DNA from: a virus
Taxonomy: Duplodnaviria > Caudoviricetes
Virus record (IMG/VR): IMGVR_UViG_3300031993_000072
Coordinates: 1,330 to 65,329 of that record
DNA length: 64,000 bases
Strand: one strand, 5' to 3'
Of the stretch, positions 1 through 64,000 are shown piece after piece. The first letter of the stretch is position 1, and the number at the start of each line of letters is the position of its first letter. The position numbers and the translations under genes are program-made. The notes beneath the pieces are model-generated. The model saw nothing but the letters and a program-made list of their open reading frames with translations, ran no database searches and was not told where the DNA came from.

Positions 1-873
1 ACGGATGTATACATAAGCAGATACACCGTCTGCACCGTCCTGGCCGGCAGGGCCTGTCGCTCCTGTCGCACCGGTAGGCCCCTGCGCTCCTGTCGCACCG
101 GTAGGCCCCTGCGCTCCTGTCGCACCGGTAGGCCCCTGCGCTCCTGTCGCACCGGTAGGTCCTGCAGGTCCTGTAGCACCCGTGGCACCGACCGGACCCT
201 GGGATCCTGTTGCACCGGTAGGCCCCTGGGCGCCCGTAGCGCCTGTGGCACCGATAGGCCCTTGCGGACCCGTAGCGCCGGTTGCACCCGTCGGTCCCTG
301 TGGGCCTGCTGCACCGGTCTCTCCGCGAGGCCCCTGTGGGCCTGTAGCGCCGGTTGCTCCTGTAGGTCCCTGCGGACCGGTTGCACCGGTCGCACCAGTC
401 TCACCACGCGGTCCGGGTGGTCCGTCAAACTCGCCGGATTCCTTCGCCGCTTCCAGCGCCTCATTAATCGCCCTGGGGACACCTTCTACGGCCGAATTCA
501 GCGCTGCAATCGTCTGTGTGATAACATCCTGCTGTTCCGGCGTAGGAGGCGTATTTGTAGGCTTTGAGCGCTTTGCAACGGGGATCATGCCGGCCAGTTC
601 TGTTTCGCCGTCGTCCGCACCATTGTGCAGGAACAGCCAGAAATAGACATTCTGCCCGGTCTGCAGGTATTCGTCCGGGATCTCCACGCCTGTGCTGTCA
701 CCGATGGACGTTTTGCTTTCTCCGTGCATAGAGTTCGCGAAATGCACTTCATATGCAGGAGGAAGATCTACTCCAACCAGGATCAGCTTTTGTCCGTAGT
801 CGTACTGGAACAGCCGATCCGTTTGATTCCAGCGCCCCTGTGCGTACTGCAGGGTAATTGTGTTTCCGCGCAC
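1..873 (-). CDS. Collagen-like tail fibre / baseplate-associated protein (5' part; runs off the window)
   Basis: Not in the ORF track. GTG start at 873 after GAGGTGG. Reads [28 protein letters not shown]..., then long G-X-Y repeats ([13 protein letters not shown]) to the window edge. Confidence 0.85.
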
Positions 874-893
874 TTTCCACCACCTCTTTCATA

Positions 894-3263
894 TTACGAT
901 TCTTCTGTAAGCGTTTCTATGTAGGCCTTGACGGTCTGAGTGGTACCGTTTGTTACCTTGAGTTTGTTTGCGGTACCTGTATCAAAGGAAAGGTTACTTG
1001 CCGTTCCGATGATATTTGCATTGACTGTTCCTGTCGATGTAACGGATACAATTGCAATGCATTTTCCCGACGATGAAACAGAGTTGAAAATAATGAAATA
1101 TCTGCCGTTGCTTTCAAGCGTGATATTTTTGTTTGAGTTTGCACTTATGGATTGAACATCAAGTGATCTCATTCCTGCCAATGTCTGCACTGCGGAAATT
1201 TCGCCTGTAATATTCCGTTCGGAATATGTTCCGCGCAGCGAACTTGACATTCCTGTCCAGTATGCCGTTGCAAGAGCATTACCGGCAGCGCCCAGACGGT
1301 AAATAAGACCAAACTTGTCTGTATCGGTTCTCAAGATCATTCCAACAAGCGTATTATTACGAACGCCGGTTGAAAGAATGTTTGCTGGCGTGGCATGACT
1401 ATAAAAAGCATAAGGTCTGTTTGTTTGCAGCGCATTTACTTTTGTCCAGATCTTTTCCCAGGTATCGTCAGATGAAGTAAGGACAAGGTTGTCTGTTTTC
1501 GTGTCATTCAGAATTTTGCCCTGGCGGGCATCAAGAACATAACCTTCTGTATTAGTATTAAGGTTATTTTTTACACCATCTCCCCAATATCTTTGTACCC
1601 ATATTCCGCCAAATTGATAATCTGGATATCCAATCAGCGGAGCGATATCAACGCTTTGGTCATTTCCATAATAAGAACTTTGGTGAATCGGCATAATGCA
1701 AGGGACACCACCACCAAATGTATCACTACCGCCGTCATTTGGTACTAATCCCCACGGATTCCACACATCTGTAAATCTCGTTCCGTCATCCTTTGTAATC
1801 ATATCAAGAACGCCGTAATAATAATTTGTGCCGCCTGTTGGAGTTCTTGAATTAAACACAGGACGAATAAAATACTTAAAATCAGCCGTTTCGTTTGATG
1901 CATCACCAATTTCAAACAATCTTTTATATCCATGACTTTCTTCGTCAAGACGATACATACCGCCATCAAAGAAATGCCAGTTGCCGCTTTGCATTGTACG
2001 TTCATTACTGTTCAATTTAAAATTCTGCGAATCAACATCGAGAACACCACCGGAACGAATGCGAACATACTTTTGCCCGGTAATATCAATCCCATTCTCA
2101 TCGATGTCAATCCCACTCTGAATTGTGTACTTATCAGACAGTTTTCCGCCCAACGCGTACTGTTCTTTTGCAGACTGAGATACGGTTTCACGTTCCGCAT
2201 TGCCTACGCATTCGTAGTAATCCACACCGGTGCCTGCCCACTCAAACTCCCTGTTGAAGATCGGCATGTTCATGGTGGAACTGCTGTCATATCCTACTGC
2301 AATGATATCTCCGGTCTCCACCATCCAGTTGCCAATAGGAGTAACGCTTGCAGGGATATAACTTCCCAGAGCAGTAAACCTTGCAACCATATCCGTTATA
2401 ATGGTTTCCTTGTCTGTCACAGACAGGAACATCAGCAGCGGATTGTCAATAATCTCATAAGTGTTTGTGCCGTTCACAGGATAAACAAATCCGCTTACTT
2501 CTTCTTCCGTACTTGCGATCCTTACGGAATCCAAAGCAGGGACCGTGTTTTCATCAATGTCAATGTCAAAATATTTATTACTGTTAATGCTGTAATTACT
2601 CGTCTGGTCCGTGAACCATGTCAGTCTGACATTACCGGCCGCATTGATTTTTGCCGTACAGCAGTTCGCCTCTGCGATCCAGGCTAGAAGTGTCCTGCAG
2701 GTGATCCCGTCCGTGAACGGATCCTCCGTATATGTCAGTGCCATGGCATCTGCCATTTCGTCTCCTGCAGCATAACTGACACCACAGTATGTGCAAAGGT
2801 CATGGTAAAGAGTTTCCAGCGTCACGGGGTATGTCACACTGGCCAGGAATTCATCCGCAAGGATATCAAATGCCTGCATCCGGTCGTATGCAATGAATTC
2901 GATCACGTCCGTCCGGATCGTCCGTCTCGGCTTCTTCCCTTTGAAATATCCGACGGTCACCCAGTTTGTTGAATTGTTCATATCCACGCCCATGTCAAGA
3001 TGGAATTCCTCTGCCCAGTTGAATCCTGTGAATACGCTGCCGTTCAGAAGCTTTACCTGCAGTTCGTCCATGACGGCACGTCCGAACACCAGATCTTCTT
3101 CCGGATTCATAATACTTGTGCGTGAGATGCCACCATTGATGGAAATGTCCGCGTCCGTCAGCGTAATGTTCTGCACAGGAAACACAAGCCGTGCATGAGT
3201 CTGATTCCCTGCAAGCACAGCAGCATTGTAATCAGCAAGTGTTCCGCTCGTCGGTGTAAGCAT
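894..3263 (-). CDS. Minor tail protein (tail hub/spike-like)
   Basis: 789 aa; lies after the TMP and Dit-like genes; beta-rich, variable C-terminus. Confidence 0.7.
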   Translation of the reverse strand: MLTPTSGTLADYNAAVLAGNQTHARLVFPVQNITLTDADISINGGISRTSIMNPEEDLVFGRAVMDELQVKLLNGSVFTGFNWAEEFHLDMGVDMNNSTNWVTVGYFKGKKPRRTIRTDVIEFIAYDRMQAFDILADEFLASVTYPVTLETLYHDLCTYCGVSYAAGDEMADAMALTYTEDPFTDGITCRTLLAWIAEANCCTAKINAAGNVRLTWFTDQTSNYSINSNKYFDIDIDENTVPALDSVRIASTEEEVSGFVYPVNGTNTYEIIDNPLLMFLSVTDKETIITDMVARFTALGSYIPASVTPIGNWMVETGDIIAVGYDSSSTMNMPIFNREFEWAGTGVDYYECVGNAERETVSQSAKEQYALGGKLSDKYTIQSGIDIDENGIDITGQKYVRIRSGGVLDVDSQNFKLNSNERTMQSGNWHFFDGGMYRLDEESHGYKRLFEIGDASNETADFKYFIRPVFNSRTPTGGTNYYYGVLDMITKDDGTRFTDVWNPWGLVPNDGGSDTFGGGVPCIMPIHQSSYYGNDQSVDIAPLIGYPDYQFGGIWVQRYWGDGVKNNLNTNTEGYVLDARQGKILNDTKTDNLVLTSSDDTWEKIWTKVNALQTNRPYAFYSHATPANILSTGVRNNTLVGMILRTDTDKFGLIYRLGAAGNALATAYWTGMSSSLRGTYSERNITGEISAVQTLAGMRSLDVQSISANSNKNITLESNGRYFIIFNSVSSSGKCIAIVSVTSTGTVNANIIGTASNLSFDTGTANKLKVTNGTTQTVKAYIETLTEES

Positions 3264-3274
3264 TCGTTCTCACC

Positions 3275-3703
3275 TCAATACTCAATGAATGCGATCCTGG
3301 TTTCCCCGTAATACACAATGTTTTCCACATTGTTCACATGGTGTATCTTGAACTGGATGTCCGGCATGTAGAAGTCACCTTCCTTATATGCATCAGACTC
3401 CATGTCGTAGTAGTAAAGTTTCAGTTTCCTTTCTATTGCGCTTGTCCAGTTGTTCTTGAACAGAGTCATCATTTCATTGACTTCTGTATTAGTAAGATTC
3501 GGCGTGTTAAACTCGATCTTCGTTGCGGTATGCTCCACAGTTGATCTGTGAAGCACACCGTCAACGGATCTTTTTGCCTCTGTTTCCATGCGCTGGTTCG
3601 GAGTAATGCTGTATCCATCCACTTTCATGTATTTCATTGGGAGAATGGTACCGTTGCTTCCGCCAACCTTAATCAGATATCCGCTGTATGCCATCGATAT
3701 CAA
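3275..3703 (-). CDS. Distal tail (Dit-like) protein
   Basis: 142 aa directly downstream of the tape measure gene. Confidence 0.6.
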   Translation of the reverse strand: MISMAYSGYLIKVGGSNGTILPMKYMKVDGYSITPNQRMETEAKRSVDGVLHRSTVEHTATKIEFNTPNLTNTEVNEMMTLFKNNWTSAIERKLKLYYYDMESDAYKEGDFYMPDIQFKIHHVNNVENIVYYGETRIAFIEY

Positions 3704-6700
3704 CCTCCTACCAGCGCATTGTACATATCAATGCTTTTCTTCGCCGTCTGTCCGAACCTGGCCGATGCACCAATGTTTACGTTCATTTCCTTCTCCAGGA
3801 TTCTGCGGAGCAGTTCGTTCTGCTGGCGAAGCAGGTTGTTCTGTTCCGTGTTGGCATCACGCACACCCTTTTCGATACCGGAAACGATCTGATCCTGGTT
3901 GGCGACGGCAGTATGCCCGCCAATAGTTCCGACCACCTCCGGACCTGCCTCCCCAGCGAGGAACAGGGTACCCGTATCCACAAATCCGCCCTTTGCCATT
4001 GCTTGCAGGCTTACGGTTCCAAGTCCTCCTCCGCCGCCCGTCACATGAACTTGCAGCGTGGACCCATCAGACTTCAAGCCAACGGGGATCTTAATTGCAC
4101 ATGCATTTGCAACTCCTTGCAGAATACCTGCTGCTGTGGATATTGCAACCTTTGCGGCAGTTCCAACATCAGCCTGCACCGTGATGTCCGGGAGAGTTAA
4201 AGATGTTCCCGTAACAACTTTCTTGATACCGGACGCGGCATTGCTTACAACCTCTTTGGCAGTATTGCCGTATGTTTTAGCAGGCTTTACAATTTCCGGA
4301 AGATTCATTGTCAACCCGGTAACAACTTTCTTGATACCGGTTGCGGCACTTTTTACAACCTCTTTGGCAGTACTGCCGTATGTTTTAGCAGGCTTTACAA
4401 TTTCCGGAAGCTTCATTGTCAAACCCGTAACAACCTTCTTGATACCGGACGCAGCACTGCTTACAACCTTTTTGGCTGTATTTCCGTATGTTGTAGCAGG
4501 CTTCTGAATTTCGGGCAGTTTTATTGTCACATCAGTAACAACATTTTTAATTCCTGTAACAGCACTGCTCACAACCTTTTTGGCAGCATTGCCGAACCCG
4601 TTAGGCGTTTGCGCATCTGGAATTACAGGAGGATTATCATTAACCTCCTTATTGATCTTGTCCATGATATCTCTTGCAGTTTCCTGCACTTCCGGTGTTC
4701 CTGCCTCAAGGCCATTACGGAGCAGACGATCAACGTTAATTCCTGCTTCTTCTGCTGCTTGCAGTGCCTCTTCTGCACCAAACGCATCAATCAGTGCATT
4801 GAGGAACTCAAACTTCATATCATAGGACAGCGTGTTCCAATGAACGAGAGAAATCAGTTCAGATGCATCAAATGCAGTTTTAAGATCAGCAATATCTTCC
4901 GGATGCACTTTCAGATGTTCGATAAGCCTGTTCTGCATTTCCGTTGTAAGCAGATCCCACCCGCCGACTTCAAGCAGATCGTTGATATCAATCTCAGTCA
5001 TATCCATTCCGTTGGTGGTGAAGATTTGTTCAAGCGTTTCCTTGAACCCATTGACATGGATCATGCTCTCAAGGGTTTCCTGGTCCCAAAGAATCTGTAC
5101 GCTGTTCGGATCGAAGTTCTTTTCAACCCATTCCTGCAGCATTGTCTTTCCGGGAGCAGAAATGTCCTCAAAGGTTTTATCAATATTGTCCTGGAGATTT
5201 GCCTTAATGGTTTCAAGGCCTTCTTTTGCCTCTTCCAGTTGTGCTTTAAGTTCTGCATTATTCGGATCAAGTTCAACCATCTTTGTAAGAGCATTTACAA
5301 GACGAACCTGGTTTGCGTATGCGGTTTCCTCAATCTGTCTTGCAGCTTCTCTCATCTGTTCTTTATAATTTCCATATTCCTGCATGACAGCATTGAAGCT
5401 TGAAGAATCAAGATCCTCAAGTTTAAGGCTTAAATCAATCTCCGCCTCTGTCGAGATGTCTGTTCCCGCAATAATATTTGAAATTTGATTAATCTCATCA
5501 AGAATCGCAGCAACACGTTCCGGCCTCTTGACAATAAGTTCGTCATTCTCGCCTTCAACAATATTGTCCGCAAGTTCTTTACCAAGACCTCTTACATATT
5601 CCTTAACCGTTTCCCATCCCGCAATGTTTCCGGTATACCATGCACCCTGCGAATCTTCATCCTCTCCGACAAGTTGAGGCGTAAACTTCAGAACAAGCTT
5701 ACTTGTTTCTTCCGCTGTATTAATATAGTTGACGATAGAATCAATCAGTCCGCCGTTGCCGGTAATCTGATCTTTGATCGTTTTATAGTCGTTATCCGTT
5801 GCAAGTCCAAGATTTACGACTTCAAAAGTGCCAAGGAGTAGTTTCAGCTTGCTTTCAATGTTTTCCCTTGCTTTTTCGCTCATGCTCACGTTATCTTTGG
5901 CAATGTCGATCATCAGATTAGGGTCAACAGAGAACATCTTCTTTTCAACAAATACCTTGACTTGTGCTTCTGTCAAAGTGACGAGATTATCGTCAACCGT
6001 TATCTTATTGGAAGAAGTCAATGCTTTAATTCCAATATATGCCGCAAATGTTGCAATGGCAGCGCCTGCCGCAATGGCCCATCCACCACCAAGCACGGCT
6101 ACTCCAAGGCCTACAGATGCAGCACTGATGATGCCAGATACAACGGACTCCTGGGAGAAGACCTCAATATTATCATCGCAGATTGCCTTTATGCCAACTG
6201 CCGCGCCAAACACGATCAATGCAACGCCGGCCGCTCCCTGGGACGCAACAAGCATTGTGGAATTACCAACAGTTTTCAGAAGAATTCCTGCGGCAGCGCC
6301 AACTTTCAGTGCATTTACAACAAGAGTAACAAGACTTTCCTTACTCAGCGCACCAACGTCAGCGTTGTCACAAACAGCTTTGATGCCTGTCAATGCAGAG
6401 AATGTAAGCGTAATAGCCGCAACCCATGCACCCGCATTACCACCGATAAAGTGCTTTGCAATAGATGCAGCAGCAGTAGCGCCTACTGCTGTAGTAAAGA
6501 TCTCAGCAATCAGCCAGCCTTCGTTTCCGGTATTAAGATACTGATTTGTCAGCAGCCATGTCAGTTGCAGCGTAATGGCAATTGCCGCGCCGGTTGCGAT
6601 AAGACCAAACAGTTGAGACAGCACGGGAACTGTTTCCATAAAAGCATTGCCGAATTTCCACGCAAGCAATGCCGTTTCAATCGCGACTGCAATTCCCAGT

Positions 6701-8133
6701 ATGGATTCAAGGTTATCATTCAGCCAGTTCACAAAATCTACAATACCACTGTCAAATCCATTTTCCTCTCCGAACATTCCCGTGACGTCCGTCCCGGAGG
6801 ATCCACCGCCTCCGCCGGACTGGGATGCAATAACGTTCAGTTCATCGAAGGATGCCAACATCTCCTTCATGGAGTCGCTTGCTCCTCCGGCTGCCTTTCC
6901 GATATTGTCAATAGATTTTGTTGCGGATGTTGCGGACGTCCAAGATGTCTTACCTGCCAGCAAAGAGAAGATCTGATTCAGTGCATTGATGACGGGAATC
7001 GCAGCGTTCACGATGCTGTTCAGCAGCGGAATCAGTGCTTCCAGGGCCGGTGCAAGCGCTGCACCAAGGGAATTCTTGAACTGTGCAAGCGTAGACTTCA
7101 GACTGTCCATTGTCGGAGCAAAGGACGTGCCTACAGCCTTGCTGTATTCATATACGTTGTTGATACCTTCCTTGAATCCGGCCGAAATATGTTTGAGGAC
7201 ATTCCGAAGCATACGGTACTTCGCGATCCGTGCAAACTGTTTTACCAAACCGGTCAACGGAGATCCAATATCGGAAATCGCTTTCTTTAACCCTCCAAAA
7301 AATGAATTTATTTTTTCGCTTGCTCCGGAACCAAACGTATCATCGATCGTTTCATTTACATCTTCTGTAACAGTTTGCAAATGAGATACGGCATTCTCTG
7401 TATCCACCACTTGTTCCTGCACATTCTCAATTACGCTAGATGTTACAGAATTCTCTACCTGTTCTGACACTGCAGATTGAACAGTGCTTTCAACATTTTT
7501 CAACCCTTCTATATTTTCAGTTGGATTTTCACCAAACTGTGAAAGGTTTACTTTCATCATTTTTCCAGGGGAAAAATCATTTGGAGTGAATGCCAACATT
7601 TCCAGTTTAGAATATGCGGAAACATACATTTCAATAGCATTCGCTACCTTCTTAAAAGTCCCAGCAACATTGTTGCTTTCAAGATTCGTCGCTGCTGAGG
7701 TCAAACTTCTCGCAATACCGGCCATGCCATGTCCGCCAATACCACCAGCAGCTGCATTTTTTACTTTGTTAATCGCAGACGCAACATTTTCAAGATCTGT
7801 CTTTACACCCCTGGAAGACTTTTGTATTCCAGAAAAAGATCTTGCAGTATCTTCAACGCCTGTATCTTTAATATGGAGATGAATTGGACCCATCCCGCTC
7901 ATTTTGCTCAAAGATTCAGTCAACTGACTAATTTTTGAGAGAGTAGAACCATGGATACTGTCGTCAACAGCCTTGCCAAAGGACTCAATGCCTTTTGCCA
8001 CTCCGCTCATATCCAGTCCGTTTTTTACAGCACCCCTTACACGTTTAAGCGCGTCGACAAGGGATCCAAGACCCGCTGCCGCTTGCTCTGAATTATCTCT
8101 AATTGTTAAATTCAGTACACCTACTTCAGCCAT
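3700..8133 (-). CDS. Tail tape measure protein
   Basis: About 1477 aa, Ala/Gly-rich and helical; likely start MAEVGVLNL at 8133 after AAGGAGG; position follows the tail chaperones. Confidence 0.9.
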   Translation of the reverse strand: MAEVGVLNLTIRDNSEQAAAGLGSLVDALKRVRGAVKNGLDMSGVAKGIESFGKAVDDSIHGSTLSKISQLTESLSKMSGMGPIHLHIKDTGVEDTARSFSGIQKSSRGVKTDLENVASAINKVKNAAAGGIGGHGMAGIARSLTSAATNLESNNVAGTFKKVANAIEMYVSAYSKLEMLAFTPNDFSPGKMMKVNLSQFGENPTENIEGLKNVESTVQSAVSEQVENSVTSSVIENVQEQVVDTENAVSHLQTVTEDVNETIDDTFGSGASEKINSFFGGLKKAISDIGSPLTGLVKQFARIAKYRMLRNVLKHISAGFKEGINNVYEYSKAVGTSFAPTMDSLKSTLAQFKNSLGAALAPALEALIPLLNSIVNAAIPVINALNQIFSLLAGKTSWTSATSATKSIDNIGKAAGGASDSMKEMLASFDELNVIASQSGGGGGSSGTDVTGMFGEENGFDSGIVDFVNWLNDNLESILGIAVAIETALLAWKFGNAFMETVPVLSQLFGLIATGAAIAITLQLTWLLTNQYLNTGNEGWLIAEIFTTAVGATAAASIAKHFIGGNAGAWVAAITLTFSALTGIKAVCDNADVGALSKESLVTLVVNALKVGAAAGILLKTVGNSTMLVASQGAAGVALIVFGAAVGIKAICDDNIEVFSQESVVSGIISAASVGLGVAVLGGGWAIAAGAAIATFAAYIGIKALTSSNKITVDDNLVTLTEAQVKVFVEKKMFSVDPNLMIDIAKDNVSMSEKARENIESKLKLLLGTFEVVNLGLATDNDYKTIKDQITGNGGLIDSIVNYINTAEETSKLVLKFTPQLVGEDEDSQGAWYTGNIAGWETVKEYVRGLGKELADNIVEGENDELIVKRPERVAAILDEINQISNIIAGTDISTEAEIDLSLKLEDLDSSSFNAVMQEYGNYKEQMREAARQIEETAYANQVRLVNALTKMVELDPNNAELKAQLEEAKEGLETIKANLQDNIDKTFEDISAPGKTMLQEWVEKNFDPNSVQILWDQETLESMIHVNGFKETLEQIFTTNGMDMTEIDINDLLEVGGWDLLTTEMQNRLIEHLKVHPEDIADLKTAFDASELISLVHWNTLSYDMKFEFLNALIDAFGAEEALQAAEEAGINVDRLLRNGLEAGTPEVQETARDIMDKINKEVNDNPPVIPDAQTPNGFGNAAKKVVSSAVTGIKNVVTDVTIKLPEIQKPATTYGNTAKKVVSSAASGIKKVVTGLTMKLPEIVKPAKTYGSTAKEVVKSAATGIKKVVTGLTMNLPEIVKPAKTYGNTAKEVVSNAASGIKKVVTGTSLTLPDITVQADVGTAAKVAISTAAGILQGVANACAIKIPVGLKSDGSTLQVHVTGGGGGLGTVSLQAMAKGGFVDTGTLFLAGEAGPEVVGTIGGHTAVANQDQIVSGIEKGVRDANTEQNNLLRQQNELLRRILEKEMNVNIGASARFGQTAKKSIDMYNALVGG
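4190..4640 (-). repeat. 108-nt (36-aa) tandem repeat inside the TMP, about 4 copies
   Basis: PEIVKPAKTYGSTAKEVVKSAATGIKKVVTGLTMNL-like units; matching DNA at 4271 and 4379. Confidence 0.85.
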
Positions 8134-8167
8134 AGTCTTTTCCTCCTTGTCGACGCGCTTGTTATTC

Positions 8168-8635
8168 TTACTGCCCAGACTCGCCAGCGCCGGCCGTTTC
8201 CGTCCGGTTTTCAATGCTCCTGTTCAGCCTTTCTATTCCGGCCTGGAACAGTGCCATTGCCAGCTTCATCTGGTCTTCTTCTTTCTTCTTCCGATCCTGC
8301 TCACGTTTTTCTTCTTCAATCCGTTCAAGGAACGGTTTATCCGGATAATCCGGGAGTTTCGTTCCGCGTTTCACGTTCAGTCCGGCTACCAGCAGAGGCG
8401 TTGCATTCAGCGCGGCCATTATGTATTGACCGATATACCAGTTCTGCTGGTCCATCATCCTGTGTTCGTGTTCACGTTTCATGAAAAACGCTTTCTTCAC
8501 AGCCGTCTTCATGCCGACTTCCCCGTCCCAGTAGTCGTCATAAGACATTCCCATTGCCAGAAAGTCCGGAAGAAGATTATCAAATATATCCCCATATGGG
8601 GTCAGACTCGCCTGTTCTGTCAGACGGTCTCCCAT
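8168..8635 (-). CDS. Tail assembly chaperone, second ORF (gpT-like)
   Basis: Overlaps the end of the upstream chaperone in the -1 frame; precedes the TMP. Confidence 0.65.
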   Translation of the reverse strand: MGDRLTEQASLTPYGDIFDNLLPDFLAMGMSYDDYWDGEVGMKTAVKKAFFMKREHEHRMMDQQNWYIGQYIMAALNATPLLVAGLNVKRGTKLPDYPDKPFLERIEEEKREQDRKKKEEDQMKLAMALFQAGIERLNRSIENRTETAGAGESGQ

Positions 8636-9021
8636 GTAGGGTTGCTTTCGCCTTCTTCCCCTTCCGGATCGTCCATGAGTTCTTCCAGGGGTTTCAGATA
8701 CAGCTTCGTAAGGATCCCAAGCAGTTCATCCTTGCGTGTCTGCTGCATCCAGATATCCTTCGCCCGGTCCGGCATGATGTTCTTGTGGTGCATCTGGAAC
8801 GCACCCAGGAACAGATCGTCGATCATGGTGTACGGATAATCGGTATCGATCTTGAAACCCTTCCGTTCCATGGTTTTGACAACGCGGGCATTGAACTCCA
8901 GGGTATACTTGGTTCCTTCCTTGTCAGAAATGATAACCTTTGTGAAATCCTTTTTTTCCGCAGCCATTGGCTTGCCTTCCTTTCTCGCCTGCTCTACAGG
9001 CACAATCTTTTTATTTGCCAT
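8620..9021 (-). CDS. Tail assembly chaperone (gpG-like)
   Basis: Lies between the major tail gene and the TMP; acidic C-terminus. Confidence 0.7.
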   Translation of the reverse strand: MANKKIVPVEQARKEGKPMAAEKKDFTKVIISDKEGTKYTLEFNARVVKTMERKGFKIDTDYPYTMIDDLFLGAFQMHHKNIMPDRAKDIWMQQTRKDELLGILTKLYLKPLEELMDDPEGEEGESNPTWETV

Positions 9022-9081
9022 GGTTTTATCTCCTCCGAAAACGTAAGGGGAGAGGAGGTTCCCCTCCCCTTACGAAGTCTG

Positions 9082-9528
9082 TTAGGTCGTGCTGAACACA
9101 ACGACCGTAGCAGGCGTACAGTTGATGGTCATACCGACCGCTTCATTCACGCCGCCGCCGGACACACCCGCAGTAATGTCGCCGGTCCAGGAGAACTTGC
9201 CATAGTGGCCATCCGGCACTTCGCTTCCGGCGGATCCGGACGCGCCGAACCACACAGCATAGTTGTACTGATGGCCTTCCAGGGCGACAACCTTGGTGTA
9301 GTTCTCGGGCGTATAATTGGCCTGGAACTGCATCTCAGACGTGTCACCGATACCGTTGATGTAGGTCCTCATGTAGTCGGACAGGCTTGTGATCTCCAGC
9401 CGGTCCTTGGGCGGAATCAGATCCGGGAAGGACGTGATGTCGATCAGCTTGTCATAACTACCATTGGTCGTAGTCCTGTACATCAGATAAGTCTGGTACG
9501 TGGAAATTCCTTTAACAGCAGAAGGCAT
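9082..9528 (-). CDS. Major tail tube protein
   Basis: 148 aa; LEITSL...GD...FQANY pattern typical of siphophage tube proteins; synteny. Confidence 0.8.
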   Translation of the reverse strand: MPSAVKGISTYQTYLMYRTTTNGSYDKLIDITSFPDLIPPKDRLEITSLSDYMRTYINGIGDTSEMQFQANYTPENYTKVVALEGHQYNYAVWFGASGSAGSEVPDGHYGKFSWTGDITAGVSGGGVNEAVGMTINCTPATVVVFSTT

Positions 9529-9632
9529 ATTCTTTTTCTCCTTTCAATTAATTTGGGATGTAAAAACGCATGAAAGCGTTGTTCATTTCAAACACGCAAT
9601 CATGCGTCTACTTGGTATTCAGTTCATTGTCG

Positions 9633-10028
9633 TTACGATACTCGGTAGATATTACCGACCTGGTCAATGTCTGCTTCGTATCTCGCAACATACTGCACAA
9701 AGTCCGGATTCTCCGGGTCTGTAATGTACTGTCCGCTGATCCTTGTGAAGTTCAGTTGGATCATCCGCTCGTCAACGACTTTAAAAATGCTTCTGCATTT
9801 TTCCTTGTCCTTTGCGGCAACAGTTACCTGGTACGTAACCCTGGAGAAATTCTCCTTTGGCGTTGAACTTTGCCGGTTTCTTACCGTAAAACTGTCCATC
9901 TCAAACAGTGAGCAGGCCGGTAGGTCAGCGTAACTATTGATCGGCGTACTGACAAAACGGTTTTTTGCGCATAAAGGAGCAGCAACAGAATGAACATCAT
10001 TGAAGATCTTTACTTCAAAGTCGATCAT
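9633..10028 (-). CDS. Tail terminator / completion protein
   Basis: Synteny, size. Confidence 0.65.
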   Translation of the reverse strand: MIDFEVKIFNDVHSVAAPLCAKNRFVSTPINSYADLPACSLFEMDSFTVRNRQSSTPKENFSRVTYQVTVAAKDKEKCRSIFKVVDERMIQLNFTRISGQYITDPENPDFVQYVARYEADIDQVGNIYRVS

Positions 10029-10040
10029 TGTACAGCCTCC

Positions 10041-10532
10041 TTACGCAAGATATTCCGCCACAATCCTTCCGCCTCTAGCTTCCGCTTCCGATTCAAGCGA
10101 CCGCATGGTGTTGTACATAAACGGTCTGGACCCCATGCCGTAAGTAAACAACACATGCCCATACCGTTCGTTGTAGTATTTCCATCCGGTCCCCCTATAT
10201 CCGCCACCAAGAGGATGCGGCGATCCCGCTCCGCGTGGTCCAGTACCGAACTCCACATAAATCGCATATGGGCAATCTGTTTTTACATACCCGGCCTCTC
10301 CATCAAACGGAATATTTACAATACTGCTTGAAAGTATTCCAGTATCGTATGCCGGACGGTCAAACATGATCAGCTGTGCTTTTGCAATCACAGCGCCCTG
10401 CTTCGCAAGTTCATTGATCAGACGCTCCATTGCAGGTTTCAGTTTGGTGCGGATCAGATTTACCTCCTTGATGGCCTTATCCAAACCATCCACAGATAAA
10501 TCGAACGTGATATCTGCGATAGGATAACTCAT
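10041..10532 (-). CDS. HK97 gp10-like neck protein
   Basis: DTGxLxxSI and YAIYVEFGTG motifs. Confidence 0.8.
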   Translation of the reverse strand: MSYPIADITFDLSVDGLDKAIKEVNLIRTKLKPAMERLINELAKQGAVIAKAQLIMFDRPAYDTGILSSSIVNIPFDGEAGYVKTDCPYAIYVEFGTGPRGAGSPHPLGGGYRGTGWKYYNERYGHVLFTYGMGSRPFMYNTMRSLESEAEARGGRIVAEYLA

Positions 10533-10951
10533 TCACCGTCACCAGCTTCCTCCTGGCTGGGTTCCTCTGGTTGCGTGTCTTCCTCCTCAACCGGTGCATA
10601 TTGGATTTCCGGAGGATTCAGCATTTCTTTCAACGCGATGTTCATCACATTAATGCTTGGCCGGACCGCTTTGACTTCATACACATTCCCGTTGTGACGA
10701 ACAAGTCCGCCTTCTTTGATGTCCACTTTCGGGTCATCCATAATCAGCGTATGTGTATATTGGCTTGCGATTCCAAAGAACACATGATGTGACTGGCCAT
10801 TCGGACTTGAAATATTCCCCACATAAGGAACAGGTTTCTCATACGTTGGTTTGAAGTACCCAGTATGTTCACCGTCATCATTCAAATCGGTCTCATCGTC
10901 GCACAGCGAAAGATACTCAAACTCCGTGGTGTTCCTTTTCAGAAGACGCAT
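10529..10951 (-). CDS. Head-tail adaptor / head closure protein
   Basis: Synteny in the neck module. Confidence 0.6.
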   Translation of the reverse strand: MRLLKRNTTEFEYLSLCDDETDLNDDGEHTGYFKPTYEKPVPYVGNISSPNGQSHHVFFGIASQYTHTLIMDDPKVDIKEGGLVRHNGNVYEVKAVRPSINVMNIALKEMLNPPEIQYAPVEEEDTQPEEPSQEEAGDGE

Positions 10952-10963
10952 TTGCTCACCACC

Positions 10964-11299
10964 TTATGAAAGAACGCTGCAAAACGGAATAATGTCCTTC
11001 AGCATTACGTCCGGGATATCAGAAGATCCGTAGTTCCTATGGATCCCATTTTCGATATGCTGGATTTCACCTTCCGCACCGCGTTTATTCAGCAGGTAAC
11101 ACGCAATTTGAATCTGAGTCATTGCGTACTTATCCGGAACGCTAAGACCAGTGTAGTCTTCCTTATACGGATACATCCGGTTCAGAATCTTCTGCCCGGC
11201 CGTTTCAAGGAATACGGACAGAATGTCGTCACTTGTGTCGTCACCATCCATCATGGATCGGAGCATCACAATTTTCCGTTCTTCCGTCATTCTGTCCAC
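10964..11299 (-). CDS. Head-tail connector (SPP1 gp15-like)
   Basis: NKRGAEGE...ENGIHRNY motif; synteny. Confidence 0.75.
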   Translation of the reverse strand: MDRMTEERKIVMLRSMMDGDDTSDDILSVFLETAGQKILNRMYPYKEDYTGLSVPDKYAMTQIQIACYLLNKRGAEGEIQHIENGIHRNYGSSDIPDVMLKDIIPFCSVLS

Positions 11300-11305
11300 C
11301 CCCCT

Positions 11306-11608
11306 TTACTTCGTCGTTGTTTTACGCCTCGTCCTGGACCTTACCGGCTGTTCCTCCACAGGTTCCGCTTCTGGTTCCTTCACAGGTTCCGCTTCGGGTT
11401 CCTCTGCGGGAACATCCTTCGGTTCTTTAATCACAGGCTTCCGCGGTTCTCCAACCAGGATAACCGCTTCGCCGAGATTGTCAGAAGTTTCAAACACTTC
11501 GCCGGCCTTATGCCAGCCTGCCGCGTCTTTCACGTTCCATTTGGCTTTCACCAGCATGGTCGTATCCCCTTTCTGTGGGTCTCCCGGTGGCAGCAGACTC
11601 ACTACCAC
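11306..11608 (-). CDS. Small head-associated hypothetical protein
   Basis: Follows the major capsid gene; Pro/Glu-rich linker and basic tail. Confidence 0.55.
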   Translation of the reverse strand: MVVSLLPPGDPQKGDTTMLVKAKWNVKDAAGWHKAGEVFETSDNLGEAVILVGEPRKPVIKEPKDVPAEEPEAEPVKEPEAEPVEEQPVRSRTRRKTTTK

Positions 11609-11619
11609 CGGGTACAGGA

Positions 11620-12693
11620 TTACTTCACCTTAATCAGAGCGACCTCGTTCGCCCGCTCAAAACTGGGCAGGACGATTTCAGAAGCGAAGGTGTTCAGATT
11701 CACAGGATGTTCATCCAGGATCTGAGTGATCGCGATACCGTTGTTCACAACGGCCACGTCCGCCTTGCCGCTTCCCATCAGATCTGCCTCTTCCGGCGTG
11801 GTGCCGCGCCAGGTCGTACCCAGCTGGCCGGCAGGCAGGACCGCGACGTAGTAGTCCGGGACGAACTTGTGCGTCACTTCGTCCTCATCCTTGTACTGCT
11901 TGTCGTACACGATGATGCCGTCCAGGTTCAGAGCATCCTTCAGCACGGCGCTGATCTGCGCATCCGTCAGATAACCGAGCGCGATGCCGCTGGTGGACAG
12001 GAACAGGTCCTTGATGGCCTTGATGCTGCGGAACAGCTTGAAGGTCGTGTTGTTCATCGCAATGATGGTGCCTTCACCACCCTGGGCCTTAATGGCATCC
12101 TGGGCAGTCTGGATGTCCGTCAGAGGATCAGCGGCATTGGGTTTATCCCAGGTGTAGTCGCTGGCAACCGTGAAGTAATTCGTGGTCTTCCAGGCATCAC
12201 CGGGGTCATAGTCATAGGTGTAGGAAACACCATTGGCCTCGATGGTAATGCCCATGTCACCGTTTTCCGGGAACAGCAGCTGCATGATCATCCGTTCCGG
12301 GACGACCAGCGCGCCTTCCAGCAGGTTGGCAGCATCATCGAAGATGCGGTTCAGCGCATCATTCATGTAGGGATCGTTCTTTTCCTGGATACGCAGGATC
12401 TCCTGGCGATCTTTTTCCTTGATCTTGAAACCCTCCCGGAAGAAAGGCATTTCAGTCTCAAGCAGCTTCATGCCGGGCCGGCTGCGGAACGTCGCCTTGG
12501 CGTCAAACGCGCTGGGCATCAGAGAAACAGGCAGTCCTTTACTTCCCTTGATCCATTTCAGATCCAGGCCAGCTTTCTGCTGGGAAGGGAACAGGGTTTC
12601 ACCCAGGTAGGGAATCTTATTGCTCTGGGCCTCAGTCCAGTTGGCAGCAAGAATCTTCGGTGCCACCAGTTTGCGGAACTCAGTAAGATTCAT
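11620..12693 (-). CDS. Major capsid protein (lambda gpE-like family)
   Basis: 357 aa; YLGETLFP...GSKGLPVSLMPSAFDAKA pattern; follows the scaffold and decoration genes. Confidence 0.9.
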   Translation of the reverse strand: MNLTEFRKLVAPKILAANWTEAQSNKIPYLGETLFPSQQKAGLDLKWIKGSKGLPVSLMPSAFDAKATFRSRPGMKLLETEMPFFREGFKIKEKDRQEILRIQEKNDPYMNDALNRIFDDAANLLEGALVVPERMIMQLLFPENGDMGITIEANGVSYTYDYDPGDAWKTTNYFTVASDYTWDKPNAADPLTDIQTAQDAIKAQGGEGTIIAMNNTTFKLFRSIKAIKDLFLSTSGIALGYLTDAQISAVLKDALNLDGIIVYDKQYKDEDEVTHKFVPDYYVAVLPAGQLGTTWRGTTPEEADLMGSGKADVAVVNNGIAITQILDEHPVNLNTFASEIVLPSFERANEVALIKVK

Positions 12694-12769
12694 AGTGTTT
12701 ATCTCCTTTCATCTGTTTTTGTGTTGCCCGTATTACTTTTCGTAATATCCATGGGCCGAAAAAACTTTG

Positions 12770-13414
12770 TCAGACGGGCCACTGCACATGCCGCAGGATA
12801 TGCCCGCATCCGACTCTCACATCCGTATGAATCTTGATCCCGTGTATCTTGCACAGAACACAGAAGTAAAGGTCTTCACTCAGCATCCCACGGTTCGCGT
12901 CACCGTAATTTTTCCAGTCGTACCAGGGGTACTCTGTCCGGCGGAATACGTCTGTTTTAATCAGAGCGCATCCCATTCCGCCTCCGTGAATTTCCAGCTT
13001 TGTGATTCCGGCCTTCCTCATTTCCTGCATCTCTGCGGCCGTATACTCGGACTCAAGCGGAAAGTGGTAATATTCCGTGCCGTCCTCCTGCAAGAGTTTA
13101 CATGCACAGGTCCGCCCGTGATAAAGGTTGTCGTTACCTCTGTGGGCGTAATACCCGATGCATACGTCTACGGGATCCTCCAGCAGCAGTTTCAGCGCGT
13201 CCTTCGGCAGAACCACATCGTTGTCCACCATCAGCACATAATCCGCGCCACAGTCCAGCGCACACTGTGCAATGTTGTTCCGTGCGGTTGCCACATCGTA
13301 TCCGCGCACATACTCAAACTGGATTTCATGCCCGCATTTGTCCAGTTCCCAGATGCTCCTATAGGTATCCGGGAAAATCGTCTCATAGGTCGGAACGGCA
13401 ATTAAGATTTTCAT
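12770..13414 (-). CDS. GT-A fold glycosyltransferase (GT2-like)
   Basis: KILIAVPTY N-terminal strand, ARNNIA, MVDND (DxD), GGGMGCALIK, SEDLYFC. Confidence 0.75.
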   Translation of the reverse strand: MKILIAVPTYETIFPDTYRSIWELDKCGHEIQFEYVRGYDVATARNNIAQCALDCGADYVLMVDNDVVLPKDALKLLLEDPVDVCIGYYAHRGNDNLYHGRTCACKLLQEDGTEYYHFPLESEYTAAEMQEMRKAGITKLEIHGGGMGCALIKTDVFRRTEYPWYDWKNYGDANRGMLSEDLYFCVLCKIHGIKIHTDVRVGCGHILRHVQWPV

Positions 13415-13450
13415 GGAATATCCTCCACCTTCATGTCGTCACAGATGTGA

Positions 13451-13831
13451 TTAGGTACCTCCGGTAGATCCGGTAGATCCGGTAGATCCGGTCGCTCCGT
13501 TCACGCCGATGTTATCACGGAAGATAACGGCCGGCAGCGCGGCATACAGAGCGTCCACGTAGGACACGCCACTGTGTTCCTGGGCGACCTTGGCGTTGAT
13601 GATGCCGATCACAACCATGGAGCCGTTGGGATTTTCCGCAGTATCCACATCATACAGCAGAATGCCCTTGGCACCGGAACCGGTCGTGCTTTCACCATCC
13701 GCGTTCAGAGGCGTACCGGCCTTAACAACCGTGCCACTTCCGGGAGTCGCTACCTTGATCGGGATCGCCTGGTAATCTTTGCTGGCAAGGATTTCAACGC
13801 CGCCGCCAACAGTAGTACCACTAAACTTCAT
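13451..13831 (-). CDS. Head decoration protein
   Basis: VVKAGTPL...GILLYDVD pattern; between the scaffold and capsid genes; C-terminal GATGSTGSTGSTGGT. Confidence 0.7.
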   Translation of the reverse strand: MKFSGTTVGGGVEILASKDYQAIPIKVATPGSGTVVKAGTPLNADGESTTGSGAKGILLYDVDTAENPNGSMVVIGIINAKVAQEHSGVSYVDALYAALPAVIFRDNIGVNGATGSTGSTGSTGGT

Positions 13832-13904
13832 ACGTTTTCTCTCCTTTCAAAAGAGTTTAATATTGTCCATCGGTTCAAGCCTTCCGGGCCGAACCTTCCA
13901 GCTT

Positions 13905-14588
13905 TTACCGCATGTACCTATTCAGTCCGTCCTTAACGGACTTATCGGCATCCGCCTTCTGCTTTCCGAACCGTTTCGCTGTTTCAAGCGCAGCCTTTTC
14001 CGCCGCGTCTTCCTCGTTGCCTCCACCGGCTCCTGGTCCGGGGATCTTCCCGAACTCCAGGCGAAGTGCCTTTTCACGCGCATCCCATGCTTTCTGGATC
14101 AGCAGCAGGGCATTATTGGAATCCTCGCATCCGACAAGGCATTCGGCAATCTTGCCGGCCGTATCCTCGTCCACATTCAGACGAGACATAACATTCTTGG
14201 TACCTTCCGCACGGGCAACTTTTTTCTGAAGTTCAGCGAACTCCCTGTCACGCTGCTCCTGTGCTTCCTTTTTGTTTGCCTCGTCAATCTCTGCCTGGGT
14301 CTGTTTGGCCCGGAGTTCCTTGCGGTACTTTCCCGCTTCACTCGTTGCAGCATCCAGCGCTTCCTTCTGTTTGGCCATATCGGCCTTCAGCTGCTCAATC
14401 TGAGCCAGCAGCGCCTCGGAGTCCTGTTCTCCGCCTTTGTCGCCGTCTCCACCTGCAGGCGGATTTGCTTCGCTGCCGGCACCATTATCAGCACCGGAAG
14501 GACTTCCTTCCGCTCCGCCGGATCCACCGTCGTCCGGACTCATAAAGAACTTCGGACTCATCCAGAAACCATTACGATTGCGTACCAT
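13905..14588 (-). CDS. Capsid scaffolding protein
   Basis: Acidic/Gly-rich N-terminus then coiled coil; upstream of the capsid genes. Confidence 0.75.
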   Translation of the reverse strand: MVRNRNGFWMSPKFFMSPDDGGSGGAEGSPSGADNGAGSEANPPAGGDGDKGGEQDSEALLAQIEQLKADMAKQKEALDAATSEAGKYRKELRAKQTQAEIDEANKKEAQEQRDREFAELQKKVARAEGTKNVMSRLNVDEDTAGKIAECLVGCEDSNNALLLIQKAWDAREKALRLEFGKIPGPGAGGGNEEDAAEKAALETAKRFGKQKADADKSVKDGLNRYMR

Positions 14589-14728
14589 ATTCAATTTCTC
14601 CTTTGCGTTTTTTCTACGTGCTTCTCTGCACAAATCTTTATTTCGCGTTTGATATCGCAGTTCTCTCTGCGTTTGCGTTTTATACGTCTTCTCTGACGTT
14701 TATTTCAAACGGCATTGCCGCTGAAACC

Positions 14729-15373
14729 TTAATCAATTACCGGGTAAATCCTGCACCTGCAGCCTGGATGAGGTTTTCGCGGGATGTTGTCAATACTGTA
14801 CTTCTTTCCGTCCAGCGCATAACATGCATGGCATACACGCTGATCTTTCTCACTATCCCACACAATCTCTTTCACGCCTGCATCCAGGAAAGCGTCTACC
14901 ACGGCGTAATCCGTCACATTGATCGCATACTGTCCGACCTGCTGGCTCCATGCCTTCAATGCTTGATCGATCTGCCGTGACCGGTCCGGTGCAATCTCCA
15001 GTGCTTCTGCCAGTTTGTACGCCTTCCGATCCGCTTCCGTATCGAACCGATACAATGTCATGAAGTCCGGTTCGGTAAGGATAGCGCCAACCCAGCCTTC
15101 CGTGATGGCCATTTCCGCCATCATCTGTGCTTTCTGCGGATCCACCTCGCACATGGCCATTGCCAGCAAGTACGCTTCAAACCCGACCTCATAGTACCGT
15201 TTCCTGGCCCGCATGACCGACTGGTCATAAACAGCCTTCACTTCCTGGATGATGTTCAGCCGGTCAAAATCCAGTCCCTTCAGCCTTGTAAATGCCTCAA
15301 GGTTCTCCCGGTTCATAGCCTGGATGGCCTTGTCGCAGGCGCTGTAGACGTTCACATTACTCACGCCCATCAC
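14729..15373 (-). CDS. Head morphogenesis / minor capsid protein (Mu gpF/SPP1 gp7-like)
   Basis: C-terminal DxRVCxxC...HPGCRC motif; follows the portal gene. Confidence 0.8.
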   Translation of the reverse strand: MMGVSNVNVYSACDKAIQAMNRENLEAFTRLKGLDFDRLNIIQEVKAVYDQSVMRARKRYYEVGFEAYLLAMAMCEVDPQKAQMMAEMAITEGWVGAILTEPDFMTLYRFDTEADRKAYKLAEALEIAPDRSRQIDQALKAWSQQVGQYAINVTDYAVVDAFLDAGVKEIVWDSEKDQRVCHACYALDGKKYSIDNIPRKPHPGCRCRIYPVID

Positions 15374-17121
15374 CTGTACCCGATACCGTTCCCGCGCCTG
15401 GCTTTATTGGAGCAGGCAATGGAATCATAGATCTGATTGCTTTCCTGCTTGAGGAACTTCTTTCCGCATACCGGGCAGATCGCCCACTGGCCTTCCTTTC
15501 GGCTTCCGCCTCCGCCACCGGAGGATGAACCTTCAGCTTCCGCCTGGGCCGTTACGCCTTCCGGTGATGCAGGATTCACTGTATCGTCTTCCTTCATCGG
15601 CAGCGTATCCGCTTCACCGAGACCGTTCAGCCGGTCCAGTTCGTCCGCAAGCATCTGCTGGTAATCGTCATAAACGATCGCATCGCTTTCCGGATCGCGG
15701 CTCAGATGACTGAACTTGAACGCCTGGATGGCCGGCATACCGCTCGTCCGCAGCGTACTAAAGGACTGGGTCTTCACCAGCAGGTCCTCATAACTCTGCC
15801 GCCAGAACCGCGGCTCCAGATCTGAGATCTTCAGTCCGTCCAGTGTGTTTGTCTGCCGGCAAATCTTCAGAACAATCTTGAGGAATTCAGTCTCGGCCTT
15901 CTTCCACATGTTCTGCGTCTGCTGTGCGCGGCCTTCCGCATGCCACCAGCCATTGCGCATAATCACGGCGCCATTATTGCTGCTGTCGCCCGTGGAAGCA
16001 TTTCCCTGGCCAGGCATTCCGACGATCTCCAGGACCGTATCCTTCATATCCTTCACAAGCGTCTGTGTCTGACTCTGGTCCAACTGCTCGTTCAGATAGT
16101 ACAGCTTCCGGCCGCCATTTCCGCCGCCATTCGGATTGTTCGGGATCTTGATGGCGCCAAGGTCCTTCAGTTCCAGGAAATCCTCCCTGGAGATATCAAC
16201 GCCGTCGAACACCATCAGCGCCTGGATAAACTGCTCAATGCCGTCCATCCGGTTGCTTTCCGTAAGGTTAATGGCATCCAGCAGCGGAATAACCGGTTCA
16301 AACGCGCCCATATAGTCCGGGTTGCACGGGTACTCAATCAGCGAGACCATCCCGAAGTTATGATGCACCTCGTTCGTGATCTCCAGGCCGCCTTTTGCCT
16401 TTGGGTTCCCATAAGTCGGAATGCCTTCAATCGTATAGGTCACATTCGGCGTGTAGACCGTATACTCAATGGCCTTGTTCGGCGGATCCTTGTACACGTA
16501 CGTTACGCCCATGAGGACCGTCTTCTTCGCGTCGTTCCGGCGAACCACAAACGTGTTCTCTGTATCCGGGATTGCAATCTCAAACGGTGCCTCGTCAAGG
16601 TATTCATCCGCAGGCAGATCGTCATGCCACACCAGCCGGTACCCGACGCCGGCAATGAACATCTTGTGCGCTAACTCCAGGTCCAGCGTCTGCTTTCCTT
16701 CCGAAAGCATCATGTCATTGACCTGCGCAACCTTCTTCGGGATGTCTTTGTCGTCATTTTCGACGCCTTTATTGCCCTTCCGGCTGACGTACTGGATCGG
16801 TTCGCCGGCAAACTCGGCTTCCTTAAACGTCGTGATCTCCTGGGCAATATTCACAACAACCTTATTGTTGATCTCGGCATTATACGTCTTCGTCCGTTCC
16901 AGAATCGGCTGGATTCCGCGTTCGTAGTTCTGTAGATAAATAATTTCGCGACGGTTCTTCTCATGTGTTGCAAGCGCCTTTTCCAGCACTTCAATCACAT
17001 TCTCCCGGGTGATCTCTTTTTCACCGGAAAAGATCCGCCGCCGGCCGTGAAGTTCCTTGGAGATATCCAGTTTTGTGTCTGAAACAGTGGTCACGTCATA
17101 GACCTCCAGGTTCTTTCCCAA
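15370..17121 (-). CDS. Portal protein (SPP1 gp6-like) with a C-terminal Cys-rich extension
   Basis: 583 aa; follows terL; ends CPVCGKKF...YDSIACSNKARR. Confidence 0.9.
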   Translation of the reverse strand: MGKNLEVYDVTTVSDTKLDISKELHGRRRIFSGEKEITRENVIEVLEKALATHEKNRREIIYLQNYERGIQPILERTKTYNAEINNKVVVNIAQEITTFKEAEFAGEPIQYVSRKGNKGVENDDKDIPKKVAQVNDMMLSEGKQTLDLELAHKMFIAGVGYRLVWHDDLPADEYLDEAPFEIAIPDTENTFVVRRNDAKKTVLMGVTYVYKDPPNKAIEYTVYTPNVTYTIEGIPTYGNPKAKGGLEITNEVHHNFGMVSLIEYPCNPDYMGAFEPVIPLLDAINLTESNRMDGIEQFIQALMVFDGVDISREDFLELKDLGAIKIPNNPNGGGNGGRKLYYLNEQLDQSQTQTLVKDMKDTVLEIVGMPGQGNASTGDSSNNGAVIMRNGWWHAEGRAQQTQNMWKKAETEFLKIVLKICRQTNTLDGLKISDLEPRFWRQSYEDLLVKTQSFSTLRTSGMPAIQAFKFSHLSRDPESDAIVYDDYQQMLADELDRLNGLGEADTLPMKEDDTVNPASPEGVTAQAEAEGSSSGGGGGSRKEGQWAICPVCGKKFLKQESNQIYDSIACSNKARRGNGIGYR

Positions 17122-17351
17122 ACCGGATTCCTCCTTTCCTATAATGAGAAAAGACGCTGAAATAGCGGCTCTCCTCGCTACTCAGCGTCTCCTACTGTCC
17201 TGCTGCGTGTGATCCCTTGTGACGTCACCCACAAAATGGGTATTCAAAGGAACAGGACAGTATCCGTCACATGAATCATACCAGATGCTTTTACTGCTGT
17301 CAATACATTTTGTGTTTTTTCTATTACTTTTCGTGCTAATTACACAAAATA

Positions 17352-18989
17352 TCAAAACGGCCTGGCAAAAACGACCACCTGGTTCTGCGAAAATCCCTGC
17401 ACATATTCTGCCAGCTGGCTGATTGCGTCCGGAACATCATCAAACTTATTCTTCCCGGCCATGGTCCAGGAACACAGGAAGTTCATAAACCTACGATATT
17501 CCTTATCCTTCACGACACTGTCATCCTTAAACAGAAAATGTTCCTTCACAAACGGAGACGCCATGATGATCTTTGTTTCCTTATTCTGCGTCGTGTACTT
17601 CGTAGTCAGTTTTGTCCTGCCGCCCATCTCCCGGATCTTCTCCTGGACAGTCTGTGCCACCCGGCCGCCGGCACTGTTCGATTCAAACTGTCCCATATGC
17701 ACTTTATGCTGGACACACTTCTGGGCCAGGCGCGGCTCCACAATCTCCGGATTGCTGTTATCGCACACCACGTCCTCAATGTAGTAATCCTGCCCGTACT
17801 GGTACGCAATCGGCATCGCACAGTAGTCTTTTCCGCGGTCCTTCGTATCACAGACGCACAGGATCGCGTCCGGTTCGCGCTCCGGCAACTCAAAGTACCT
17901 CCGCAGTTCACTCGGATCGTAGAGCAGGCCTTCCCGCTCGATCGGCTGGTTCATGTACAGTGCGCGCCACGACGCGTCGTCCATGACCTCACGCTGCTCA
18001 TGATAAAACGCCGTGCTGAACCCGACGCCAAACAAATACTCAAAATTACTTTCATCATTCTCATTCAATGCCGGCACCACGATAAACTCCGCCCTGTCCG
18101 AATTCTCATACTGTCTCTCCAGGCGGCCGATTACGTCGTTCACACTCCACCTGGTAGCAATATGCAGTTCCTTGCAATGGTCGCCGATCTTACGCTGCCG
18201 CAGGTCTGTTGTGTACGTCTCCCATAGCTTATCCAGCCGCTCTTTTGACAGACTCACTTCCAGTCCGGACACCAGGTCATCACAGTACAGCAGCCTCCCG
18301 GCCCGGTACAAACCTGCATTCCCGGCGCCAATAGATGTAAACTCCAGAGTCTCAAACCGCTTCCGCTTCCCGATGTCAATGCGCAGATCCTTCGCATTCG
18401 TGTCTGACACGCCAATCCCCGGAAACACGTCCTGCCACAGGTACTCCCCGCTCTTATCAAAAATTCGCAGGCATTCATCATATACCCCGCGCACAAACGC
18501 GTTGCTGTGACTTCCTGTCAGATTCGGTTCCTCCGGCCACCTCCCTGCGACCCACGTCAACAGGAATATTGCAAGCGTACTCTTCCCGACGCCAGGTGGC
18601 AGACTGATCCCAAGAATATCCAGGCAATCATCCATGAGTCGCTGGATCCCATTCACCACCGGCAACAGCTGCTTCCGCCTCGGCAGATAAAACCTCTTCC
18701 GCGGATCACGGTTCTTTTCCAGGTACTGGCAATACGCGTCAAAATCCACCGGCGCGTCGACAAGCATACTTTTCCAGTACGTATCGTTCAGACGGTCCAG
18801 CGTCGACATCGGCAGTTCCGGTCGCCGAAGCAGCACACCGATCTTCCTCCGCAGTTCACGGTTCTCCTTGTGCAGTTCCGTCCGGCCGGCCTCAATCCCA
18901 TCATACAGAATGGCCAGTGCGTCTCTGTATACACTCGGATCTTCCGGATGCAACTCAATGCTCCGCCGGATCAGTTCAATCTCGTTCAA
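17352..18989 (-). CDS. terL: Terminase large subunit
   Basis: Walker A LPPGVGKS, Walker B LLYCDD, nuclease VCDTKDRGKD and DDVPDAIS; likely TTG start at 18989. Confidence 0.92.
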   Translation of the reverse strand: MNEIELIRRSIELHPEDPSVYRDALAILYDGIEAGRTELHKENRELRRKIGVLLRRPELPMSTLDRLNDTYWKSMLVDAPVDFDAYCQYLEKNRDPRKRFYLPRRKQLLPVVNGIQRLMDDCLDILGISLPPGVGKSTLAIFLLTWVAGRWPEEPNLTGSHSNAFVRGVYDECLRIFDKSGEYLWQDVFPGIGVSDTNAKDLRIDIGKRKRFETLEFTSIGAGNAGLYRAGRLLYCDDLVSGLEVSLSKERLDKLWETYTTDLRQRKIGDHCKELHIATRWSVNDVIGRLERQYENSDRAEFIVVPALNENDESNFEYLFGVGFSTAFYHEQREVMDDASWRALYMNQPIEREGLLYDPSELRRYFELPEREPDAILCVCDTKDRGKDYCAMPIAYQYGQDYYIEDVVCDNSNPEIVEPRLAQKCVQHKVHMGQFESNSAGGRVAQTVQEKIREMGGRTKLTTKYTTQNKETKIIMASPFVKEHFLFKDDSVVKDKEYRRFMNFLCSWTMAGKNKFDDVPDAISQLAEYVQGFSQNQVVVFARPF

Positions 18990-18993
18990 AGGC

Positions 18994-19227
18994 TCACTTC
19001 CCTTTACGCATATTCCAATTGGCAAATGCTTCCTCTGCACTCTTGTAGTGCCCGCTCTCTGTACCACATCCGCCAAATTCATAATTGCACAGCACGGCAT
19101 ACTTTATTGTAAATCTTCGTACACCGTCCGGTTTGTATTCCACAAGTTGCAGCAAATTGTTCCCGCAAAAAGGGCATGCCTTCAACCTGTAATCTTTCCC
19201 ATCAATCCTTATAGATGATTTTCTCAT
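18994..19227 (-). CDS. Lar-like restriction alleviation zinc-ribbon protein
   Basis: LKACPFCG...CxxxxGGCG...AEEAFANWN motif. Confidence 0.7.
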   Translation of the reverse strand: MRKSSIRIDGKDYRLKACPFCGNNLLQLVEYKPDGVRRFTIKYAVLCNYEFGGCGTESGHYKSAEEAFANWNMRKGK

Positions 19228-19289
19228 GACACACTCCAATAAAAAAACGGGAACAGGCCTCTCGGACCATCCCCGCAATAATGCGTCTC

Positions 19290-19547
19290 TTACTTCTGCT
19301 TTTTCCAGTACTTTACCCTGTTCGCATACGCCTTGCTGTCATCAGACCACGCCTTGCAAAACATCACGATCAGAAACAATATGATAATCCCAATCGCTAA
19401 GGCGCCTGCGCTCTCTCCAAATCTCTCAATAATCCAGTACACAACCAGCGCCATTGCTATCAGCGCAAGCAATCTGTACCACCTCCAGTCATTGTACGGT
19501 CCCGGCCGGCTTGACTCGTTCCTCAATCTCGCTGATCCGACGATCAC
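19290..19547 (-). CDS. Small membrane protein
   Basis: Two hydrophobic segments. Confidence 0.55.
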   Translation of the reverse strand: MIVGSARLRNESSRPGPYNDWRWYRLLALIAMALVVYWIIERFGESAGALAIGIIILFLIVMFCKAWSDDSKAYANRVKYWKKQK

Positions 19548-19665
19548 ACGCCTTCCTGCAGACCTCCATGATCTCGATACTGTCCTCCCGCTGCAATACG
19601 TCCCGCAACGATAGGTCCGTTACCTTCTCTACCAGCTGTTCCTTCTCTTCCTGGCTCATGTTCAT

Positions 19666-19917
19666 TTACTTCTTCACCTGCCACATGACCTCTCTGCTGG
19701 CACGGTCCACAACTACAACGTCATAGTCCATCGCGTCAAGAATCTTGATAAACACGTCCAGTCCCATCCGCGGACGATTCAAATTCCCGGATACGGACGA
19801 CTGCAGCATCCCAAGATGATCCGCAAGCTTCATCTGCGTCATATTCCGCTCCCGCATCGCCGCACGTAAAATTTCTTTATTATCCATTCCTTTCGTTTCG
19901 TTCTTTCCCATCAACAA
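19666..19917 (-). CDS. XRE-family HTH protein
   Basis: MTQMKLADHLGMLQSSVS HTH motif. Confidence 0.75.
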   Translation of the reverse strand: MLMGKNETKGMDNKEILRAAMRERNMTQMKLADHLGMLQSSVSGNLNRPRMGLDVFIKILDAMDYDVVVVDRASREVMWQVKK

Positions 19918-19935
19918 TCCCTCCTTTTTTTATAT

Positions 19936-19964
19936 AAGATAGCACATAACGCCTTATTTGTAAA
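19936..19964 (-). promoter_or_regulatory. sigmaA-type promoter (leftward)
   Basis: TTTACA-17-TATCTT on the minus strand, upstream of an AAGGAGG RBS. Confidence 0.55.
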
Positions 19965-20120
19965 TAGCAATATAGCCTTTTTTATTTTTTCGGCGCGGAA
20001 GGGGGTTACTTCCACCGGTCACGTTGTCGCCTGTTCCCCCCGGGGGAGTTTCCATTTTTTGGAAAATGGCTCCAGGTCCGGGAAAATGGAGCCGGGGCCA
20101 GCCCATTTTTTTTGATCGCA

Positions 20121-20420
20121 GGGGGCAGCAGGAGGCAGCAGGGGGCAGCAGGGGGCAGCAGGGGGCAGCAGGAGGCAGCAGGGGGCAGCAGGAGGCAGCA
20201 GGAGGCAGCAGGGGGCAGCAGGAGGCAGCAGGAGGCAGCAGGAGGCAGCAGGAGGACGCAGGAGGATACAGGAGGACGCAGGAGGATACAGGAGGACGCA
20301 GGAGGACGCAGGAGGATACAGGAGGACGCAGGAGGATACAGGAGGACGCAGGAGGACGCAGGAGGATACAGGAGGACGCAGGAGGACGCAGGAGGATACA
20401 GGAGGACGCAGGAGGACGCA
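20121..20420. repeat. 30 tandem decamers: 13x GG(G/A)GGCAGCA, then 17x GGAGGA(CG/TA)CA
   Basis: Counted directly: 6 GGGGGCAGCA, 7 GGAGGCAGCA, 11 GGAGGACGCA, 6 GGAGGATACA. Confidence 0.97.
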
Positions 20421-20438
20421 GGAAAATCAAACAACTTT

Positions 20439-20535
20439 GAATAATTGAGAATAACTTAGAATAAATTAGAATGATTAAGATTTATATATGATTTTTCCTG
20501 TTTTTGCCCGATATCGCCCGATATCGCCCGATATT
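20439..20535. repeat. Two more 10-bp-phased tracts: GAATAANTNA-like x4-5 and GCCCGATAT(C/T) x3
   Basis: Units start at 20439/49/59/69/79 and at 20506/16/26. Confidence 0.85.
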
Positions 20536-20549
20536 GCCTGTTTTTCAAC

Positions 20550-20578
20550 TTGATATGGCCATATAGCCATGATACAAT
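20550..20578 (+). promoter_or_regulatory. Strong sigmaA promoter driving the small-gene array
   Basis: TTGATA-17-TACAAT with extended TG; palindrome ATATGGCCATAT overlaps the -35/spacer. Confidence 0.8.
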
Positions 20579-20584
20579 ACAGGT

Positions 20585-20965
20585 GTCAAAAGGAACAGGG
20601 GCCACGCCGGGAGGCGGACCAACCCCGACAAAGACCGACGCCCGGCCCCCGGAAAACCGGGAAGGGACGAACATTGAAAAGTAAATAACCATGGTACGAA
20701 CACAGGCAAGCCTGCGGGGGTCGCGTCCCCCTGCATTTCCCGGCGCGCCCGACAAGCGCAAGACATAGGGGCTATGCAGCCCCGGATCCGGGCTTTTCCG
20801 GATTTGACGTAATGGGTCTCGTCTTAAGCCCGCACAACAACGCCATGAAAAAGAATGTACCTGCTTTTTTTCCTCCGCCTGTCATGTGCAAGCATGACAG
20901 GCGTCTAGAGAGCATGGCAACGTGTTTTCTAGACGCCTGTCAAGGCGAATATATGAAAAGGTGGA
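20585..20965 (+). ncRNA. Candidate structured leader / ncRNA
   Basis: About 380 nt with no credible ORF and several GC-rich hairpins; perfect 15-bp inverted repeat at 20895-20909/20928-20942. Confidence 0.4.
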
Positions 20966-20972
20966 TTGAAAA

Positions 20973-21668
20973 ATGAAGTACGCAAAAGAGACACTAAGAA
21001 AGATTCTTGCTGTATTAGGTGACTTGATTGAAAAGTACATGTCCATGAGATATGAAGACCTGCGTTTACATATCTCAACCGGCAATAGAAAGATCGGACG
21101 TACACACAATTTCAGCATGGCGCCCGGATACACCTGCGCAAACTGTTCCGAGTGTATCAATTATTGCTACGACATCAAGGCTTGTTGGCAATATGAGAAC
21201 GTCCGGAAGGCCAGGTCTGAAAATACAGCACTCATGCGGAAGAACATGCCAGCAACCATGATGCTGATTAACAACTACATCAACAAAAAGCGTACACACA
21301 AGTTCTTCCGGTGGCATGTCTCCGGTGACATTCTAAGCGTGGAATACTTTGACTGGATGGTACGGATCGCAAAATGGCATCCGGACTGGATATTCTGGAC
21401 ATACACAAAAAATTACTACGCCGTCAATGAATGGGTGCGGAAGCATGGCGGAACGAAAAAATCCGTTCCGTCTAACCTGTCCGTCATGTATTCCATCTGG
21501 AATGGCATGGACTGCCCGAACCCGTACGGGTTCGCTACGTTCACATGCATCATGGAAGGCATGGAACCCGCTCCGGATAGTTGGGCCTGCCCGGGAAACT
21601 GCGATGCCTGCCTCCGCTCCGGTCATGGTTGTCCGTTCCAGGAATCCGCTCATGTCAACGCACACTAA
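20973..21668 (+). CDS. Gp88-like Cys-rich protein
   Basis: GNRKIG...TCANCSECINYCY...FFRWHVSGDI...WTYTK pattern. Confidence 0.65.
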   Translation: MKYAKETLRKILAVLGDLIEKYMSMRYEDLRLHISTGNRKIGRTHNFSMAPGYTCANCSECINYCYDIKACWQYENVRKARSENTALMRKNMPATMMLINNYINKKRTHKFFRWHVSGDILSVEYFDWMVRIAKWHPDWIFWTYTKNYYAVNEWVRKHGGTKKSVPSNLSVMYSIWNGMDCPNPYGFATFTCIMEGMEPAPDSWACPGNCDACLRSGHGCPFQESAHVNAH

Positions 21669-21761
21669 CAGGGCCGGCCGGATCCGCTCCGGCCGTTCCG
21701 GTTCTGAACCCGCTCCGGTGGATTCAGACCCGGGACGCAGTCCCGAATAAAAAACAGGAGG
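21666..21761 (+). repeat. Type-A intergenic triple-hairpin element, copy 1
   Basis: Shares TAACAGG.CCGG, CCCGCTCCGGTGGA and CCCGAATAAAA..CAGGAGG with 22040-22131. Confidence 0.8.
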
Positions 21762-21769
21762 AAAAAACA

Positions 21770-22042
21770 ATGGGTAACAATGAGGCGATCATTCACGACA
21801 TCGACGAACTCCAGGAACTCAAGCGGATGCGCGAGGAACTGGACGCGGCCATCGAGGCCGCCGCGGACAAGGTCAAGGCCGCTCTTGGCGACACCGAGAC
21901 CGGCGTATTCGGTCCATACAAGGTCACCTACAAGACGGTGGTCAGCACCCGGGTGGATACCACGGCGCTGAAGAAGGAACTGCCCGAGATCGCAGCCCGC
22001 TTCAGCAAGGCCTCCGAATCCCGGCCGCTCCGAATCACCTAA
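21770..22042 (+). CDS. Hypothetical protein (coiled coil plus VTYKTVVSTRVDTTALKK)
   Basis: AGGAGG RBS; resembles the C-terminal part of YqaJ-like phage proteins. Confidence 0.7.
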   Translation: MGNNEAIIHDIDELQELKRMREELDAAIEAAADKVKAALGDTETGVFGPYKVTYKTVVSTRVDTTALKKELPEIAARFSKASESRPLRIT

Positions 22043-22131
22043 CAGGACCGGCCCGCTCCGGCGGGCCTCCTGTCCTGCACCCGCTCCGGTGGATGCAGGA
22101 CAGGGGCATGGCCCCGAATAAAAGCAGGAGG
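22040..22131 (+). repeat. Type-A intergenic triple-hairpin element, copy 2
   Basis: Stems covary with copy 1 around an identical 14-nt apex. Confidence 0.8.
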
Positions 22132-22139
22132 ACAGAATC

Positions 22140-22289
22140 ATGGAAGACTGGACACAGTACGACGACAGCCAGCCAGACATCTCTGCCATGACCGGATTCG
22201 CTCCGCTGACAGACCTGGTTGACCGCAATGAACTGGCCTGGCTTGATGCCAAGGAACAAGTCTATGACTACCTGTACCGGAACAACTGA
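22140..22289 (+). CDS. Small acidic hypothetical protein (49 aa, not in ORF track)
   Basis: AGGAGG RBS; MEDWTQYDDSQPD...YLYRNN. Confidence 0.6.
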   Translation: MEDWTQYDDSQPDISAMTGFAPLTDLVDRNELAWLDAKEQVYDYLYRNN

Positions 22290-22365
22290 TGCTGACGCAC
22301 AGCGCCCGGATCCGCTCCGGACGCTCCGGTCAGAACCAGTCCGGTTCTGAAGAAGGAGGAAAAAT

Positions 22366-22719
22366 ATGGAAGACATTATTGTCGAACACGTACCGGTATC
22401 CGGTGCTGTCAAGGTCTACGACAGACTGTCACAGAAGGTCATCTTCTCCGGAACGGAAGACGTCATACCGATAGCGATCGCCAAGCAGAAACCGCTCCTG
22501 GTCTACTGCGTCGACAACACGCTGTATATCGACGTCGAATACCAGAAAGTCTACTACGACAAAGAGGCCAACTGGTACTACTACGAAAGCTTCTTCCGCT
22601 CCCAGTACGAAGAGTTCTGGGGAGACGAGAACGTAGAAGACTGGACCTTCGAAGATTTCCTGGCGGACATCCTAAACGAAGAAATAATCCAGGAGGTGAC
22701 GCTGCCGACCTGTAGCTGA
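22366..22719 (+). CDS. Hypothetical acidic protein (cassette)
   Basis: RBS; the stop codon is the TGA of hairpin element B1. Confidence 0.7.
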   Translation: MEDIIVEHVPVSGAVKVYDRLSQKVIFSGTEDVIPIAIAKQKPLLVYCVDNTLYIDVEYQKVYYDKEANWYYYESFFRSQYEEFWGDENVEDWTFEDFLADILNEEIIQEVTLPTCS

Positions 22720-22797
22720 CATTGACAGACGATGCCCGGAGATTCGCTCCGGACATCGCAGCCAGTGCCAGACACTGGGGAAAGAGAGGAAAGCAGT

Positions 22798-23142
22798 ATG
22801 GAACAGTTCGTATATGAAGGCCGCGGAAAAGGCGAACGCACCGGTCATGAGAGGATCGCAATGCGGAACATCCGCTACGCCATCAACTGGATCGTCGGCG
22901 GGCATTACAACAGCCTACAGGACGGACACCTGGAAGACCTTCCGAACAGCCTGGAGTCGGTCGAGAACGAGGTATACGCCTCCGCCATGGAAGACCTGTA
23001 CATGCCCGGGTACGTACTCGGCGGTCGCGCTCCGAAAGAGATGCGCTTCGCCGGGGCCGACTTCTGCCGAGCCTACATCCACTGGAAGCTGTCCCGGGAC
23101 GGAGACGTCCAGGAGATCGCACAGGTGGCCGGATGGAGGTGA
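22798..23142 (+). CDS. Hypothetical protein (cassette)
   Basis: GAGAGG RBS after B1. Confidence 0.7.
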   Translation: MEQFVYEGRGKGERTGHERIAMRNIRYAINWIVGGHYNSLQDGHLEDLPNSLESVENEVYASAMEDLYMPGYVLGGRAPKEMRFAGADFCRAYIHWKLSRDGDVQEIAQVAGWR

Positions 23143-23147
23143 CTGAC

Positions 23148-23354
23148 ATGGATGATTACCAGAGCATCGTAACCACCGACGTCGGTAACGGAACCCGATC
23201 CGCATACCTTGAGGCCTGGAATGAAGAAGTCCTCTTCAACATCGACGACGTCGACGATGGCCAGGTCATCGCACAGGGTCAGCGATCCGGAAAGTACTAC
23301 CTGCTCGACCTGGACGACTTCATGAACATTGCTGATGCACAGCTGTACATCTGA
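23148..23354 (+). CDS. Hypothetical acidic protein (cassette)
   Basis: GGAGG RBS; stop lies within B2. Confidence 0.65.
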   Translation: MDDYQSIVTTDVGNGTRSAYLEAWNEEVLFNIDDVDDGQVIAQGQRSGKYYLLDLDDFMNIADAQLYI

Positions 23355-23419
23355 CTTCGGCACCTGGTGTCCGGCTCCGGCCGGGCATCATAGCCGGTGC
23401 CAGACACCGGAGAAAGCAG

Positions 23420-23818
23420 GTGAGCAAATTGTTGCCGATCATCTTCATCAACTGTCGGAAGGAACCCTTTGTGGATGATATCATTGCATACCTCAAACAG
23501 TATGAGACCCGCAACAGGAACACACTCGGCCGGTTCCTCGGCGAACCGATCCTCCTGGCTGAGACCGGTCACGGACGACCGATCGTGAAGGCCTACGCAG
23601 TGATCGATCAGATCATCTCGGTCCGTTCCAAGGAAGACTGGGACGAGTACCTGGAGCAGACCTGGATCCCGGTCGGGTCTTCCTACGACTGGCAGCCGAA
23701 CACGAAAGTGAAATGGCTGTACCATCTGAAGGATGTCATCCCCTGCACACCGTTCATTCCGCCGGAAGGCCGGAGGCATGGAAGGGTGTGGATGGAATAC
23801 GAAGGAAAGGAGGCTTGA
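23420..23818 (+). CDS. ASCH/PUA-like domain protein
   Basis: PFVDDI...KQYETR...GEPILL pattern typical of ASCH folds. Confidence 0.55.
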   Translation: MSKLLPIIFINCRKEPFVDDIIAYLKQYETRNRNTLGRFLGEPILLAETGHGRPIVKAYAVIDQIISVRSKEDWDEYLEQTWIPVGSSYDWQPNTKVKWLYHLKDVIPCTPFIPPEGRRHGRVWMEYEGKEA

Positions 23819-23889
23819 ACTGACCTCGACAGACGGCGCCCGGGAGACCGGACGTCGTAGTCGGTGCCAGTCACCGAAAAAAAATCTGA

Positions 23890-23926
23890 AATAGGTATTG
23901 ACCTATTCTGAAATCCATGTTATCAT
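23890..23926 (+). promoter_or_regulatory. Internal sigmaA promoter with an operator-like inverted repeat
   Basis: TTGACC-17-TATCAT; AATAGGT-attg-ACCTATT overlaps the -35. Confidence 0.75.
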
Positions 23927-23971
23927 GAATCAGAAACAGGTGGACACCTATTGAGGAAGGAGGAAAAAGAC

Positions 23972-24724
23972 ATGGTGTATCCGATGCCGAAGGCCTACCG
24001 GACGCCGGGCGGATCGCTCTATGAACCCTTTGTGGAACTGAGCGAGAAACCGCACCTGCTGATCGCCGGGGCCACCGGAAGCGGGAAGTCCGTAGCGCTG
24101 AATGGGATCATCCATTCCCTGCTGCTGACACAGTCCCCGCTGAAGGTCCGGTTCGTACTGATCGATCCGAAGAAGGTGGAACTGGTGCAGTACTCGCGCC
24201 TTCCCCACACATCCCGGTACGCATCAGAACTTCCGGACATTATCCGGGCGCTCCAGTGGGCCGTCGACGAGACGAACCGTAGGTTCTCCGTCATGCAGCG
24301 GGAAGGCGTCCGGGAATACAACGGATCCCACATGTACGTCATCATCGACGAACTGGCAGATCTGATGGTAACCGTCCGGAAGGAATCCCTTCCGCTGCTG
24401 CAGAGACTGGCCCAGATCGGACGCGCTGCCCGGGTCCATGTAATTGCCTGCAGCCAGAACATTCTGGCCCAGACGATCCCTACCCCGCTGAAGTGCAACT
24501 TCAGCACGATCCTCGGCCTGCGGACGGCGAACGCGCAACAGTCCAGGTTCCTTATCTCGGCGACCGGCTGTGAAACGCTGCCGGACCCGAAGCGTGAAGG
24601 CAAAGGCTATGGGTTCCTCCGGGACGGTGCAGATCTGAATAAGCTTCTGATCTACAAGTACCCGGACGAACAGATCAACGCAGCGATCAAGTGGTGGACA
24701 TCCTCCGCCTGCATCGCATCATGA
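23972..24724 (+). CDS. Stand-alone FtsK/SpoIIIE ATPase domain protein
   Basis: PHLLIAGATGSGKS, LIDPKKVEL, YVIIDELADL, GRAARVHVI; no TM segments or gamma domain. Confidence 0.9.
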   Translation: MVYPMPKAYRTPGGSLYEPFVELSEKPHLLIAGATGSGKSVALNGIIHSLLLTQSPLKVRFVLIDPKKVELVQYSRLPHTSRYASELPDIIRALQWAVDETNRRFSVMQREGVREYNGSHMYVIIDELADLMVTVRKESLPLLQRLAQIGRAARVHVIACSQNILAQTIPTPLKCNFSTILGLRTANAQQSRFLISATGCETLPDPKREGKGYGFLRDGADLNKLLIYKYPDEQINAAIKWWTSSACIAS

Positions 24725-24739
24725 AAGGAGGAATAAGAA

Positions 24740-24976
24740 ATGTACGTGACTGAAATTGCCGGACAGATGAGCAACGCACGAAGCGTAAAGGTTGACAAGG
24801 AATTCGCCAGAAAAGGCAACGCAGTGAAAGCTGCACAGAAGGCCTTAAAGGACGGAGTGATTTACTTTGACAATCCGGAACTCTACAAATGGCAGCGCCG
24901 TGTAGAGGTTGAATCCGCAAGGGTTTACAACGAAGACAACCCGGAAGAATTCATCGAGATTACGATCGATAACTGA
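24740..24976 (+). CDS. Hypothetical protein (cassette)
   Basis: AAGGAGG RBS; stop in B4. Confidence 0.65.
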   Translation: MYVTEIAGQMSNARSVKVDKEFARKGNAVKAAQKALKDGVIYFDNPELYKWQRRVEVESARVYNEDNPEEFIEITIDN

Positions 24977-25042
24977 CATTGGCGGACGGCACCCGGGCAC
25001 CGGATGCCGTGGCCAGCGCCAGCTGGAGAAGGAGGAATAAGT

Positions 25043-25315
25043 ATGACAATCCATGACTGGATTACAGCTCATCCGGATGCACATCTCCGAATCATCCAGT
25101 ACACACCCGCTCCGGACGTAGAGGATGAACACGGAAACCTTGTGTACGGAGGAGAAGGAACAAGCGAGACAGTCTTCGATAGCACGACTGGTGAAGGAAA
25201 TCTTTCGGATCTGCTGCTGAAAGAAATCATCAACAGCGATTGGGAGGATGGACCAGCAGAAGATGGCGCTTACGAACTGGAATTCATGCCGGACGAGTAC
25301 TGGGTACAGTTCTGA
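25043..25315 (+). CDS. Hypothetical acidic protein (cassette)
   Basis: AAGGAGG RBS after B4. Confidence 0.65.
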   Translation: MTIHDWITAHPDAHLRIIQYTPAPDVEDEHGNLVYGGEGTSETVFDSTTGEGNLSDLLLKEIINSDWEDGPAEDGAYELEFMPDEYWVQF

Positions 25316-25330
25316 GAGGAGGAAACGCAA

Positions 25331-25609
25331 ATGACATTCACCCACAACCACAAGGATGATACCATCCTTGAACGTGACGGCAAGGACATTGACTTCACGT
25401 TCTTCGGCAACACGTTCACCTACGACGACGAGAACACAGACCGCATGTCATTCCAGATGACGCAGGAAGACCTGCTTCAGAAACTTGAACGGTACTTCAA
25501 TTCCGAGAATAAGGACTACGCAGAAATCTTCGACAACCTCACGCTTCCTGCACAGGATGCGCTGTGGAATGCACTGGTGTCCATGGAACGGAACGGAGTC
25601 ACATTGTGA
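25331..25609 (+). CDS. Hypothetical protein
   Basis: GAGGAGG RBS. Confidence 0.65.
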   Translation: MTFTHNHKDDTILERDGKDIDFTFFGNTFTYDDENTDRMSFQMTQEDLLQKLERYFNSENKDYAEIFDNLTLPAQDALWNALVSMERNGVTL

Positions 25610-25623
25610 GAGGAGGCGAAAGC

Positions 25624-25773
25624 ATGAAGATCATTACTGTCGGCGGACCTACGCTGCAACGCATCTTGTACGCAAACAAGATCGAACCGGCAACACTGAA
25701 ACCAGGATACATCATTCTGGATGAGTGCAGAACCATCGCACTGTCGGACGTCATCGCAATCATTCCAGCTTGA
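25624..25773 (+). CDS. Small hypothetical protein
   Basis: GGAGG RBS; stop in B5. Confidence 0.55.
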   Translation: MKIITVGGPTLQRILYANKIEPATLKPGYIILDECRTIALSDVIAIIPA

Positions 25774-25843
25774 CCTTGACAGACGGGACCTCCGCCGGAG
25801 ATCCCGTAGTCAGCGCCAGGCGCTGAAGAATAGGAGGAAAGCA

Positions 25844-26104
25844 ATGGGATTCACAACAAAGGATTACTTTGACTGCATCCACAAGATGCAGGAACGTGAC
25901 CGGACAGGCGACTGGCGTCAGTGGATCGCAGATGTATACCACTGCTCCGAATGCTGGGGACAGAAGACAACCGAACTGGAGATGCTCCTGGAACTGGCCG
26001 AAAGCAGGCGCCAGGCCGATCCGGAAGATTTCGTTCCGGACATCACCCTGTACCAGGAATGCGCTGCGTACTGGAACGAACTTGCAAACGCATATCCGAA
26101 CTGA
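25844..26104 (+). CDS. Hypothetical protein (cassette)
   Basis: AGGAGG RBS after B5. Confidence 0.65.
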   Translation: MGFTTKDYFDCIHKMQERDRTGDWRQWIADVYHCSECWGQKTTELEMLLELAESRRQADPEDFVPDITLYQECAAYWNELANAYPN

Positions 26105-26119
26105 GAGGAGGAACGAGCA

Positions 26120-26383
26120 ATGAGAACAGAGATCACAATCAAGTTCAAGAATGAACTCCGAAGAGCAAAGAAAAATCCTTCAGTGATTTTCGCTCCGACG
26201 TATTTCTATCCGAGAGATCTCCTTCTGGAACAGCCGGTGCGTGAGTCCAGAATGCACAGCACCGTTCTGGAAAAAACCGGAGATAAAAAGCTTGCAGACT
26301 TCATTGAGTCCTGGGCGCGGTTCGCAGCGATCGGGCAGAAATATGAAGACGGTACGCTGACCGCTGAGGTGTGCTGCTGGTAA
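26120..26383 (+). CDS. Hypothetical protein
   Basis: AGGAGG RBS. Confidence 0.65.
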   Translation: MRTEITIKFKNELRRAKKNPSVIFAPTYFYPRDLLLEQPVRESRMHSTVLEKTGDKKLADFIESWARFAAIGQKYEDGTLTAEVCCW

Positions 26384-26462
26384 TCTGATTTCGGCAGACG
26401 ACGCCCGGAGAAACCGGACGTCGCAGCCGGTACCAGACACCGGAGAAAGAGAGGAAAAAAAC

Positions 26463-26819
26463 ATGATGCTCAAAGCAACCATTTCAAAGATTGAACTGCT
26501 GTTCAGCAAAAACAACAAACCATTCTCGGATCTTCTCATTAAAATCCTTGAAGACTACCTTTCCAAAGCGGATCCGAAAGATCTGGGAGATATGCCTGCG
26601 GATTCCGCAAAGGATATTGCGGATGCGCTCTACGAACTGAAGCTTTCGCCAGCTAAAGGATTCTCTCCGCGCTGCCACATTAAGCTGTCTACACTTTTTG
26701 AGATCCAGAAAATTGTAGAAAAGTACTCAGCAACAGGGAACAGTATTCCAACCAGGTTCCTTGCAGTAAACCTGCATGACATGTACGAAAAACTTTCTCA
26801 GATGAAATATGAAGGTTGA
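26463..26819 (+). CDS. Hypothetical protein (cassette between B6 and B7)
   Basis: RBS after B6; stop in B7; more AT-rich than its neighbours. Confidence 0.65.
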   Translation: MMLKATISKIELLFSKNNKPFSDLLIKILEDYLSKADPKDLGDMPADSAKDIADALYELKLSPAKGFSPRCHIKLSTLFEIQKIVEKYSATGNSIPTRFLAVNLHDMYEKLSQMKYEG

Positions 26820-26890
26820 TTTCGGCGCCTGGGAGATCCGTTCCGGGTCTCTCATGGCCGGTACCAACCGGAGAAAGAGAGGAAAAAATC

Positions 26891-27220
26891 ATGGAGAAAG
26901 TGAGACTGATCGACACCCTTGACGGAATCCGGCTGACCTCCAGGTTTCCCGCATTCAAGGAAAACGGATTCACCTGGCAGCAGGCATTCTTCCAGGTGCT
27001 GCAGTGGAAGAACACCTGGGATCTTGCCTTCAGCGCAACGATCAACGCCAGCAGCAATCACGAAGCGTACCTGGAAATTGTCCTGTACGAAGCAGATCGC
27101 GCCGACCAGACCATTGAATGGCTGAACGGTCTCGGGTACCAGGATATCCATTCCGAAAAGGTCAAGATCGCCAACCTGGAAACAGACGACTACGACCTGG
27201 AGTACGCATACTTCGACTGA
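26891..27220 (+). CDS. Hypothetical protein (cassette between B7 and B8)
   Basis: RBS after B7; stop in B8. Confidence 0.65.
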   Translation: MEKVRLIDTLDGIRLTSRFPAFKENGFTWQQAFFQVLQWKNTWDLAFSATINASSNHEAYLEIVLYEADRADQTIEWLNGLGYQDIHSEKVKIANLETDDYDLEYAYFD

Positions 27221-27288
27221 TCTTGGCACTCATGGCCCGGGCAACCGGACCATGCAGCCAGCACCAGCTGGAGAAAGAAGGTACACTT

Positions 27289-27531
27289 ATGAACCGTATG
27301 AGAACCATCCTCTGCACCGAACACCAGGTTGACGAGAACCACAGCATACTCGTTATGTCCAGGAATCACTGCTTTGAAGCGTACCTGTTTTTCCAGGACG
27401 ATCACGGCGGAGAATCCGACATGCATCACATGTTCAGTGTTCCATGGGAATCCTGCAAAACGTATGAGCAATTCTACACAATGGCCATTGATGCCGCTCC
27501 GAACTATTACAACATCGTTGATGAAGTCTGA
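27289..27531 (+). CDS. Hypothetical protein (cassette between B8 and B9)
   Basis: RBS after B8; stop in B9. Confidence 0.65.
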   Translation: MNRMRTILCTEHQVDENHSILVMSRNHCFEAYLFFQDDHGGESDMHHMFSVPWESCKTYEQFYTMAIDAAPNYYNIVDEV

Positions 27532-27603
27532 TCCCGGTACCTGGGAACCGCACAGCGGTTCTCATAACCGGCACCAGGCCGGAGATTGGAGGATCGATCC
27601 ACT

Positions 27604-27795
27604 ATGAAAAGATACTTCCGCGACTTCTACGGATGCACCGCAAGCATCCGGACCCGCTACAACGGCAGGACCGAACTGGTCATCCGTACCGGCCTCGGAG
27701 GTCTGGTCCTCCGCCGGGAATACGACACCGAACGTGGCGCCAGGATCGCCATGGGGCAGTACAGCGACAGCTGGACCGAAACAACGAGGAGGTGA
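27604..27795 (+). CDS. Small basic hypothetical protein
   Basis: GGAGG RBS after B9. Confidence 0.65.
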   Translation: MKRYFRDFYGCTASIRTRYNGRTELVIRTGLGGLVLRREYDTERGARIAMGQYSDSWTETTRR

Positions 27796-27863
27796 TCTGA
27801 TTGATTTCATTCCTGGATCTGATGTATAATAAGTCCCCACCTATTAACCAAGGAGGATCCACC

Positions 27864-28055
27864 ATGCCAAAGAACAGCACCATTGCCCAACGGAAATACG
27901 ACTCCGCAAACTGCAAGTTTTATCACCTTAAGTTTAACCATAAGACAGACGCAGACGTGATCTCCAAGCTGGAGTCCGTTCCGTCAAAGCAAGACTATAT
28001 CCGGCAGCTGATCCGGAAGGACCTGGCTGCCACGACAGGAAAGAAGGAGGACTAA
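27864..28055 (+). CDS. Small ribbon-helix-helix-like DNA-binding protein
   Basis: AQRKYD...KFNHKTDADVISKLESVPSKQDYIRQLIRKD. Confidence 0.55.
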   Translation: MPKNSTIAQRKYDSANCKFYHLKFNHKTDADVISKLESVPSKQDYIRQLIRKDLAATTGKKED

Positions 28056-28058
28056 CCC

Positions 28059-28253
28059 ATGGAAAAGACTCTGTATACCGCTCTCATCAATGCTGAAGAT
28101 GGAGTCCACATCATTCGCAAGGAAGTATCCGACGACCACGGCGCGTACGAAGACTTTGAGTACGCAGTCCAGGACAAGGCCAACGATCTGGACGGTGAAC
28201 TGTTCGGACCGTACAGCCAGGACGACATCGTCGAAGACATTACCCTGGAATAA
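28059..28253 (+). CDS. Small acidic hypothetical protein
   Basis: AGGAGG RBS. Confidence 0.6.
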   Translation: MEKTLYTALINAEDGVHIIRKEVSDDHGAYEDFEYAVQDKANDLDGELFGPYSQDDIVEDITLE

Positions 28254-28273
28254 CCCATTCCATTTTTTCCTCT

Positions 28274-28312
28274 CGCCCGCTCCGGTTCCGGCCGGGGCGG
28301 GCCTTTTTTTTT
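28274..28312 (+). terminator. Rho-independent terminator closing the array
   Basis: GCCCGCTCCGG...CCGGGGCGGGC followed by a T-run. Confidence 0.85.
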
Positions 28313-28521
28313 GTGCCTTAATGCTTCTGGCCTCCGCATCCGAAATTGCAACGAATAGTCAATTATTTAATAGTCAAAAACCATTCAAATACCATATTCT
28401 ACATTTATTGTACGTGTGTCAAAGACGAGCGTCTATGACACTGTTTTTCGGCACCTTCTTTTTGCTGCATAAAAACCATTTTCCGCATATATTTTATTTC
28501 AATTGCCATGTCATTTTCTAC

Positions 28522-28551
28522 TTGTCAAAATGGTAAGAGTTATGATATAAT
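28522..28551 (+). promoter_or_regulatory. Promoter of the serine recombinase gene
   Basis: TTGTCA-18-TATAAT with extended TG. Confidence 0.65.
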
Positions 28552-28574
28552 ATTATGCAAGGAGGTGGATTTAT

Positions 28575-29135
28575 TTGATTATCGGTTACGCTCGGGTATC
28601 TACCCAAGACCAGAACTTGGACCGTCAGCTGGATGCTCTCAATAAGGCCGGCTGCGAACGCATCTTTAATGAAAAAATGACCGGCACTCATTCCGCTCGT
28701 CCAGAACTGCAAATGATGCTAATGACATTGCGTCCTGGAGATACATTGGTCGTTGAATCCTTTTCTCGGCTCAGTCGTTCCACAAAGGACCTTCTTGATA
28801 TGGTGGAAAAGCTTTCCCAGCTAGGTGTCCATCTCGTCTCGCTCAAAGAAGACCTCGACACAAAAACAGCGACTGGGAAAATGATGCTTACAGTCATGTC
28901 CGCACTAAGCCAGTTTGAACGCGACCTAATTGCTGAAAGAACAAAGGAAGGCCTAAAAGCTGCCCGGGCCAGAGGACGTCATGGAGGCAGGCCGCGATCC
29001 GGAACAGATAAGGACCGGGACCAGGCCTACGCAATGTACCAGGCCAACATCATGAGTTGCCAAGAGATCGCTGACCGGTATGGTGTATCGCTCTCGACTC
29101 TGAACCGGTGGATCCGTGAAAAGAAGCAGGGTTAA
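28575..29135 (+). CDS. Small serine recombinase (resolvase/invertase family)
   Basis: GYARVST (catalytic Ser), LRPGDTLVVESFSRLSRS, ERTKEGLKAARARGRHGGRP, C-terminal HTH. Confidence 0.95.
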   Translation: MIIGYARVSTQDQNLDRQLDALNKAGCERIFNEKMTGTHSARPELQMMLMTLRPGDTLVVESFSRLSRSTKDLLDMVEKLSQLGVHLVSLKEDLDTKTATGKMMLTVMSALSQFERDLIAERTKEGLKAARARGRHGGRPRSGTDKDRDQAYAMYQANIMSCQEIADRYGVSLSTLNRWIREKKQG

Positions 29136-29220
29136 TCCCCTGTTCTTCTTTATACCCTGGAGCAACCTGTCACGTCGTTAGTATATATATATTATATTAT
29201 TCCGTAAAAGTAGTATATAT

Positions 29221-29257
29221 AAAGCAGGCACAGGAGTCATTCCCGTGCCCGCTTTTG
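29221..29257. terminator. Bidirectional terminator between the recombinase gene and terS
   Basis: AAAGCAGGCAC...GTGCCCGCTTT imperfect hairpin. Confidence 0.55.
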
Positions 29258-29833
29258 TTATTCGTCGTCTGGTATCGCTTCTGCCAGACGTTTCCTTGCG
29301 TCGTCTGCACTCATTCCCTGCAGCGGATTGTTCGGAGTGACCACGACATCCGCGACGTCTTTATAGTTGAACCAGTTCTTTGACAGGAAGATCCCGGACG
29401 CAGGATTGATCTTCCCGGTCATCATCATATCCGCCCACATTTCTTCGATCAGACACCGCGCTCTTTTAACTATGTCACCGTGTGTGGCGGCCCGCGTGAC
29501 CCCATTTTCCCATTCATTCAGCGCCTGTCTGGATATCCCAAGCCAGTTACACATGCCGACGATTTGTGGCCTGCGATCGTTCTTGATGCAGTATTCAAAG
29601 TACTCGCCAATTCGATTCTGTACTTGTACAGGGTCAGATATATCGATTGGTGGCAGGTTCCATGATGCGAGTGCGTGTCGTACGTAACGTGCGTTCTCGC
29701 CCGGTGCCATACCGACGCCTTCCGCGGTAAGATCCTTCATCCAGTCGGACCCACGGTTACGTTTTTTCTTCACGACTTCACGGATCTGATCGTCGGATAC
29801 ACCTGTTCCGTTCTTATCCGGCACTGATGACAC
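29258..29833 (-). CDS. terS: Terminase small subunit (P22 gp3-like DNA packaging protein)
   Basis: GMCNWLGISRQALNEW HTH and GKINPASGIFLSKNWFNYKD motif. Confidence 0.75.
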   Translation of the reverse strand: MSSVPDKNGTGVSDDQIREVVKKKRNRGSDWMKDLTAEGVGMAPGENARYVRHALASWNLPPIDISDPVQVQNRIGEYFEYCIKNDRRPQIVGMCNWLGISRQALNEWENGVTRAATHGDIVKRARCLIEEMWADMMMTGKINPASGIFLSKNWFNYKDVADVVVTPNNPLQGMSADDARKRLAEAIPDDE

Positions 29834-30416
29834 CTCCCTTCACGTTCATCCAGGTTCCGAGGTTCTCGACGTATTGCTGATAGGTCATGTCGTCCATATC
29901 AGTCGGCAGGTCGTTCGTTTTCGTCACCTTTTTGAACGTCGTGTCAATCACGCCGCAACCCATGTCGTCGTTTACGACATACATTTCATATGGCAGTTCT
30001 GTACGGGCCTTCACGAATGCCTTCCAGACGTCTCCGGTCCACGGTTCACCATACTGTGATTCGGTATGATGTTCCTGCATCCGTTCGGAGGTCGGCAGGC
30101 AGTCATGCAGGACAATCACGCCGCCTGGATTGAGACACTGCAGCGAGTTATGGATATCGCGGTACACCTGGTTCCGTTCGTGGAGTCCGTCGATGAATAC
30201 GATATCGAAGTGAACGTCTGGGAACTGCTCAAAGAAGGCGTCGGAGGTCAGATGGTGGGTAGCGTGTGTGTTGGGATCTGGATCGACGGATACCTTGATT
30301 GGGCAGTGGACGTTATTGAACGACGCACCATACAGGGTACCGATTTCCAGGTATGACTGATAGTTGCGGGCCTTGATAAAGTGGTTAATGATGTCAAAGC
30401 GGTACAAATTATTCAC
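29814..30416 (-). CDS. Class I SAM-dependent methyltransferase
   Basis: YLEIGT, FDIVFIDGLH, GGVIVLHD. Confidence 0.85.
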   Translation of the reverse strand: MNNLYRFDIINHFIKARNYQSYLEIGTLYGASFNNVHCPIKVSVDPDPNTHATHHLTSDAFFEQFPDVHFDIVFIDGLHERNQVYRDIHNSLQCLNPGGVIVLHDCLPTSERMQEHHTESQYGEPWTGDVWKAFVKARTELPYEMYVVNDDMGCGVIDTTFKKVTKTNDLPTDMDDMTYQQYVENLGTWMNVKGGVISAG

Positions 30417-31845
30417 CTTCCTTCATGTTTGCGAACGGAATATCCGTCCATGGCATTGACGTATACGGTTGCTGTGCTGCCGGGAGTTCTGCCTTTGCGC
30501 GGTCCAGGTAGTGTTTGATCTTAGGATACGAACACTTTGCAGATATGAATGCGGCGTTGTAGGTTGACGGAATCTGGAGGATTTTACCGGCACAAAACTT
30601 ATTGAGCACGTCCTGTTCCAGGTGCTGGTAGTGAGTTGTGTTAATCTCATCAATCACGCGCTGATCCATACCGGTCGAACGGAAGAGGTCGAGGTTCATG
30701 AGCATGACGCCGGCATTGTAGTACGGATCCACGATAAGGCCACCTGTGAAGATATCAACGACACCCGCGTAGAAATAGTCAGTAATGTCATAGTTCCATA
30801 TTGATGAGATATCGTCGACAACGACGGTATCGGAGTCCAGCCAGAGGACGCGTGACGTATCCGGCGGGAGGATCCGGGTGAGGCCGGCGCGGACGGTAGT
30901 CATGTAGGAGTAGTACCAGTTGATGTTCGGACCATCCAGTGGGAATATATTCTGGTGCGATACGTTGATGCACTGAATGAGATCCGGGAGCGGTTCCGGG
31001 AAGGTATCGTCCTCAATGAGGAAATAGATCTTATCAACCGGGGAATGATAGAGCAGAGACTTTGCCGCGGCGACCATGTTCTTATAGTATCCGCGGTTGC
31101 CGGAATATACAACAATCCGTGGATACATGACGGATGCCAGCGTAGCATCGCGGACTTCCGGGAAATGACACCAGGACTTGAGGCAGGCAAAGTGAGAGAT
31201 TATGGAATGTTCTGGTTTCCCGGTGAGGTTGCATACCTTTGAATTATCATTGTAGCTGTTAGGCAGTTCAATGAAATTGTCGGTACCGCAGAGTTCATTG
31301 AACGCGTCCTGCTCATTGTACTGGTAATACCTGGTGTTCAGCGCGTTGATGATCTTATCGTCCATACCGGTACTGCGGAGGTAATCCAGGTTGAGAACGA
31401 CCACGCCGAAGTTAGAGTAATAATACCCGACTTTCATGGTCATGCCGATCTCAGTGGCGGCCGCGTAGTATGCGTCAGTCATATCAAACTGCCAGAGGAA
31501 TGAGATATCATCGTTCACAATGGTGTCGATATCCAGCAGGAGTGAGCGATCCGCGTCCGGGAAAAGCTTGGGTACTGCGGCCTTCATGAGGACCATATAC
31601 GTGTACTGACTGCGGAAGTTCGGGCCATCCTTGGGAAAGAATGTCTGGTCCGCGATGTTGATGATCGTGACGTTATCCGGATGCACCAGGGGGAACGTGT
31701 CGTCCTCGATCATGAGATAGACATGCACATCCGGGTTATGCTGCAGCAGTGAGTTGTATGCGGCCGGACACATGTCATACAGGTTCCGCGTTGCGAAGTA
31801 GACAACGATTTTTTCGCCTGGCTTTGTGTGGATTGCGTCAATCAT
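30409..31845 (-). CDS. Tandem double GT8-like glycosyltransferase
   Basis: Two homologous halves with LLLDIDTIV / LWLDSDTVV, NxGVxxxNL and EQDxxN motifs. Confidence 0.85.
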   Translation of the reverse strand: MIDAIHTKPGEKIVVYFATRNLYDMCPAAYNSLLQHNPDVHVYLMIEDDTFPLVHPDNVTIINIADQTFFPKDGPNFRSQYTYMVLMKAAVPKLFPDADRSLLLDIDTIVNDDISFLWQFDMTDAYYAAATEIGMTMKVGYYYSNFGVVVLNLDYLRSTGMDDKIINALNTRYYQYNEQDAFNELCGTDNFIELPNSYNDNSKVCNLTGKPEHSIISHFACLKSWCHFPEVRDATLASVMYPRIVVYSGNRGYYKNMVAAAKSLLYHSPVDKIYFLIEDDTFPEPLPDLIQCINVSHQNIFPLDGPNINWYYSYMTTVRAGLTRILPPDTSRVLWLDSDTVVVDDISSIWNYDITDYFYAGVVDIFTGGLIVDPYYNAGVMLMNLDLFRSTGMDQRVIDEINTTHYQHLEQDVLNKFCAGKILQIPSTYNAAFISAKCSYPKIKHYLDRAKAELPAAQQPYTSMPWTDIPFANMKEGE

Positions 31846-32197
31846 CCGTACCATCCTCCTTCTTTTCCAAGAATCCTGTTTCTTCCATGACCCTGCGATT
31901 TGCCCGGTTAACAACCATCCAGATCACTGGTGTAGGTATGCCTGTATGTGCGGAGTAGTTTTCCACAGCATATCTGTCATCCCCCCAATGGGAAGTAAAG
32001 TACATCCGCAGAATCGCCTGGTCTGTTGCGACGAACTTCTTAAGGAACAGGTGGTGGCAGATCGCATAGATCTTACGGTCCGGTGTGGATAGATTTTCCC
32101 ATACAAAACCGTCACGTTCCAGAGCAAAGTACACACGCCACATATGGGTAGCTGTACCCTTCCACCACTGCGATGATTTGGAACGATCAACTCTCAT
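31838..32197 (-). CDS. Hypothetical protein, possibly a late transcription regulator
   Basis: Position upstream of terS; helical C-terminus; weak call. Confidence 0.4.
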   Translation of the reverse strand: MRVDRSKSSQWWKGTATHMWRVYFALERDGFVWENLSTPDRKIYAICHHLFLKKFVATDQAILRMYFTSHWGDDRYAVENYSAHTGIPTPVIWMVVNRANRRVMEETGFLEKKEDGTDD

Positions 32198-32417
32198 GGC
32201 TGGTCACCTCCTGGAATGGCGTTTGCTCGATAATGGCTGGCATTTCAGATGTTTCCATCATGATGGCGACGCGTTCATCGAGATCTTCCAGACGATCCGC
32301 GGATTCCAGAACTACACGCAGCCGGTCGCGAGTGAGCATTCCGCCGGACTCACCCATGAGGCGAAGCTTCCGGACGAGATCTTTCGTAGGGGTATTGGGT
32401 AATTGTTTTTTGCTCAA
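32187..32417 (-). CDS. Hypothetical protein
   Basis: Translationally coupled ORF. Confidence 0.5.
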   Translation of the reverse strand: MSKKQLPNTPTKDLVRKLRLMGESGGMLTRDRLRVVLESADRLEDLDERVAIMMETSEMPAIIEQTPFQEVTSHES

Positions 32418-33073
32418 TGGTCATCACCTCTTTTCAGCATGTCTTCAGTGAACAGGAACTGGCCGATGTGTCCGCACTTGACGCGGCTGTCGCACCAGAT
32501 GTGTCCGCTGTACAGATCGTCGTGTTCCAGCAGCTGGTTCACGCGGTAGCAGAATGATACGTCCTCACCGGCCCAGGGGTATGGAGAGAATGCAGGCCCG
32601 AAGCGATCCCATATTGCCTTGATAAGTTTGACGGATGTCATGACGCAGCCGAAACCGCAGCCTTCAATCGTGAACATCTGGTTTCTGGGGTAATTCATGT
32701 ATTCTTCAATGTGGATCTGCGGGATCCCATTCTCATCCGGTACCGGAGGACGAACGGACTGGTAGATAACAGGCTTGACCGGGAACGTACGCTTCACATA
32801 CAAACCTGACACCATGTCGATGTGCGGATGGTTCATGTCTTCCAGCAGGCGCGGTATTGTATCCGGAAGGAAGGTCATATCGGAATCCATCCACATGATG
32901 TAGTCAAATCCCTGTTCGATGGCAGTGAGTGACAGCAGGTTGCGGGCGTCATAGATCAGCGAACTGGATTTGAAGCACACCTTCGTGCCTTCCGGTTTCT
33001 GAAGGTTCAAAAGGGACTCGACGAATTGAATTGGTACTGTACCCATACAGGGGATTGCGATCATAACTGACAT
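32414..33073 (-). CDS. GT-A fold glycosyltransferase (GT2-like), paralogue of 12770-13414
   Basis: VMIAIPC, ARNLL, WMDSD, GCGFGCVM, GEDVSFC, DSRVKCGH. Confidence 0.75.
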   Translation of the reverse strand: MSVMIAIPCMGTVPIQFVESLLNLQKPEGTKVCFKSSSLIYDARNLLSLTAIEQGFDYIMWMDSDMTFLPDTIPRLLEDMNHPHIDMVSGLYVKRTFPVKPVIYQSVRPPVPDENGIPQIHIEEYMNYPRNQMFTIEGCGFGCVMTSVKLIKAIWDRFGPAFSPYPWAGEDVSFCYRVNQLLEHDDLYSGHIWCDSRVKCGHIGQFLFTEDMLKRGDDH

Positions 33074-33084
33074 GTTTTCACCTC

Positions 33085-33380
33085 TTTTTTACGAAATCCG
33101 TAATTTTTTTACGGTGTGTTTTGAAATCCGTAAAACTCTGTGCGTGTTGATTTACAATGGTTTGCGGTATGTCATTTACGGATTTTACGGATTTTACGGT
33201 GTGTTTTTGCTCTTACGCGCGCGAACGCGCTTGCCTATTTTTAATTTTTTATACGTCATATATATAGGGTGTATATCCTTTTAGACCGTAAAATCCGTAA
33301 CGGCACCCTTCAACCCGTTGAAATATAAGGCTTAGACGAATTACGGTGTACCGTAAATACACCGTAAACACCGTAAATAA
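33085..33380. other. Putative replication origin (iteron cluster)
   Basis: 12 copies of CCGTAA/TTACGG in both orientations around an AT-rich core, right after the primase-helicase gene. Confidence 0.7.
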
Positions 33381-33381
33381 T

Positions 33382-35274
33382 TCAGAACGGCATATCCGGG
33401 TCTTCCACTGCGACATATTCCTTGTACTTCTCCTCTTCTGTCTTTTCTTCTTCCGGAAGTTTGATCCAGTAGTGCGGGATCTGCTTTCCGTTGACGACGA
33501 CCGGCCAGGTTGGACGATTGTTCTTATTTCCCTTGCCATAGAACTGACACTTTAGCATGTCCTTCCGCCTGGCCCAGTCCACAAACGCGCTGGCCGAGAA
33601 TCCCTTGTTCTTGAGCATCTCCTCAAAAATGGACTTGTTGATCGCGACGTATCCGTCCTTGTACTGGCCCCAGACCTCACCGATAGATGCGTCAGCACTG
33701 TCGAACTTGCGCGGATTTGCAGCGCAAAAACTGATTAACCAATTGTAACATCTAAGGTTCACGTCTGTTTCAGACCGTGTAACCAGGAACGGTTTGATGT
33801 CGTCAACGGTCAGCGCGCGGTTGTCCTTGAAGATACCTTTCGTTGCGAGAGCATCGGCTGCCAGCAGGATGGATGCGGATAGTGTCTGCTTATCCTGGAT
33901 GTCTGCTTCGATCAGTTCTGTGTAGAATTTCTTCTGCAGGGATGAAAGCGCTCGTTTGATGCTGTCATCCCGGAGCAGGGTGATGAATTCCGGACCGGCA
34001 AATCCATAGTTTCCCTTCAGCGCATTTGCTGTGGCGCGGGCATCTTTGAACAGCGGGACCCCACCATAGTTAACCTCTATGATGCGGGCAACAGCACCTC
34101 CGCCGGAGTTGCTCTGCGTGATCGGCATTTCTCCGGTTGTGAGGATACATGTGTTCCAGCTTTTCTGAATCTGCAGGCCGCCGTCCTTGGCGCCGCGGCC
34201 CTTGTTGGATCCCTGGCAGAGCATGTATACGATATCGTCGAAACCTTTCCGGTCGCTGATGACCTGGAGTTCATCCAGCAGGACCGGGATATTGCAGCAG
34301 AAGGCAGCATACATTTCAAATGATACCTTGGTTCCGCTGAACTGCTTGATATATCCGTCCATGGAATCCGGATATCCCCATACGCTGGCCGCCAGCATCA
34401 GTCCGACGGTTTTACCGCAGCCTGTCTCACCCCACAGGTGTACGAAGAACGGCAGGCCGCCGAGGATTTTAACCAGCGGAGCGGCAAAGGCTGCAGCAAG
34501 CGCGATCCTGGCCGGCACGGAGTTTTCTGCACGTACCTGCTTTGCCAGGTCGAACCAAGCGGATCTGTCTCCGGACGGTTTCAACAAGCCATACATACGC
34601 ATCATCTCCGGACTCTCTCCGTCATAACTGACGCCATCGACATACGGCATAAACTGTCCGTCTGATAACCACCCCATGTGAGATACTGAGTTCTGCCTGG
34701 GAAGGTTGTCATAGTTGAGACTCTCAAGCTTTGACATATACCGGACGACTTCCTTGGCATTCTCCGAGTTGACGTCGACACCCTGGCGAGATAATCCGAT
34801 AATCTTCTGCGCGGAAGCCAGCTGTTCCCGGGAAACAGTCAGTGATTTCCACGGATCCCGGCCGCGGCAATATGCGATCTCCAGCTTTTCTTCAAAGGTC
34901 TCTATGTTTGTGACGCGTTTCACAGGCATCAGCGGATGGGATATGACCTCGACCTCTGCTCCCATTTCATTCAGCCTGGAGACGCCGAACTCGTCGGCAT
35001 TGTATAATCCGCAGTCCAGCTGGGCCGGCTGCCCGGGAAACATGGTCTGGTTGCTGCCAAGGATCGTCGCCTTCGGGGACTTGGATTCCACGTAGGCGTT
35101 CCATGTCTTCATGAACCCGGTGAATTTCAGATCCTTTGCAACAGCCTGCATTTTATTGAGCAGGATCTGCAGCATGAACTTGTTGTCCTTTTGCTGGTAC
35201 AACCACTCATATGGACGATCTGTAAGGAAGTCTTCATAGGTCCAGTTGGGAATCAATTGGGTTGCTTCACTCAA
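33382..35274 (-). CDS. DUF927-type replicative helicase / primase-associated ATPase
   Basis: HLWGETGCGKT Walker A, LLDELQ Walker B, GRGAKDGG. Confidence 0.85.
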   Translation of the reverse strand: MSEATQLIPNWTYEDFLTDRPYEWLYQQKDNKFMLQILLNKMQAVAKDLKFTGFMKTWNAYVESKSPKATILGSNQTMFPGQPAQLDCGLYNADEFGVSRLNEMGAEVEVISHPLMPVKRVTNIETFEEKLEIAYCRGRDPWKSLTVSREQLASAQKIIGLSRQGVDVNSENAKEVVRYMSKLESLNYDNLPRQNSVSHMGWLSDGQFMPYVDGVSYDGESPEMMRMYGLLKPSGDRSAWFDLAKQVRAENSVPARIALAAAFAAPLVKILGGLPFFVHLWGETGCGKTVGLMLAASVWGYPDSMDGYIKQFSGTKVSFEMYAAFCCNIPVLLDELQVISDRKGFDDIVYMLCQGSNKGRGAKDGGLQIQKSWNTCILTTGEMPITQSNSGGGAVARIIEVNYGGVPLFKDARATANALKGNYGFAGPEFITLLRDDSIKRALSSLQKKFYTELIEADIQDKQTLSASILLAADALATKGIFKDNRALTVDDIKPFLVTRSETDVNLRCYNWLISFCAANPRKFDSADASIGEVWGQYKDGYVAINKSIFEEMLKNKGFSASAFVDWARRKDMLKCQFYGKGNKNNRPTWPVVVNGKQIPHYWIKLPEEEKTEEEKYKEYVAVEDPDMPF

Positions 35275-35522
35275 ATGTTTTCACCTCCTTCCAGGTCCAT
35301 CTTTATTTGGCCTTCCAGCACTGTTTCCTGGCGTTCACTGCGCGGGACGTACATTTTCCCGGTGTCGACGTCTCCAAGCGGCGAGAGATCGAAATTAGGG
35401 CAGTTGTTTGGCCTGTTTATCTGTTCCCGCGTCCAGTGTGGTTCCTTGCCTTCCGGATGATTGCCACACCTGTAGTCGTCGGCAGCGAAACAGTGCGAAC
35501 AATACCTGCAGTACTGTCTCAT
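35271..35522 (-). CDS. Cys-rich hypothetical protein
   Basis: CRYCSHC...C...C. Confidence 0.55.
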   Translation of the reverse strand: MRQYCRYCSHCFAADDYRCGNHPEGKEPHWTREQINRPNNCPNFDLSPLGDVDTGKMYVPRSERQETVLEGQIKMDLEGGENI

Positions 35523-36139
35523 TCTTTCTTCTCCTGTTTCGCCTGTGCGATCATGCCGTGCAGACCGGCCAGGTCCGGAAGCGGCTGGCCTTCACTGATA
35601 AGCTGCTTCAGTTGCTTTGCTACATCTTCATTGACAACGCTGAGTGACGCGTTAGAGGAAGAGGATGCAATAGGCCAACCAAAGCGTTTCGCCAGTTCTT
35701 CTTTATGCTTCTTAACGATCTCTTCTTTGGTTGTTTCATGCTCATACAGGTATGCAGCAAGCTTATCCTGCGCTATTTTCTCAATCAGTTTGCTGTGCTT
35801 TCCAGATCGCATAATAGCTTGGTAGATGCGTCTATTGGAAAGATTCAGCGTGAATGTAAATGCATATTCCGGATATCCTCCAACCTTGATGCTTGGCTTA
35901 ATTTCTTTTGACGCGAATTCAATATCCCAGACACAGTTCATCCAGCCAAAGTTATATGTGACCTTTATGAGCGGTTTATTCACGTCGACGTCTACGCTGT
36001 CGACTTCATATGTTTCGACCTGCCGATCTCCATCCAGCATGGAGTACAGATTCGCCACACTCCTTGAGGAGAATACCTTCTCAATGTGATAGTCCGAATA
36101 ATCGCCGGCTGTGACAACATATACTTTGTTTTTTGCCAT
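35519..36139 (-). CDS. Hypothetical protein
   Basis: KVYVVTAGDYSDYHI N-terminus; RBS. Confidence 0.6.
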   Translation of the reverse strand: MAKNKVYVVTAGDYSDYHIEKVFSSRSVANLYSMLDGDRQVETYEVDSVDVDVNKPLIKVTYNFGWMNCVWDIEFASKEIKPSIKVGGYPEYAFTFTLNLSNRRIYQAIMRSGKHSKLIEKIAQDKLAAYLYEHETTKEEIVKKHKEELAKRFGWPIASSSSNASLSVVNEDVAKQLKQLISEGQPLPDLAGLHGMIAQAKQEKKE

Positions 36140-36164
36140 GTTTACCTCCTACATTATGTAGTCT

Positions 36165-36871
36165 TTATTCGCGTTTTTCCTGCACTTCCGCCTCCGGCAG
36201 GTTTGCCGTAATTTCTCGCGCCAGGAATTCCAGCTGGACCTTTGGCATTTCGTTTACTGCCATGTCTATATGCACAGCAGTGACGCCGCACAGTTCATCA
36301 TTGTTCATGTACACTGCGTATCCGCCGGCATCCGTCGGGATAATCGTAAACTTTGGAAGCATTGGATCCTCCTCAGTCGCACGATTTGCCGACGTTGATA
36401 TAGGCAAACTCGTTGTCAAACCACACACCGTATACGCCGTATCCGTTGTGGTAAAAGGTCCCGCAGCCGTCGTTCCTTTCGTCCAGCATGGTCAGCAACG
36501 CTTGTTCTGCTTCTCCGTGCGGCATTGCTTTCAGTTCCGCCAGTTCACCTTCCTGGAACCCGGAGATTCTCTTGGTGTCCATGCCCATTCCTCCGCCAGG
36601 GATTGTGTCAAGTATCAGTTTGTTCATTGCTTACTCTCCTTTTCTTCATTTCTTCTTCTAAGTAGTCACCGATTGCCAGGAGCATTCCGTCCGCGAGAGG
36701 ACCACCCTTCACGCTGTAGCTGGCTGCAGACGTATCTTCGGAAAACTTTTTCCACCATTCCGGATCGTCCTGTGGCGGGAAATGCGCATTGAGAAAATCA
36801 AACACTGTTCTAAAAACAAGTTTGTGGTATGCGGCGTATTCTTCTGGTTTCCAAACACTTTCACTCGTCAT
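36165..36871 (-). CDS. Three small hypothetical proteins (36165-36428, 36373-36627, 36608-36871)
   Basis: Co-oriented, overlapping ORFs. Confidence 0.5.
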
Positions 36872-36942
36872 TCGACGCCTCCCTTATTTACGATTGTTAT
36901 AATTATAACACGTTTCGTAGTATTTGGAACATTAAAAAACTG

Positions 36943-37353
36943 TTAAGGTTTCAGCGCGCCGAAGAATTCCATAAGAACCTCCAGCGTTTCCTGGCACAGG
37001 ACGGATCTGCAGTCCTGCATAACTACGCTGACGTCATTGTAGGGGCATTTATCGCATTCCTGGAATGGATCGTCGCGTGTGCTTTTCATGCAGCAGGCCT
37101 GTCCTTTCATCACCTTTTCATACTTTTCATCATCTGCTACCAGTTTCGTATCCTTGTCAACGATGGAGAATTTCTTTCCGAACGCGTCCAGGATCTGGTT
37201 AAAGGAATACATGGACGGGTACAGTGTTCCTTTAAGATACCCGCTAATCGTCGGACGAGAAAGTCCGCTAGCAACTTCCAGGTCAAGCACATCCATACCG
37301 GACACCTGCAGTTGATTATTCAGCCAGCTGGAGAAATCAAATTTATTTGACAT
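36943..37353 (-). CDS. XRE HTH protein with a Cys-rich C-terminus
   Basis: LEVASGLSRPTISGYLKG HTH. Confidence 0.6.
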   Translation of the reverse strand: MSNKFDFSSWLNNQLQVSGMDVLDLEVASGLSRPTISGYLKGTLYPSMYSFNQILDAFGKKFSIVDKDTKLVADDEKYEKVMKGQACCMKSTRDDPFQECDKCPYNDVSVVMQDCRSVLCQETLEVLMEFFGALKP

Positions 37354-37357
37354 TTTA

Positions 37358-38266
37358 TCAACTCCTTTGTTCTTCTTCTCCAAGCCACCAGCGCATGACA
37401 TCTTCCGGCGTCTCCCAGTTTTCGCTTGGAAATCCCCTGGTTTTTCTTTCCTCAAGCATTCTTTCGAAAGCTTTCAGATACATTTTTTTGTACTTTGGCC
37501 ACCTTTCGAAATCTTCTTTCTGTTTATGGACCCTTTTCATTGGGCAGCCGATACAACCAAGACGCGTAAGACCTTCATCATACAGGCAACAATGTTCAAT
37601 CCCGTTGCTGTTCAAAAAGTTCCACACGTCTTCTTCCGTCCAGTCATAGATCGGATTTACCAGGCGCTTTGTCGTACGAACGCAGTGTGTAATCATCTGG
37701 GCGCTTTCAGAGTCGTCGTAATTGAGAATTAGTCCACCCTTCGGAGTGACTGTATAATTCGCGTTGTTTTGATCAAGGTATTTTATAACTTTTTTTCCTG
37801 GACTCGGGATTGTAACGACACCTTGGTTATTTTTTCTGTTAGAACTTTCCTCACGTCTTACACCTGTGACGGTAATGCGATACTTTCCGTTTGATTCTTT
37901 TAGTTTTTCGCAGCAGAATCTAGCAAGCCTGGTCGGCGGCATACATTTCCTGGGAATAAGATTCCACATGGTGACGACATTTCCACATGAATCATGCGGA
38001 TAATCAAAAATCACATCCGGGTAATGAGTCCGGATAAAATGTACAAGTTCCGGAGGGTCAACAGATGTTACATTATAATGGGCATCAAATTTCACACCTG
38101 CCATTTTGCAGAGATGATAAACGCACTGCGAATCCTTGCCACCAGAGAAAGCTACATAATATCCTTCATCTGGTTCAAACATTTTCAGCCTTTGAATTGA
38201 AAGACTTACTTTATCTTTTATTATTCCGTCAAGTCCGAACTCAAGTTGTTCAAACATATAAATCAC
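37358..38266 (-). CDS. PAPS reductase-family (CysH/DndC-like) protein 1
   Basis: VAFSGGKDS PP-loop, FCCEKLKE, RLGCIGCP. Confidence 0.85.
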   Translation of the reverse strand: MIYMFEQLEFGLDGIIKDKVSLSIQRLKMFEPDEGYYVAFSGGKDSQCVYHLCKMAGVKFDAHYNVTSVDPPELVHFIRTHYPDVIFDYPHDSCGNVVTMWNLIPRKCMPPTRLARFCCEKLKESNGKYRITVTGVRREESSNRKNNQGVVTIPSPGKKVIKYLDQNNANYTVTPKGGLILNYDDSESAQMITHCVRTTKRLVNPIYDWTEEDVWNFLNSNGIEHCCLYDEGLTRLGCIGCPMKRVHKQKEDFERWPKYKKMYLKAFERMLEERKTRGFPSENWETPEDVMRWWLGEEEQRS

Positions 38267-38292
38267 CTTTCTTTATTGATGATATTATTATT

Positions 38293-39837
38293 TTATCCGG
38301 AACATTTCAACATGTTTCGTCTAACCTTTTCTTTTAAACGTATAAATCTGCGTACGGTTCTTACGTAATGCCAGATGGATCTGCGCAGCATCTTGTCGAA
38401 TTCACGCCGCTGGCGGTGAGACATTACAAGGGTTGCGGATAATTCGCTGGGAACCTGGAAGTATTCGGCTCCATAATCAAGGCTCTGCACGGAATCTTCA
38501 AATATTGAACAATCGACAATTCCGCCCATGAGTTCGGAAAAAGTTCCGTCATCGTTTTTTATGAATAGCTTTCCGAGTTCAAGTTCTTCGCCCATTTTTT
38601 CCTCCATTGAATGATTGTGCTATGTATTTTACATATTTAAGCGTGTGTGCTATAATATTTTTGTGGTATGCCGGAGTGACCTATATGGCCTCCGGCTTTA
38701 TCGTGTCCAGATCAACCGTCTTTTACAACACGGGCAAATTTCTTGTCCCACATTTATAATGCTTCTACAACCTTCACACACAAACCACCAATACCATGCG
38801 CTACCTTCTATGCCAACCATTTCAGCCTTTGCGGTTTGTTCCGTCCTTTGTTTTTCCATGTCACGCACCCTTTCTGTGTATTTCCAATTACTTTTTCCGG
38901 CCATTCCCACTTCACTGATCTTCCTTGCGTATAAAATCAAGTAGTTCGTCTTTATTGTCCTTTGGCTTTTTTGCGAACTCATCTACAAACTCCTTAAAAT
39001 CCTTTGCAGATAAAGTCCGTTCAGCAATCCAAAGAACCATCTTTGATTGTGTCGATAGTGCCTTTCCTATGGATTCCCATGCTTTTTCATACGGGTCATT
39101 CATTCCCACTTCACCGACCTTTCCAACTGTGGTTTATGTTTCATATTGTTTACCGCCATCTTTGTTCCAAATCCATACCGCAAGTCTGATTGTCGGCATA
39201 CTCTGTCCACACCAATGGCAGTTTTCACATTCCAGATAAAACCGTTTCCATCTGTGCAGAAGTCTGTCATTCAGTCCTGTTATGCATGATCCGCAATCTG
39301 GGCAGTTATTCGCTTTTGGTTTCAGCTTCAGCCATTTCTTTCCGACTCTTTCGTGACGTTCCTGGAGTTCCTTGTCTTCTTCATCGCTTAATGTCATCAT
39401 TTCATCACTTCCGTTCCGTTAGTTATTTGTTTCAATCGTGAATGATTTCCCATTCTGACTCGTCCGCATAATACTGTTCCGCAATGTTGTTTACTTCTCT
39501 GTTAATTTCATCATCCGATGCGTTGTCATTCATTTCAATGTCAACATAGGATTCTTCTCCATCAAGGCTGCTGTGCAACCATGCACGAATTTTCATATTT
39601 TCACTTCCCTTCTTTGCCGGACATCATTCGGTTCAGAGATTCCATAAATTCTGGCATAGTGTCAACGATTTCACGCAGTTCTTCCAGGGTATTCGCTGCC
39701 CGGAAATACGTATGAACTACTTCTTTGCCTCCGGGATCATAAATAATCATCGTGCTTTCTCCACATAGCACACCGCGGTATCCATTGTCGGACGTGTACT
39801 CGATTCCTTTCCGGTCCACGCTGATATAAACTTTCAT
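38293..39837 (-). CDS. Run of small hypothetical proteins: 38293-38607, 38698-38982 (Zn ribbon), 38912-39109, 39134-39400 (Lar-like Zn ribbon), 39432-39596, 39601-39837
   Basis: Co-oriented ORFs with RBSs; CxxC pairs in two of them. Confidence 0.5.
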
Positions 39838-39841
39838 GGCT

Positions 39842-40402
39842 TCACTCCTTTCTTACGCAGTCGAACATACAATCCTGGGCGAATCTTTTTGCAGCCGGAA
39901 GCAGTATGACTGCCTGGCAGAATAGTTTGTTCCATGGTTCATCCGGCGTCTTCGGAACGTTTCGATCACGCTGGTCCTCCAGCATGTCGACAATCTGGCT
40001 GGCAGTCAGTGCCAGGTCAAACTGCATCCTATCTTTCCATGCAGCGAACGCCTGTGCTTCTTTTCGCATTTTAAGGGCATTTTCGGCGCGTTTAGCTTCG
40101 GATGGATCAATGCGGCCTTCCAGGTCCAGACCCATGCGGAATGCGTCGTTACACCACGATACGGCATCTTTAAATGACGATTTGTGATATTCCTGGACAA
40201 ACTTAATAACGTCGCCGCCGGACTTGCAAACATGGCAGTAGTATCCGCGGTCGCCTTTGTATAGGACACAGTTGAAATCGTTGCCTCCGTGGATCGGACA
40301 CTGGCAGCGGCCGTGCCGGATCTCCAGGCCCAGCATTTCACCGACGTCCTGGGCGGACACGGATGATTTAATCTTCTCTACAGCGATCGTCAGCTTATTC
40401 AT
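39842..40402 (-). CDS. CHC2 zinc-finger (primase ZBD) protein
   Basis: CPIHGG...YYCHVCKSGGDVIKFV. Confidence 0.85.
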   Translation of the reverse strand: MNKLTIAVEKIKSSVSAQDVGEMLGLEIRHGRCQCPIHGGNDFNCVLYKGDRGYYCHVCKSGGDVIKFVQEYHKSSFKDAVSWCNDAFRMGLDLEGRIDPSEAKRAENALKMRKEAQAFAAWKDRMQFDLALTASQIVDMLEDQRDRNVPKTPDEPWNKLFCQAVILLPAAKRFAQDCMFDCVRKE

Positions 40403-41310
40403 GAGGCTCCTGCTCCTTTGATATTCCGTCGCTGCATCCAAAGTCTGCCGGATAAGCTGGTAATCCTTCTGTTCCTACATATCTTGGATGCTTACAATCG
40501 AACAAAGGCTTTCCGAATACGGTATTCCCGGGATGCCTCTTTGCATATCTACAGTCCATGCACGTTGTAAATCGTTTACAGCCGGCCGCATATCCTCGGT
40601 TTTCCGCGCGTTGCATAGCGTACGTCTGCTGGACTGCTGTTTCCCACTTCTTGGTAATATCAATGCCATCCTGGATATAATACGTAGCATACATGATTGC
40701 GACCTTCAACGTGGTTTCATCATACTGCATGAGATAGTCGATCAATTCCTGCTTATTCATTCCACTTTCCTCTGAAGAATTTTTTAAGATTATACTTCCA
40801 TAGCGGGATACGGTTGTATTTATTGTTCTCTCCGTATCCACAAACCGGGCATTTTTCAAAATTATGCGCAAATCCATGTGGATGCACTTTGGGATCTGCC
40901 GCATAAAGTGTGCTGCAATTGCTGCACTCGATAAGGATTGCATCATTCTTTGGGCCAACTACATGACTCGCCATTATTCTGCCTCCTCATCCATGTGGAT
41001 CCACAACGGTTACCAGCGCGTATGTGACAGCAGGACCGTCATGAACTTTGCTGCCATCTATTATCTGTTCCTTCCAGACTTTCACTAATCCACGATTCAG
41101 CATTTGTTCACTAAGCTTTATAGCAAGGTCCTCATGAATAATATCTTCCGGAGGATCGTTAAACGGTTTGTGCCGGTATCCGGCCTTTACTTCCACAAGT
41201 GGACGTTCAACCTTTACAATGCAAGGTCTGTCCACAAACACTTCGGTCAGCGTATATTCTGTTTTTGTAATCCCACCAAGCAGGTGTATTAATTTATCTT
41301 TGATTTTCAT
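40395..41310 (-). CDS. Three hypothetical proteins (about 40395-40770, 40753-40974, 40987-41310)
   Basis: Co-oriented ORFs; Cys motifs in the first two. Confidence 0.5.
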
Positions 41311-41312
41311 GC

Positions 41313-41591
41313 TTACTCCTTTTCTGTTTCCAGCCGGGAAATCTCCCTGTTCAGATAGAATACAGCCTTCTTCAGATCTTCAATTTCCTTATCCGGATCT
41401 TTATGTCCGGCCCTGGTAATGTACTTCACAGCATTCCCGCGGCAGAAGTTCAGCTTCTTGTCCATGATGTAATCGATGCATTCAATATTGCCCTGGGTGT
41501 AATGGGAAGGATGGTTTACTGGATCATTCTGCATATGTTTTCCTCCTGTATTATTTATTTTGTCATATTCAACCAGGAATTTTTTCTGCAA
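41313..41591 (-). CDS. DUF3310-like protein
   Basis: DPVNHPSHYT...ECIDYI...GNAVKYITRAGHK...EDLKKA. Confidence 0.85.
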   Translation of the reverse strand: MQKKFLVEYDKINNTGGKHMQNDPVNHPSHYTQGNIECIDYIMDKKLNFCRGNAVKYITRAGHKDPDKEIEDLKKAVFYLNREISRLETEKE

Positions 41592-42238
41592 ATTCTTTGA
41601 AATGTTCGCTTAATATTTCTGCGTCTTTTTTACTGTTTATAACAAACCCAATCAAAGGTATAACTTCTTCCCCTTCCTGTAGTTTGTAATTGGATGTTTT
41701 TTCTATTGCACAGACGTTTGACACGCCAATTATTGAAACATATTTCCCATCTTTCGTTTTGAGGCCTTGCCCACGCCGGTACCCTTCATCAATTTGCAAA
41801 ACAAAAGGGAATGGCGCTCCCGTGTCCAATAAATGCACATGGTCAAGCATTATGTTTTCTGTGTCCATACTTCGTCCTTTCATTACATTATCCGACATAA
41901 ATTACTTCATGCCGAACGATTTCACTGTAGATTTCGAAAATGTCACTATAAATATCTGCGTCCTCGTCATAGCACGGGACAACCTCATGTTTGCTCGGCC
42001 CGTCATTCTCCACCAAGATCCACCAGATGGCGCCGCATTCCTTCGGATACCCGACCAGGATTACCGTGCCGTCCTTAAACCAAATCCGGACCTGCGAGTT
42101 ATAGCATCCGATCTCGTCCTCCTTGTACTCGCTTCCCTCGATCTCCACAAGATCGTCAGATGCACCATATATACGTATCATCTTATCCTCCAGTTTATAT
42201 AATTGCCTATTCTGAACCGGATGTGTCTTCCTGTTCAT
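41569..42238 (-). CDS. Two hypothetical proteins (41569-41898, 41888-42238)
   Basis: ORFs; the second has an IYGASDDLVE motif common in phages. Confidence 0.55.
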
Positions 42239-42545
42239 CGTGCATTTCTACGTACTTTCCTTTAATCTCAAGCACGTAATACCACATTCCTTCCTCTGCT
42301 CCCCATGCCGGGAATCCAGTCCCTATCTTTAGCCTTACAAGAACCGTAACTTCCGGTCTGTCATATCCGTATCCGTTTCGGAGAATCAGACAGGCTTCCT
42401 CGTTCGTTGGATTTCCATGTTCGTCAAGCAGTTCAAGGTTCTTGAAGCGTTGCTCATAATACGGGGTCATTTCCCTGTATTCTTCCGTTTTCTCACCGGA
42501 ACATATCATGTCAAACCATTTCTTTTTTATGGGTAACGTAAGCAC
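42207..42545 (-). CDS. ASCH domain protein
   Basis: MLTLPIKKKWFDMICSGEKTEEYRE...RNGY. Confidence 0.85.
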   Translation of the reverse strand: MLTLPIKKKWFDMICSGEKTEEYREMTPYYEQRFKNLELLDEHGNPTNEEACLILRNGYGYDRPEVTVLVRLKIGTGFPAWGAEEGMWYYVLEIKGKYVEMHDEQEDTSGSE

Positions 42546-42582
42546 TTTTTCACCTTCTCTCCGTTAAGTTTTTGATGCCTAA

Positions 42583-42966
42583 TCAACACAGAACCAATGT
42601 TTCACCTTCCGGGGATTTCGGCATCGGCATCCAATGGGTTACTGTAAATCCGTGTTTGATGAACGGTTCGTCCCTTTCCAAGTCCCACCATGTGCCTACG
42701 CCGTGGAATTTTTCAAAATGTCCGAAACCGATACGGCTCGCCAAATCTTTATGTTGCACATACACAATAACCTTGTTTATCATGCTTTTTGGCAATCTTT
42801 CTTCTGCCGGAATCCATTGTGGTTGCTCTTTCAGCAGTTCAAGGGCATCAGAGCATATTTGTTTTCTTACACGAGCATGATCATCATAACTCATAATGCC
42901 TTCTATCCATGAATCCCTGTCATGCAAATATTTCAACCCTTTGATAGCACTCTCAATATCTGCCAT
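42583..42966 (-). CDS. DUF551-like protein
   Basis: WIPAEERLP...VTHWMPMP. Confidence 0.75.
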   Translation of the reverse strand: MADIESAIKGLKYLHDRDSWIEGIMSYDDHARVRKQICSDALELLKEQPQWIPAEERLPKSMINKVIVYVQHKDLASRIGFGHFEKFHGVGTWWDLERDEPFIKHGFTVTHWMPMPKSPEGETLVLC

Positions 42967-43027
42967 TTAATCACTTCCTATCTGTTAGTTATTTGTTTCG
43001 TTTCGATGCCTAAAGCTAACAGGCTGA

Positions 43028-43594
43028 TTACTTATTTCCCCACCGGAATCCGAAGTCCGAACGCTTGATTTTGCATTTCGGTTCTCCGTCCTTCCAGAAC
43101 ACGATCCCTTCGATGTAGTTACCTTCCAAATATTCACGGATTCCTTCAAAAGTGCGAGGAACATCCATAACGTGTCTGCCATGACGGACAAGCATATCGT
43201 ACCGAAGCTGATGCGGATTGCCGTTGAAATGAGGGCCAACCGCTTCATACGTTCCGTCCGTCAGTTCCGTGTTGGTGCTGTTCTTCGCTTCGATGAACCA
43301 CCTGTCCGCAGGATTTTTTTCGTCCACCGGAACCCAATGGGGCCAATGTCCTGTAACAGGGTCAGGATCATCACACGGGATAGCGTTGACAGGCGGTTTC
43401 TTGCCTTTCTTCGCATCGTACCGCTTGTAGAATTTGCCATCTATGAAAGCACAGCACGATCCGTCAATCTTTTCCGTTGCATCACCTTCGCCATCAAGCA
43501 CCCACCGCAGAGATTCTGAAGTCAGTTCCGGTTTGATGTTTTTGATGCTGTGTCCTTCAAATTCACGGACAAATAATGTCGGTATCTTTTTCAT
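43028..43594 (-). CDS. RNA ligase-like nucleotidyltransferase (DUF5565-like)
   Basis: MKKIPTLF, ATEKIDG (KxDG motif I), EGIVF, KIKR. Confidence 0.7.
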   Translation of the reverse strand: MKKIPTLFVREFEGHSIKNIKPELTSESLRWVLDGEGDATEKIDGSCCAFIDGKFYKRYDAKKGKKPPVNAIPCDDPDPVTGHWPHWVPVDEKNPADRWFIEAKNSTNTELTDGTYEAVGPHFNGNPHQLRYDMLVRHGRHVMDVPRTFEGIREYLEGNYIEGIVFWKDGEPKCKIKRSDFGFRWGNK

Positions 43595-43647
43595 GTTTTT
43601 CTTCCTTTCGTTCCGTTCGCTTTTTGTTTCATAATTTCGGCCAAAAG

Positions 43648-44270
43648 TTAACTGCCCTTGTTCTTCTCTTTAATGACCTCATTCATGGCTTTGATAATCG
43701 GCACAGCACACAGATGGCAATAATGTCCGACTTGCTTCTTATAGAATATGACGGTCATCAGCAGATTCGGCTCGTCCGGTTTGTTTGTTATCTCTTTACG
43801 GCAACAATCGCATAAAGTAACCGTAACTCTGCTCATGCTCTCACTCCTCCATCGGTTCGTATTGTTTGCATTCTCCTGTTGAATATCCGATTGAAGTCCC
43901 ATTTTCATGCCCTTCTTTCCCACATGGACATGAATCCCATTGTTTGCAGATTCTGCAATCGTCTTTTTTCTTTAGCAGTTCTCTTGATTCTCTTCTTCGT
44001 TCTGGATGAAGCATTCCATCACTTCCTCACTCGCGTTTATTCGTTTCAAGTCAGAACTACTTCGTCTGCCTTTTCTGCACTAATGAAATTTAATTCAATT
44101 GTCCTCGCGCATTTTTCGCAGAGGTCGTAATCGGCTTGTATGTTTGTGACGTATTCGCCATCATGCTGATTACGGCATTTCCGTTTCCTACAAACCGTTA
44201 CCATAGCATCAACACCGACAATTGATTTACATAAGTCGCATTGCTTTATGATCGCCATGTTCTCACCTCG
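43648..44270 (-). CDS. Two small Cys-containing hypothetical proteins
   Basis: CDCC...CHLC and CDLC...CEKC. Confidence 0.45.
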
Positions 44271-44271
44271 C

Positions 44272-45675
44272 TTATTTATGCCCTTCATGTATTTCAGCGC
44301 CGATCTTCCGGTAACTCCTCCGGCGTTCTTTCCATGCACGTTCGCAGTATCCAATCTGCTCGTCCACAAAATCCAGCACAATCGGTGTTTCTTTTCCTTC
44401 AAACGTCCTGCGCACTCTGCCGACTGCCTGGGTAATTACGCTGCTGAACTTTGCTGGGGATGCAAGGAACAGCCGGTCAAGCCTTGGAACGTCCAAACCT
44501 TCTTTTGCCAGCGAGTAGGACGCGAACAAATATTTTTTCTTTCCGGTCCGCATGTCCTCGATTGCCTGCTCACGTTCTGCTTTGGCTTTCTTTGACGTCA
44601 TCTTTCCGTTGATGAATGCGCATTCGCCCAGCATGTCGACCGGCAGCAGTTCCATAATATCCTGCAGCTGGGCAAGACGGTCGGACAGGATCAGACAGCT
44701 GTGTCCTTTGTTGGCGACAATCCCGCTGGCGATATTGAAGTTTCTCCGGTTGTCCGTAGTTAGATACTCGATCAGTTTCACGTAATTGATCGTACCGTCG
44801 AAATTCAGACATTTTTCTTCGTCCATCGGTGTGCCGGTTTCGATGCGCTGGACTGTAACATTCATGACCTTATCCGCCACGGCTTCTTCCGGCACCTCAT
44901 AAGCGACCTTTCCAATCAGCGCGAACGTCGCCTTGATCAACCCGTCAGATCTTTCCGGTGTTGCTGTCAGTCCGTATTTATGCCTGGCAGACAGATGATT
45001 CAGCACCTTTTCATACCTGGTGAACGTCGTTGCCGTGCTGCTTACCCTGTGGCACTCGTCGACAATGACGACATCCCAGTAATCCCGATACTGCGTCAGT
45101 TCCAGGTTGGCCATGGTCTGGACCGTCGCGAACGTCACGCCAACTCCTACGTTGACCTTACCTTCAGTGATGGTTCCGATCAGTTCCGGATTGATGTACT
45201 GCAGCGCGCGGTCTCTGCTCTGGTTCAGCAAGTCCGCGGTGTGGCATAACCACAATGCGCGCCGACGAAGCTGCTTGATCAGCGCGATGCCCATCTGGGT
45301 TTTACCGCTGCCGGTCGTCGATTTGAGGATCCCATATTTTGCTTTGATCATTTCCCGGACGGCGATCTGCTGGTAATCGTATAGCGGAACTTCTGTTCCG
45401 TCGTAAACAATCACGCTATCCTGCTTAAAATCGCATTCTACCCGTGTCCCGATCAGCATGGGCATTATCTCCCGGCTGACGCCGAACGGCAGAATAAGCG
45501 TGTTTCCGTCCCATTCATACATACGCAGTTCCCGTGGAGTGCCGCCGGTCCAGAATCCCATGCGCTGCTTCTTTTCAAAGTCCGGATTCGGAAACCTCAG
45601 TGTCGCATCCGCCCAGGCTTTGATTTCATCTGATGGATCTGTGATGTAGATCCGGTTTGCAAACGTAGTGTTCAT
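44272..45675 (-). CDS. SF2 DEAD/DEAH helicase
   Basis: STTGSGKT, VIVDECH, GLTATPER, EGLD, QAVGRVRR. Confidence 0.92.
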   Translation of the reverse strand: MNTTFANRIYITDPSDEIKAWADATLRFPNPDFEKKQRMGFWTGGTPRELRMYEWDGNTLILPFGVSREIMPMLIGTRVECDFKQDSVIVYDGTEVPLYDYQQIAVREMIKAKYGILKSTTGSGKTQMGIALIKQLRRRALWLCHTADLLNQSRDRALQYINPELIGTITEGKVNVGVGVTFATVQTMANLELTQYRDYWDVVIVDECHRVSSTATTFTRYEKVLNHLSARHKYGLTATPERSDGLIKATFALIGKVAYEVPEEAVADKVMNVTVQRIETGTPMDEEKCLNFDGTINYVKLIEYLTTDNRRNFNIASGIVANKGHSCLILSDRLAQLQDIMELLPVDMLGECAFINGKMTSKKAKAEREQAIEDMRTGKKKYLFASYSLAKEGLDVPRLDRLFLASPAKFSSVITQAVGRVRRTFEGKETPIVLDFVDEQIGYCERAWKERRRSYRKIGAEIHEGHK

Positions 45676-46109
45676 ACATCCTCCGCCCAGGTGTCGCTGG
45701 CCTCCAGCCATTTTTCAAGAGACCAGGTATGTTCATTCATATCTTTCATCGTGAATCGTTTTCTTCCTCGATTGCGGAACGTTTCAATACGTTCAAGAGA
45801 CACAAGACGGATCTCGCCGTCCGGAAGCCGGAAGGCGAAGTAGCACAATTCTCCGCATTTCCGCTGGAACATCCGCATGGCGTATTTCTGATTCTCTTCC
45901 ACACGATCAAACGGGAACCCGTCTTCCTCTTTGCTGATGACCTTGGCATCAATCAGCGTATGGAATTTCCCCTTCACTGCAATGATATCCGCAGGCTGGC
46001 CTGCCTTATTCTGCTGCATCACATGCACCCAGAATTTATGATCAAACAGGATCTTGGCCAGATCCTGTTCAAAGTGATTTCCTATTGTTCTGTTATCAGT
46101 CTTTGTCAT
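45672..46109 (-). CDS. PD-(D/E)XK nuclease, probable Holliday junction resolvase
   Basis: GNHFE...PADII...IDAK motif. Confidence 0.7.
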   Translation of the reverse strand: MTKTDNRTIGNHFEQDLAKILFDHKFWVHVMQQNKAGQPADIIAVKGKFHTLIDAKVISKEEDGFPFDRVEENQKYAMRMFQRKCGELCYFAFRLPDGEIRLVSLERIETFRNRGRKRFTMKDMNEHTWSLEKWLEASDTWAEDV

Positions 46110-46386
46110 CTTCCTCCTCCTCGTCTTCCTTTGCAATGGTGAACCGTTCGTATTCCACCTTGCCGGTCACGAATTTCATGCTGGATTCTGTTACTCCAAA
46201 CAGCGGCATTATGACGTCCGGATTCGCCATGAACGAATCGCAGCAGCAAACGCCAAGCTGGTCATTACCGCGTTTGGTGTCGCACATAATCTTGTCGCCG
46301 ACTTCCAGCACAATTCCCTTTGGTACGCGAAACAGGAATTTTCCGCTATTTTCAAAATGTTTAACGATCACATAATTCTTCAGCAT
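46096..46386 (-). CDS. Hypothetical protein
   Basis: ORF with RBS. Confidence 0.55.
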   Translation of the reverse strand: MLKNYVIVKHFENSGKFLFRVPKGIVLEVGDKIMCDTKRGNDQLGVCCCDSFMANPDVIMPLFGVTESSMKFVTGKVEYERFTIAKEDEEEEDDKD

Positions 46387-46534
46387 AAGAATGCCCCTTT
46401 CTTATAGTCTCCGGATGACGATCTCTGTCGTTGCTTAATCCGGAGTAAACGGTTAGTAGATCCACCCCAATCCATGGACTACATCCGGCGCTGCCCACTC
46501 ACATACAACTGTTACGCCGGTCCCGTGAAAACTA

Positions 46535-46912
46535 TCAGAACGGCAGTTCTCCGTCAGCAGGCGTTACCGGTGTCATTTCCGGCTGGACCTCCGCCTGGGA
46601 TCCTTCCCGCTTCCCGCAGAAGTGGATCTTATCCAGCAGAAGAACGTTCTTGCTGCGCTTCTGGCCGTCCTTTTCCCACTCTTCCGTGGTCAGCTTTCCT
46701 TCGACAACAACCTCATTGCCTTTCGCAAACCGGCTGGCAATGAATTCGGCCTGGGCGCCGAAGGACTTGCATTCAAGGAAGCATTTTGTTTCGCGTTCCT
46801 TGTACTTTTCACTCCAGGCAATCCGGAAATTGCACACCTTCGTGCCGGAATTTGTGGTGTTCAGTTCCGGATCAGCAACAAACCGGCCCTGCAGTTCAGA
46901 ATGATTCAGCAT
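46535..46912 (-). CDS. ssb: Single-stranded DNA-binding protein
   Basis: LQGRFVADPEL...VEGKL; acidic tail ending GELPF. Confidence 0.92.
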   Translation of the reverse strand: MLNHSELQGRFVADPELNTTNSGTKVCNFRIAWSEKYKERETKCFLECKSFGAQAEFIASRFAKGNEVVVEGKLTTEEWEKDGQKRSKNVLLLDKIHFCGKREGSQAEVQPEMTPVTPADGELPF

Positions 46913-46927
46913 ATTGGTGTTTCCTCC

Positions 46928-47569
46928 TTATTCAGCATCTGCCATCAGTTCGGCAGCGAGATCTGTCTGCTGTGTTTCCTGCTCTGCTGCTGCCTTTGCA
47001 GCAGTTTCAGCCTCCAGCCTGGCTTTTTCTTTCTGCCCGCATTCGACGCACAGGAACTTGCCGTATTTGGCCTTGGTGTTCGCGGCGATCTGCTCCGCGG
47101 TAAAGTTTGCCATGCCGGAGATAGCCTTCCCACAGCATTCACATTTCTGGGCCTTGGCAGTCTTGCCCTTGATTTCCTCTTCCCGGATGCGGATGCCGTC
47201 AACCAGGTCGCCGGTCGAAGGATCACGAACGTTCGGTTTCAGATACAGCTTGATCTTCTTTCCGACAAGCGCCTCAGCGCTGGTACCCTTGAACAGTTTG
47301 CGCAGGGTCTTCCGGTTCGTGGAATTGACCACCAGCGGCCGGACCTGGTTGATGGATCCAGGCACAGTTTCTTCAACAAAAGAGATCACGTCGTGCCGTT
47401 CCTTGCCGCGGGCCAGGGTAATAAAGCCGTTATACAATGCTTTGATTGTGAGAACAGGTTCCGTACCAGGCTCCAGGTCCTCGGCGCCAAGATATTCACT
47501 GTCACGAAACGCCCCGAGGCGTTCCTTCCCTTCCATGGGTTTCATGTTCTGCAGTTCCTTCGGGATCAT
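46928..47569 (-). CDS. Putative ssDNA-annealing / recombination partner protein
   Basis: Lies between a RecE-like exonuclease gene and ssb; C-terminal CECC...CVEC. Confidence 0.5.
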   Translation of the reverse strand: MIPKELQNMKPMEGKERLGAFRDSEYLGAEDLEPGTEPVLTIKALYNGFITLARGKERHDVISFVEETVPGSINQVRPLVVNSTNRKTLRKLFKGTSAEALVGKKIKLYLKPNVRDPSTGDLVDGIRIREEEIKGKTAKAQKCECCGKAISGMANFTAEQIAANTKAKYGKFLCVECGQKEKARLEAETAAKAAAEQETQQTDLAAELMADAE

Positions 47570-47913
47570 GTCTCTTCCTCCTTGTTCAATTTCCTCCCGC
47601 ACAGCGGGCAGTATTCGATTCTGACTCCCAGTGTCGTATATTCTCCGGATGAGTTCTGGAAGCAAAGCAGATTTTTTTCTTTCAGCTGGATAAAATTAGA
47701 ATCGTCCGGTTCATCATCCAATCCGAATCTCGCTTGAAGAGAGGAAACCATTGACATTATTGTCATAATTCCTCCTCCAATGGATTCCTCAGCTGGGATT
47801 AATTCTCCGTTGCAGAACTTACACGGATCACTCATGTTCATTCTTCCTCCTGCATGGCGATCCAGCCGGGAATGCTGGTGACGTTCGGGATATCTCCGAC
47901 GTACCCGGGCCAC
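47566..47913 (-). CDS. Small Zn-ribbon hypothetical protein
   Basis: CKFC...YCPLCGRKL. Confidence 0.5.
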   Translation of the reverse strand: MARVRRRYPERHQHSRLDRHAGGRMNMSDPCKFCNGELIPAEESIGGGIMTIMSMVSSLQARFGLDDEPDDSNFIQLKEKNLLCFQNSSGEYTTLGVRIEYCPLCGRKLNKEEET

Positions 47914-48647
47914 ATGTCAACGGCCTTGCATTCGTGGTACCGCTGCAGCAGATCGTGGAACTTATTGACACCGGCCGCCATGACGTCCGGAGAAACCTCA
48001 ATCACGTTCACTGCGTACGGAGGATCCTTTTCCTGTGCAACGAAGATGAACCCTGGCAACCGCTTCAGCCGCTTTGCCTTCATGACGCCTTCCGCGTACA
48101 TACCGGCCTGCATGTAGTAACCCAGCTTGAAGATCTCGCTGTTGAAGCGGTTCGTTTCCGCAGACTTTGCGGTCTTGTAATCGATAACGTACTTCTTCCG
48201 CTTGATCGTCACGACCTTGTCGCATTTGATCTTGCACTTCTCGCCGGTCACCTTGTCGGTCCAGAAGAACGCGGCTTCCGTCTTGCCCTTTGCATTCAGA
48301 ATAGAATGCGCAAGATCGCACTGTTCAAGCGCGATGAACATATCGACAATCTTGCTGTAGTCATCCGCACTGACGACGGTCTTGTCCGGATTCGTCGAAA
48401 CAAACGCGTCCCAGACTTCCTTGCCGGCCTTGGTACGCTTGTCAACGACCGGAGCAACGGCATACTCCTTATCGAATTCGGCTTTGCCTTCCAGGACATA
48501 TTTGTGGCAAGCGCTGCCGAATGCCATGGCTGCCGTCTGTTCTACCGGGAACTGGAGATTATACCGGAATTTCTCCGGCGAATCCTCCATCTTCCACAGG
48601 TCGCTGCGGCGGATCCCTTCCGCCTGGTTGTAATCCAGTTCATTCAT
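47838..48647 (-). CDS. RecE/exonuclease VIII-like PD-(D/E)XK nuclease (DUF3799-like)
   Basis: AMAFGSACH, CKIKCD, IDYKT, YYMQAGMY. Confidence 0.85.
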   Translation of the reverse strand: MNELDYNQAEGIRRSDLWKMEDSPEKFRYNLQFPVEQTAAMAFGSACHKYVLEGKAEFDKEYAVAPVVDKRTKAGKEVWDAFVSTNPDKTVVSADDYSKIVDMFIALEQCDLAHSILNAKGKTEAAFFWTDKVTGEKCKIKCDKVVTIKRKKYVIDYKTAKSAETNRFNSEIFKLGYYMQAGMYAEGVMKAKRLKRLPGFIFVAQEKDPPYAVNVIEVSPDVMAAGVNKFHDLLQRYHECKAVDMWPGYVGDIPNVTSIPGWIAMQEEE

Positions 48648-48770
48648 CTGTCTTCTCCTCCATGTCTTTCTGTTTTGTCTCAACTATTGTTATGTGCTTC
48701 CACACCCACCAGCGTGAATATTTTACGGTCCCAACGATTCCGGCAATCACACCGGCCAGGAAATACCATA

Positions 48771-49241
48771 TCAATCCGACATCAACTCCTTCAGTACGTC
48801 GTTCAGCGCACGACTGTTATTTCCAAGCGCCTTTTTTATGAAGCACAGTGCGACACCATACTGCGGATCGTAACGATCCCGCTCATCGCACTTTACAACC
48901 GTCCTTGTTCCGTCTTCCCAGTAGACAATCGTCGCCGGGTAGTTGTAGATGACCCTGGTGTGCCGCAGAAATTTAGGTATCCTATTCTTACCGGATTTAC
49001 TGGAAACAAGAGGATCTTTGACTCTGCATTCAAGACGAATGGCCGTGCATCGTTCAAATGGGCCGAAACCACTCATATGAGGTTCGGAACTTATTACATC
49101 CATGTGAATTTCGTTTCCATTCCCGTCTTTCAGAATGCAGTCTTCTGCGCTAGTTGCGTTAAATAACAACTTATTCAATCTGTATTCCTCCTTATTCATA
49201 TCTGATAAAGTTCGGACCATAGATCTGATTGCAATCATCAA
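48771..49241 (-). CDS. Conserved phage hypothetical protein
   Basis: VIYNYPATIVYWEDGTRTVVKC...YDPQYGVALCFIKK. Confidence 0.6.
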   Translation of the reverse strand: MMIAIRSMVRTLSDMNKEEYRLNKLLFNATSAEDCILKDGNGNEIHMDVISSEPHMSGFGPFERCTAIRLECRVKDPLVSSKSGKNRIPKFLRHTRVIYNYPATIVYWEDGTRTVVKCDERDRYDPQYGVALCFIKKALGNNSRALNDVLKELMSD

Positions 49242-50340
49242 AGACTTTTTTCATTCCGAGTCCTTCTTTGGATGGAACCCATATTTCCTTCGGGTTCCAG
49301 TTCTCCCAGAATTCGTCCATCTTTGGTGCAGTAGGATCATATGCTGGATTCGGTACCCATTGTCCGCCACCCATGCAGTATTCATATTGCCGCGGGTGAG
49401 TCTTGGCCAGTTGTTGGAATCTTGTTTCACCCTTTTCGTTATGAACGCCAAATCCGCAGAAGATGCATCCGGTCCGCTCACATTTGCTGCATTTCAGTTT
49501 TCCACTGCCAGGAATAAGAGAATCATATTCATAACCATCGTTGTCGGTTTTGACTTCAACGATATCACCATAGACGGAACAGATTTCAATTCCGCGAGTG
49601 ACGATGTATTCCAGAACGTCCTGTTCTCTCCAGAATGACATTGGCGTACTTGATTTGTGTTTGCCTTCAAATGCATTGCATCCTTGACGAATCCAGGTCC
49701 GTTCACGCAGTTTGCTTTCTTCTGTTAAGGTGCCTATAATCGGATAAACACCATGTTTTTTCTCATATGCGCTTAATGGTTCTTTCTTCATTATGTTGCA
49801 GCAATAATGAGAAATCATAAACTGTGTGTCACGGGCAAGCGGCAACCATTTTCTTTTTTCATAGTAGCCTTTGTCAAAAGGAGGAATCCCATGCAAAGCT
49901 TTTCTTCTCCAGTTAAGCCATTCTCCATTTGGATTTTTCGTTGGAACCCCAGCACCTTTCCGCTGGCCTCTTGCTCCGTTTTTTATAATCCTTGCTCCAT
50001 GGATAGTTTCTGCATTCTCTTTGCTGATGATCGGATATCCGTATTTGCTTATTACTTCCGAAAACATCAACTTCGGCCGAATAAAATCCGCTCCCATTTT
50101 TCTAGCAAAGGACTGGATCTCTGGATATTCCAACCCAGTATTGCTAAAGACTAATGGCACGTCTGGATACATGTCATGAACAATATGAGCAAGTACCGTA
50201 GAGTCTTTACCACCACTAAAAGATACACACACATCTCCATTCCAGTAGTTGTACCATTCGCGGATTCTATTCTGTGTCATCAGAACCTTTGCTTCCAATG
50301 GAAGCGCCTGTCGTTGAAGCAAATCTGATTTTGTTGGCAT
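49192..50340 (-). CDS. PAPS reductase-family protein 2
   Basis: VSFSGGKDSTVL, CCNIMKKEP, RTGCIFCGFG. Confidence 0.85.
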   Translation of the reverse strand: MPTKSDLLQRQALPLEAKVLMTQNRIREWYNYWNGDVCVSFSGGKDSTVLAHIVHDMYPDVPLVFSNTGLEYPEIQSFARKMGADFIRPKLMFSEVISKYGYPIISKENAETIHGARIIKNGARGQRKGAGVPTKNPNGEWLNWRRKALHGIPPFDKGYYEKRKWLPLARDTQFMISHYCCNIMKKEPLSAYEKKHGVYPIIGTLTEESKLRERTWIRQGCNAFEGKHKSSTPMSFWREQDVLEYIVTRGIEICSVYGDIVEVKTDNDGYEYDSLIPGSGKLKCSKCERTGCIFCGFGVHNEKGETRFQQLAKTHPRQYEYCMGGGQWVPNPAYDPTAPKMDEFWENWNPKEIWVPSKEGLGMKKVFDDCNQIYGPNFIRYE

Positions 50341-50568
50341 CTGCTTCATCCTTTCATTTTGTACTTTCATTAATACGTTTCGTAATATTTAGGGGATTTT
50401 TTATAGCCGGCGATCCCCCGACCGGCTGGCATAGTTTCCTTTCCATTCTGCCCGCTGGAACGAAACGCACAAACAAGCGGCGGGCCTTATTGAGGAAACA
50501 ATCTGACGGAGTGTCCAGATCTGGCCTTATAGACCGTGCCATGTAACACAGCACCCATGTCCCCGATG

Positions 50569-51290
50569 CTATGGTTTTCTTCTCTTTCTTTTCACTGCCT
50601 CCTGTGCCAGGTATTTCCTTTTTGAATCACTGATGTCGAAGCGTTCCGCCTGCAGCCTTTTCTGCTTGTTGAACACTTCCATTTTGTCCTTCCACAGACC
50701 GTAGATCCAGCAGGAACCATGACATGTCGCATCACGCCAAGGGCAGGTCGGAACACATGGGCATTTAGGGTATCTGAGTTCTTCTTCTTTCAACTCTTCC
50801 ACCTGCCCAGGTTGTATGGACACAGATGCAGAATGTGATAGTCATCCATTGGAAGGATGCTTGTAAGCAGCTGGTACAATCCGCATTGCTCACATTCTTC
50901 ATCGTCATACATACATTCAGTACATTTTGCCCTGGAGGCATCAACCAGTTCTTTGAATTCCTCCTTCGACATAATTACGCTGGACTCGCTTGGACTGCTT
51001 TTGGGGGTCAGACGCATCACATAATCGTCCGCAGTGTTCTGAATCCCCTTCCGCTGGTTCTCCGGAATCGTAACCCGGATCTCATTCAGCAGCGCATCCG
51101 CTTCTGCAGCGACAAGCTTCATCCTCTCGGCACCGTCTTCAACCATTGCCAGACGTTCCGGAATTTCCTTCTGCAGATCCTCCAGGATCGTTACCGCATA
51201 CATCAGATGGAGCATGTCCATCTTCTCATTCCTGCGGAGACGTACCGCGTCCGGCCTGGAAGGATCCAGCAGTTTTCTTATAACATGCAT
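50569..51290 (-). CDS. Two Cys-containing hypothetical proteins (50569-50823, 50790-51290)
   Basis: Co-oriented ORFs. Confidence 0.5.
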
Positions 51291-51800
51291 TCAATCTTCA
51301 CCATCCAGTTCTAAAAATTCAGTCTGCACATATCCTTTATTTGTGAGGCACCACTCCGGCGTCCACCAGAACACTGTTATTGTGTCCATCGGTTTCATCC
51401 AGTATTGAACCTTGCCTCCGATTCCTTTCCTGGCCGCCAGCCTGCCGTTGCTTACGACCGTCGCCTGCTGGTCAATCCGGACCGGTTCAGAATAGACAAC
51501 GTACTGCGTACTAATCCAGCCTTCCGATTCTTCTGCAGGGACGTCAACAACATGGATGTACTTATTCTTAATTCGTCCATCTGTGTGCAGCCTTGTACAG
51601 CAGGTAGCGCCTCCGAAGGCGAAGGATGTCTTCCGCGGCGCCTCCCGCACACACACAAAGCTGTCGGAAGTACACATGATCCAAACGTCGGTTGTATATC
51701 CTTCGGCAATGCCTGCGTCATGCAGGAAAATGAAGCAAAAGATCATAATCGCAAGGATCAAAACCAGTTCGATACACACAATGATGACTTTATTTTTCAT
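51291..51800 (-). CDS. Membrane-anchored SH3b-like protein
   Basis: N-terminal hydrophobic helix; two VR/AR...GWI/GYV units. Confidence 0.5.
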   Translation of the reverse strand: MKNKVIIVCIELVLILAIMIFCFIFLHDAGIAEGYTTDVWIMCTSDSFVCVREAPRKTSFAFGGATCCTRLHTDGRIKNKYIHVVDVPAEESEGWISTQYVVYSEPVRIDQQATVVSNGRLAARKGIGGKVQYWMKPMDTITVFWWTPEWCLTNKGYVQTEFLELDGED

Positions 51801-52264
51801 GCGCTTTCATCCTCTCGCATCAGTTCGTCGATAGCATTCATTACACCGGCCAGTTCCGTAAGTGTTTCATACTTAGCCTTGAAGGAAACAAGTTCACGTT
51901 TTGCGATTTCCAGCAGCCTGGACTTCTTTGCATCGTCACTGAAAATGATTTCAGTTGGAAGATACTCATGCGTACCGCGTTCGATGTTGAAATAGGCACG
52001 GACCGGTTTTGTTTCTTCTTCCGCATCCGGTGTGACGATAATGCTGCGGATCATGTTGGCCGCACGGCCTTCACGATACTTCTGAGCGGCTTCCTTATCA
52101 TTCAGATCGAAAAAATCCTCATGCAGCGGTGCATTCTTTGGCCGGCTGACCTCCACCAGTTCGGATGGAGAAAGTCGACCTTCCGCTGCAAGCTGGTCCA
52201 TTACCTGTTTTGCCACTTCCGGTTTCGCCTTAAAGCAGCTGCCTTTTACCCAAGAGATCCCCAA
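51797..52264 (-). CDS. Hypothetical protein directly downstream of the pentamer array
   Basis: TTG start after AAGGAG; PxxxVExSR...PLHEDF...AAQKYR. Confidence 0.7.
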   Translation of the reverse strand: MGISWVKGSCFKAKPEVAKQVMDQLAAEGRLSPSELVEVSRPKNAPLHEDFFDLNDKEAAQKYREGRAANMIRSIIVTPDAEEETKPVRAYFNIERGTHEYLPTEIIFSDDAKKSRLLEIAKRELVSFKAKYETLTELAGVMNAIDELMREDESA

Positions 52265-52293
52265 GTGATATCACTCCTTTTCATTTATTTGAT

Positions 52294-52742
52294 ACCTGCC
52301 GTACTGTTCCGTACCGCTCCATAACTGACCCCGTCACACCAAACCACGCCTGCCTTACCAAGCCATGCCTTTCCGAACCGCACAGAACCGCGCACAACCT
52401 AACCATAACTCGCCTGCCATACCTTGACGCACCTCAACGAACAAAACCAAACATAACCTAATCACACCTTGCCTGCCATACCACACGTTGCCCCACCCTG
52501 CCGGGCCGGACCGGACAACACCCCAACAAACCTAGCCTGCCATGCCACGCCGTGCCGGAACTCAACGTACACAACCTCGCCTGCCGTGATTTTCCTTGCC
52601 ACGCCATACCAAGACAAACCAAACCTTGCCTGCCATTCCGTACCAATCCGGGCCATAGCACTCCATAACACACCTTGCCTGCCGGACCCTAACTCAACGA
52701 GCCGTACAATACCGAAACTTGACGTGACTCGCCTTGCCTGCC
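52294..52742 (-). ncRNA. Pentamer-phased GGY-NN array: 8 units delimited by GGCAGGC (candidate guide-RNA array)
   Basis: Delimiters (+ strand GCCTGCC) at 52736, 52677, 52628, 52579, 52535, 52471, 52412, 52348, and ACCTGCC at 52294; unit lengths 59,49,49,44,64,59,64,54 are all 5n+4. Confidence 0.85.
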
Positions 52743-52746
52743 ACGA

Positions 52747-53487
52747 TTAGGCGTTTTCTACGTGGAACATGCCGTACTGACCGTCTTTTTCCGGACGCCA
52801 TTCGCCAAGACCGCAGACATATCCACCGGCATTCAGCATGGAAATGATCTTGTCCAGGTTGTGGATGCCGTTTTCGTTGTAGGAAATCGTGAAATCGGCA
52901 TACCAGTTTTCCAACTGCCCGCGGTACCGGATATCAGCAGCACCCATACCGACACGGACCATGTCCCGACGCATTGTCAAACGTTCATACTGAATCTCAA
53001 TCATCGGTTCCGGATGGAAAACGTTCGGAATGATGTGGATTTCTTTCTGGTCGTCGGAGATTTCCATATCACCGGAATAATAGCCATCTACCGTCGGTTC
53101 AATGAAGAATGCTCCACGAAGGCTTGCCTTGTCTTTGCTCCATCCGAGCCGGTATGCTGCGCTGATAGCGGACTGTTTCAGACCGGTCAGCGGGAATCCA
53201 AACCGAGGGTCATTTGAAAGTGCTGCGTCAAGTGATTCCTTCGTAAATTCTTCCGGCATCTTGTTGAGCCAGTAAAGGCTGGAAGCGAAATCCTCATAGG
53301 GATTCTTCTTCAGTTTCGTAACCTTGCTGATTCCCATTTCCTTTTCCAGGATCGCCCGCTGTGCCTTCACGTCCCAGTTATGGCAGATCAGCGGGGAGTC
53401 CCCGACGATCCGGATCTTGGTCAATTTCTTCTGAATGGGTTCAATCTTGATGATCTCTGCTGCTTTCGTTGCCATGATAATTCTCAC
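52747..53487 (-). CDS. RAMP/Cas7-like RNA-binding protein (candidate effector of the array)
   Basis: N-terminal IRIVGDSPLICH strand and C-terminal Gly-rich loop GGYVCGLGEWRPEKDGQYGMF; stop is 4 nt before the array. Confidence 0.6.
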   Translation of the reverse strand: MRIIMATKAAEIIKIEPIQKKLTKIRIVGDSPLICHNWDVKAQRAILEKEMGISKVTKLKKNPYEDFASSLYWLNKMPEEFTKESLDAALSNDPRFGFPLTGLKQSAISAAYRLGWSKDKASLRGAFFIEPTVDGYYSGDMEISDDQKEIHIIPNVFHPEPMIEIQYERLTMRRDMVRVGMGAADIRYRGQLENWYADFTISYNENGIHNLDKIISMLNAGGYVCGLGEWRPEKDGQYGMFHVENA

Positions 53488-53589
53488 TTTCTCCGCATAA
53501 GCGGCCTTGTATTTTTGATTTGGTCAAGCTATAATGATGACGAACCATATCATCTGCTACCGGATCACTGATTGCCGTCAGTGGTCCTT

Positions 53590-53784
53590 TTACTTTCCGA
53601 AAACCATTTCGGCCTCGTCGCGCCAGTACCGTGCAAACTTACTCTGCTTGACGCCGGGAGCAACCTTGTTCACGCCGGTCGCACCGGCACGTTCCAGCCT
53701 GCTGTGGATAATTCCACGGGCCAGCCTCCGCGGGTGGAAATGCGTCACGTTCTGCGCGGGACGATTCTTCTTGCCCTTCTTCAT
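53590..53784 (-). CDS. Small basic hypothetical protein
   Basis: GGAGG RBS. Confidence 0.55.
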   Translation of the reverse strand: MKKGKKNRPAQNVTHFHPRRLARGIIHSRLERAGATGVNKVAPGVKQSKFARYWRDEAEMVFGK

Positions 53785-54020
53785 CCAATTTCACCTCCTT
53801 TCAAAACCAGAATTGGGGTCATGCCTTTGAACCAGTTAATGAATCCGATGCGCGGGATGCAGTAACTGTGACCGGCCTTGCAGATCGGGAATCCGAGCAG
53901 CCTCGGATCGCGTTCTGCCTGGTCCCGAATTACCTGGGCGTCCTTGCCAAGAAACTTTGCGACAAACTGCACTGTCAATACGTTGCAATCCATGCGCTCG
54001 ACGTCCTCAATCTTCATCAC
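53781..54020 (-). CDS. Excisionase-like / HTH protein
   Basis: LTVQFVAKFLG...IPRIGFINW pattern; near the lysogeny module. Confidence 0.55.
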   Translation of the reverse strand: MMKIEDVERMDCNVLTVQFVAKFLGKDAQVIRDQAERDPRLLGFPICKAGHSYCIPRIGFINWFKGMTPILVLKGGEIG

Positions 54021-54409
54021 GTTCCACCACCAGGATAAGAACCAGGCTGCTTGCTCATGCGTTCAACTTCTTCCGCGCTGAAGATGTGAGGTTTCGGCTG
54101 CTCGATTTCTTCTGTTCTTGCAGTTCTCTTGTTCAGCCGTTCCATCATGCAGAACCAGTCAGTGACTGCCCCGTCGCTCATGTCGCTTTTCAGCAAGCGG
54201 ATCGTCTGAGAATCATCAAAGAAATCCTGCTTCGGTGTCAGTGTTTCGCCGGCCATCATGAATAATGCATCCGCAAGACCACCAACAATTTCATCGGCCC
54301 AGGTCCAGGACTTTTTTTCCAGGGACAGTTGATTCAGCGTTTCAGCGACTTTCATGGATACCCTCGCCGCCTTGACTACCCGCAATAATGCGTCTCTTGT
54401 GATTTCCAT
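54017..54409 (-). CDS. Hypothetical protein
   Basis: Likely start MEITRD after AAGGAG. Confidence 0.55.
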   Translation of the reverse strand: MEITRDALLRVVKAARVSMKVAETLNQLSLEKKSWTWADEIVGGLADALFMMAGETLTPKQDFFDDSQTIRLLKSDMSDGAVTDWFCMMERLNKRTARTEEIEQPKPHIFSAEEVERMSKQPGSYPGGGT

Positions 54410-54456
54410 AACTCTCTCCTTATTTCTTGTTATTACGTTTCGGAGTATTAACTGGA

Positions 54457-54660
54457 TTAAAAAATTTCCCCTACGGAAACTCCGTAGTATCCTGCGATCC
54501 GCTGCTTTAGTTCCTCGCTTGGAATCCGGCATCCGGACTCGATCTTGCAAAGCATCGAATACGAAATTCCGATTTCCTTTGCAACGCCGGTCCGCGTTCG
54601 GATGCCGCGCAGTTCCCGAAGAATCTTTGCTGTGTCCTTCGGATCTTTCGTTTTGCTCAT
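54457..54660 (-). CDS. Cro-like XRE repressor
   Basis: TRTGVAKEIGISYSMLCKIESG; divergent from cI. Confidence 0.85.
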   Translation of the reverse strand: MSKTKDPKDTAKILRELRGIRTRTGVAKEIGISYSMLCKIESGCRIPSEELKQRIAGYYGVSVGEIF

Positions 54661-54730
54661 TGTACGCCTCCTTTCGTGTAAATACTTTAACACACATAGG
54701 CGTCCTTGTAAACCGTCTAAGGTTTAAACT

Positions 54731-54795
54731 TTTTGTTACAAAAGTGTGTTGACTTTTTAACACATACTGTGTTAATATTATTGCACAAAGTGCAA
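54731..54795. promoter_or_regulatory. Lysis/lysogeny switch with operator palindromes
   Basis: TTTTGT-t-ACAAAA, TTAACACA-tac-TGTGTTAA and TTGCAC-aaa-GTGCAA between the divergent HTH genes. Confidence 0.75.
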
Positions 54796-54813
54796 TGGAA
54801 GGAGTGGATACAT

Positions 54814-55173
54814 ATGAAGTTTTCAGATAATCTTCGCAACCTTCGATTACAGCGCCAGCTTACACAAATGCAGCTTGCTGAAGATCTTCGCACGTCACAG
54901 TCTGCGATTACCAGCTGGGAAAACGGCAAACGTGAACCAGACTTCAAAACGATTGAACGGATTGCAAAATATTTTAATGTGCCGCTTTCAGCATTGCTCC
55001 CGTCCAGCGACAATTTGGATGATGCGTATGTCACTTCAATAGCGGAAGCATTTCAGCAGAATCCATATCTCAAGTTACTGTTTGACAGGCTTCGTTATAT
55101 GTCCGATAAGAATCTGAAGGTTATTATGGGTGTAGCAAATGCGCTTGCACATGATTCTGGTGAAGGCGTATGA
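54814..55173 (+). CDS. CI-like XRE repressor
   Basis: LTQMQLAEDLRTSQSAITSWENGKREPD; upstream of the integrase. Confidence 0.88.
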   Translation: MKFSDNLRNLRLQRQLTQMQLAEDLRTSQSAITSWENGKREPDFKTIERIAKYFNVPLSALLPSSDNLDDAYVTSIAEAFQQNPYLKLLFDRLRYMSDKNLKVIMGVANALAHDSGEGV

Positions 55174-56210
55174 AACCAAAGACCCGTGGAAACGGCCAGG
55201 GAACTGCATACCGTCGCGGTCAGACATGGACCGCATGTGTCACTATGGACTGGGCGCTGCCTGCGGATCCAACGAAACCGAAGAAACCGATTCGGAAGAC
55301 CAAAGGCGGATTTCAGACGAAACGTGACGCGCTTGCATATTGCCCAATCCTGCTGGCCGGCGGACATGAACGGCCTACGGAAGCACCGCGTCTATCTTCT
55401 TATTGGAAATCATATTCCGAAGGAGATATGTTGAAGATATCCAAAGGAAAACAAAGTGCATACCGCACTGCATGGAAAAAACTGAAACCGATCCACGATG
55501 TCCGCGTAGATTCCATTACAGTCGACCTGCTGCGGACTGTTGTTTCTGATGCCTGCCATTCCTTTGATACTGCAAAAGACTGCAAATCTCTTTTATCAAA
55601 CCTTTTTGAGTTGGCAGCGGCGGACCGATTTGCATCCAGGGAACTGCCATCCTATATTATTCTGCCGGAGCATATTGAGAACGAGCCGGTACCGTTTGAC
55701 CAGAAAGAACAGAAAAAGATCTGGAAAGCATATGATGATGGAGATCTCCGGGCAGCCGCACACTTGCTGATGATTTATACAGGCATGATGCCTGGGGAAG
55801 CGCAGAATCTTAAAGTTGAAAACATTGATTTGGAAAAGAAAATTATTATCCGGTCCGGTCTGAAAACAAAAGTTCGGAAAAAGACACCTTTGGTCCTTGC
55901 TGACTGTATTCTTCCCGTTGTCCAGGATCTGATTGACCATGCGCAACCTTCCGGATACGTTTGGAAACGAAATGAAAAAGCATGGTATGAAAACTACTAT
56001 GCTGTTCTGGAAGAAACAGGATGCCGCAGACTTACACCATATTCCTGCAGGCACACGACAGCAACCGCTTTAGCTGTCGATCAGAACGTTGCACCGCAAA
56101 CAATCAAAAAAATTATGCGGTGGTCGACGATGAAAATGCTGGACCACTATGCTCATCCGTCCACGGACGATGCGCTGGCCGGTGTAAACACGATGAAGAA
56201 ACCGGAATAG
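55170..56210 (+). CDS. int: Tyrosine integrase (atypical catalytic motif)
   Basis: Arm-binding N-terminus RGNGQGTAYRR; YTGMMPGE, PYSCRH, MRW, DHY. Confidence 0.88.
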   Translation: MKPKTRGNGQGTAYRRGQTWTACVTMDWALPADPTKPKKPIRKTKGGFQTKRDALAYCPILLAGGHERPTEAPRLSSYWKSYSEGDMLKISKGKQSAYRTAWKKLKPIHDVRVDSITVDLLRTVVSDACHSFDTAKDCKSLLSNLFELAAADRFASRELPSYIILPEHIENEPVPFDQKEQKKIWKAYDDGDLRAAAHLLMIYTGMMPGEAQNLKVENIDLEKKIIIRSGLKTKVRKKTPLVLADCILPVVQDLIDHAQPSGYVWKRNEKAWYENYYAVLEETGCRRLTPYSCRHTTATALAVDQNVAPQTIKKIMRWSTMKMLDHYAHPSTDDALAGVNTMKKPE

Positions 56211-56221
56211 GTTTACCCATT

Positions 56222-56515
56222 GTCAGCAGTAGAATTTCAAACCTTGTAAGCAGTAATGTAAACAGTAGATTCCAATTTTTCGCTATTTATTTCGATTCGT
56301 AGTAAAACTATTACGGCATAAGAAAACCCTTGAAGCGTTGATTCTTCAAGGGTTCTGAGCGGAGAAGCCGGGATTTGAACCCGGGCGACCTTTAACAGTC
56401 CTACTCCCTTAGCAGGGTTACTTGAAATGTAGTAAATTCAATGCTTCCAGCGTTTCTTGTAAACAGTACGTAAGCAGTAGAAATCGATTTCGTAAACAGT
56501 TTTTTGTAAACAGTA
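56222..56515. other. attP region with seven GT(A/C)A(G/A)CAGT(A/T) arm-type repeats
   Basis: Copies at 56222, 56246, 56258, 56459, 56470, 56492 and 56506 flank the tRNA fragment. Confidence 0.8.
56360..56417 (-). tRNA. 3' half of tRNA-Ser(GCT); attP core, not a complete gene
   Basis: Minus strand CCCTGCTAAGGGAGTAGG...GGGTTCAAATCCCGGCTTCTCCG: anticodon loop, long variable arm and T-arm; no 5' half. Confidence 0.85.
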
Positions 56516-56522
56516 CATACTA

Positions 56523-56547
56523 TAAAAGCACCGGATATCCGGTGCTG
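56523..56547 (-). terminator. tmRNA terminator
   Basis: AGCACCGG-atat-CCGGTGCT followed by TTTT on the minus strand. Confidence 0.75.
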
Positions 56548-56550
56548 AAG

Positions 56551-56900
56551 TGGAGGTGACGGGGGTCGAACCCGTGTCCAAACTACAACAAATACTGAGA
56601 TTTCTTACACGATAGTCAGATGCGATGACGCGCTGAGGAAAGGGAAAATCCTCTCATGTCCACCACCTGGTCTTTGAACTGTGACCAGGAGTTCAGCTGG
56701 CTTTTGCCAATCACCATTCATTCTCTGATCCGCAGGAAGTTACCGAATGGTAGGCCTTCCGTTTAAGAGCGAAGCTGCATTAAGCAGCCTTCAGTTCGCA
56801 GTAGATTTCTTCTTCGTCAGTTCTTTTGTTTGACCCATAAGGCGGTATCATACCCGTGATCTCAGTACCATTCATAGCCTGTCGAAACCATTTCACCCCC
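56551..56900 (-). ncRNA. ssrA: tmRNA
   Basis: 5' GGGGGTGAAATGGTTTCGAC; 3' GGGTTCGACCCCCGTCACCTCCA; G3:U acceptor pair; tag ORF 56780-56818 encodes (A)DEEEIYCELKAA*. Confidence 0.92.
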
Positions 56901-56983
56901 ATAGGGAACCGGTAACGATGCAGGCATCGTTCCGGCATACAGATTTCGTATATCTGTACTGATACGAAAACTATAGATTTCGT

Positions 56984-57226
56984 TCAAATATGTTTGAACA
57001 ACTGAAACTTCCGTTTCCGAACGATCTTCTTCAGCTGGTCTATGCTCAATGCATACTTCGGATCGTTCAGATCTTCTGCCATCCTGTCCAGCCTTTTCTG
57101 CATCTTCTCAAACGTAATGCCGTCGTACAGATAAATCTTTAGAATGATTCTGTCACGTTCAGCATTCCGTCCGAGAATCCACTGGTCAATGGCATGTTCG
57201 CACAGGTCCCGGTTCAGATCTTCCAT
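56984..57226 (-). CDS. Hypothetical protein
   Basis: ORF downstream of the lysis genes. Confidence 0.6.
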   Translation of the reverse strand: MEDLNRDLCEHAIDQWILGRNAERDRIILKIYLYDGITFEKMQKRLDRMAEDLNDPKYALSIDQLKKIVRKRKFQLFKHI

Positions 57227-57271
57227 AGCAGTCCATGCCGGATCCTGTCCGACTGTTCCTTTCCCGCCGGA

Positions 57272-57433
57272 TCACTTCAGAACGAATTCATAAAGGACCC
57301 ACATAGCGTTGCTGATGAACAGCAGGCACAGCACGAACACAAGCGCGTAGAGTCGCTTTGCACTTTGGATCTCAATCCTCGTCATTTCACGTTCGTGCTG
57401 GGCCGCTGTATAAGTCATTTCCTGGCCGTTCAT
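57272..57433 (-). CDS. Small membrane protein (not in ORF track)
   Basis: MNGQEMTYT...LYALVFVLCLLFISNAMWVLYEFVLK; GGAGG RBS. Confidence 0.55.
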   Translation of the reverse strand: MNGQEMTYTAAQHEREMTRIEIQSAKRLYALVFVLCLLFISNAMWVLYEFVLK

Positions 57434-57481
57434 GTGATATTCCTCCCACAACGTTCTGTGGTAAGGATATCACAAAAGAGG

Positions 57482-57874
57482 TTATTCTTCAACCGCTTCG
57501 GCCTTTTTCTTGTCATCGGCCGCCTTAAATGTGATCTCATATGCACCATAGGCGGCCAGGGCCACAATGACGGCATTTACCGCTGTAAGTGCAACGTCGC
57601 TCCATGTCAGTCCGGTTGTAAATGCAGTAGCCAGGAGCATAATAATCAGTGCAATAACGTAAGCGACAATCCTGGTCGGGATATGCCAGATCTTGTCAAG
57701 CGGGAGTTTAAGCAGCTGAACAATCAGCAGCGTTGCCGTGGTAGCACCCGCTACGGTGGCAAGCTGCGCCCACGAGAAGGGATCCACAGGGAGATTCCCC
57801 CCTTCAGCCAACGCCACAATGGGCAGCAGGACCAGGAAGGTCATAAACAGAAGCAGTACGAAAACCTTTTTCAT
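57482..57874 (-). CDS. Holin-like membrane protein
   Basis: Multiple TM segments; charged C-terminus; in the lysis cassette. Confidence 0.7.
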   Translation of the reverse strand: MKKVFVLLLFMTFLVLLPIVALAEGGNLPVDPFSWAQLATVAGATTATLLIVQLLKLPLDKIWHIPTRIVAYVIALIIMLLATAFTTGLTWSDVALTAVNAVIVALAAYGAYEITFKAADDKKKAEAVEE

Positions 57875-58350
57875 TTCCAGTCATCCTCCTTGTAAATGTG
57901 ATCGATAAGGTAATTACTGATAGCAGCCTGCGTTCTTTTGAGTTTCTCAGTGTTGCTGCCATTAACCTCATGTGACAACAGAGCAGACATTCCGTGGAGT
58001 AATGCCCTTGTGTCATCGTCCAGCCGATCTACTCTGTCATCCTGGGCATTCAGCCGGCGCTCATGTGAGTCAATGTCAGTTCTGTCGTTGTCAAGCCGTT
58101 GGTTGATTTCTTCAAATTTCTCGTCCAGGGTCGGAGTCAGTTTCGCGATCACCTTATCCGCAATGCGGTCGGTGATGTCCTGGCCGTTTACCTCGCGGCG
58201 CTCTCTCCGTCGCTTCATTGCGTTACGGAACACATCCATGACTTTGTCGCCGAGAACCACCAGCGCCATCAATCCGACAAGAACGACCAGGAATGTCCAG
58301 ATCATGTCGGGCGAGATGCCTTCAATTTTCGGCAACTGCTGTTCAGACAT
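57871..58350 (-). CDS. Single-TM coiled-coil lysis-associated protein
   Basis: One TM segment then coiled coil; between the endolysin and holin genes. Confidence 0.55.
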   Translation of the reverse strand: MSEQQLPKIEGISPDMIWTFLVVLVGLMALVVLGDKVMDVFRNAMKRRRERREVNGQDITDRIADKVIAKLTPTLDEKFEEINQRLDNDRTDIDSHERRLNAQDDRVDRLDDDTRALLHGMSALLSHEVNGSNTEKLKRTQAAISNYLIDHIYKEDDWK

Positions 58351-58365
58351 TGTCTTCAACCCCCT

Positions 58366-59319
58366 TTACTCTTTCTTTTTGTCTGCCGCAGGATACTCTG
58401 CGATCAGTGCATTCGCCTGCTGAAGCGTAAGATGCGGAATGGTTACGGTGTACAGTTCCCTCGAAGGTGTTGGTTCTCCGCCGGCCGCATCGATCAGCGC
58501 CTGCCAGGTCTGCGGACCTACCACGCCGTCAACGGCAAGTTTCTGCCCGTCGGATGTGGTATGCGTCCGCTGGAAATCCTTTACAGCATTGTAAGTGCGT
58601 GTACCGAACTTGCCGTCATCATTGTAGGGTGACAGATCGTACCCAAGCTTCATCAGCAGTTGCTGACAATAGCGGACGTCTTCGCCGGAATCACCTTTCC
58701 GGATGGTAGGATGTGTGGGCATAGGTGTGTTACCTCCAAGTCCCTTTGGGATCGCATAATGCGTCCAATGCTTGTTGGCAATTGAACTTCTCTTTACAGT
58801 ACCGGAACACTCAACGATATCTCCTCCGCCGATGTGTTCTCCCATATGTCCCATGTTCTGATTTTTGTCACTCCATTGGAACACACAGCAAACCGTGTCG
58901 CGTGGCATTTTATCAATGGTACCTTTTTCGGCCCAATTGGAGTTGTTCCCCCACATGGTAGTGCATCCGCCGCCAAGCAGGATAATACCAACGCGTTTGT
59001 GAAGCTGCTTCACGAATCCCTGGCAATCGTCGAACAACGTTCTGCGGTTTCCAGGATAGAATGTGCATCCGCCGCATGATTTGGAACTGTTGCTGAGTGC
59101 CTGGCATGTCTTTTTGATTTGTTCCTTTTCCTCGGCCGGGCATGTATCTCTGTTAATATATGCCTGTCGATTACCAGGAGTACATGACACGCCGGCCGCG
59201 CCCCAAACATAAGGCCAGCCGATTTCAGCGAGACCGGTTTTCACAATGAGTTGCTCTTTACTCATTCCCTGCCGCTTCCATTGATCAAACATCTCGTCTA
59301 CTTCTGCCGCACAGTACAT
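58366..59319 (-). CDS. Endolysin (NlpC/P60-type catalytic domain plus peptidoglycan-binding domain)
   Basis: GWPYVWG...DCQG...H; TIRKGDSGEDV...DGKFG...DGVVGPQTW. Confidence 0.88.
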   Translation of the reverse strand: MYCAAEVDEMFDQWKRQGMSKEQLIVKTGLAEIGWPYVWGAAGVSCTPGNRQAYINRDTCPAEEKEQIKKTCQALSNSSKSCGGCTFYPGNRRTLFDDCQGFVKQLHKRVGIILLGGGCTTMWGNNSNWAEKGTIDKMPRDTVCCVFQWSDKNQNMGHMGEHIGGGDIVECSGTVKRSSIANKHWTHYAIPKGLGGNTPMPTHPTIRKGDSGEDVRYCQQLLMKLGYDLSPYNDDGKFGTRTYNAVKDFQRTHTTSDGQKLAVDGVVGPQTWQALIDAAGGEPTPSRELYTVTIPHLTLQQANALIAEYPAADKKKE

Positions 59320-59334
59320 CTATCTACCTCCTTT

Positions 59335-59382
59335 CACAAGAAAAAGCACCGAATGTAAGATTGCTCTCACCATTCGGTGCCT
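59335..59382 (-). terminator. Terminator upstream of the endolysin gene
   Basis: GCACCGAATG/CATTCGGTGC stem followed by a T-run on the minus strand. Confidence 0.75.
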
Positions 59383-59403
59383 CAACATATTATATCACTT
59401 TGA

Positions 59404-59432
59404 ATTATACACAACACATTGTGTGTTTGCAA
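59404..59432 (-). promoter_or_regulatory. Strong sigmaA promoter upstream of the lysis cassette
   Basis: TTGCAA-17-TATAAT with extended TG on the minus strand; ACACA-t-TGTGT palindrome in the spacer. Confidence 0.75.
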
Positions 59433-59444
59433 TACTTTCAGCTA

Positions 59445-60413
59445 CTATTCCTCGTATCCTTCCATGTACCGGCTCAGATCGAGTTCCTCCCCGTTTGCAG
59501 GCATGGACAGGATCCCCGTTTCCTCAAGAAGATTCACATGCGGAATGAACAGTTCTTTCACCATCTGGTTAAGTTCCGGCGATACGTGGACCGGAGCCGC
59601 GTTCATCAGTGTTTCAAGGCACCATTCGCAGTCGCCGAAGATCCGCTGGAATGATTCCTTTGTGAAGATGAAACCGCGTTCCTTCAGCAACTGAATCAGC
59701 GCCCTGGGGAATTCAAAATGCAGTGCGAAGCATTCCGCATCATGCATCTGTGAACTGCTGCTGATCTGCTTTGTATGTCCCAGATAGATATGTCCGAGTT
59801 CAACAGCCAGGGCCAGCCTATTCTTTCCCTGCGGCGCGTCCCGGTTCACAGCGAAAATGTAGTGTTCCTGGCCTTCCTCTGTCGTGTAGACCGTGGACAT
59901 AACCATATCGTTCGCCTGCCGGAATGCTTTCAGTTTCGTGTTCAGAATGATGGAATCCAATTCTTCCGGATCAGAGAACGAGACCATCGTTGCCAGAAGA
60001 GACTGCTGCAGAACTTTGTGCGGATATATCGGCGCCCGAGAAATATCAAACTTGATCAATGCACGGGCGGCCTGTGTCGCCGCCGTGGTGCAGTCGATGG
60101 TAGCCAGCGTATTGATCGTCCAGTATCCGCCAGGATCCAATGCCTGTTCATTGGATTCCAGGAGTTTCTTCGCCACTTTGTCCAGATTCTCAGACGGATT
60201 CACTCCCCGCTCATCCGTCCATCCCATGAGATACGGCCTGGTCACCTTGAAAAGATTTGCAAGCTGGTGGATCCTCTCCGTCGGGATCGTAGAGATTGCT
60301 CCGCTTTCATATTTAAGGACAGTCGCCCGGCCTACACCGATTTTGTTCGCGACCTCCTCCAATGTCATCTTCTTTTCTTTCCGAAGGCTTTTGATCCGTT
60401 CTCCTACTGTCAT
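59445..60413 (-). CDS. XRE HTH fused to an ImmA/IrrE-like domain with a degenerate HExxH
   Basis: MTLEEVANKIGVGRATVLKYESG; RLALAVELGHIYLGH. Confidence 0.7.
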   Translation of the reverse strand: MTVGERIKSLRKEKKMTLEEVANKIGVGRATVLKYESGAISTIPTERIHQLANLFKVTRPYLMGWTDERGVNPSENLDKVAKKLLESNEQALDPGGYWTINTLATIDCTTAATQAARALIKFDISRAPIYPHKVLQQSLLATMVSFSDPEELDSIILNTKLKAFRQANDMVMSTVYTTEEGQEHYIFAVNRDAPQGKNRLALAVELGHIYLGHTKQISSSSQMHDAECFALHFEFPRALIQLLKERGFIFTKESFQRIFGDCEWCLETLMNAAPVHVSPELNQMVKELFIPHVNLLEETGILSMPANGEELDLSRYMEGYEE

Positions 60414-60539
60414 GGCAACCACCTCCATGGCTGCATTCTATCATAAGATTGCATGGAAGGAAACAACTTAACAATTATTTAATACTTTGTTTCTTCTTAT
60501 GCAACACAAAAAGGCTATAATCGTTTCATAATAGGAAAC

Positions 60540-60833
60540 TTGTTGAATGAAAGGAGCAACTCTATGGACGAAGTATTGAAAAAAATGATCCGTGCATCAG
60601 AGAAAGCACGGAAGATTGATGCGGTTCTGAAACCACTTGGGTATTCTGACAATCCGTTCTTCGACATCTTTGGGGACATTGCGGATGCTGTTTATTCCCT
60701 TGTTGGAGAGAAGAAGGACAACTTTGAAGAATCCGCGACGTACTGGGCATTGACCGGCGACGTCTTGCCGGAGGAAGACAAACTGGACATCCTCCTGGAA
60801 ATATACAGAAAAAATCGACCCGCTCGGTTGTGA
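60540..60833 (+). CDS. Hypothetical protein, divergent from the HTH gene
   Basis: AAGGAG RBS; terminator follows. Confidence 0.6.
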   Translation: MLNERSNSMDEVLKKMIRASEKARKIDAVLKPLGYSDNPFFDIFGDIADAVYSLVGEKKDNFEESATYWALTGDVLPEEDKLDILLEIYRKNRPARL

Positions 60834-60848
60834 GCGGGTCTTTTTCTT
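60818..60848. terminator. Bidirectional terminator
   Basis: GACCCGCTC-ggttgt-GAGCGGGTC followed by TTTTT. Confidence 0.75.
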
Positions 60849-61164
60849 AGTACCTGGGATACATCGGAGGCATCCATTCCGGATAGTGTCCGGAGTATCC
60901 GTCCATATCCCGGCTGGTGTACCGGCCCATGCGATCCCGACCGCGGGCATAGGATCCATCCATACCGTCACGGTACGAACGGCCGCCTTCGTAGGAGTCC
61001 CGCATGGCATGGTACGTTGCGGCGCTCTTCAGAGCATGGTACAGCAGGTCAGCTTTTTCCGCGTCCTGCACGGACATTTCGTCCACTTCCCCGGTTCCGT
61101 ACTTCCGGTCCAGCTTTTCCAGTTCCTTGCACATTGCTTCTTCCAGATTTTCGTAGTGTTTCAT
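60847..61164 (-). CDS. Hypothetical protein with an RGRDRMGRY motif
   Basis: Last gene of the accessory cluster. Confidence 0.65.
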   Translation of the reverse strand: MKHYENLEEAMCKELEKLDRKYGTGEVDEMSVQDAEKADLLYHALKSAATYHAMRDSYEGGRSYRDGMDGSYARGRDRMGRYTSRDMDGYSGHYPEWMPPMYPRY

Positions 61165-61178
61165 CTGTCACACCCCCG

Positions 61179-61898
61179 TCAAGCGGTCTTTGCGACCGCT
61201 GCCGTAGGAGAGATGGCCGCCAGAAGCTGCTGGGTCTGCTGATACTGAGACGCGGCCAGGTTGGCCATGTTCAGCTGGTTCTGCAGTGCCAGGATCTGCT
61301 CGTTCTTCGCGTCGATCTTGTCCTGGCAAATGACGTCAAGCACTCGCTGGACACCGGCGTTCTGATTCTCAACAATCGTCCGGACGCCGTCACTCAGCAC
61401 CTGCCGGTCGGCACAATGCTCGGCCAGGATCGTCGCGGTCTGGTTCGCCGTGGCAAGACGGTTTTCACAGCAGCAGGACTGCAGGGCAGAAGACAGGTCG
61501 AAGTTCTGCTGCATACTGGCCATCTGCCTGCTGTTCGCAGCGATCTCGCTCTGGGCAAAACCGTTGCTGATCGCAGCAGTTACGCCGCCAAATCCGCCGC
61601 ACAGCTGGGTCTGCAGGTCACCGAAACCGGACGTCACAGCGTTGCTCACGCCGGTAATGCCGGTCATCAGAGCAGACTGGTCGAAACCGCGCTGCACATC
61701 GTTGTTGGTGTTCATCCACGGGATGGCATTGCCGCCGCCGAATCCGCCGAAGCCATTGCCCCAGCCACCGCCGAGACACAGCAGCAGAAGAATGATCCAC
61801 CATGCACCACCGTCAGCACCGAATCCGAATCCGCCGCCATTGTTGTACCCGCCCATAGGGGTTACGGGCATAATGAGGTTGCCATTTGTGTCAGTCAT
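61179..61898 (-). CDS. Gly-rich membrane / coiled-coil protein with a CCC motif
   Basis: GGAWWIILLLLCLGGGWG...QSCCCENRL...QNQL. Confidence 0.7.
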   Translation of the reverse strand: MTDTNGNLIMPVTPMGGYNNGGGFGFGADGGAWWIILLLLCLGGGWGNGFGGFGGGNAIPWMNTNNDVQRGFDQSALMTGITGVSNAVTSGFGDLQTQLCGGFGGVTAAISNGFAQSEIAANSRQMASMQQNFDLSSALQSCCCENRLATANQTATILAEHCADRQVLSDGVRTIVENQNAGVQRVLDVICQDKIDAKNEQILALQNQLNMANLAASQYQQTQQLLAAISPTAAVAKTA

Positions 61899-62064
61899 TG
61901 TCTTTGATTCCTTTCGTTTATTTTCCATTCGTCTATGCGCATCTCGACGAAAAGAATCAAATTGAGCAATATAATGTCCGTTTTTGCAGAAAACTCTGCA
62001 AATTTTCCATTTATAATGCAGGATTTTGCATTTTCTCGGAAAAAATGATCGGTTTTTTCCAAGT

Positions 62065-62358
62065 TTATTTGCCGGCCATTTGCCTTGCCATCTGAATCAT
62101 CTGCGGATTTACCCGCCCGGTCTGTTGCATCCACTGAATGATCTGTTCCGGATCGTTCCGGATCTCCGCAGGTACATCCGGCATAAACTGCTGGATCATC
62201 TGCTGCGGATTTTGTAATCCGCTGGCAAGCTGTCTGGCACGTTGCAGGACATTCTGTACGGCACCAAACGGGCCGCCTGGGATCGTCTGTGTCTGTTGGG
62301 CCATGCCGGCCTGTTGGCCTGTAAAACCGCCCGTCAACGCCTTGAAAAGAGGATTCAT
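62065..62358 (-). CDS. Small Gln/Met-rich hypothetical protein
   Basis: MNPLFKAL...NDPEQIIQWMQQTGRV. Confidence 0.65.
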   Translation of the reverse strand: MNPLFKALTGGFTGQQAGMAQQTQTIPGGPFGAVQNVLQRARQLASGLQNPQQMIQQFMPDVPAEIRNDPEQIIQWMQQTGRVNPQMIQMARQMAGK

Positions 62359-62360
62359 TT

Positions 62361-62828
62361 TTACGCCTCCTTCGCAGCGGTCCTCCGGGAGGATCCGCTG
62401 GCATTCACCGAATTGATCGCATCCATCAGTTCCTGTTTCATCCGTTCCATGTCATCCTTCCGGACGTACTGTGCCATGTCCGGCTTTTCCGCTTCAGATG
62501 CTCCGCTTGTTGCCGGTCCGGTACCGCGGTGTTCTTCCAGCGTGTAATGGGCCTTCTGTAGGGGATTCGGCATACCCATTGGGTTTACGGACTTGAGATA
62601 GATGACCGTGTCATTCGTGTCCCACAGGGCAATCGGCTGGTTCGCCGGAAGTCCGGCCGGCATTTGGTACGCTTTCGCACCAACTTCCCCGTCCACCCAG
62701 ATCAGTCCGCCCGTCTGCTGTGGTTGTGCGGCCGGCTGTACCTGCGGGGTCTGCAGCTGCGGATACATCTGCTGTCCGATTCCGCTGTAGAAATTTGGCT
62801 GGTAGGTTGTCGGCAGGTAGTTTGGCAT
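62361..62828 (-). CDS. Hypothetical protein (Gln-rich N-terminus, IWVDGE motif)
   Basis: LIWVDGEVGAKAY...LWD...IYLKS. Confidence 0.7.
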   Translation of the reverse strand: MPNYLPTTYQPNFYSGIGQQMYPQLQTPQVQPAAQPQQTGGLIWVDGEVGAKAYQMPAGLPANQPIALWDTNDTVIYLKSVNPMGMPNPLQKAHYTLEEHRGTGPATSGASEAEKPDMAQYVRKDDMERMKQELMDAINSVNASGSSRRTAAKEA

Positions 62829-62831
62829 TTG

Positions 62832-63209
62832 TTATTCCACCCTTCTAAAAAAATATGTCGGCACTTCATCTCCGCTGTCCCATGCGTCCAGGTAATTTCC
62901 GTCCCGGATACAGACCGCATGGGATCCTGTTCCGATAACGTAGGTTCCTTTTCTGTATCTCCTGCAGAAGGACCGGACGTCGATACATTCCGGGCAGGAT
63001 TCCGGCAGCAGAAATTTCTCAAATCCGTGCAGTTTGAGATACAGTTCCCACAGCCAGTTCACACTTGGCATAGTGCAATGTTTTCTGCTCAATGCACACA
63101 GATCTATATGCACGTCACGCCATGGACGATCTGTCGCAATGGATATTGCCCGTACAACGCAGTCCGGTTCCTCCTGTCTGCATGGATTCGGGTTTGCATA
63201 AATCCACAT
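62832..63209 (-). CDS. Papain-like fold protein (putative cysteine hydrolase)
   Basis: NPNP...DCVVRAI...SHAVCI...DAWDS. Confidence 0.55.
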   Translation of the reverse strand: MWIYANPNPCRQEEPDCVVRAISIATDRPWRDVHIDLCALSRKHCTMPSVNWLWELYLKLHGFEKFLLPESCPECIDVRSFCRRYRKGTYVIGTGSHAVCIRDGNYLDAWDSGDEVPTYFFRRVE

Positions 63210-63401
63210 TTACGCGCTTTGATGCGGAAATATTCCGCAGTCCTCCAGGACCATGTCTACGGTCCTATCGTCTTCCGGCCGCAGATCCATCAGCGCAGCA
63301 GTCATCAGCAGCATTGCATATGCATCTCCGGCGTTCATCCCTGTTTCAGACGTAAGTCTGTGAATCGCGTTTTTACATTCTTTCGGATAGCCAAGATCCA
63401 T
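63210..63401 (-). CDS. Small hypothetical protein
   Basis: GGAGG RBS. Confidence 0.5.
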   Translation of the reverse strand: MDLGYPKECKNAIHRLTSETGMNAGDAYAMLLMTAALMDLRPEDDRTVDMVLEDCGIFPHQSA

Positions 63402-63498
63402 ATCTCGTCCACCTCCTGTCTGTAGTTTCTCATAAGGAAACTGTTTCTTAAAGTGAAACAAAGTGTAATTTAAGTGGAATTTAAGTGGATTTAAAAGC

Positions 63499-63533
63499 AA
63501 AAAAAAGACCGCACCGAGCATTTCGGTGCGGTC
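63499..63533 (-). terminator. Terminator at the end of the tail operon
   Basis: GACCGCACCGA-5nt-TCGGTGCGGTC followed by a T-run on the minus strand. Confidence 0.85.
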
Positions 63534-63546
63534 AGCATGGATTTAA

Positions 63547-63675
63547 TTATTCGTCTTCCGATTCATCGACTTCATCACATGCATCTTCCCTGGAAACATT
63601 GACCAGCGCTGAGACGAACATCCCTGCGACAAAGCAGATAAATCCTATAAAGATCACCCATCCCCAGTGAATCAT
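63547..63675 (-). CDS. Small membrane protein (not in ORF track)
   Basis: MIHWGWVIFIGFICFVAGMFVSALV...EDE. Confidence 0.55.
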   Translation of the reverse strand: MIHWGWVIFIGFICFVAGMFVSALVNVSREDACDEVDESEDE

Positions 63676-64000
63676 TATACCACCTCATTCTGTTCCGGTT
63701 CCGGTTCCGGTGTCAGTGGAGTCATGTCCGGGTATCCACCCCACGATTTGCTGTCGATCTGCTTGCCGTCAGAAGTGCGGATGATAGACACCACCCAACC
63801 GACACGGTTCTGAGCATCTGCCATCGTCAGCGTGAGTGCTTCTGCTTTGAATTCTGCCTGTGCAGCGAGAAGGGCAATCTCCTGCTCCCCGTTGGGGTTT
63901 TCTTCGGTTGCCTTGTAGGAACGAGAGTCGAATGATTTCGGGTATCCTTGCACATCGGAAAGGACACCTTGCGGATTGTTCTCGCTGACTACGATCTGGG
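63675..64000 (-). CDS. 3' part of a hypothetical tail-associated protein
   Basis: The reading frame extends to the window edge. Confidence 0.5.
   Translation of the reverse strand, partial: QIVVSENNPQGVLSDVQGYPKSFDSRSYKATEENPNGEQEIALLAAQAEFKAEALTLTMADAQNRVGWVVSIIRTSDGKQIDSKSWGGYPDMTPLTPEPEPEQNEVV

Follow-up and report, generated by a model that had tools for sequence, protein, structure and literature searches.

The division of phage early messages into separately stable pieces has been well studied in only a few cases, namely T7, T3, SP82 and T4. Cutting at the RNase III sites of T7 leaves the upstream piece with a 3'-terminal hairpin, and in SP82 early RNA a purine-rich, Shine-Dalgarno-like tract stabilises the downstream piece after the action of Bs-RNase III. 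A 5' hairpin combined with a purine-rich Shine-Dalgarno tract also protects 5' ends in Firmicutes. The T7 sites (R0.3, R0.5, R1, R1.1 and R1.3) and those of SP82 recur as related hairpins, each about two helical turns long and with an asymmetric internal loop at its centre, placed between the cistrons of an early polycistronic message and co-oriented with its genes. A preliminary description of the operon analysed here had likened its repeated hairpins to integron attC sites, to the stem-loop cassettes of T4-type phages and to the T7 RNase III sites, and the last of these three analogies has turned out to be the best.

The operon belongs to a rumen-type phage and lies in a window of 64,000 nucleotides. 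Its gaps between small genes are filled by RNAs of about 65 bases, here called the two-state element, which make up the whole spacer from a stop codon to the ribosome binding site (RBS) of the next gene and represent an uncatalogued RNA family. They are present in ten copies, all on the + strand of this one operon. Nine had been described before; each was recovered in its place, with 57–80 bits from a covariance model built on these nine. The same model reveals a tenth copy, E0, missed previously (match 22284–22358, 39.6 bits), and no further one when both strands of the 65.3-kb phage record are searched. The copies and the transcription signals around them are the following:

20550–20578, + strand: promoter-like site at the head of the operon (TTGATA, 17 nt, TACAAT), the second hexamer being preceded by TG
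22286–22350, + strand: E0; stop UGA 22287–22289, CCAG 22336–22339; arm 22292–22296 pairs with 22329–22333, inner hairpin 22300–22326, second hairpin 22330–22350
22716–22778, + strand: E1; stop UGA 22717–22719, inner hairpin 22730–22758, CCAG 22768–22771, second hairpin 22762–22778
23351–23410, + strand: E2; stop UGA 23352–23354, inner hairpin 23365–23390, second hairpin 23394–23410; the gene that follows has a GTG start at 23420
23820–23877, + strand: E3; UGA 23821–23823 is not the stop, the true stop being 23816–23818
23898–23926, + strand: internal promoter-like site directly after E3, upstream of the gene for an FtsK-like protein
24973–25026, + strand: E4; stop UGA 24974–24976, second hairpin 25013–25026
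25770–25826, + strand: E5; stop UGA 25771–25773; its 5' UUGA makes the lowest pair of the helix a U.G
26385–26443, + strand: E6; UGA 26386–26388 is not the stop, the true stop being the TAA at 26381–26383
26816–26871, + strand: E7; UUGA is matched by CCAA, which compensates one base pair of the basal helix
27217–27271, + strand: E8; stop UGA 27218–27220
27528–27582, + strand: E9; stop UGA 27529–27531, arm pair CCGGU with ACCGG
28275–28311, + strand: strong intrinsic terminator ending the operon, a 12-bp stem followed by T9

The UGA is the stop codon of the upstream gene in eight of the ten window copies, in line with the seven of nine counted earlier, and in about 70 % of copies overall. In the remaining 30 % or so the true stop lies 1–10 nt upstream of the UGA, in E6 in a different frame. 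The spacing of 45–51 nt between UGA and CCAG reported for the original nine was likewise reproduced.

In state A the element forms a single long hairpin. A position profile of 82 copies gives its ends as CUGAY on the 5' side and YRCCAG on the 3' side, and these two ends pair with each other: C-U-G with the C-A-G of CCAG and, beyond an A that stands opposite a C in all copies, the Y following UGA with the R preceding CCAG (10 of 10 window copies, 76 of 82 overall), a pair that covaries. With a 1x1 mismatch and a 5-bp arm above them, they make up a basal helix of 11 steps (CUG/CAG, the invariant A.C, the Y-R pair, the mismatch and the arm). The outer stem of 4–5 bp in the preliminary description is therefore present as the 5-bp arm but extends below it into the UGA/CCAG helix, and what had been read as a 1-nt asymmetric internal loop is actually a conserved central 3x2 loop, A-S-A opposite Y-A. 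Of 43 copies, 30 have an inner stem of 10 bp and 42 one of 9–12 bp, in which step 3 is often a G.U and step 6 a C.A; the C.A noted at the neck in six of the nine copies was seen again. Since UGA and the 3' CCAG face each other in the basal helix, state A is a hairpin of about 22 stacked steps, and the 11 steps below and roughly 10 bp above put the internal loop about one helical turn from each end. It also follows from this pairing that a UGA retained beside another stop codon is a structural strand and not merely a stop.

State B is a small second hairpin of 5–8 bp that reuses the 3' arm of state A. At least four contiguous pairs of it can form in 93 % of copies, compared with 41 % after exchanging 3' arms among the copies, and in most copies it ends 15–21 nt before the start codon. 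That the two mutually exclusive folds both covary, as first proposed from nine copies, is borne out there (93 % of cells paired, double changes in 12 of 15 pairs, a level matched by 0 of 500 shuffles) and again in a larger alignment. In these 82 canonical copies from 38 phage contigs, states A and B both covary. The paired fraction of cells is 93.5 % and 95 %, with double changes in 16 of 19 and 12 of 19 pairs, none of 500 shuffles matches, and slid controls are only 31–48 % paired. The folds are close in energy, differing by 0.27 ± 2.7 kcal/mol over 43 copies, and the minimum-energy fold is state A in six window copies and state B in the other four.

All ten copies lie within predicted transcripts that run from the promoters at 20550 and 23898 to the terminator at 28275, and every one is co-oriented with the genes. 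Neighbouring copies are separated by one to three genes, and a gene for a resolvase, a small serine recombinase, is found at the operon's end. The terminator with its T9 indicates that this host uses U-tract terminators. No copy of the two-state element has a U-tract, and a terminator scan that called the real terminator at 28275 called none of the ten, which rejects an identity as intrinsic terminators. Promoter-like sites were looked for inside the copies as well and none was found, the site at 23898 coming after E3; here an A-run and this internal promoter follow the element in place of an RBS.

The most telling clue to what such a spacer might do comes from more distant sister phages, whose FtsK-like protein shows 47–55 % identity. 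In 11 of their 35 loci we find four type II hammerhead (RF02276) and eight pistol (RF02679) ribozymes, all 12 on the gene strand and 11 of them starting 0–4 nt after a stop codon and ending before the next RBS, which comes 17–104 nt later; two are flanked by homologues of genes of the present operon. Their length of about 67 nt is close to that of the two-state element, and they occupy the same slot on the same strand of homologous operons, with the next RBS behind them, and they differ in that their conserved cores and junctions are absent from the element. The ribozymes and the element replace each other by lineage: the 42 loci of the element-bearing group yielded no ribozyme, and no two-state element was found in the ribozyme-bearing group. 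Because the two never occur in one contig, it is only the homologous slot that links them. The search of Rfam 15 that detects hammerhead II and pistol RNAs in the sister loci matches nothing in 21600–27900, even at E values up to 5, so that the known self-cleaving classes (hammerhead, pistol, twister, twister-sister, hatchet, HDV, hairpin) are all without a match here. The presence of self-cutting RNAs in the same gaps of related phages suggests that the two-state element is most likely an mRNA cutting and capping site and not a DNA recombination site, and the use of three devices (hammerhead, pistol and two-state hairpin) in one slot between stop codon and RBS provides natural evidence for a processing site.

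We therefore favour, with chances that we judge about even, a junction RNA that directs cleavage, probably by the RNase III of the host, and then refolds to cap the downstream piece; that the element acts in the polycistronic early mRNA and not in DNA can be held with the same moderate confidence. State A would form first during transcription and be cut in or near the internal loop, the cutting, the enzyme (most likely host RNase III) and the position all being predictions from the structure and its setting. The inner hairpin would stay behind as the 3' end of the upstream piece, and the freed 3' arm would refold into the 5–8 bp of state B, starting 1–3 nt from the new 5' end and followed by the purine-rich Shine-Dalgarno tract, so that each cistron would come to have its own capped message. 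The layout of an RNase III signal is indeed there, since the hairpin lies between cistrons on the transcribed strand, spans about two helical turns and has its internal loop at the centre, about one turn from each end as in the T7 sites. The phages have no RNase III gene, and the enzyme is encoded by a Clostridia-type genome in which the 3' end of the phage's tmRNA recurs. In contrast to the T7 and SP82 sites, which are cleaved, the cleavage of the two-state element is only predicted; it has no sequence similarity to them, and the second fold reusing the 3' arm, the invariant A.C and the stop codon in the basal helix are its own. To our knowledge bacterial RNase III does not require invariant nucleotides, and the invariant A.C and the CUGA/CCAG strands may thus point to another factor or to self-cleavage. 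Wobbles and mismatches at systematic positions are symmetric between the strands (two G.U and two A.C) and, with sporadic G.U exceeding A.C by a factor of only about 2, it is mainly orientation and context that decide the strand. Close relatives with the same genes and zero copies, such as locus L009, indicate that the element is dispensable. Short and well defined, it is a candidate for self-cleavage or for a new nuclease signal and, should the refolding model be true, would offer operon design in Firmicutes a compact natural part with two functions, the separation of cistrons and the capping of the new 5' end.

The preliminary description had also offered a translation-coupled RNA switch or processing signal, and of this proposal the two folds and the processing function, to which the ribozymes in the same slot point, hold up better than a switch that hides the RBS. 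A ribosome arriving at the UGA would have to melt the basal helix and the 5' arm, allowing the second hairpin to form, so that upstream translation would be reported or exploited, for instance in coupling, re-initiation or nuclease protection, with no cleavage at all. In favour of such a switch or insulator, the UGA is embedded in the basal helix with 2 nt between it and the arm and serves as the true stop in about 70 % of copies, the states are nearly isoenergetic, and the second hairpin in most copies ends 15–21 nt ahead of the start codon. However, the predicted accessibility of the initiation region is 0.62 in state A, 0.63 in state B and 0.61 with a ribosome at the stop (Wilcoxon p = 0.7), and the folding models, in which accessibility is alike in both states, leave simple RBS occlusion unsupported. 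Moreover, E3-type copies precede a promoter and not an RBS, about 30 % of copies have their real stop 1–10 nt upstream (out of frame in E6), and the ribozymes that take the slot elsewhere would go unexplained, which makes a switch without cleavage rather unlikely. An RNA that cuts itself has the following in its favour: 12 known ribozymes sit in the same slot and strand of homologous operons and are replaced by lineage, the element has invariant non-canonical positions, and no Rfam 15 family matches it even at E values up to 5. A search for RNAs associated with ribozymes (RAGATH; Weinberg et al. [quoted passage not shown] Against this, the element folds as one hairpin without branches, has few conserved nucleotides and offers neither junction nor pseudoknot for an active site, its second hairpin and purine tract are easier to explain as a 5' cap for a nuclease-made end, and most motifs from ribozyme-association searches are reported to show no self-cleavage when tested. 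We hence regard a new self-cleaving class as improbable. The same low estimate applies to the wider formulation, in which a self-cleaving or self-refolding processing RNA replaces hammerhead and pistol at the junctions of one lineage of Clostridia phages, with the A.C and the 3x2 loop as active site and the second hairpin as cap.

Readings at the level of DNA start from the variability of the junctions. Of 53 junctions with an element 2 are conserved between phages, as against 64 of 293 without one (Fisher p = 0.001), copies from different phages never share both flanking gene families, homology blocks between relatives start or stop inside elements, and the operon closes with a resolvase gene. 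One might thus think of a folded site like attC, of a target for the small serine recombinase, or of repeated homology for module exchange as proposed for the promoter-early stem-loop (PeSL) of T4-type phages. The resemblance to attC is real: in both cases an imperfect palindrome has conserved ends and a variable top, with mismatches and an unpaired spacer at the centre, stands behind small co-oriented genes of unknown function and often includes the stop codon. However, the RYYYAAC (R'') and GTTRRRY (R') cores are absent from the element ends in the 82-copy profile, and no IntI model matches the phage's sole tyrosine recombinase (55170–56210), an ordinary phage integrase beside the tmRNA gene 27 kb away, for which the nearest Xer/integron NCBIfam model gives 33.7 bits against a cut-off of 220 bits. 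The copies lie within transcripts, cassettes do not each have a copy of their own, and the unit also includes a third complementary segment and the RBS tract, so the integron-like array or new cassette-shuffling site initially proposed is not supported. Loci L013 and L017 differ by a four-gene block that in L017 is inserted directly behind the purine tract of one element and has no element at its far end, which is likewise at odds with cassettes that come and go as units of ORF and site. In addition, the resolvase family also occurs in element-free relatives such as L009, where gene order is equally mosaic, covarying stems of variable sequence speak against a site recognised by protein as double strand, and, given how similar all copies are to one another, finding block ends within them is partly trivial. 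The PeSL likewise consists of short repeats beside small early genes in a highly variable region, but it holds an early promoter and the two-state element does not, and the analogy fails for this reason. Taken together, a DNA-level site is very unlikely. Equally remote, if not slightly more so, is a selfish miniature element of the MITE or REP type that spreads into intergenic gaps and is merely tolerated there. It would account for the copy number, which spans 0 to 10 in close relatives that have these genes in common, and for the GUAG-like linker ahead of the second hairpin. Yet the Y1 (RAYT/IS200) transposase PF01797 is absent from four element-bearing phages and the host-type genome, zero copies occur in the 1.8 Mb of that genome or elsewhere in the phages, and both facts reject a RAYT-mobilised REP/BIME. 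All copies share one orientation and one register between stop codon and RBS, neither terminal inverted repeats nor target duplications were seen, and a search for a filled and an empty version of one site found no such pair.

Repeats confined to one orientation are also present in Cluster K mycobacteriophages, where the start-associated sequences (SAS) and their extended form (ESAS), whose function is unknown, are restricted to the non-structural half of the genome and lie immediately upstream of start codons, with the RBS included; about half contain an inverted repeat (PMC3203893). The two-state element shares with them the single orientation and the position immediately upstream of starts. 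The ESAS arms, however, are of conserved sequence and tied to a gene family across genomes (PMC3203893), whereas in the two-state element the stems covary and the flanking genes change. Since it marks the most variable junctions of the operon, the element is a practical landmark for accessory genes, possibly anti-defence genes, in uncultured rumen phages.

The 65.3-kb IMG/VR record, of which the window spans bases 1330–65329, is flanked by direct terminal repeats. The window encodes its portal and large terminase on the minus strand, and the element considered here, an RNA hairpin of about 65 bases, belongs to a plus-strand operon with the following landmarks:

About 20.5 to 28.3 kb, plus strand: operon, opening with a promoter-like site (20550) and closed by a strong intrinsic terminator (28275)
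23898 and 27801, plus strand: internal promoter-like sites of the operon, from a sequence scan

Among the products of the operon are a GP88-family protein and a motor-only FtsK-like ATPase, together with many small proteins that match nothing in Pfam or PHROG; a small serine resolvase gene with its own promoter follows. The operon junctions are of two sorts: some are 15-nt spacers with a ribosome binding site (RBS) alone, and ten others carry the element. The preliminary description had counted nine copies. A covariance model built from these recovered all nine at 57–80 bits, but the count was too low, since a search of both strands of the whole phage record detected a further copy at 22284–22358, and no other match.

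The element starts with C-U-G-A-Y-N, followed by a 5-nt arm, Y-Y-G-R-C, and A-S-A. Then come an inner hairpin, Y-A, a second arm complementary to the first (G-Y-C-R-G) and Y-R-C-C-A-G; a third segment able to pair back onto this second arm lies ahead of a purine-rich RBS tract and the start codon of the following gene. The outer stem, initially described as 4–5 bp, exists but is merely part of a longer helix in which C-U-G pairs with C-A-G. A C faces the A of the UGA in all 82 canonical copies, while the Y after UGA and the R before CCAG form U-A in 38 copies, C-G in another 38 and no pair in 6; this pair is kept in 10/10 window copies. Apart from a few exceptions, rare basal variants are compensated (CGGA with CCCG, AUGA with CCAU, UUGA with CCAA). 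Among 43 parsed copies, the inner stem measures 10 bp in 30; its third step is frequently a G.U and its sixth a C.A.

Two folds are available to this sequence. In state A the element forms a single hairpin, roughly 22 stacked steps long and interrupted halfway by a conserved 3x2 loop. In state B the inner hairpin is retained and the lower helix is replaced by a hairpin of 5–8 bp, with CCAG in or beside its loop. State B is found in 93 % of copies versus 41 % of swapped controls, the energy gap between the two states is 0.27 ± 2.7 kcal/mol, and of the ten window copies RNAfold puts six in state A and the remaining four in state B. A suspected pseudoknot between the loop of the second hairpin and the 5' CUG was reread as an extension of the helix of state A, and a kink-turn in the 3x2 loop was ruled out because tandem G.A pairs are impossible there. 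Wobble counts are a weaker strand test than first thought, since the four systematic non-Watson-Crick positions are strand-symmetric.

IMG/VR contains 308 relatives of the FtsK-like protein. In the closest relatives the covariance model detected 49 further copies, 49/49 on the gene strand, and 33 more came from scanning all viral contigs with a degenerate pattern. Three complete relatives have their copies in the same operon and nowhere else; the model found none in a fourth. A pattern scan of bacterial genomes gave at least 120 matches, and of the 80 stretches fetched two scored as real copies, both on phage-like contigs binned with Clostridia, the other 78 reaching at most 27.5 bits each. 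Rfam 15 holds no family matching the element, similar DNA was not found in phage and plasmid collections, and a search of genome contigs for prophage relatives via the FtsK-like protein returned solely host FtsK at less than 40 % identity.

What occupies the same place in more distant relatives is informative. An Rfam search over the sister loci detected no ribozyme in the element-bearing group; in the more distant group, whose FtsK-like protein is 47–55 % identical, 11 of 35 loci carry ribozymes, all of them in early operons of uncultured related phages:

L041 4739–4807, L045 5673–5740, L046 2262–2330 and L069 5366–5432, gene strand: four type II hammerheads (Rfam)
L056, L058 (two copies), L059, L061, L063, L065 and L071, gene strand: eight pistol ribozymes (Rfam)

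All 12 are on the gene strand and 11 of them start 0–4 nt past the upstream stop codon, with an RBS and start codon 17–104 nt downstream. One hammerhead follows a homologue (50 % identity) of the window gene at 21770–22042, a gene that in the window has a different structured spacer behind it, and another sits upstream of a GP88-family gene homologue. Given these ribozymes in the homologous slot, the stretch from stop codon to RBS is, by analogy, most likely where the message of these phages is cut.

State A is laid out like a T7-type RNase III site, its loop being placed roughly one helical turn from either end. Cleavage on the 3' side of the 3x2 loop would leave the inner hairpin at the 3' end of the upstream piece. 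With the second arm thereby released, state B could form within 1–3 nt of the new 5' end, and a strong Shine-Dalgarno (SD) tract would then follow this hairpin on the downstream piece. In B. subtilis mRNA decay, a 5' hairpin together with a strong SD tract keeps RNase J1 away from 5'-monophosphate ends. A type II hammerhead yields the same two capped ends unaided. We infer the cutting of the element, the enzyme and the cleavage site alike; self-cleavage by the element itself is possible, if rather improbable.

Other readings of the element fare less well. The integron-like site originally proposed does not hold: IntI and attC cores are absent and the rule of one site per cassette is broken. 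Element-bearing junctions are indeed less often conserved between phages than others (2/53 versus 64/293, p = 0.001). Against a recombination site, mosaicism is just as strong in relatives that lack the element, and in the one clean case, locus L013 against locus L017, the break falls directly after the purine tract, with an element on a single side. We read the lower conservation as a by-product of repeated sequence lying at variable junctions, and not as the mark of a dedicated recombination site. Element identity shows no general tie to the upstream or downstream gene (means of 0.67 and 0.66, background 0.65), the element being kept together with its downstream gene in the closest relatives alone. 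The single pair of filled and empty junctions located is too diverged to read. A REP/RAYT element was rejected, there being neither a Y1 transposase nor chromosomal copies.

At the RNA level, the elements lack the U-tract of the true operon terminator, which speaks against intrinsic termination, and selenocysteine insertion or read-through at the UGA was rejected because, by eye, the downstream frames are inconsistent and E1, the first of the nine original copies, has another in-frame stop two codons later. A switch occluding the RBS was dropped because accessibility is the same in both states: partition-function folding of 39 copies predicts an unpaired probability for the initiation region of 0.62 in state A, 0.63 in state B and 0.61 when the first 11 nt are blocked to mimic a ribosome at the stop codon.

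Structured spacers seem to be the norm in this operon. A second, distinct family of three-hairpin spacers fills two junctions upstream of the array (21669–21769 and 22043–22139), and the orthologous junction in sister locus L069 is occupied by a type II hammerhead. In element-free relatives (junctions of L009, L015, L021, L025, L030 and L032), plain GC-rich hairpins with no U-tract often lie between the same kinds of genes. The 9-mer CCGCTCCGG occurs nine times in the window, against 0.43 expected, always on the plus strand and within the operon (21568–28285): at the apex of junction hairpins, within the tenth copy of the element, in the stem of the operon terminator and at three sites in coding sequence. 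The same motif tops the inner hairpin in many relatives.

A full-length tmRNA gene (56550–56900, minus strand, 103 bits, whole model matched) lies alongside an integrase gene (55170–56210, plus strand). Its tag peptide, DEEEIYCELKAA, ends in KAA where LAA is usual. The 3' 33 nt of this tmRNA are identical in an Oscillospiraceae genome, and the phage therefore probably integrates at the host ssrA. The element is absent from that genome, which does encode RNase III. Finally, between a divergent repressor-like gene and the operon promoter, positions 20059–20540 hold about 30 purine-rich 10-bp tandem units, then AT-rich and GCCCGATAT decamers; the units look like iterons or a packaging/partition site.

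What the first reader, a model, noticed from the sequence alone, without database searches (positions are those of the whole stretch)
52294..52742. Pentamer-coded GGY-NN repeat array: candidate non-CRISPR programmable guide-RNA system
Seen directly. On the minus strand, starting 4 nt after the stop of 52747-53487, the DNA parses without error into 8 units. Each unit is GGCAG + GC-NN + 7-11 pentamers of a near-constant trimer (mostly GGT/GGC, with GTT, TGT, GGA, GTC variants) plus a free dinucleotide. Unit lengths 59,49,49,44,64,59,64,54 are all 5n+4, so phase is strictly kept while NN varies. NN strings: U1 AA GA AC AA TC AT AC TC GA AG CC; U2 AA GT AT GT AT CC TT AC AT; U3 AA TT TT TT AT GT AA AA AC; U4 GA TG AC GA CC AC GT AT; U5 TA TT GG GT CC CC CC AG GG AA GT AT; U6 AA GT TA TA TT TT TC GA GC AA AT; U7 GA AT TA TG GC TC GC TC AA AT TT AA; U8 GT TT GT GG CA AT GC AC AC AC. 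A 5-nt period does not fit protein coding. Inference: each unit is a guide RNA, one protein subunit binds each pentamer, and the NN bases read a gapped target, like a repeat-spacer array with interleaved information. From memory (unverified), this resembles recently reported phage 'VIPR'-type systems in which every third target base is skipped. If so, the guides would be blind to codon wobble positions.
Basis: partly seen in the sequence, partly recalled or inferred. Interest (0 to 1): 0.95.

Follow-up and report, generated by a model that had tools for sequence, protein, structure and literature searches.

The report
Phage VIPR guide-RNA array
This 65-kb phage carries a real copy of the VIPR system described in 2026 (a Cas7-like protein plus guide RNAs built from five-base repeats). 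One of its eight guides spells, letter for letter, a conserved stretch of the DNA polymerase gene of other phages. It is a good new example of a known kind, not a new kind.

Summary
On the minus strand, 4 nt after the stop of the 242-aa gene, eight GGCAGGC-delimited units spaced 59,49,49,44,64,59,64,54 nt form a strict 5-nt-period YNNGG array.

- The 5m-1 spacing is the "staggered array" with 1-nt overlap named in that paper's fig. S18 legend.
- Relatives with 33-73% identical Vipr keep the delimiter and phase, but their NN differ.

New here:
- Guide U7, read by the published 1-nt-skip rule, matches 24/24 in 21 IMG/VR contigs. Every match is in frame on the peptide DIYCASASKMF of a family A DNA polymerase, and variation is confined to wobble positions.
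- This phage has no such polymerase.
- No convincing exact target turned up for six of the other guides. U4 was not scanned.
- A conserved 155-aa neighbour is a candidate accessory gene.

This scan has noted VIPR loci many times before on other DNA. Verdict: new member of a known kind.

The parts
52747..53475 (-). vipr gene (242 aa, P0001): stand-alone Cas7-like RAMP that should bind one pentamer per protomer
52295..52742 (-). staggered vrRNA array: 8 guide units plus a closing GGCAGG delimiter
   Evidence: eight GGCAGGC-delimited units, spacings all 5m-1, lag-5 identity 0.50 against 0.289 in shuffles. The RNA fold is no more stable than shuffles (z -1.7). No Rfam family matches it.
52682..52741 (-). 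unit U1 (12 pentamers, 11 variable NN)
   Evidence: No exact 1-nt-skip match in viral contigs.
52633..52682 (-). unit U2 (10 pentamers, 9 NN)
   Evidence: Three exact matches in viral contigs lie in unrelated ORFs, which is chance level.
52584..52633 (-). unit U3 (10 pentamers, 9 NN, A/T-rich)
   Evidence: The 31 matches are all in A/T-rich contigs with no common gene, which is chance level.
52540..52584 (-). unit U4 (9 pentamers, 8 NN)
   Evidence: Not scanned: 16 specified bases would give dozens of chance hits.
52476..52540 (-). unit U5 (13 pentamers, 12 NN)
   Evidence: No exact match in viral contigs or metagenome contigs.
52417..52476 (-). unit U6 (12 pentamers, 11 NN)
   Evidence: No exact match in viral contigs or metagenome contigs.
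52353..52417 (-). unit U7 (13 pentamers, 12 NN): guide against family A DNA polymerase genes of other phages
   Evidence: The 1-nt-skip pattern matches 24/24 in 21 IMG/VR contigs. All matches are in frame on DIYCASASKMF(K/N) in PF00476 proteins. There are 14 distinct site sequences that differ only at skipped bases. Skips of 0, 2 or 3 reach at most 18/24 on the same DNA.
52299..52353 (-). unit U8 (11 pentamers, 10 NN)
   Evidence: No exact match in viral contigs, and none within 3 mismatches in 5 whole target-bearing contigs.
51797..52264 (-). candidate vipr-accessory gene (155 aa, P0272, TTG start after a GGAG ribosome-binding site)
   Evidence: Homologues lie next to vipr in L003-L006 (after the array) and in L007, L010 and L013 (between vipr and the array). 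It matches phrog_15946 of unknown function, has no Pfam family and no PDB relative. Its Atlas clusters are viral hypotheticals.

Best explanation
This is a phage-encoded VIPR locus with the gene order vipr, staggered vrRNA array, candidate vap, all on the minus strand.

Inferred from the layout:
- The array starts 4 nt after the vipr stop with no promoter between, and it ends at the ribosome-binding site of the next gene. It is therefore most likely transcribed with vipr as one RNA.
- The RNA would be divided at the GGCAGGC marks into eight guides of 9-13 pentamers.
- In GGY-NN register the mark is a repeat that is one base short (GGC-A). It shifts the phase by -1 and so sets the guide boundaries.

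Taken from the SUSP1 structures and supported here by conserved residues:
- One Vipr protomer binds each pentamer.
- Vipr hides the GG-Y bases and presents the NN bases.
- The NN bases pair with double-stranded DNA while every third target base is skipped.

Shown here:
- Guide U7 spells codon positions 1-2 of a 12-codon conserved segment between motifs A and B of a family A DNA polymerase, carried by other, unrelated phages.
- This phage lacks that gene.

Inferred function: the phage uses at least this guide to bind, and so silence, the replication gene of competing phages or resident prophages in a shared host, in a way that silent mutations cannot escape. Targets of the other seven guides are not known.
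For: - Published definition and mechanism of VIPR.
- Array anatomy and statistics.
- Phage context (tape measure, portal, terminase, primase/helicase, endolysin, repressor). G000 is a 65,329-base virus record.
- Conservation of delimiter and phase with changing NN in 5 close and about 9 distant loci. One guide is shared by L005 and L006, with identical NN but different Y bases.
- Target of U7.
- Skip-rule and shuffle controls.
- The match covers exactly the 12 NN between two delimiters. The constant CA of the delimiter pentamer is not matched on either side.
- No self-target and no family A polymerase in this phage.
Against: - No transcript, processing or binding data exist for this locus. The paper's main text reports small-RNA sequencing for the ribozyme-interspersed and single-vrRNA arrays but none for staggered arrays.
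- Only 1 of 8 guides has a convincing target. The searches could find only exact matches, so this is a weak negative.
- In ten named phages with a homologous polymerase, U7 matches only 14-22 of 24, so its reach is a sub-clade, not the whole family.
- The host of this phage and of the target phages is not known, so co-occurrence is not shown.
- The 155-aa neighbour has no recognisable DNA-binding or nuclease domain, so the output (silencing or cutting) is inferred from type II.
- 27 of the 82 guide pentamers have GT, TG or another pair in place of GG.
Confidence: 0.93

Rival explanations
1. It is a VIPR locus, but its output is not plain transcriptional silencing. The conserved 155-aa partner, or a host factor, would turn target binding into DNA damage, replication block or abortive infection, as proposed for the nuclease-linked VIPR types III-V.
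For: The partner gene is conserved next to vipr across 33-73% identical loci and has no known domain. The paper reports that vap genes differ by type and include nucleases and helicases. The target lies deep inside a 650-aa gene (site at about codon 420 of 650), far from the promoter, where a roadblock may be less effective.
Against: No nuclease or helicase motif was detected in P0272. In the studied type II system, binding on either strand within or near a gene silences it. The protein is too small for most helicases.
Confidence: 0.15
2. The locus is a decaying or silent remnant. The array is not processed into working guides, and the U7 match is a relic of a past conflict.
For: Many pentamers depart from GG (27 of 82). 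Seven guides have no known target.
Against: The vipr reading frame is intact and keeps all residues that are invariant in the family. All eight spacings keep phase. U7 itself holds three degenerate pentamers yet matches 24/24. Degeneracy inside vrRNAs is described as frequent in the paper's methods.
Confidence: 0.05
3. The tract is not a guide array at all. It would be a G-rich simple repeat with another role (protein coding, replication or packaging signal, G-quadruplex DNA) that happens to lie next to a Cas7-like gene.
For: Short ORFs overlap the tract. The minus strand is 41% G.
Against: A 5-nt period with a -1 shift at each mark cannot encode protein. The same marks and phase follow vipr homologues in unrelated phages while the NN differ. 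A 24/24 in-frame match, seen only with a 1-nt skip, in 21 contigs is expected fewer than 0.001 times by chance. The calibration is that an 18-base pattern gave 3 unrelated hits and 20-24-base patterns gave none.
Confidence: 0.01

Closest known systems
VIPR systems with staggered vrRNA arrays (bioRxiv 10.64898/2026.04.26.720920, fig. S18 legend)
   Same: A stand-alone Vipr RAMP is followed by YNNGG pentamer guides that abut with a 1-nt overlap (unit spacing 5m-1). There is no structured tail or ribozyme between guides. The locus is phage-borne and small, with one partner gene.
   Different: The paper's text gives neither a sequence for the junction nor an experiment on this architecture. Here the junction is the conserved heptamer GGCAGGC, also kept in loci whose Vipr is only 33-38% identical. 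In this clade the array lies between vipr and the partner gene, whereas in the distant loci it lies after both. Which of the seven types this belongs to could not be determined.
Type II VIPR of Escherichia phage SUSP1 (Vipr structure PDB 36pp; bioRxiv 10.64898/2026.04.26.720927)
   Same: The protein is homologous (profile E 1.5e-14). The GGY-contact residues are kept: His in the first strand, the thumb Arg, and the G-loop C-G-x-G-[DE]-W-R. The 1-nt-skip code is the same, with skipped bases on wobble positions of a coding target.
   Different: The protein is 242 aa against 202 aa, and only the C-terminal third aligns by simple sequence search. Guides are 45-65 nt without the roughly 40-nt 3' tail and pseudoknot. 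There are eight guides in one uninterrupted tract. D177 is Glu here. The natural target is a phage DNA polymerase rather than a satellite recombinase or lysogeny regulators.
Cas7/Csm3 backbone subunits of class 1 CRISPR effector complexes
   Different: There are no CRISPR repeats, no other cas genes and no adaptation genes. The step is 5 nt rather than 6, with three guide bases hidden per step. Sequence identity is only 10-18%.

Membership tests
VIPR system | Sequence homology to an experimentally characterised Vipr | tested here: met
   PDB 36pp_D 'SUSP1 Vipr protein' is the only significant PDB match: E 7.9e-5 with the single sequence and 1.5e-14 with the profile of 122 homologues.
VIPR system | Residues that hold the GGY bases (SUSP1 H17, R138, D177, W178, R179) | tested here: met
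   They align to H32, R185, E225, W226 and R227. In family alignment A1, R185 and R227 are invariant, H32 is kept in 112/122, E/D225 in 121/122 and W226 in 103/122. D177 is Glu here, a conservative change.
VIPR system | Helical-bundle lysine that contacts the target backbone (SUSP1 K33) | tested here: inconclusive
   The N-terminal part aligns only weakly to SUSP1. K37 is kept in 117/122 homologues, but its equivalence to K33 was not established.
VIPR system | vrRNA gene: at least four tandem YNNGG units with conserved GG-Y and hypervariable NN | tested here: met
   Of 82 guide pentamers, 51 are exact YNNGG and 76 end in GG, GT or TG. The NN positions carry 0.14-0.16 bits. The NN differ in all related loci.
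VIPR system | Natural target matched by the 1-nt-skip (NNx) rule, not by other skips | tested here: met
   U7 matches 24/24 in 21 contigs. Skips of 0, 2 or 3 and shuffled guides reach at most 19/24 on the same DNA. Met for one guide only. No convincing exact match was found for six others, and U4 was not scanned.
VIPR system | Non-CRISPR, minimal, mostly viral locus with a vipr-accessory (vap) gene | tested here: inconclusive
   The viral context is clear, and no CRISPR-type repeat is present. A 155-aa gene is syntenic with vipr in 7 other loci, but it could not be equated with any of the published vap1-6. The paper's supplementary data are not held.
VIPR system | vrRNAs are expressed, processed and co-purify with Vipr | not testable with these tools
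   This needs small-RNA sequencing and a pull-down.
VIPR, staggered-array architecture | Adjacent vrRNAs share one nucleotide, so the end of one marks the start of the next | tested here: met
   All eight spacings are 5m-1. With one shared G, every unit is a whole number of pentamers. The fig. S18 legend is quoted. The U7 target covers exactly the NN between two marks.
VIPR type II (SUSP1-like) | Invariable 3' tail of about 40 nt with a conserved fold or pseudoknot after the repeat tract | tested here: not met
   Units abut directly. The only constant part is GCAGG-C, and the fold is no more stable than shuffles.
VIPR types I-VII | Placement on the Vipr phylogeny with matching vap and array type | not testable with these tools
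   The tree and data S4 are not held as text.
CRISPR-Cas | Array of identical 20-40-nt direct repeats separated by unique spacers, with cas genes for adaptation and interference | tested here: not met
   The longest constant element is 7-10 nt. Neighbouring genes are phage genes with no Cas families.

The most novel reading that the evidence does not exclude
The conserved GGCAGGC junction, a repeat that is one base short (GGC-A-GGC), is the whole punctuation system of staggered arrays. By shifting the pentamer phase by -1 it would stop one Vipr filament and start the next, or mark the cut site. Guides would then be defined inside a vipr-array-vap messenger without a tail, ribozyme or Cas6-like enzyme. 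With such guides the phage shuts down the replicative DNA polymerase gene of rival phages, a target class not mentioned in the main text of the three VIPR preprints.
Probability: 0.35. Interest if true: 0.55.

Novelty: new member of a known kind. Interest (0 to 1): 0.36.

Why it matters
VIPR was described only in 2026, and experiments cover mainly one type from E. coli and Pseudomonas phages. This locus adds three things.

1. It is a cleanly parsed staggered array with its junction sequence. The paper's main text reports no small-RNA sequencing for this architecture.
2. It gives independent confirmation, from natural sequence alone, that the 1-nt-skip, wobble-blind code holds in a distant Vipr branch. 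That branch shares detectable sequence with SUSP1 Vipr only in its C-terminal third.
3. It gives a concrete natural target, a conserved segment of a family A DNA polymerase of phages of gut and rumen Bacillota. That makes a simple reporter or plaque test possible.

It does not change the picture of what VIPR is.

Tried and rejected
**Target searches that gave nothing usable**
- Exact 1-nt-skip scans of IMG/VR found nothing for U1, U5, U6 and U8.
- Scans of JGI metagenomes found nothing for U5 and U6.
- U2 gave 3 hits in unrelated ORFs. U3 gave 31 hits in A/T-rich contigs with no common gene. Both are at chance level.
- U4 was not scanned, because 16 specified bases would give dozens of chance hits.
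- All of these scans find exact matches only, so targets with 1-4 mismatches would be missed.

**Other target tests**
- Self-targeting: the best match in the phage's own genome under skips 0-2 is at most 83% (15 of 18 for the short A/T-rich U3 at skip 0; at most 81% under the 1-nt skip). Skip 3 only finds the array itself.
- Other guides against the contigs that carry the U7 target (205 kb of fragments and five whole contigs): nothing above shuffled guides.
- Thirty guides from related arrays, tested against this phage and against 758 kb of fetched DNA: nothing above the controls.
- Breadth of U7: in ten named phages with a homologous polymerase it reaches only 14-22 of 24. I therefore dropped the idea of a family-wide guide.

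**Methods that failed or were uninformative**
- Folding the protein without an alignment failed (pLDDT 34.6).
- Vipr has no Pfam family, only phrog_4652 of unknown function.
- Rfam shows nothing on the array, and TRF misses it.
- The partner protein has no Pfam, PDB or Atlas lead.
- No near-identical phage was found in the phage collection.

Full report
**1. Observation**

The minus strand between 52742 and 52295 was read directly and parsed by script.
- The upstream gene stops at 52749-52747. Four bases later the heptamer GGCAGGC begins.
- It recurs seven more times, and a closing GGCAGG lies at 52300-52295.
- The spacings are 59, 49, 49, 44, 64, 59, 64 and 54, all equal to 4 mod 5.
- Identity at a lag of 5 nt is 0.50, against 0.289 +/- 0.02 in 500 shuffles, with echoes at lags 10 and 15.
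- The 82 pentamers behind the delimiter have a pyrimidine at position 1 in 75 cases, G at position 4 in 72 and G at position 5 in 64. The two middle positions carry almost no information.
- No other such tract exists in the 65-kb genome.

**2. What is already known**

- VIPR was reported in April 2026 (10.64898/2026.04.26.720920). A cryo-EM paper (.720927) and an October 2026 paper on phage-satellite competition (2026.10.15.759431) followed.
- Its parts are a stand-alone RAMP protein (Vipr), usually one accessory gene (vap), and vrRNAs made of YNNGG repeats.
- GG-Y is held by the protein, and the NN pair with double-stranded DNA while every third target base is skipped.
- The paper names several array architectures. 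One is 'staggered arrays' in which neighbouring vrRNAs overlap by 1 nt (fig. S18 legend).
- A 1-nt overlap between guides made of whole pentamers gives unit spacings of 5m-1. With one shared G the eight units are 60, 50, 50, 45, 65, 60, 65 and 55 nt.
- The paper's main text cites small-RNA sequencing for the ribozyme-interspersed and single-vrRNA arrays, but none for the staggered type.

**3. The protein**

The 242-aa product of 52747-53475 (P0001) has no Pfam family and matches only a PHROG of unknown function.
- Sequence: its only significant match among all PDB sequences is 'SUSP1 Vipr protein' (36pp). The E-value is 7.9e-5 for the single sequence and 1.5e-14 for a profile of 122 homologues.
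- Key residues: the alignment places H32, R185 and E225-W226-R227 on SUSP1 H17, R138 and D177-W178-R179. The structure paper shows that these residues hold the two guanines and the pyrimidine. In the family alignment R185, R227 and three G-loop glycines are invariant, and H32, E/D225 and W226 are nearly so.
- Family size: 6,886 clusters in one database and 2,199 representatives at 50% identity in another, all unnamed.

**4. Context**

The window is nearly all of a 65,329-base virus record.
- It encodes a tape measure protein, portal, large terminase, DUF927 primase/helicase, helicase, exonuclease, endolysin and a repressor-like regulator. It is therefore a tailed, probably temperate phage.
- No promoter-like site lies between vipr and the array.
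- The array ends at the ribosome-binding site of a 155-aa gene (51797-52264).
- That gene is a conserved neighbour of vipr. Homologues follow the array in L003-L006, and in the more distant L007, L010 and L013 they lie between vipr and the array.
- It is the natural candidate for the accessory gene, but nothing indicates its activity.

**5. Related loci**

- In five IMG/VR contigs whose Vipr is 55-73% identical, a GGCAGGC-delimited array follows vipr (directly in L002 and L003; after a terminator-like hairpin of about 90 nt in L004-L006). Spacings are mostly 5m-1, and the array closes with GGCAGGC just before the next gene.
- Contigs with 33-38% identical Vipr, including one that coincides with a Methylobacterium genome contig (same match coordinates and period-5 tract), also use GGCAGGC with spacings of 44, 49 and 54.
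- The NN strings differ in every locus.
- One guide is shared by L005 and L006. Its NN are identical but three of its Y bases differ. That is the pattern expected if the NN carry the information.

**6. Targets**

I wrote each guide as NN-x-NN-x... and scanned IMG/VR for exact matches.
- U7 (24 specified bases) matched 21 contigs.
- All 21 sites are in the same frame on the peptide DIYCASASKMF followed by K or N, inside 640-750-aa proteins that match Pfam DNA_pol_A.
- The segment lies between motif A (DFSaiEaR) and motif B (RqKGKiaELAlGYGG). From general knowledge of family A polymerases, it corresponds to the DIH..TA..VF segment of E. coli Pol I.
- The sites comprise 14 distinct sequences. Variation is confined to the skipped positions, and the one invariant skipped base belongs to the Met codon.
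- The polymerases are 51-100% identical to each other. Five fully fetched contigs range from 29 to 50% G+C.
- On the same DNA, skips of 0, 2 or 3 and shuffled guides reach at most 19 of 24.
- The chance level can be calibrated from my own scans. An 18-base pattern gave 3 unrelated hits, and patterns of 20, 22 and 24 bases gave none. I estimate fewer than 0.001 chance hits for 24 bases.
- The match covers exactly the 12 variable NN between two delimiters. The constant CA of the delimiter pentamer is unmatched on both sides. This independently supports the unit boundaries.
- The phage itself has no family A polymerase and no self-target.

**7. Limits of the target result**

- U1, U5, U6 and U8 had no exact match in IMG/VR. 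U5 and U6 had none in JGI metagenomes either.
- The few U2 hits and the many U3 hits are at chance level. U4 is too short to scan.
- The published analyses accept an NN match of 80% or more, and these tools cannot search that way at scale.
Their hosts include Ruminococcus, Oscillospiraceae, Acutalibacteraceae, Streptococcus, Erysipelothrix and Terrisporobacter.
- They carry DIYC.SAS.MF variants that match U7 at only 14-22 of 24 positions. U7 therefore addresses a sub-clade, not the whole family.
- Those hosts suggest that the conflict takes place among phages of gut or rumen Bacillota. The host of this phage is not established.

**8. Mechanism**

Shown here: the anatomy, the protein's identity, conservation across loci, and one natural target obeying the code.

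Inferred from the SUSP1 work: one protomer per pentamer, filament formation, triplex or R-loop binding, and transcriptional silencing.

Inferred from the layout: co-transcription with vipr, and division of the transcript at GGCAGGC. In GGY-NN register the junction reads GGC-A-GGC, a repeat with a single N. My suggestion is that this one-base deficit breaks the filament's register and so defines the guide ends. How the RNA is cut, and whether it is cut at all, is unknown.

The array RNA shows no fold more stable than shuffles and no ribozyme.

**9. Verdict**

This is a genuine, well-preserved VIPR locus of the staggered-array kind, a new member of a published family. This scan has already noted such loci many times on other DNA.

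Its particular value is threefold: the junction sequence, the vipr-array-partner gene order, and a clear natural target in a rival phage's DNA polymerase gene. The main text of the three preprints does not mention that target class.

One tool (look-up of encoding contigs) was closed, so arrays of the nearest relatives (90-93% identical Vipr) could not be compared.

Noticed in passing
window 56548-56900 (-): The phage carries a full-length tmRNA gene (Rfam RF00023, 103 bits against a gathering score of 47). ARAGORN reads its tag peptide as DEEEIYCELKAA, which is acidic and unlike the usual ...ALAA tags.
   Followed up: partly
window 49192-50370 (-) and 37358-38266 (-): The same phage has two separate PAPS-reductase-like genes (PF01507 / phrog_424). 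In phages, genes of this family are often linked to DNA modification.
   Followed up: no
window 29814-33073 (-): A cluster of glycosyltransferase genes (family 8 and family 2) and a methyltransferase gene lies next to the primase/helicase gene. It may act on DNA or on cell-surface sugars.
   Followed up: no
L004-L006, about 4730-4810 (between vipr and the array): In three related phages a strong terminator-like hairpin followed by a T run separates vipr from the array. In this window only 4 nt lie between them. Array transcription may therefore be controlled differently in the two groups.
   Followed up: no
Phage collection hits H1-H25: Full-length relatives of this Vipr (28-32% identity over 97-98% of the query), annotated as hypothetical proteins, occur in 27 Mycobacterium smegmatis phage records and 5 Gordonia phage records. 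These cultured phages could serve as laboratory models for this Vipr branch. Their arrays were not examined.
   Followed up: no
L005 5047-5096 and L006 5029-5078: Two related phages share one guide with identical NN (nine dinucleotides) while three of the pyrimidine positions differ. This is a small natural example of selection acting on NN only.
   Followed up: partly
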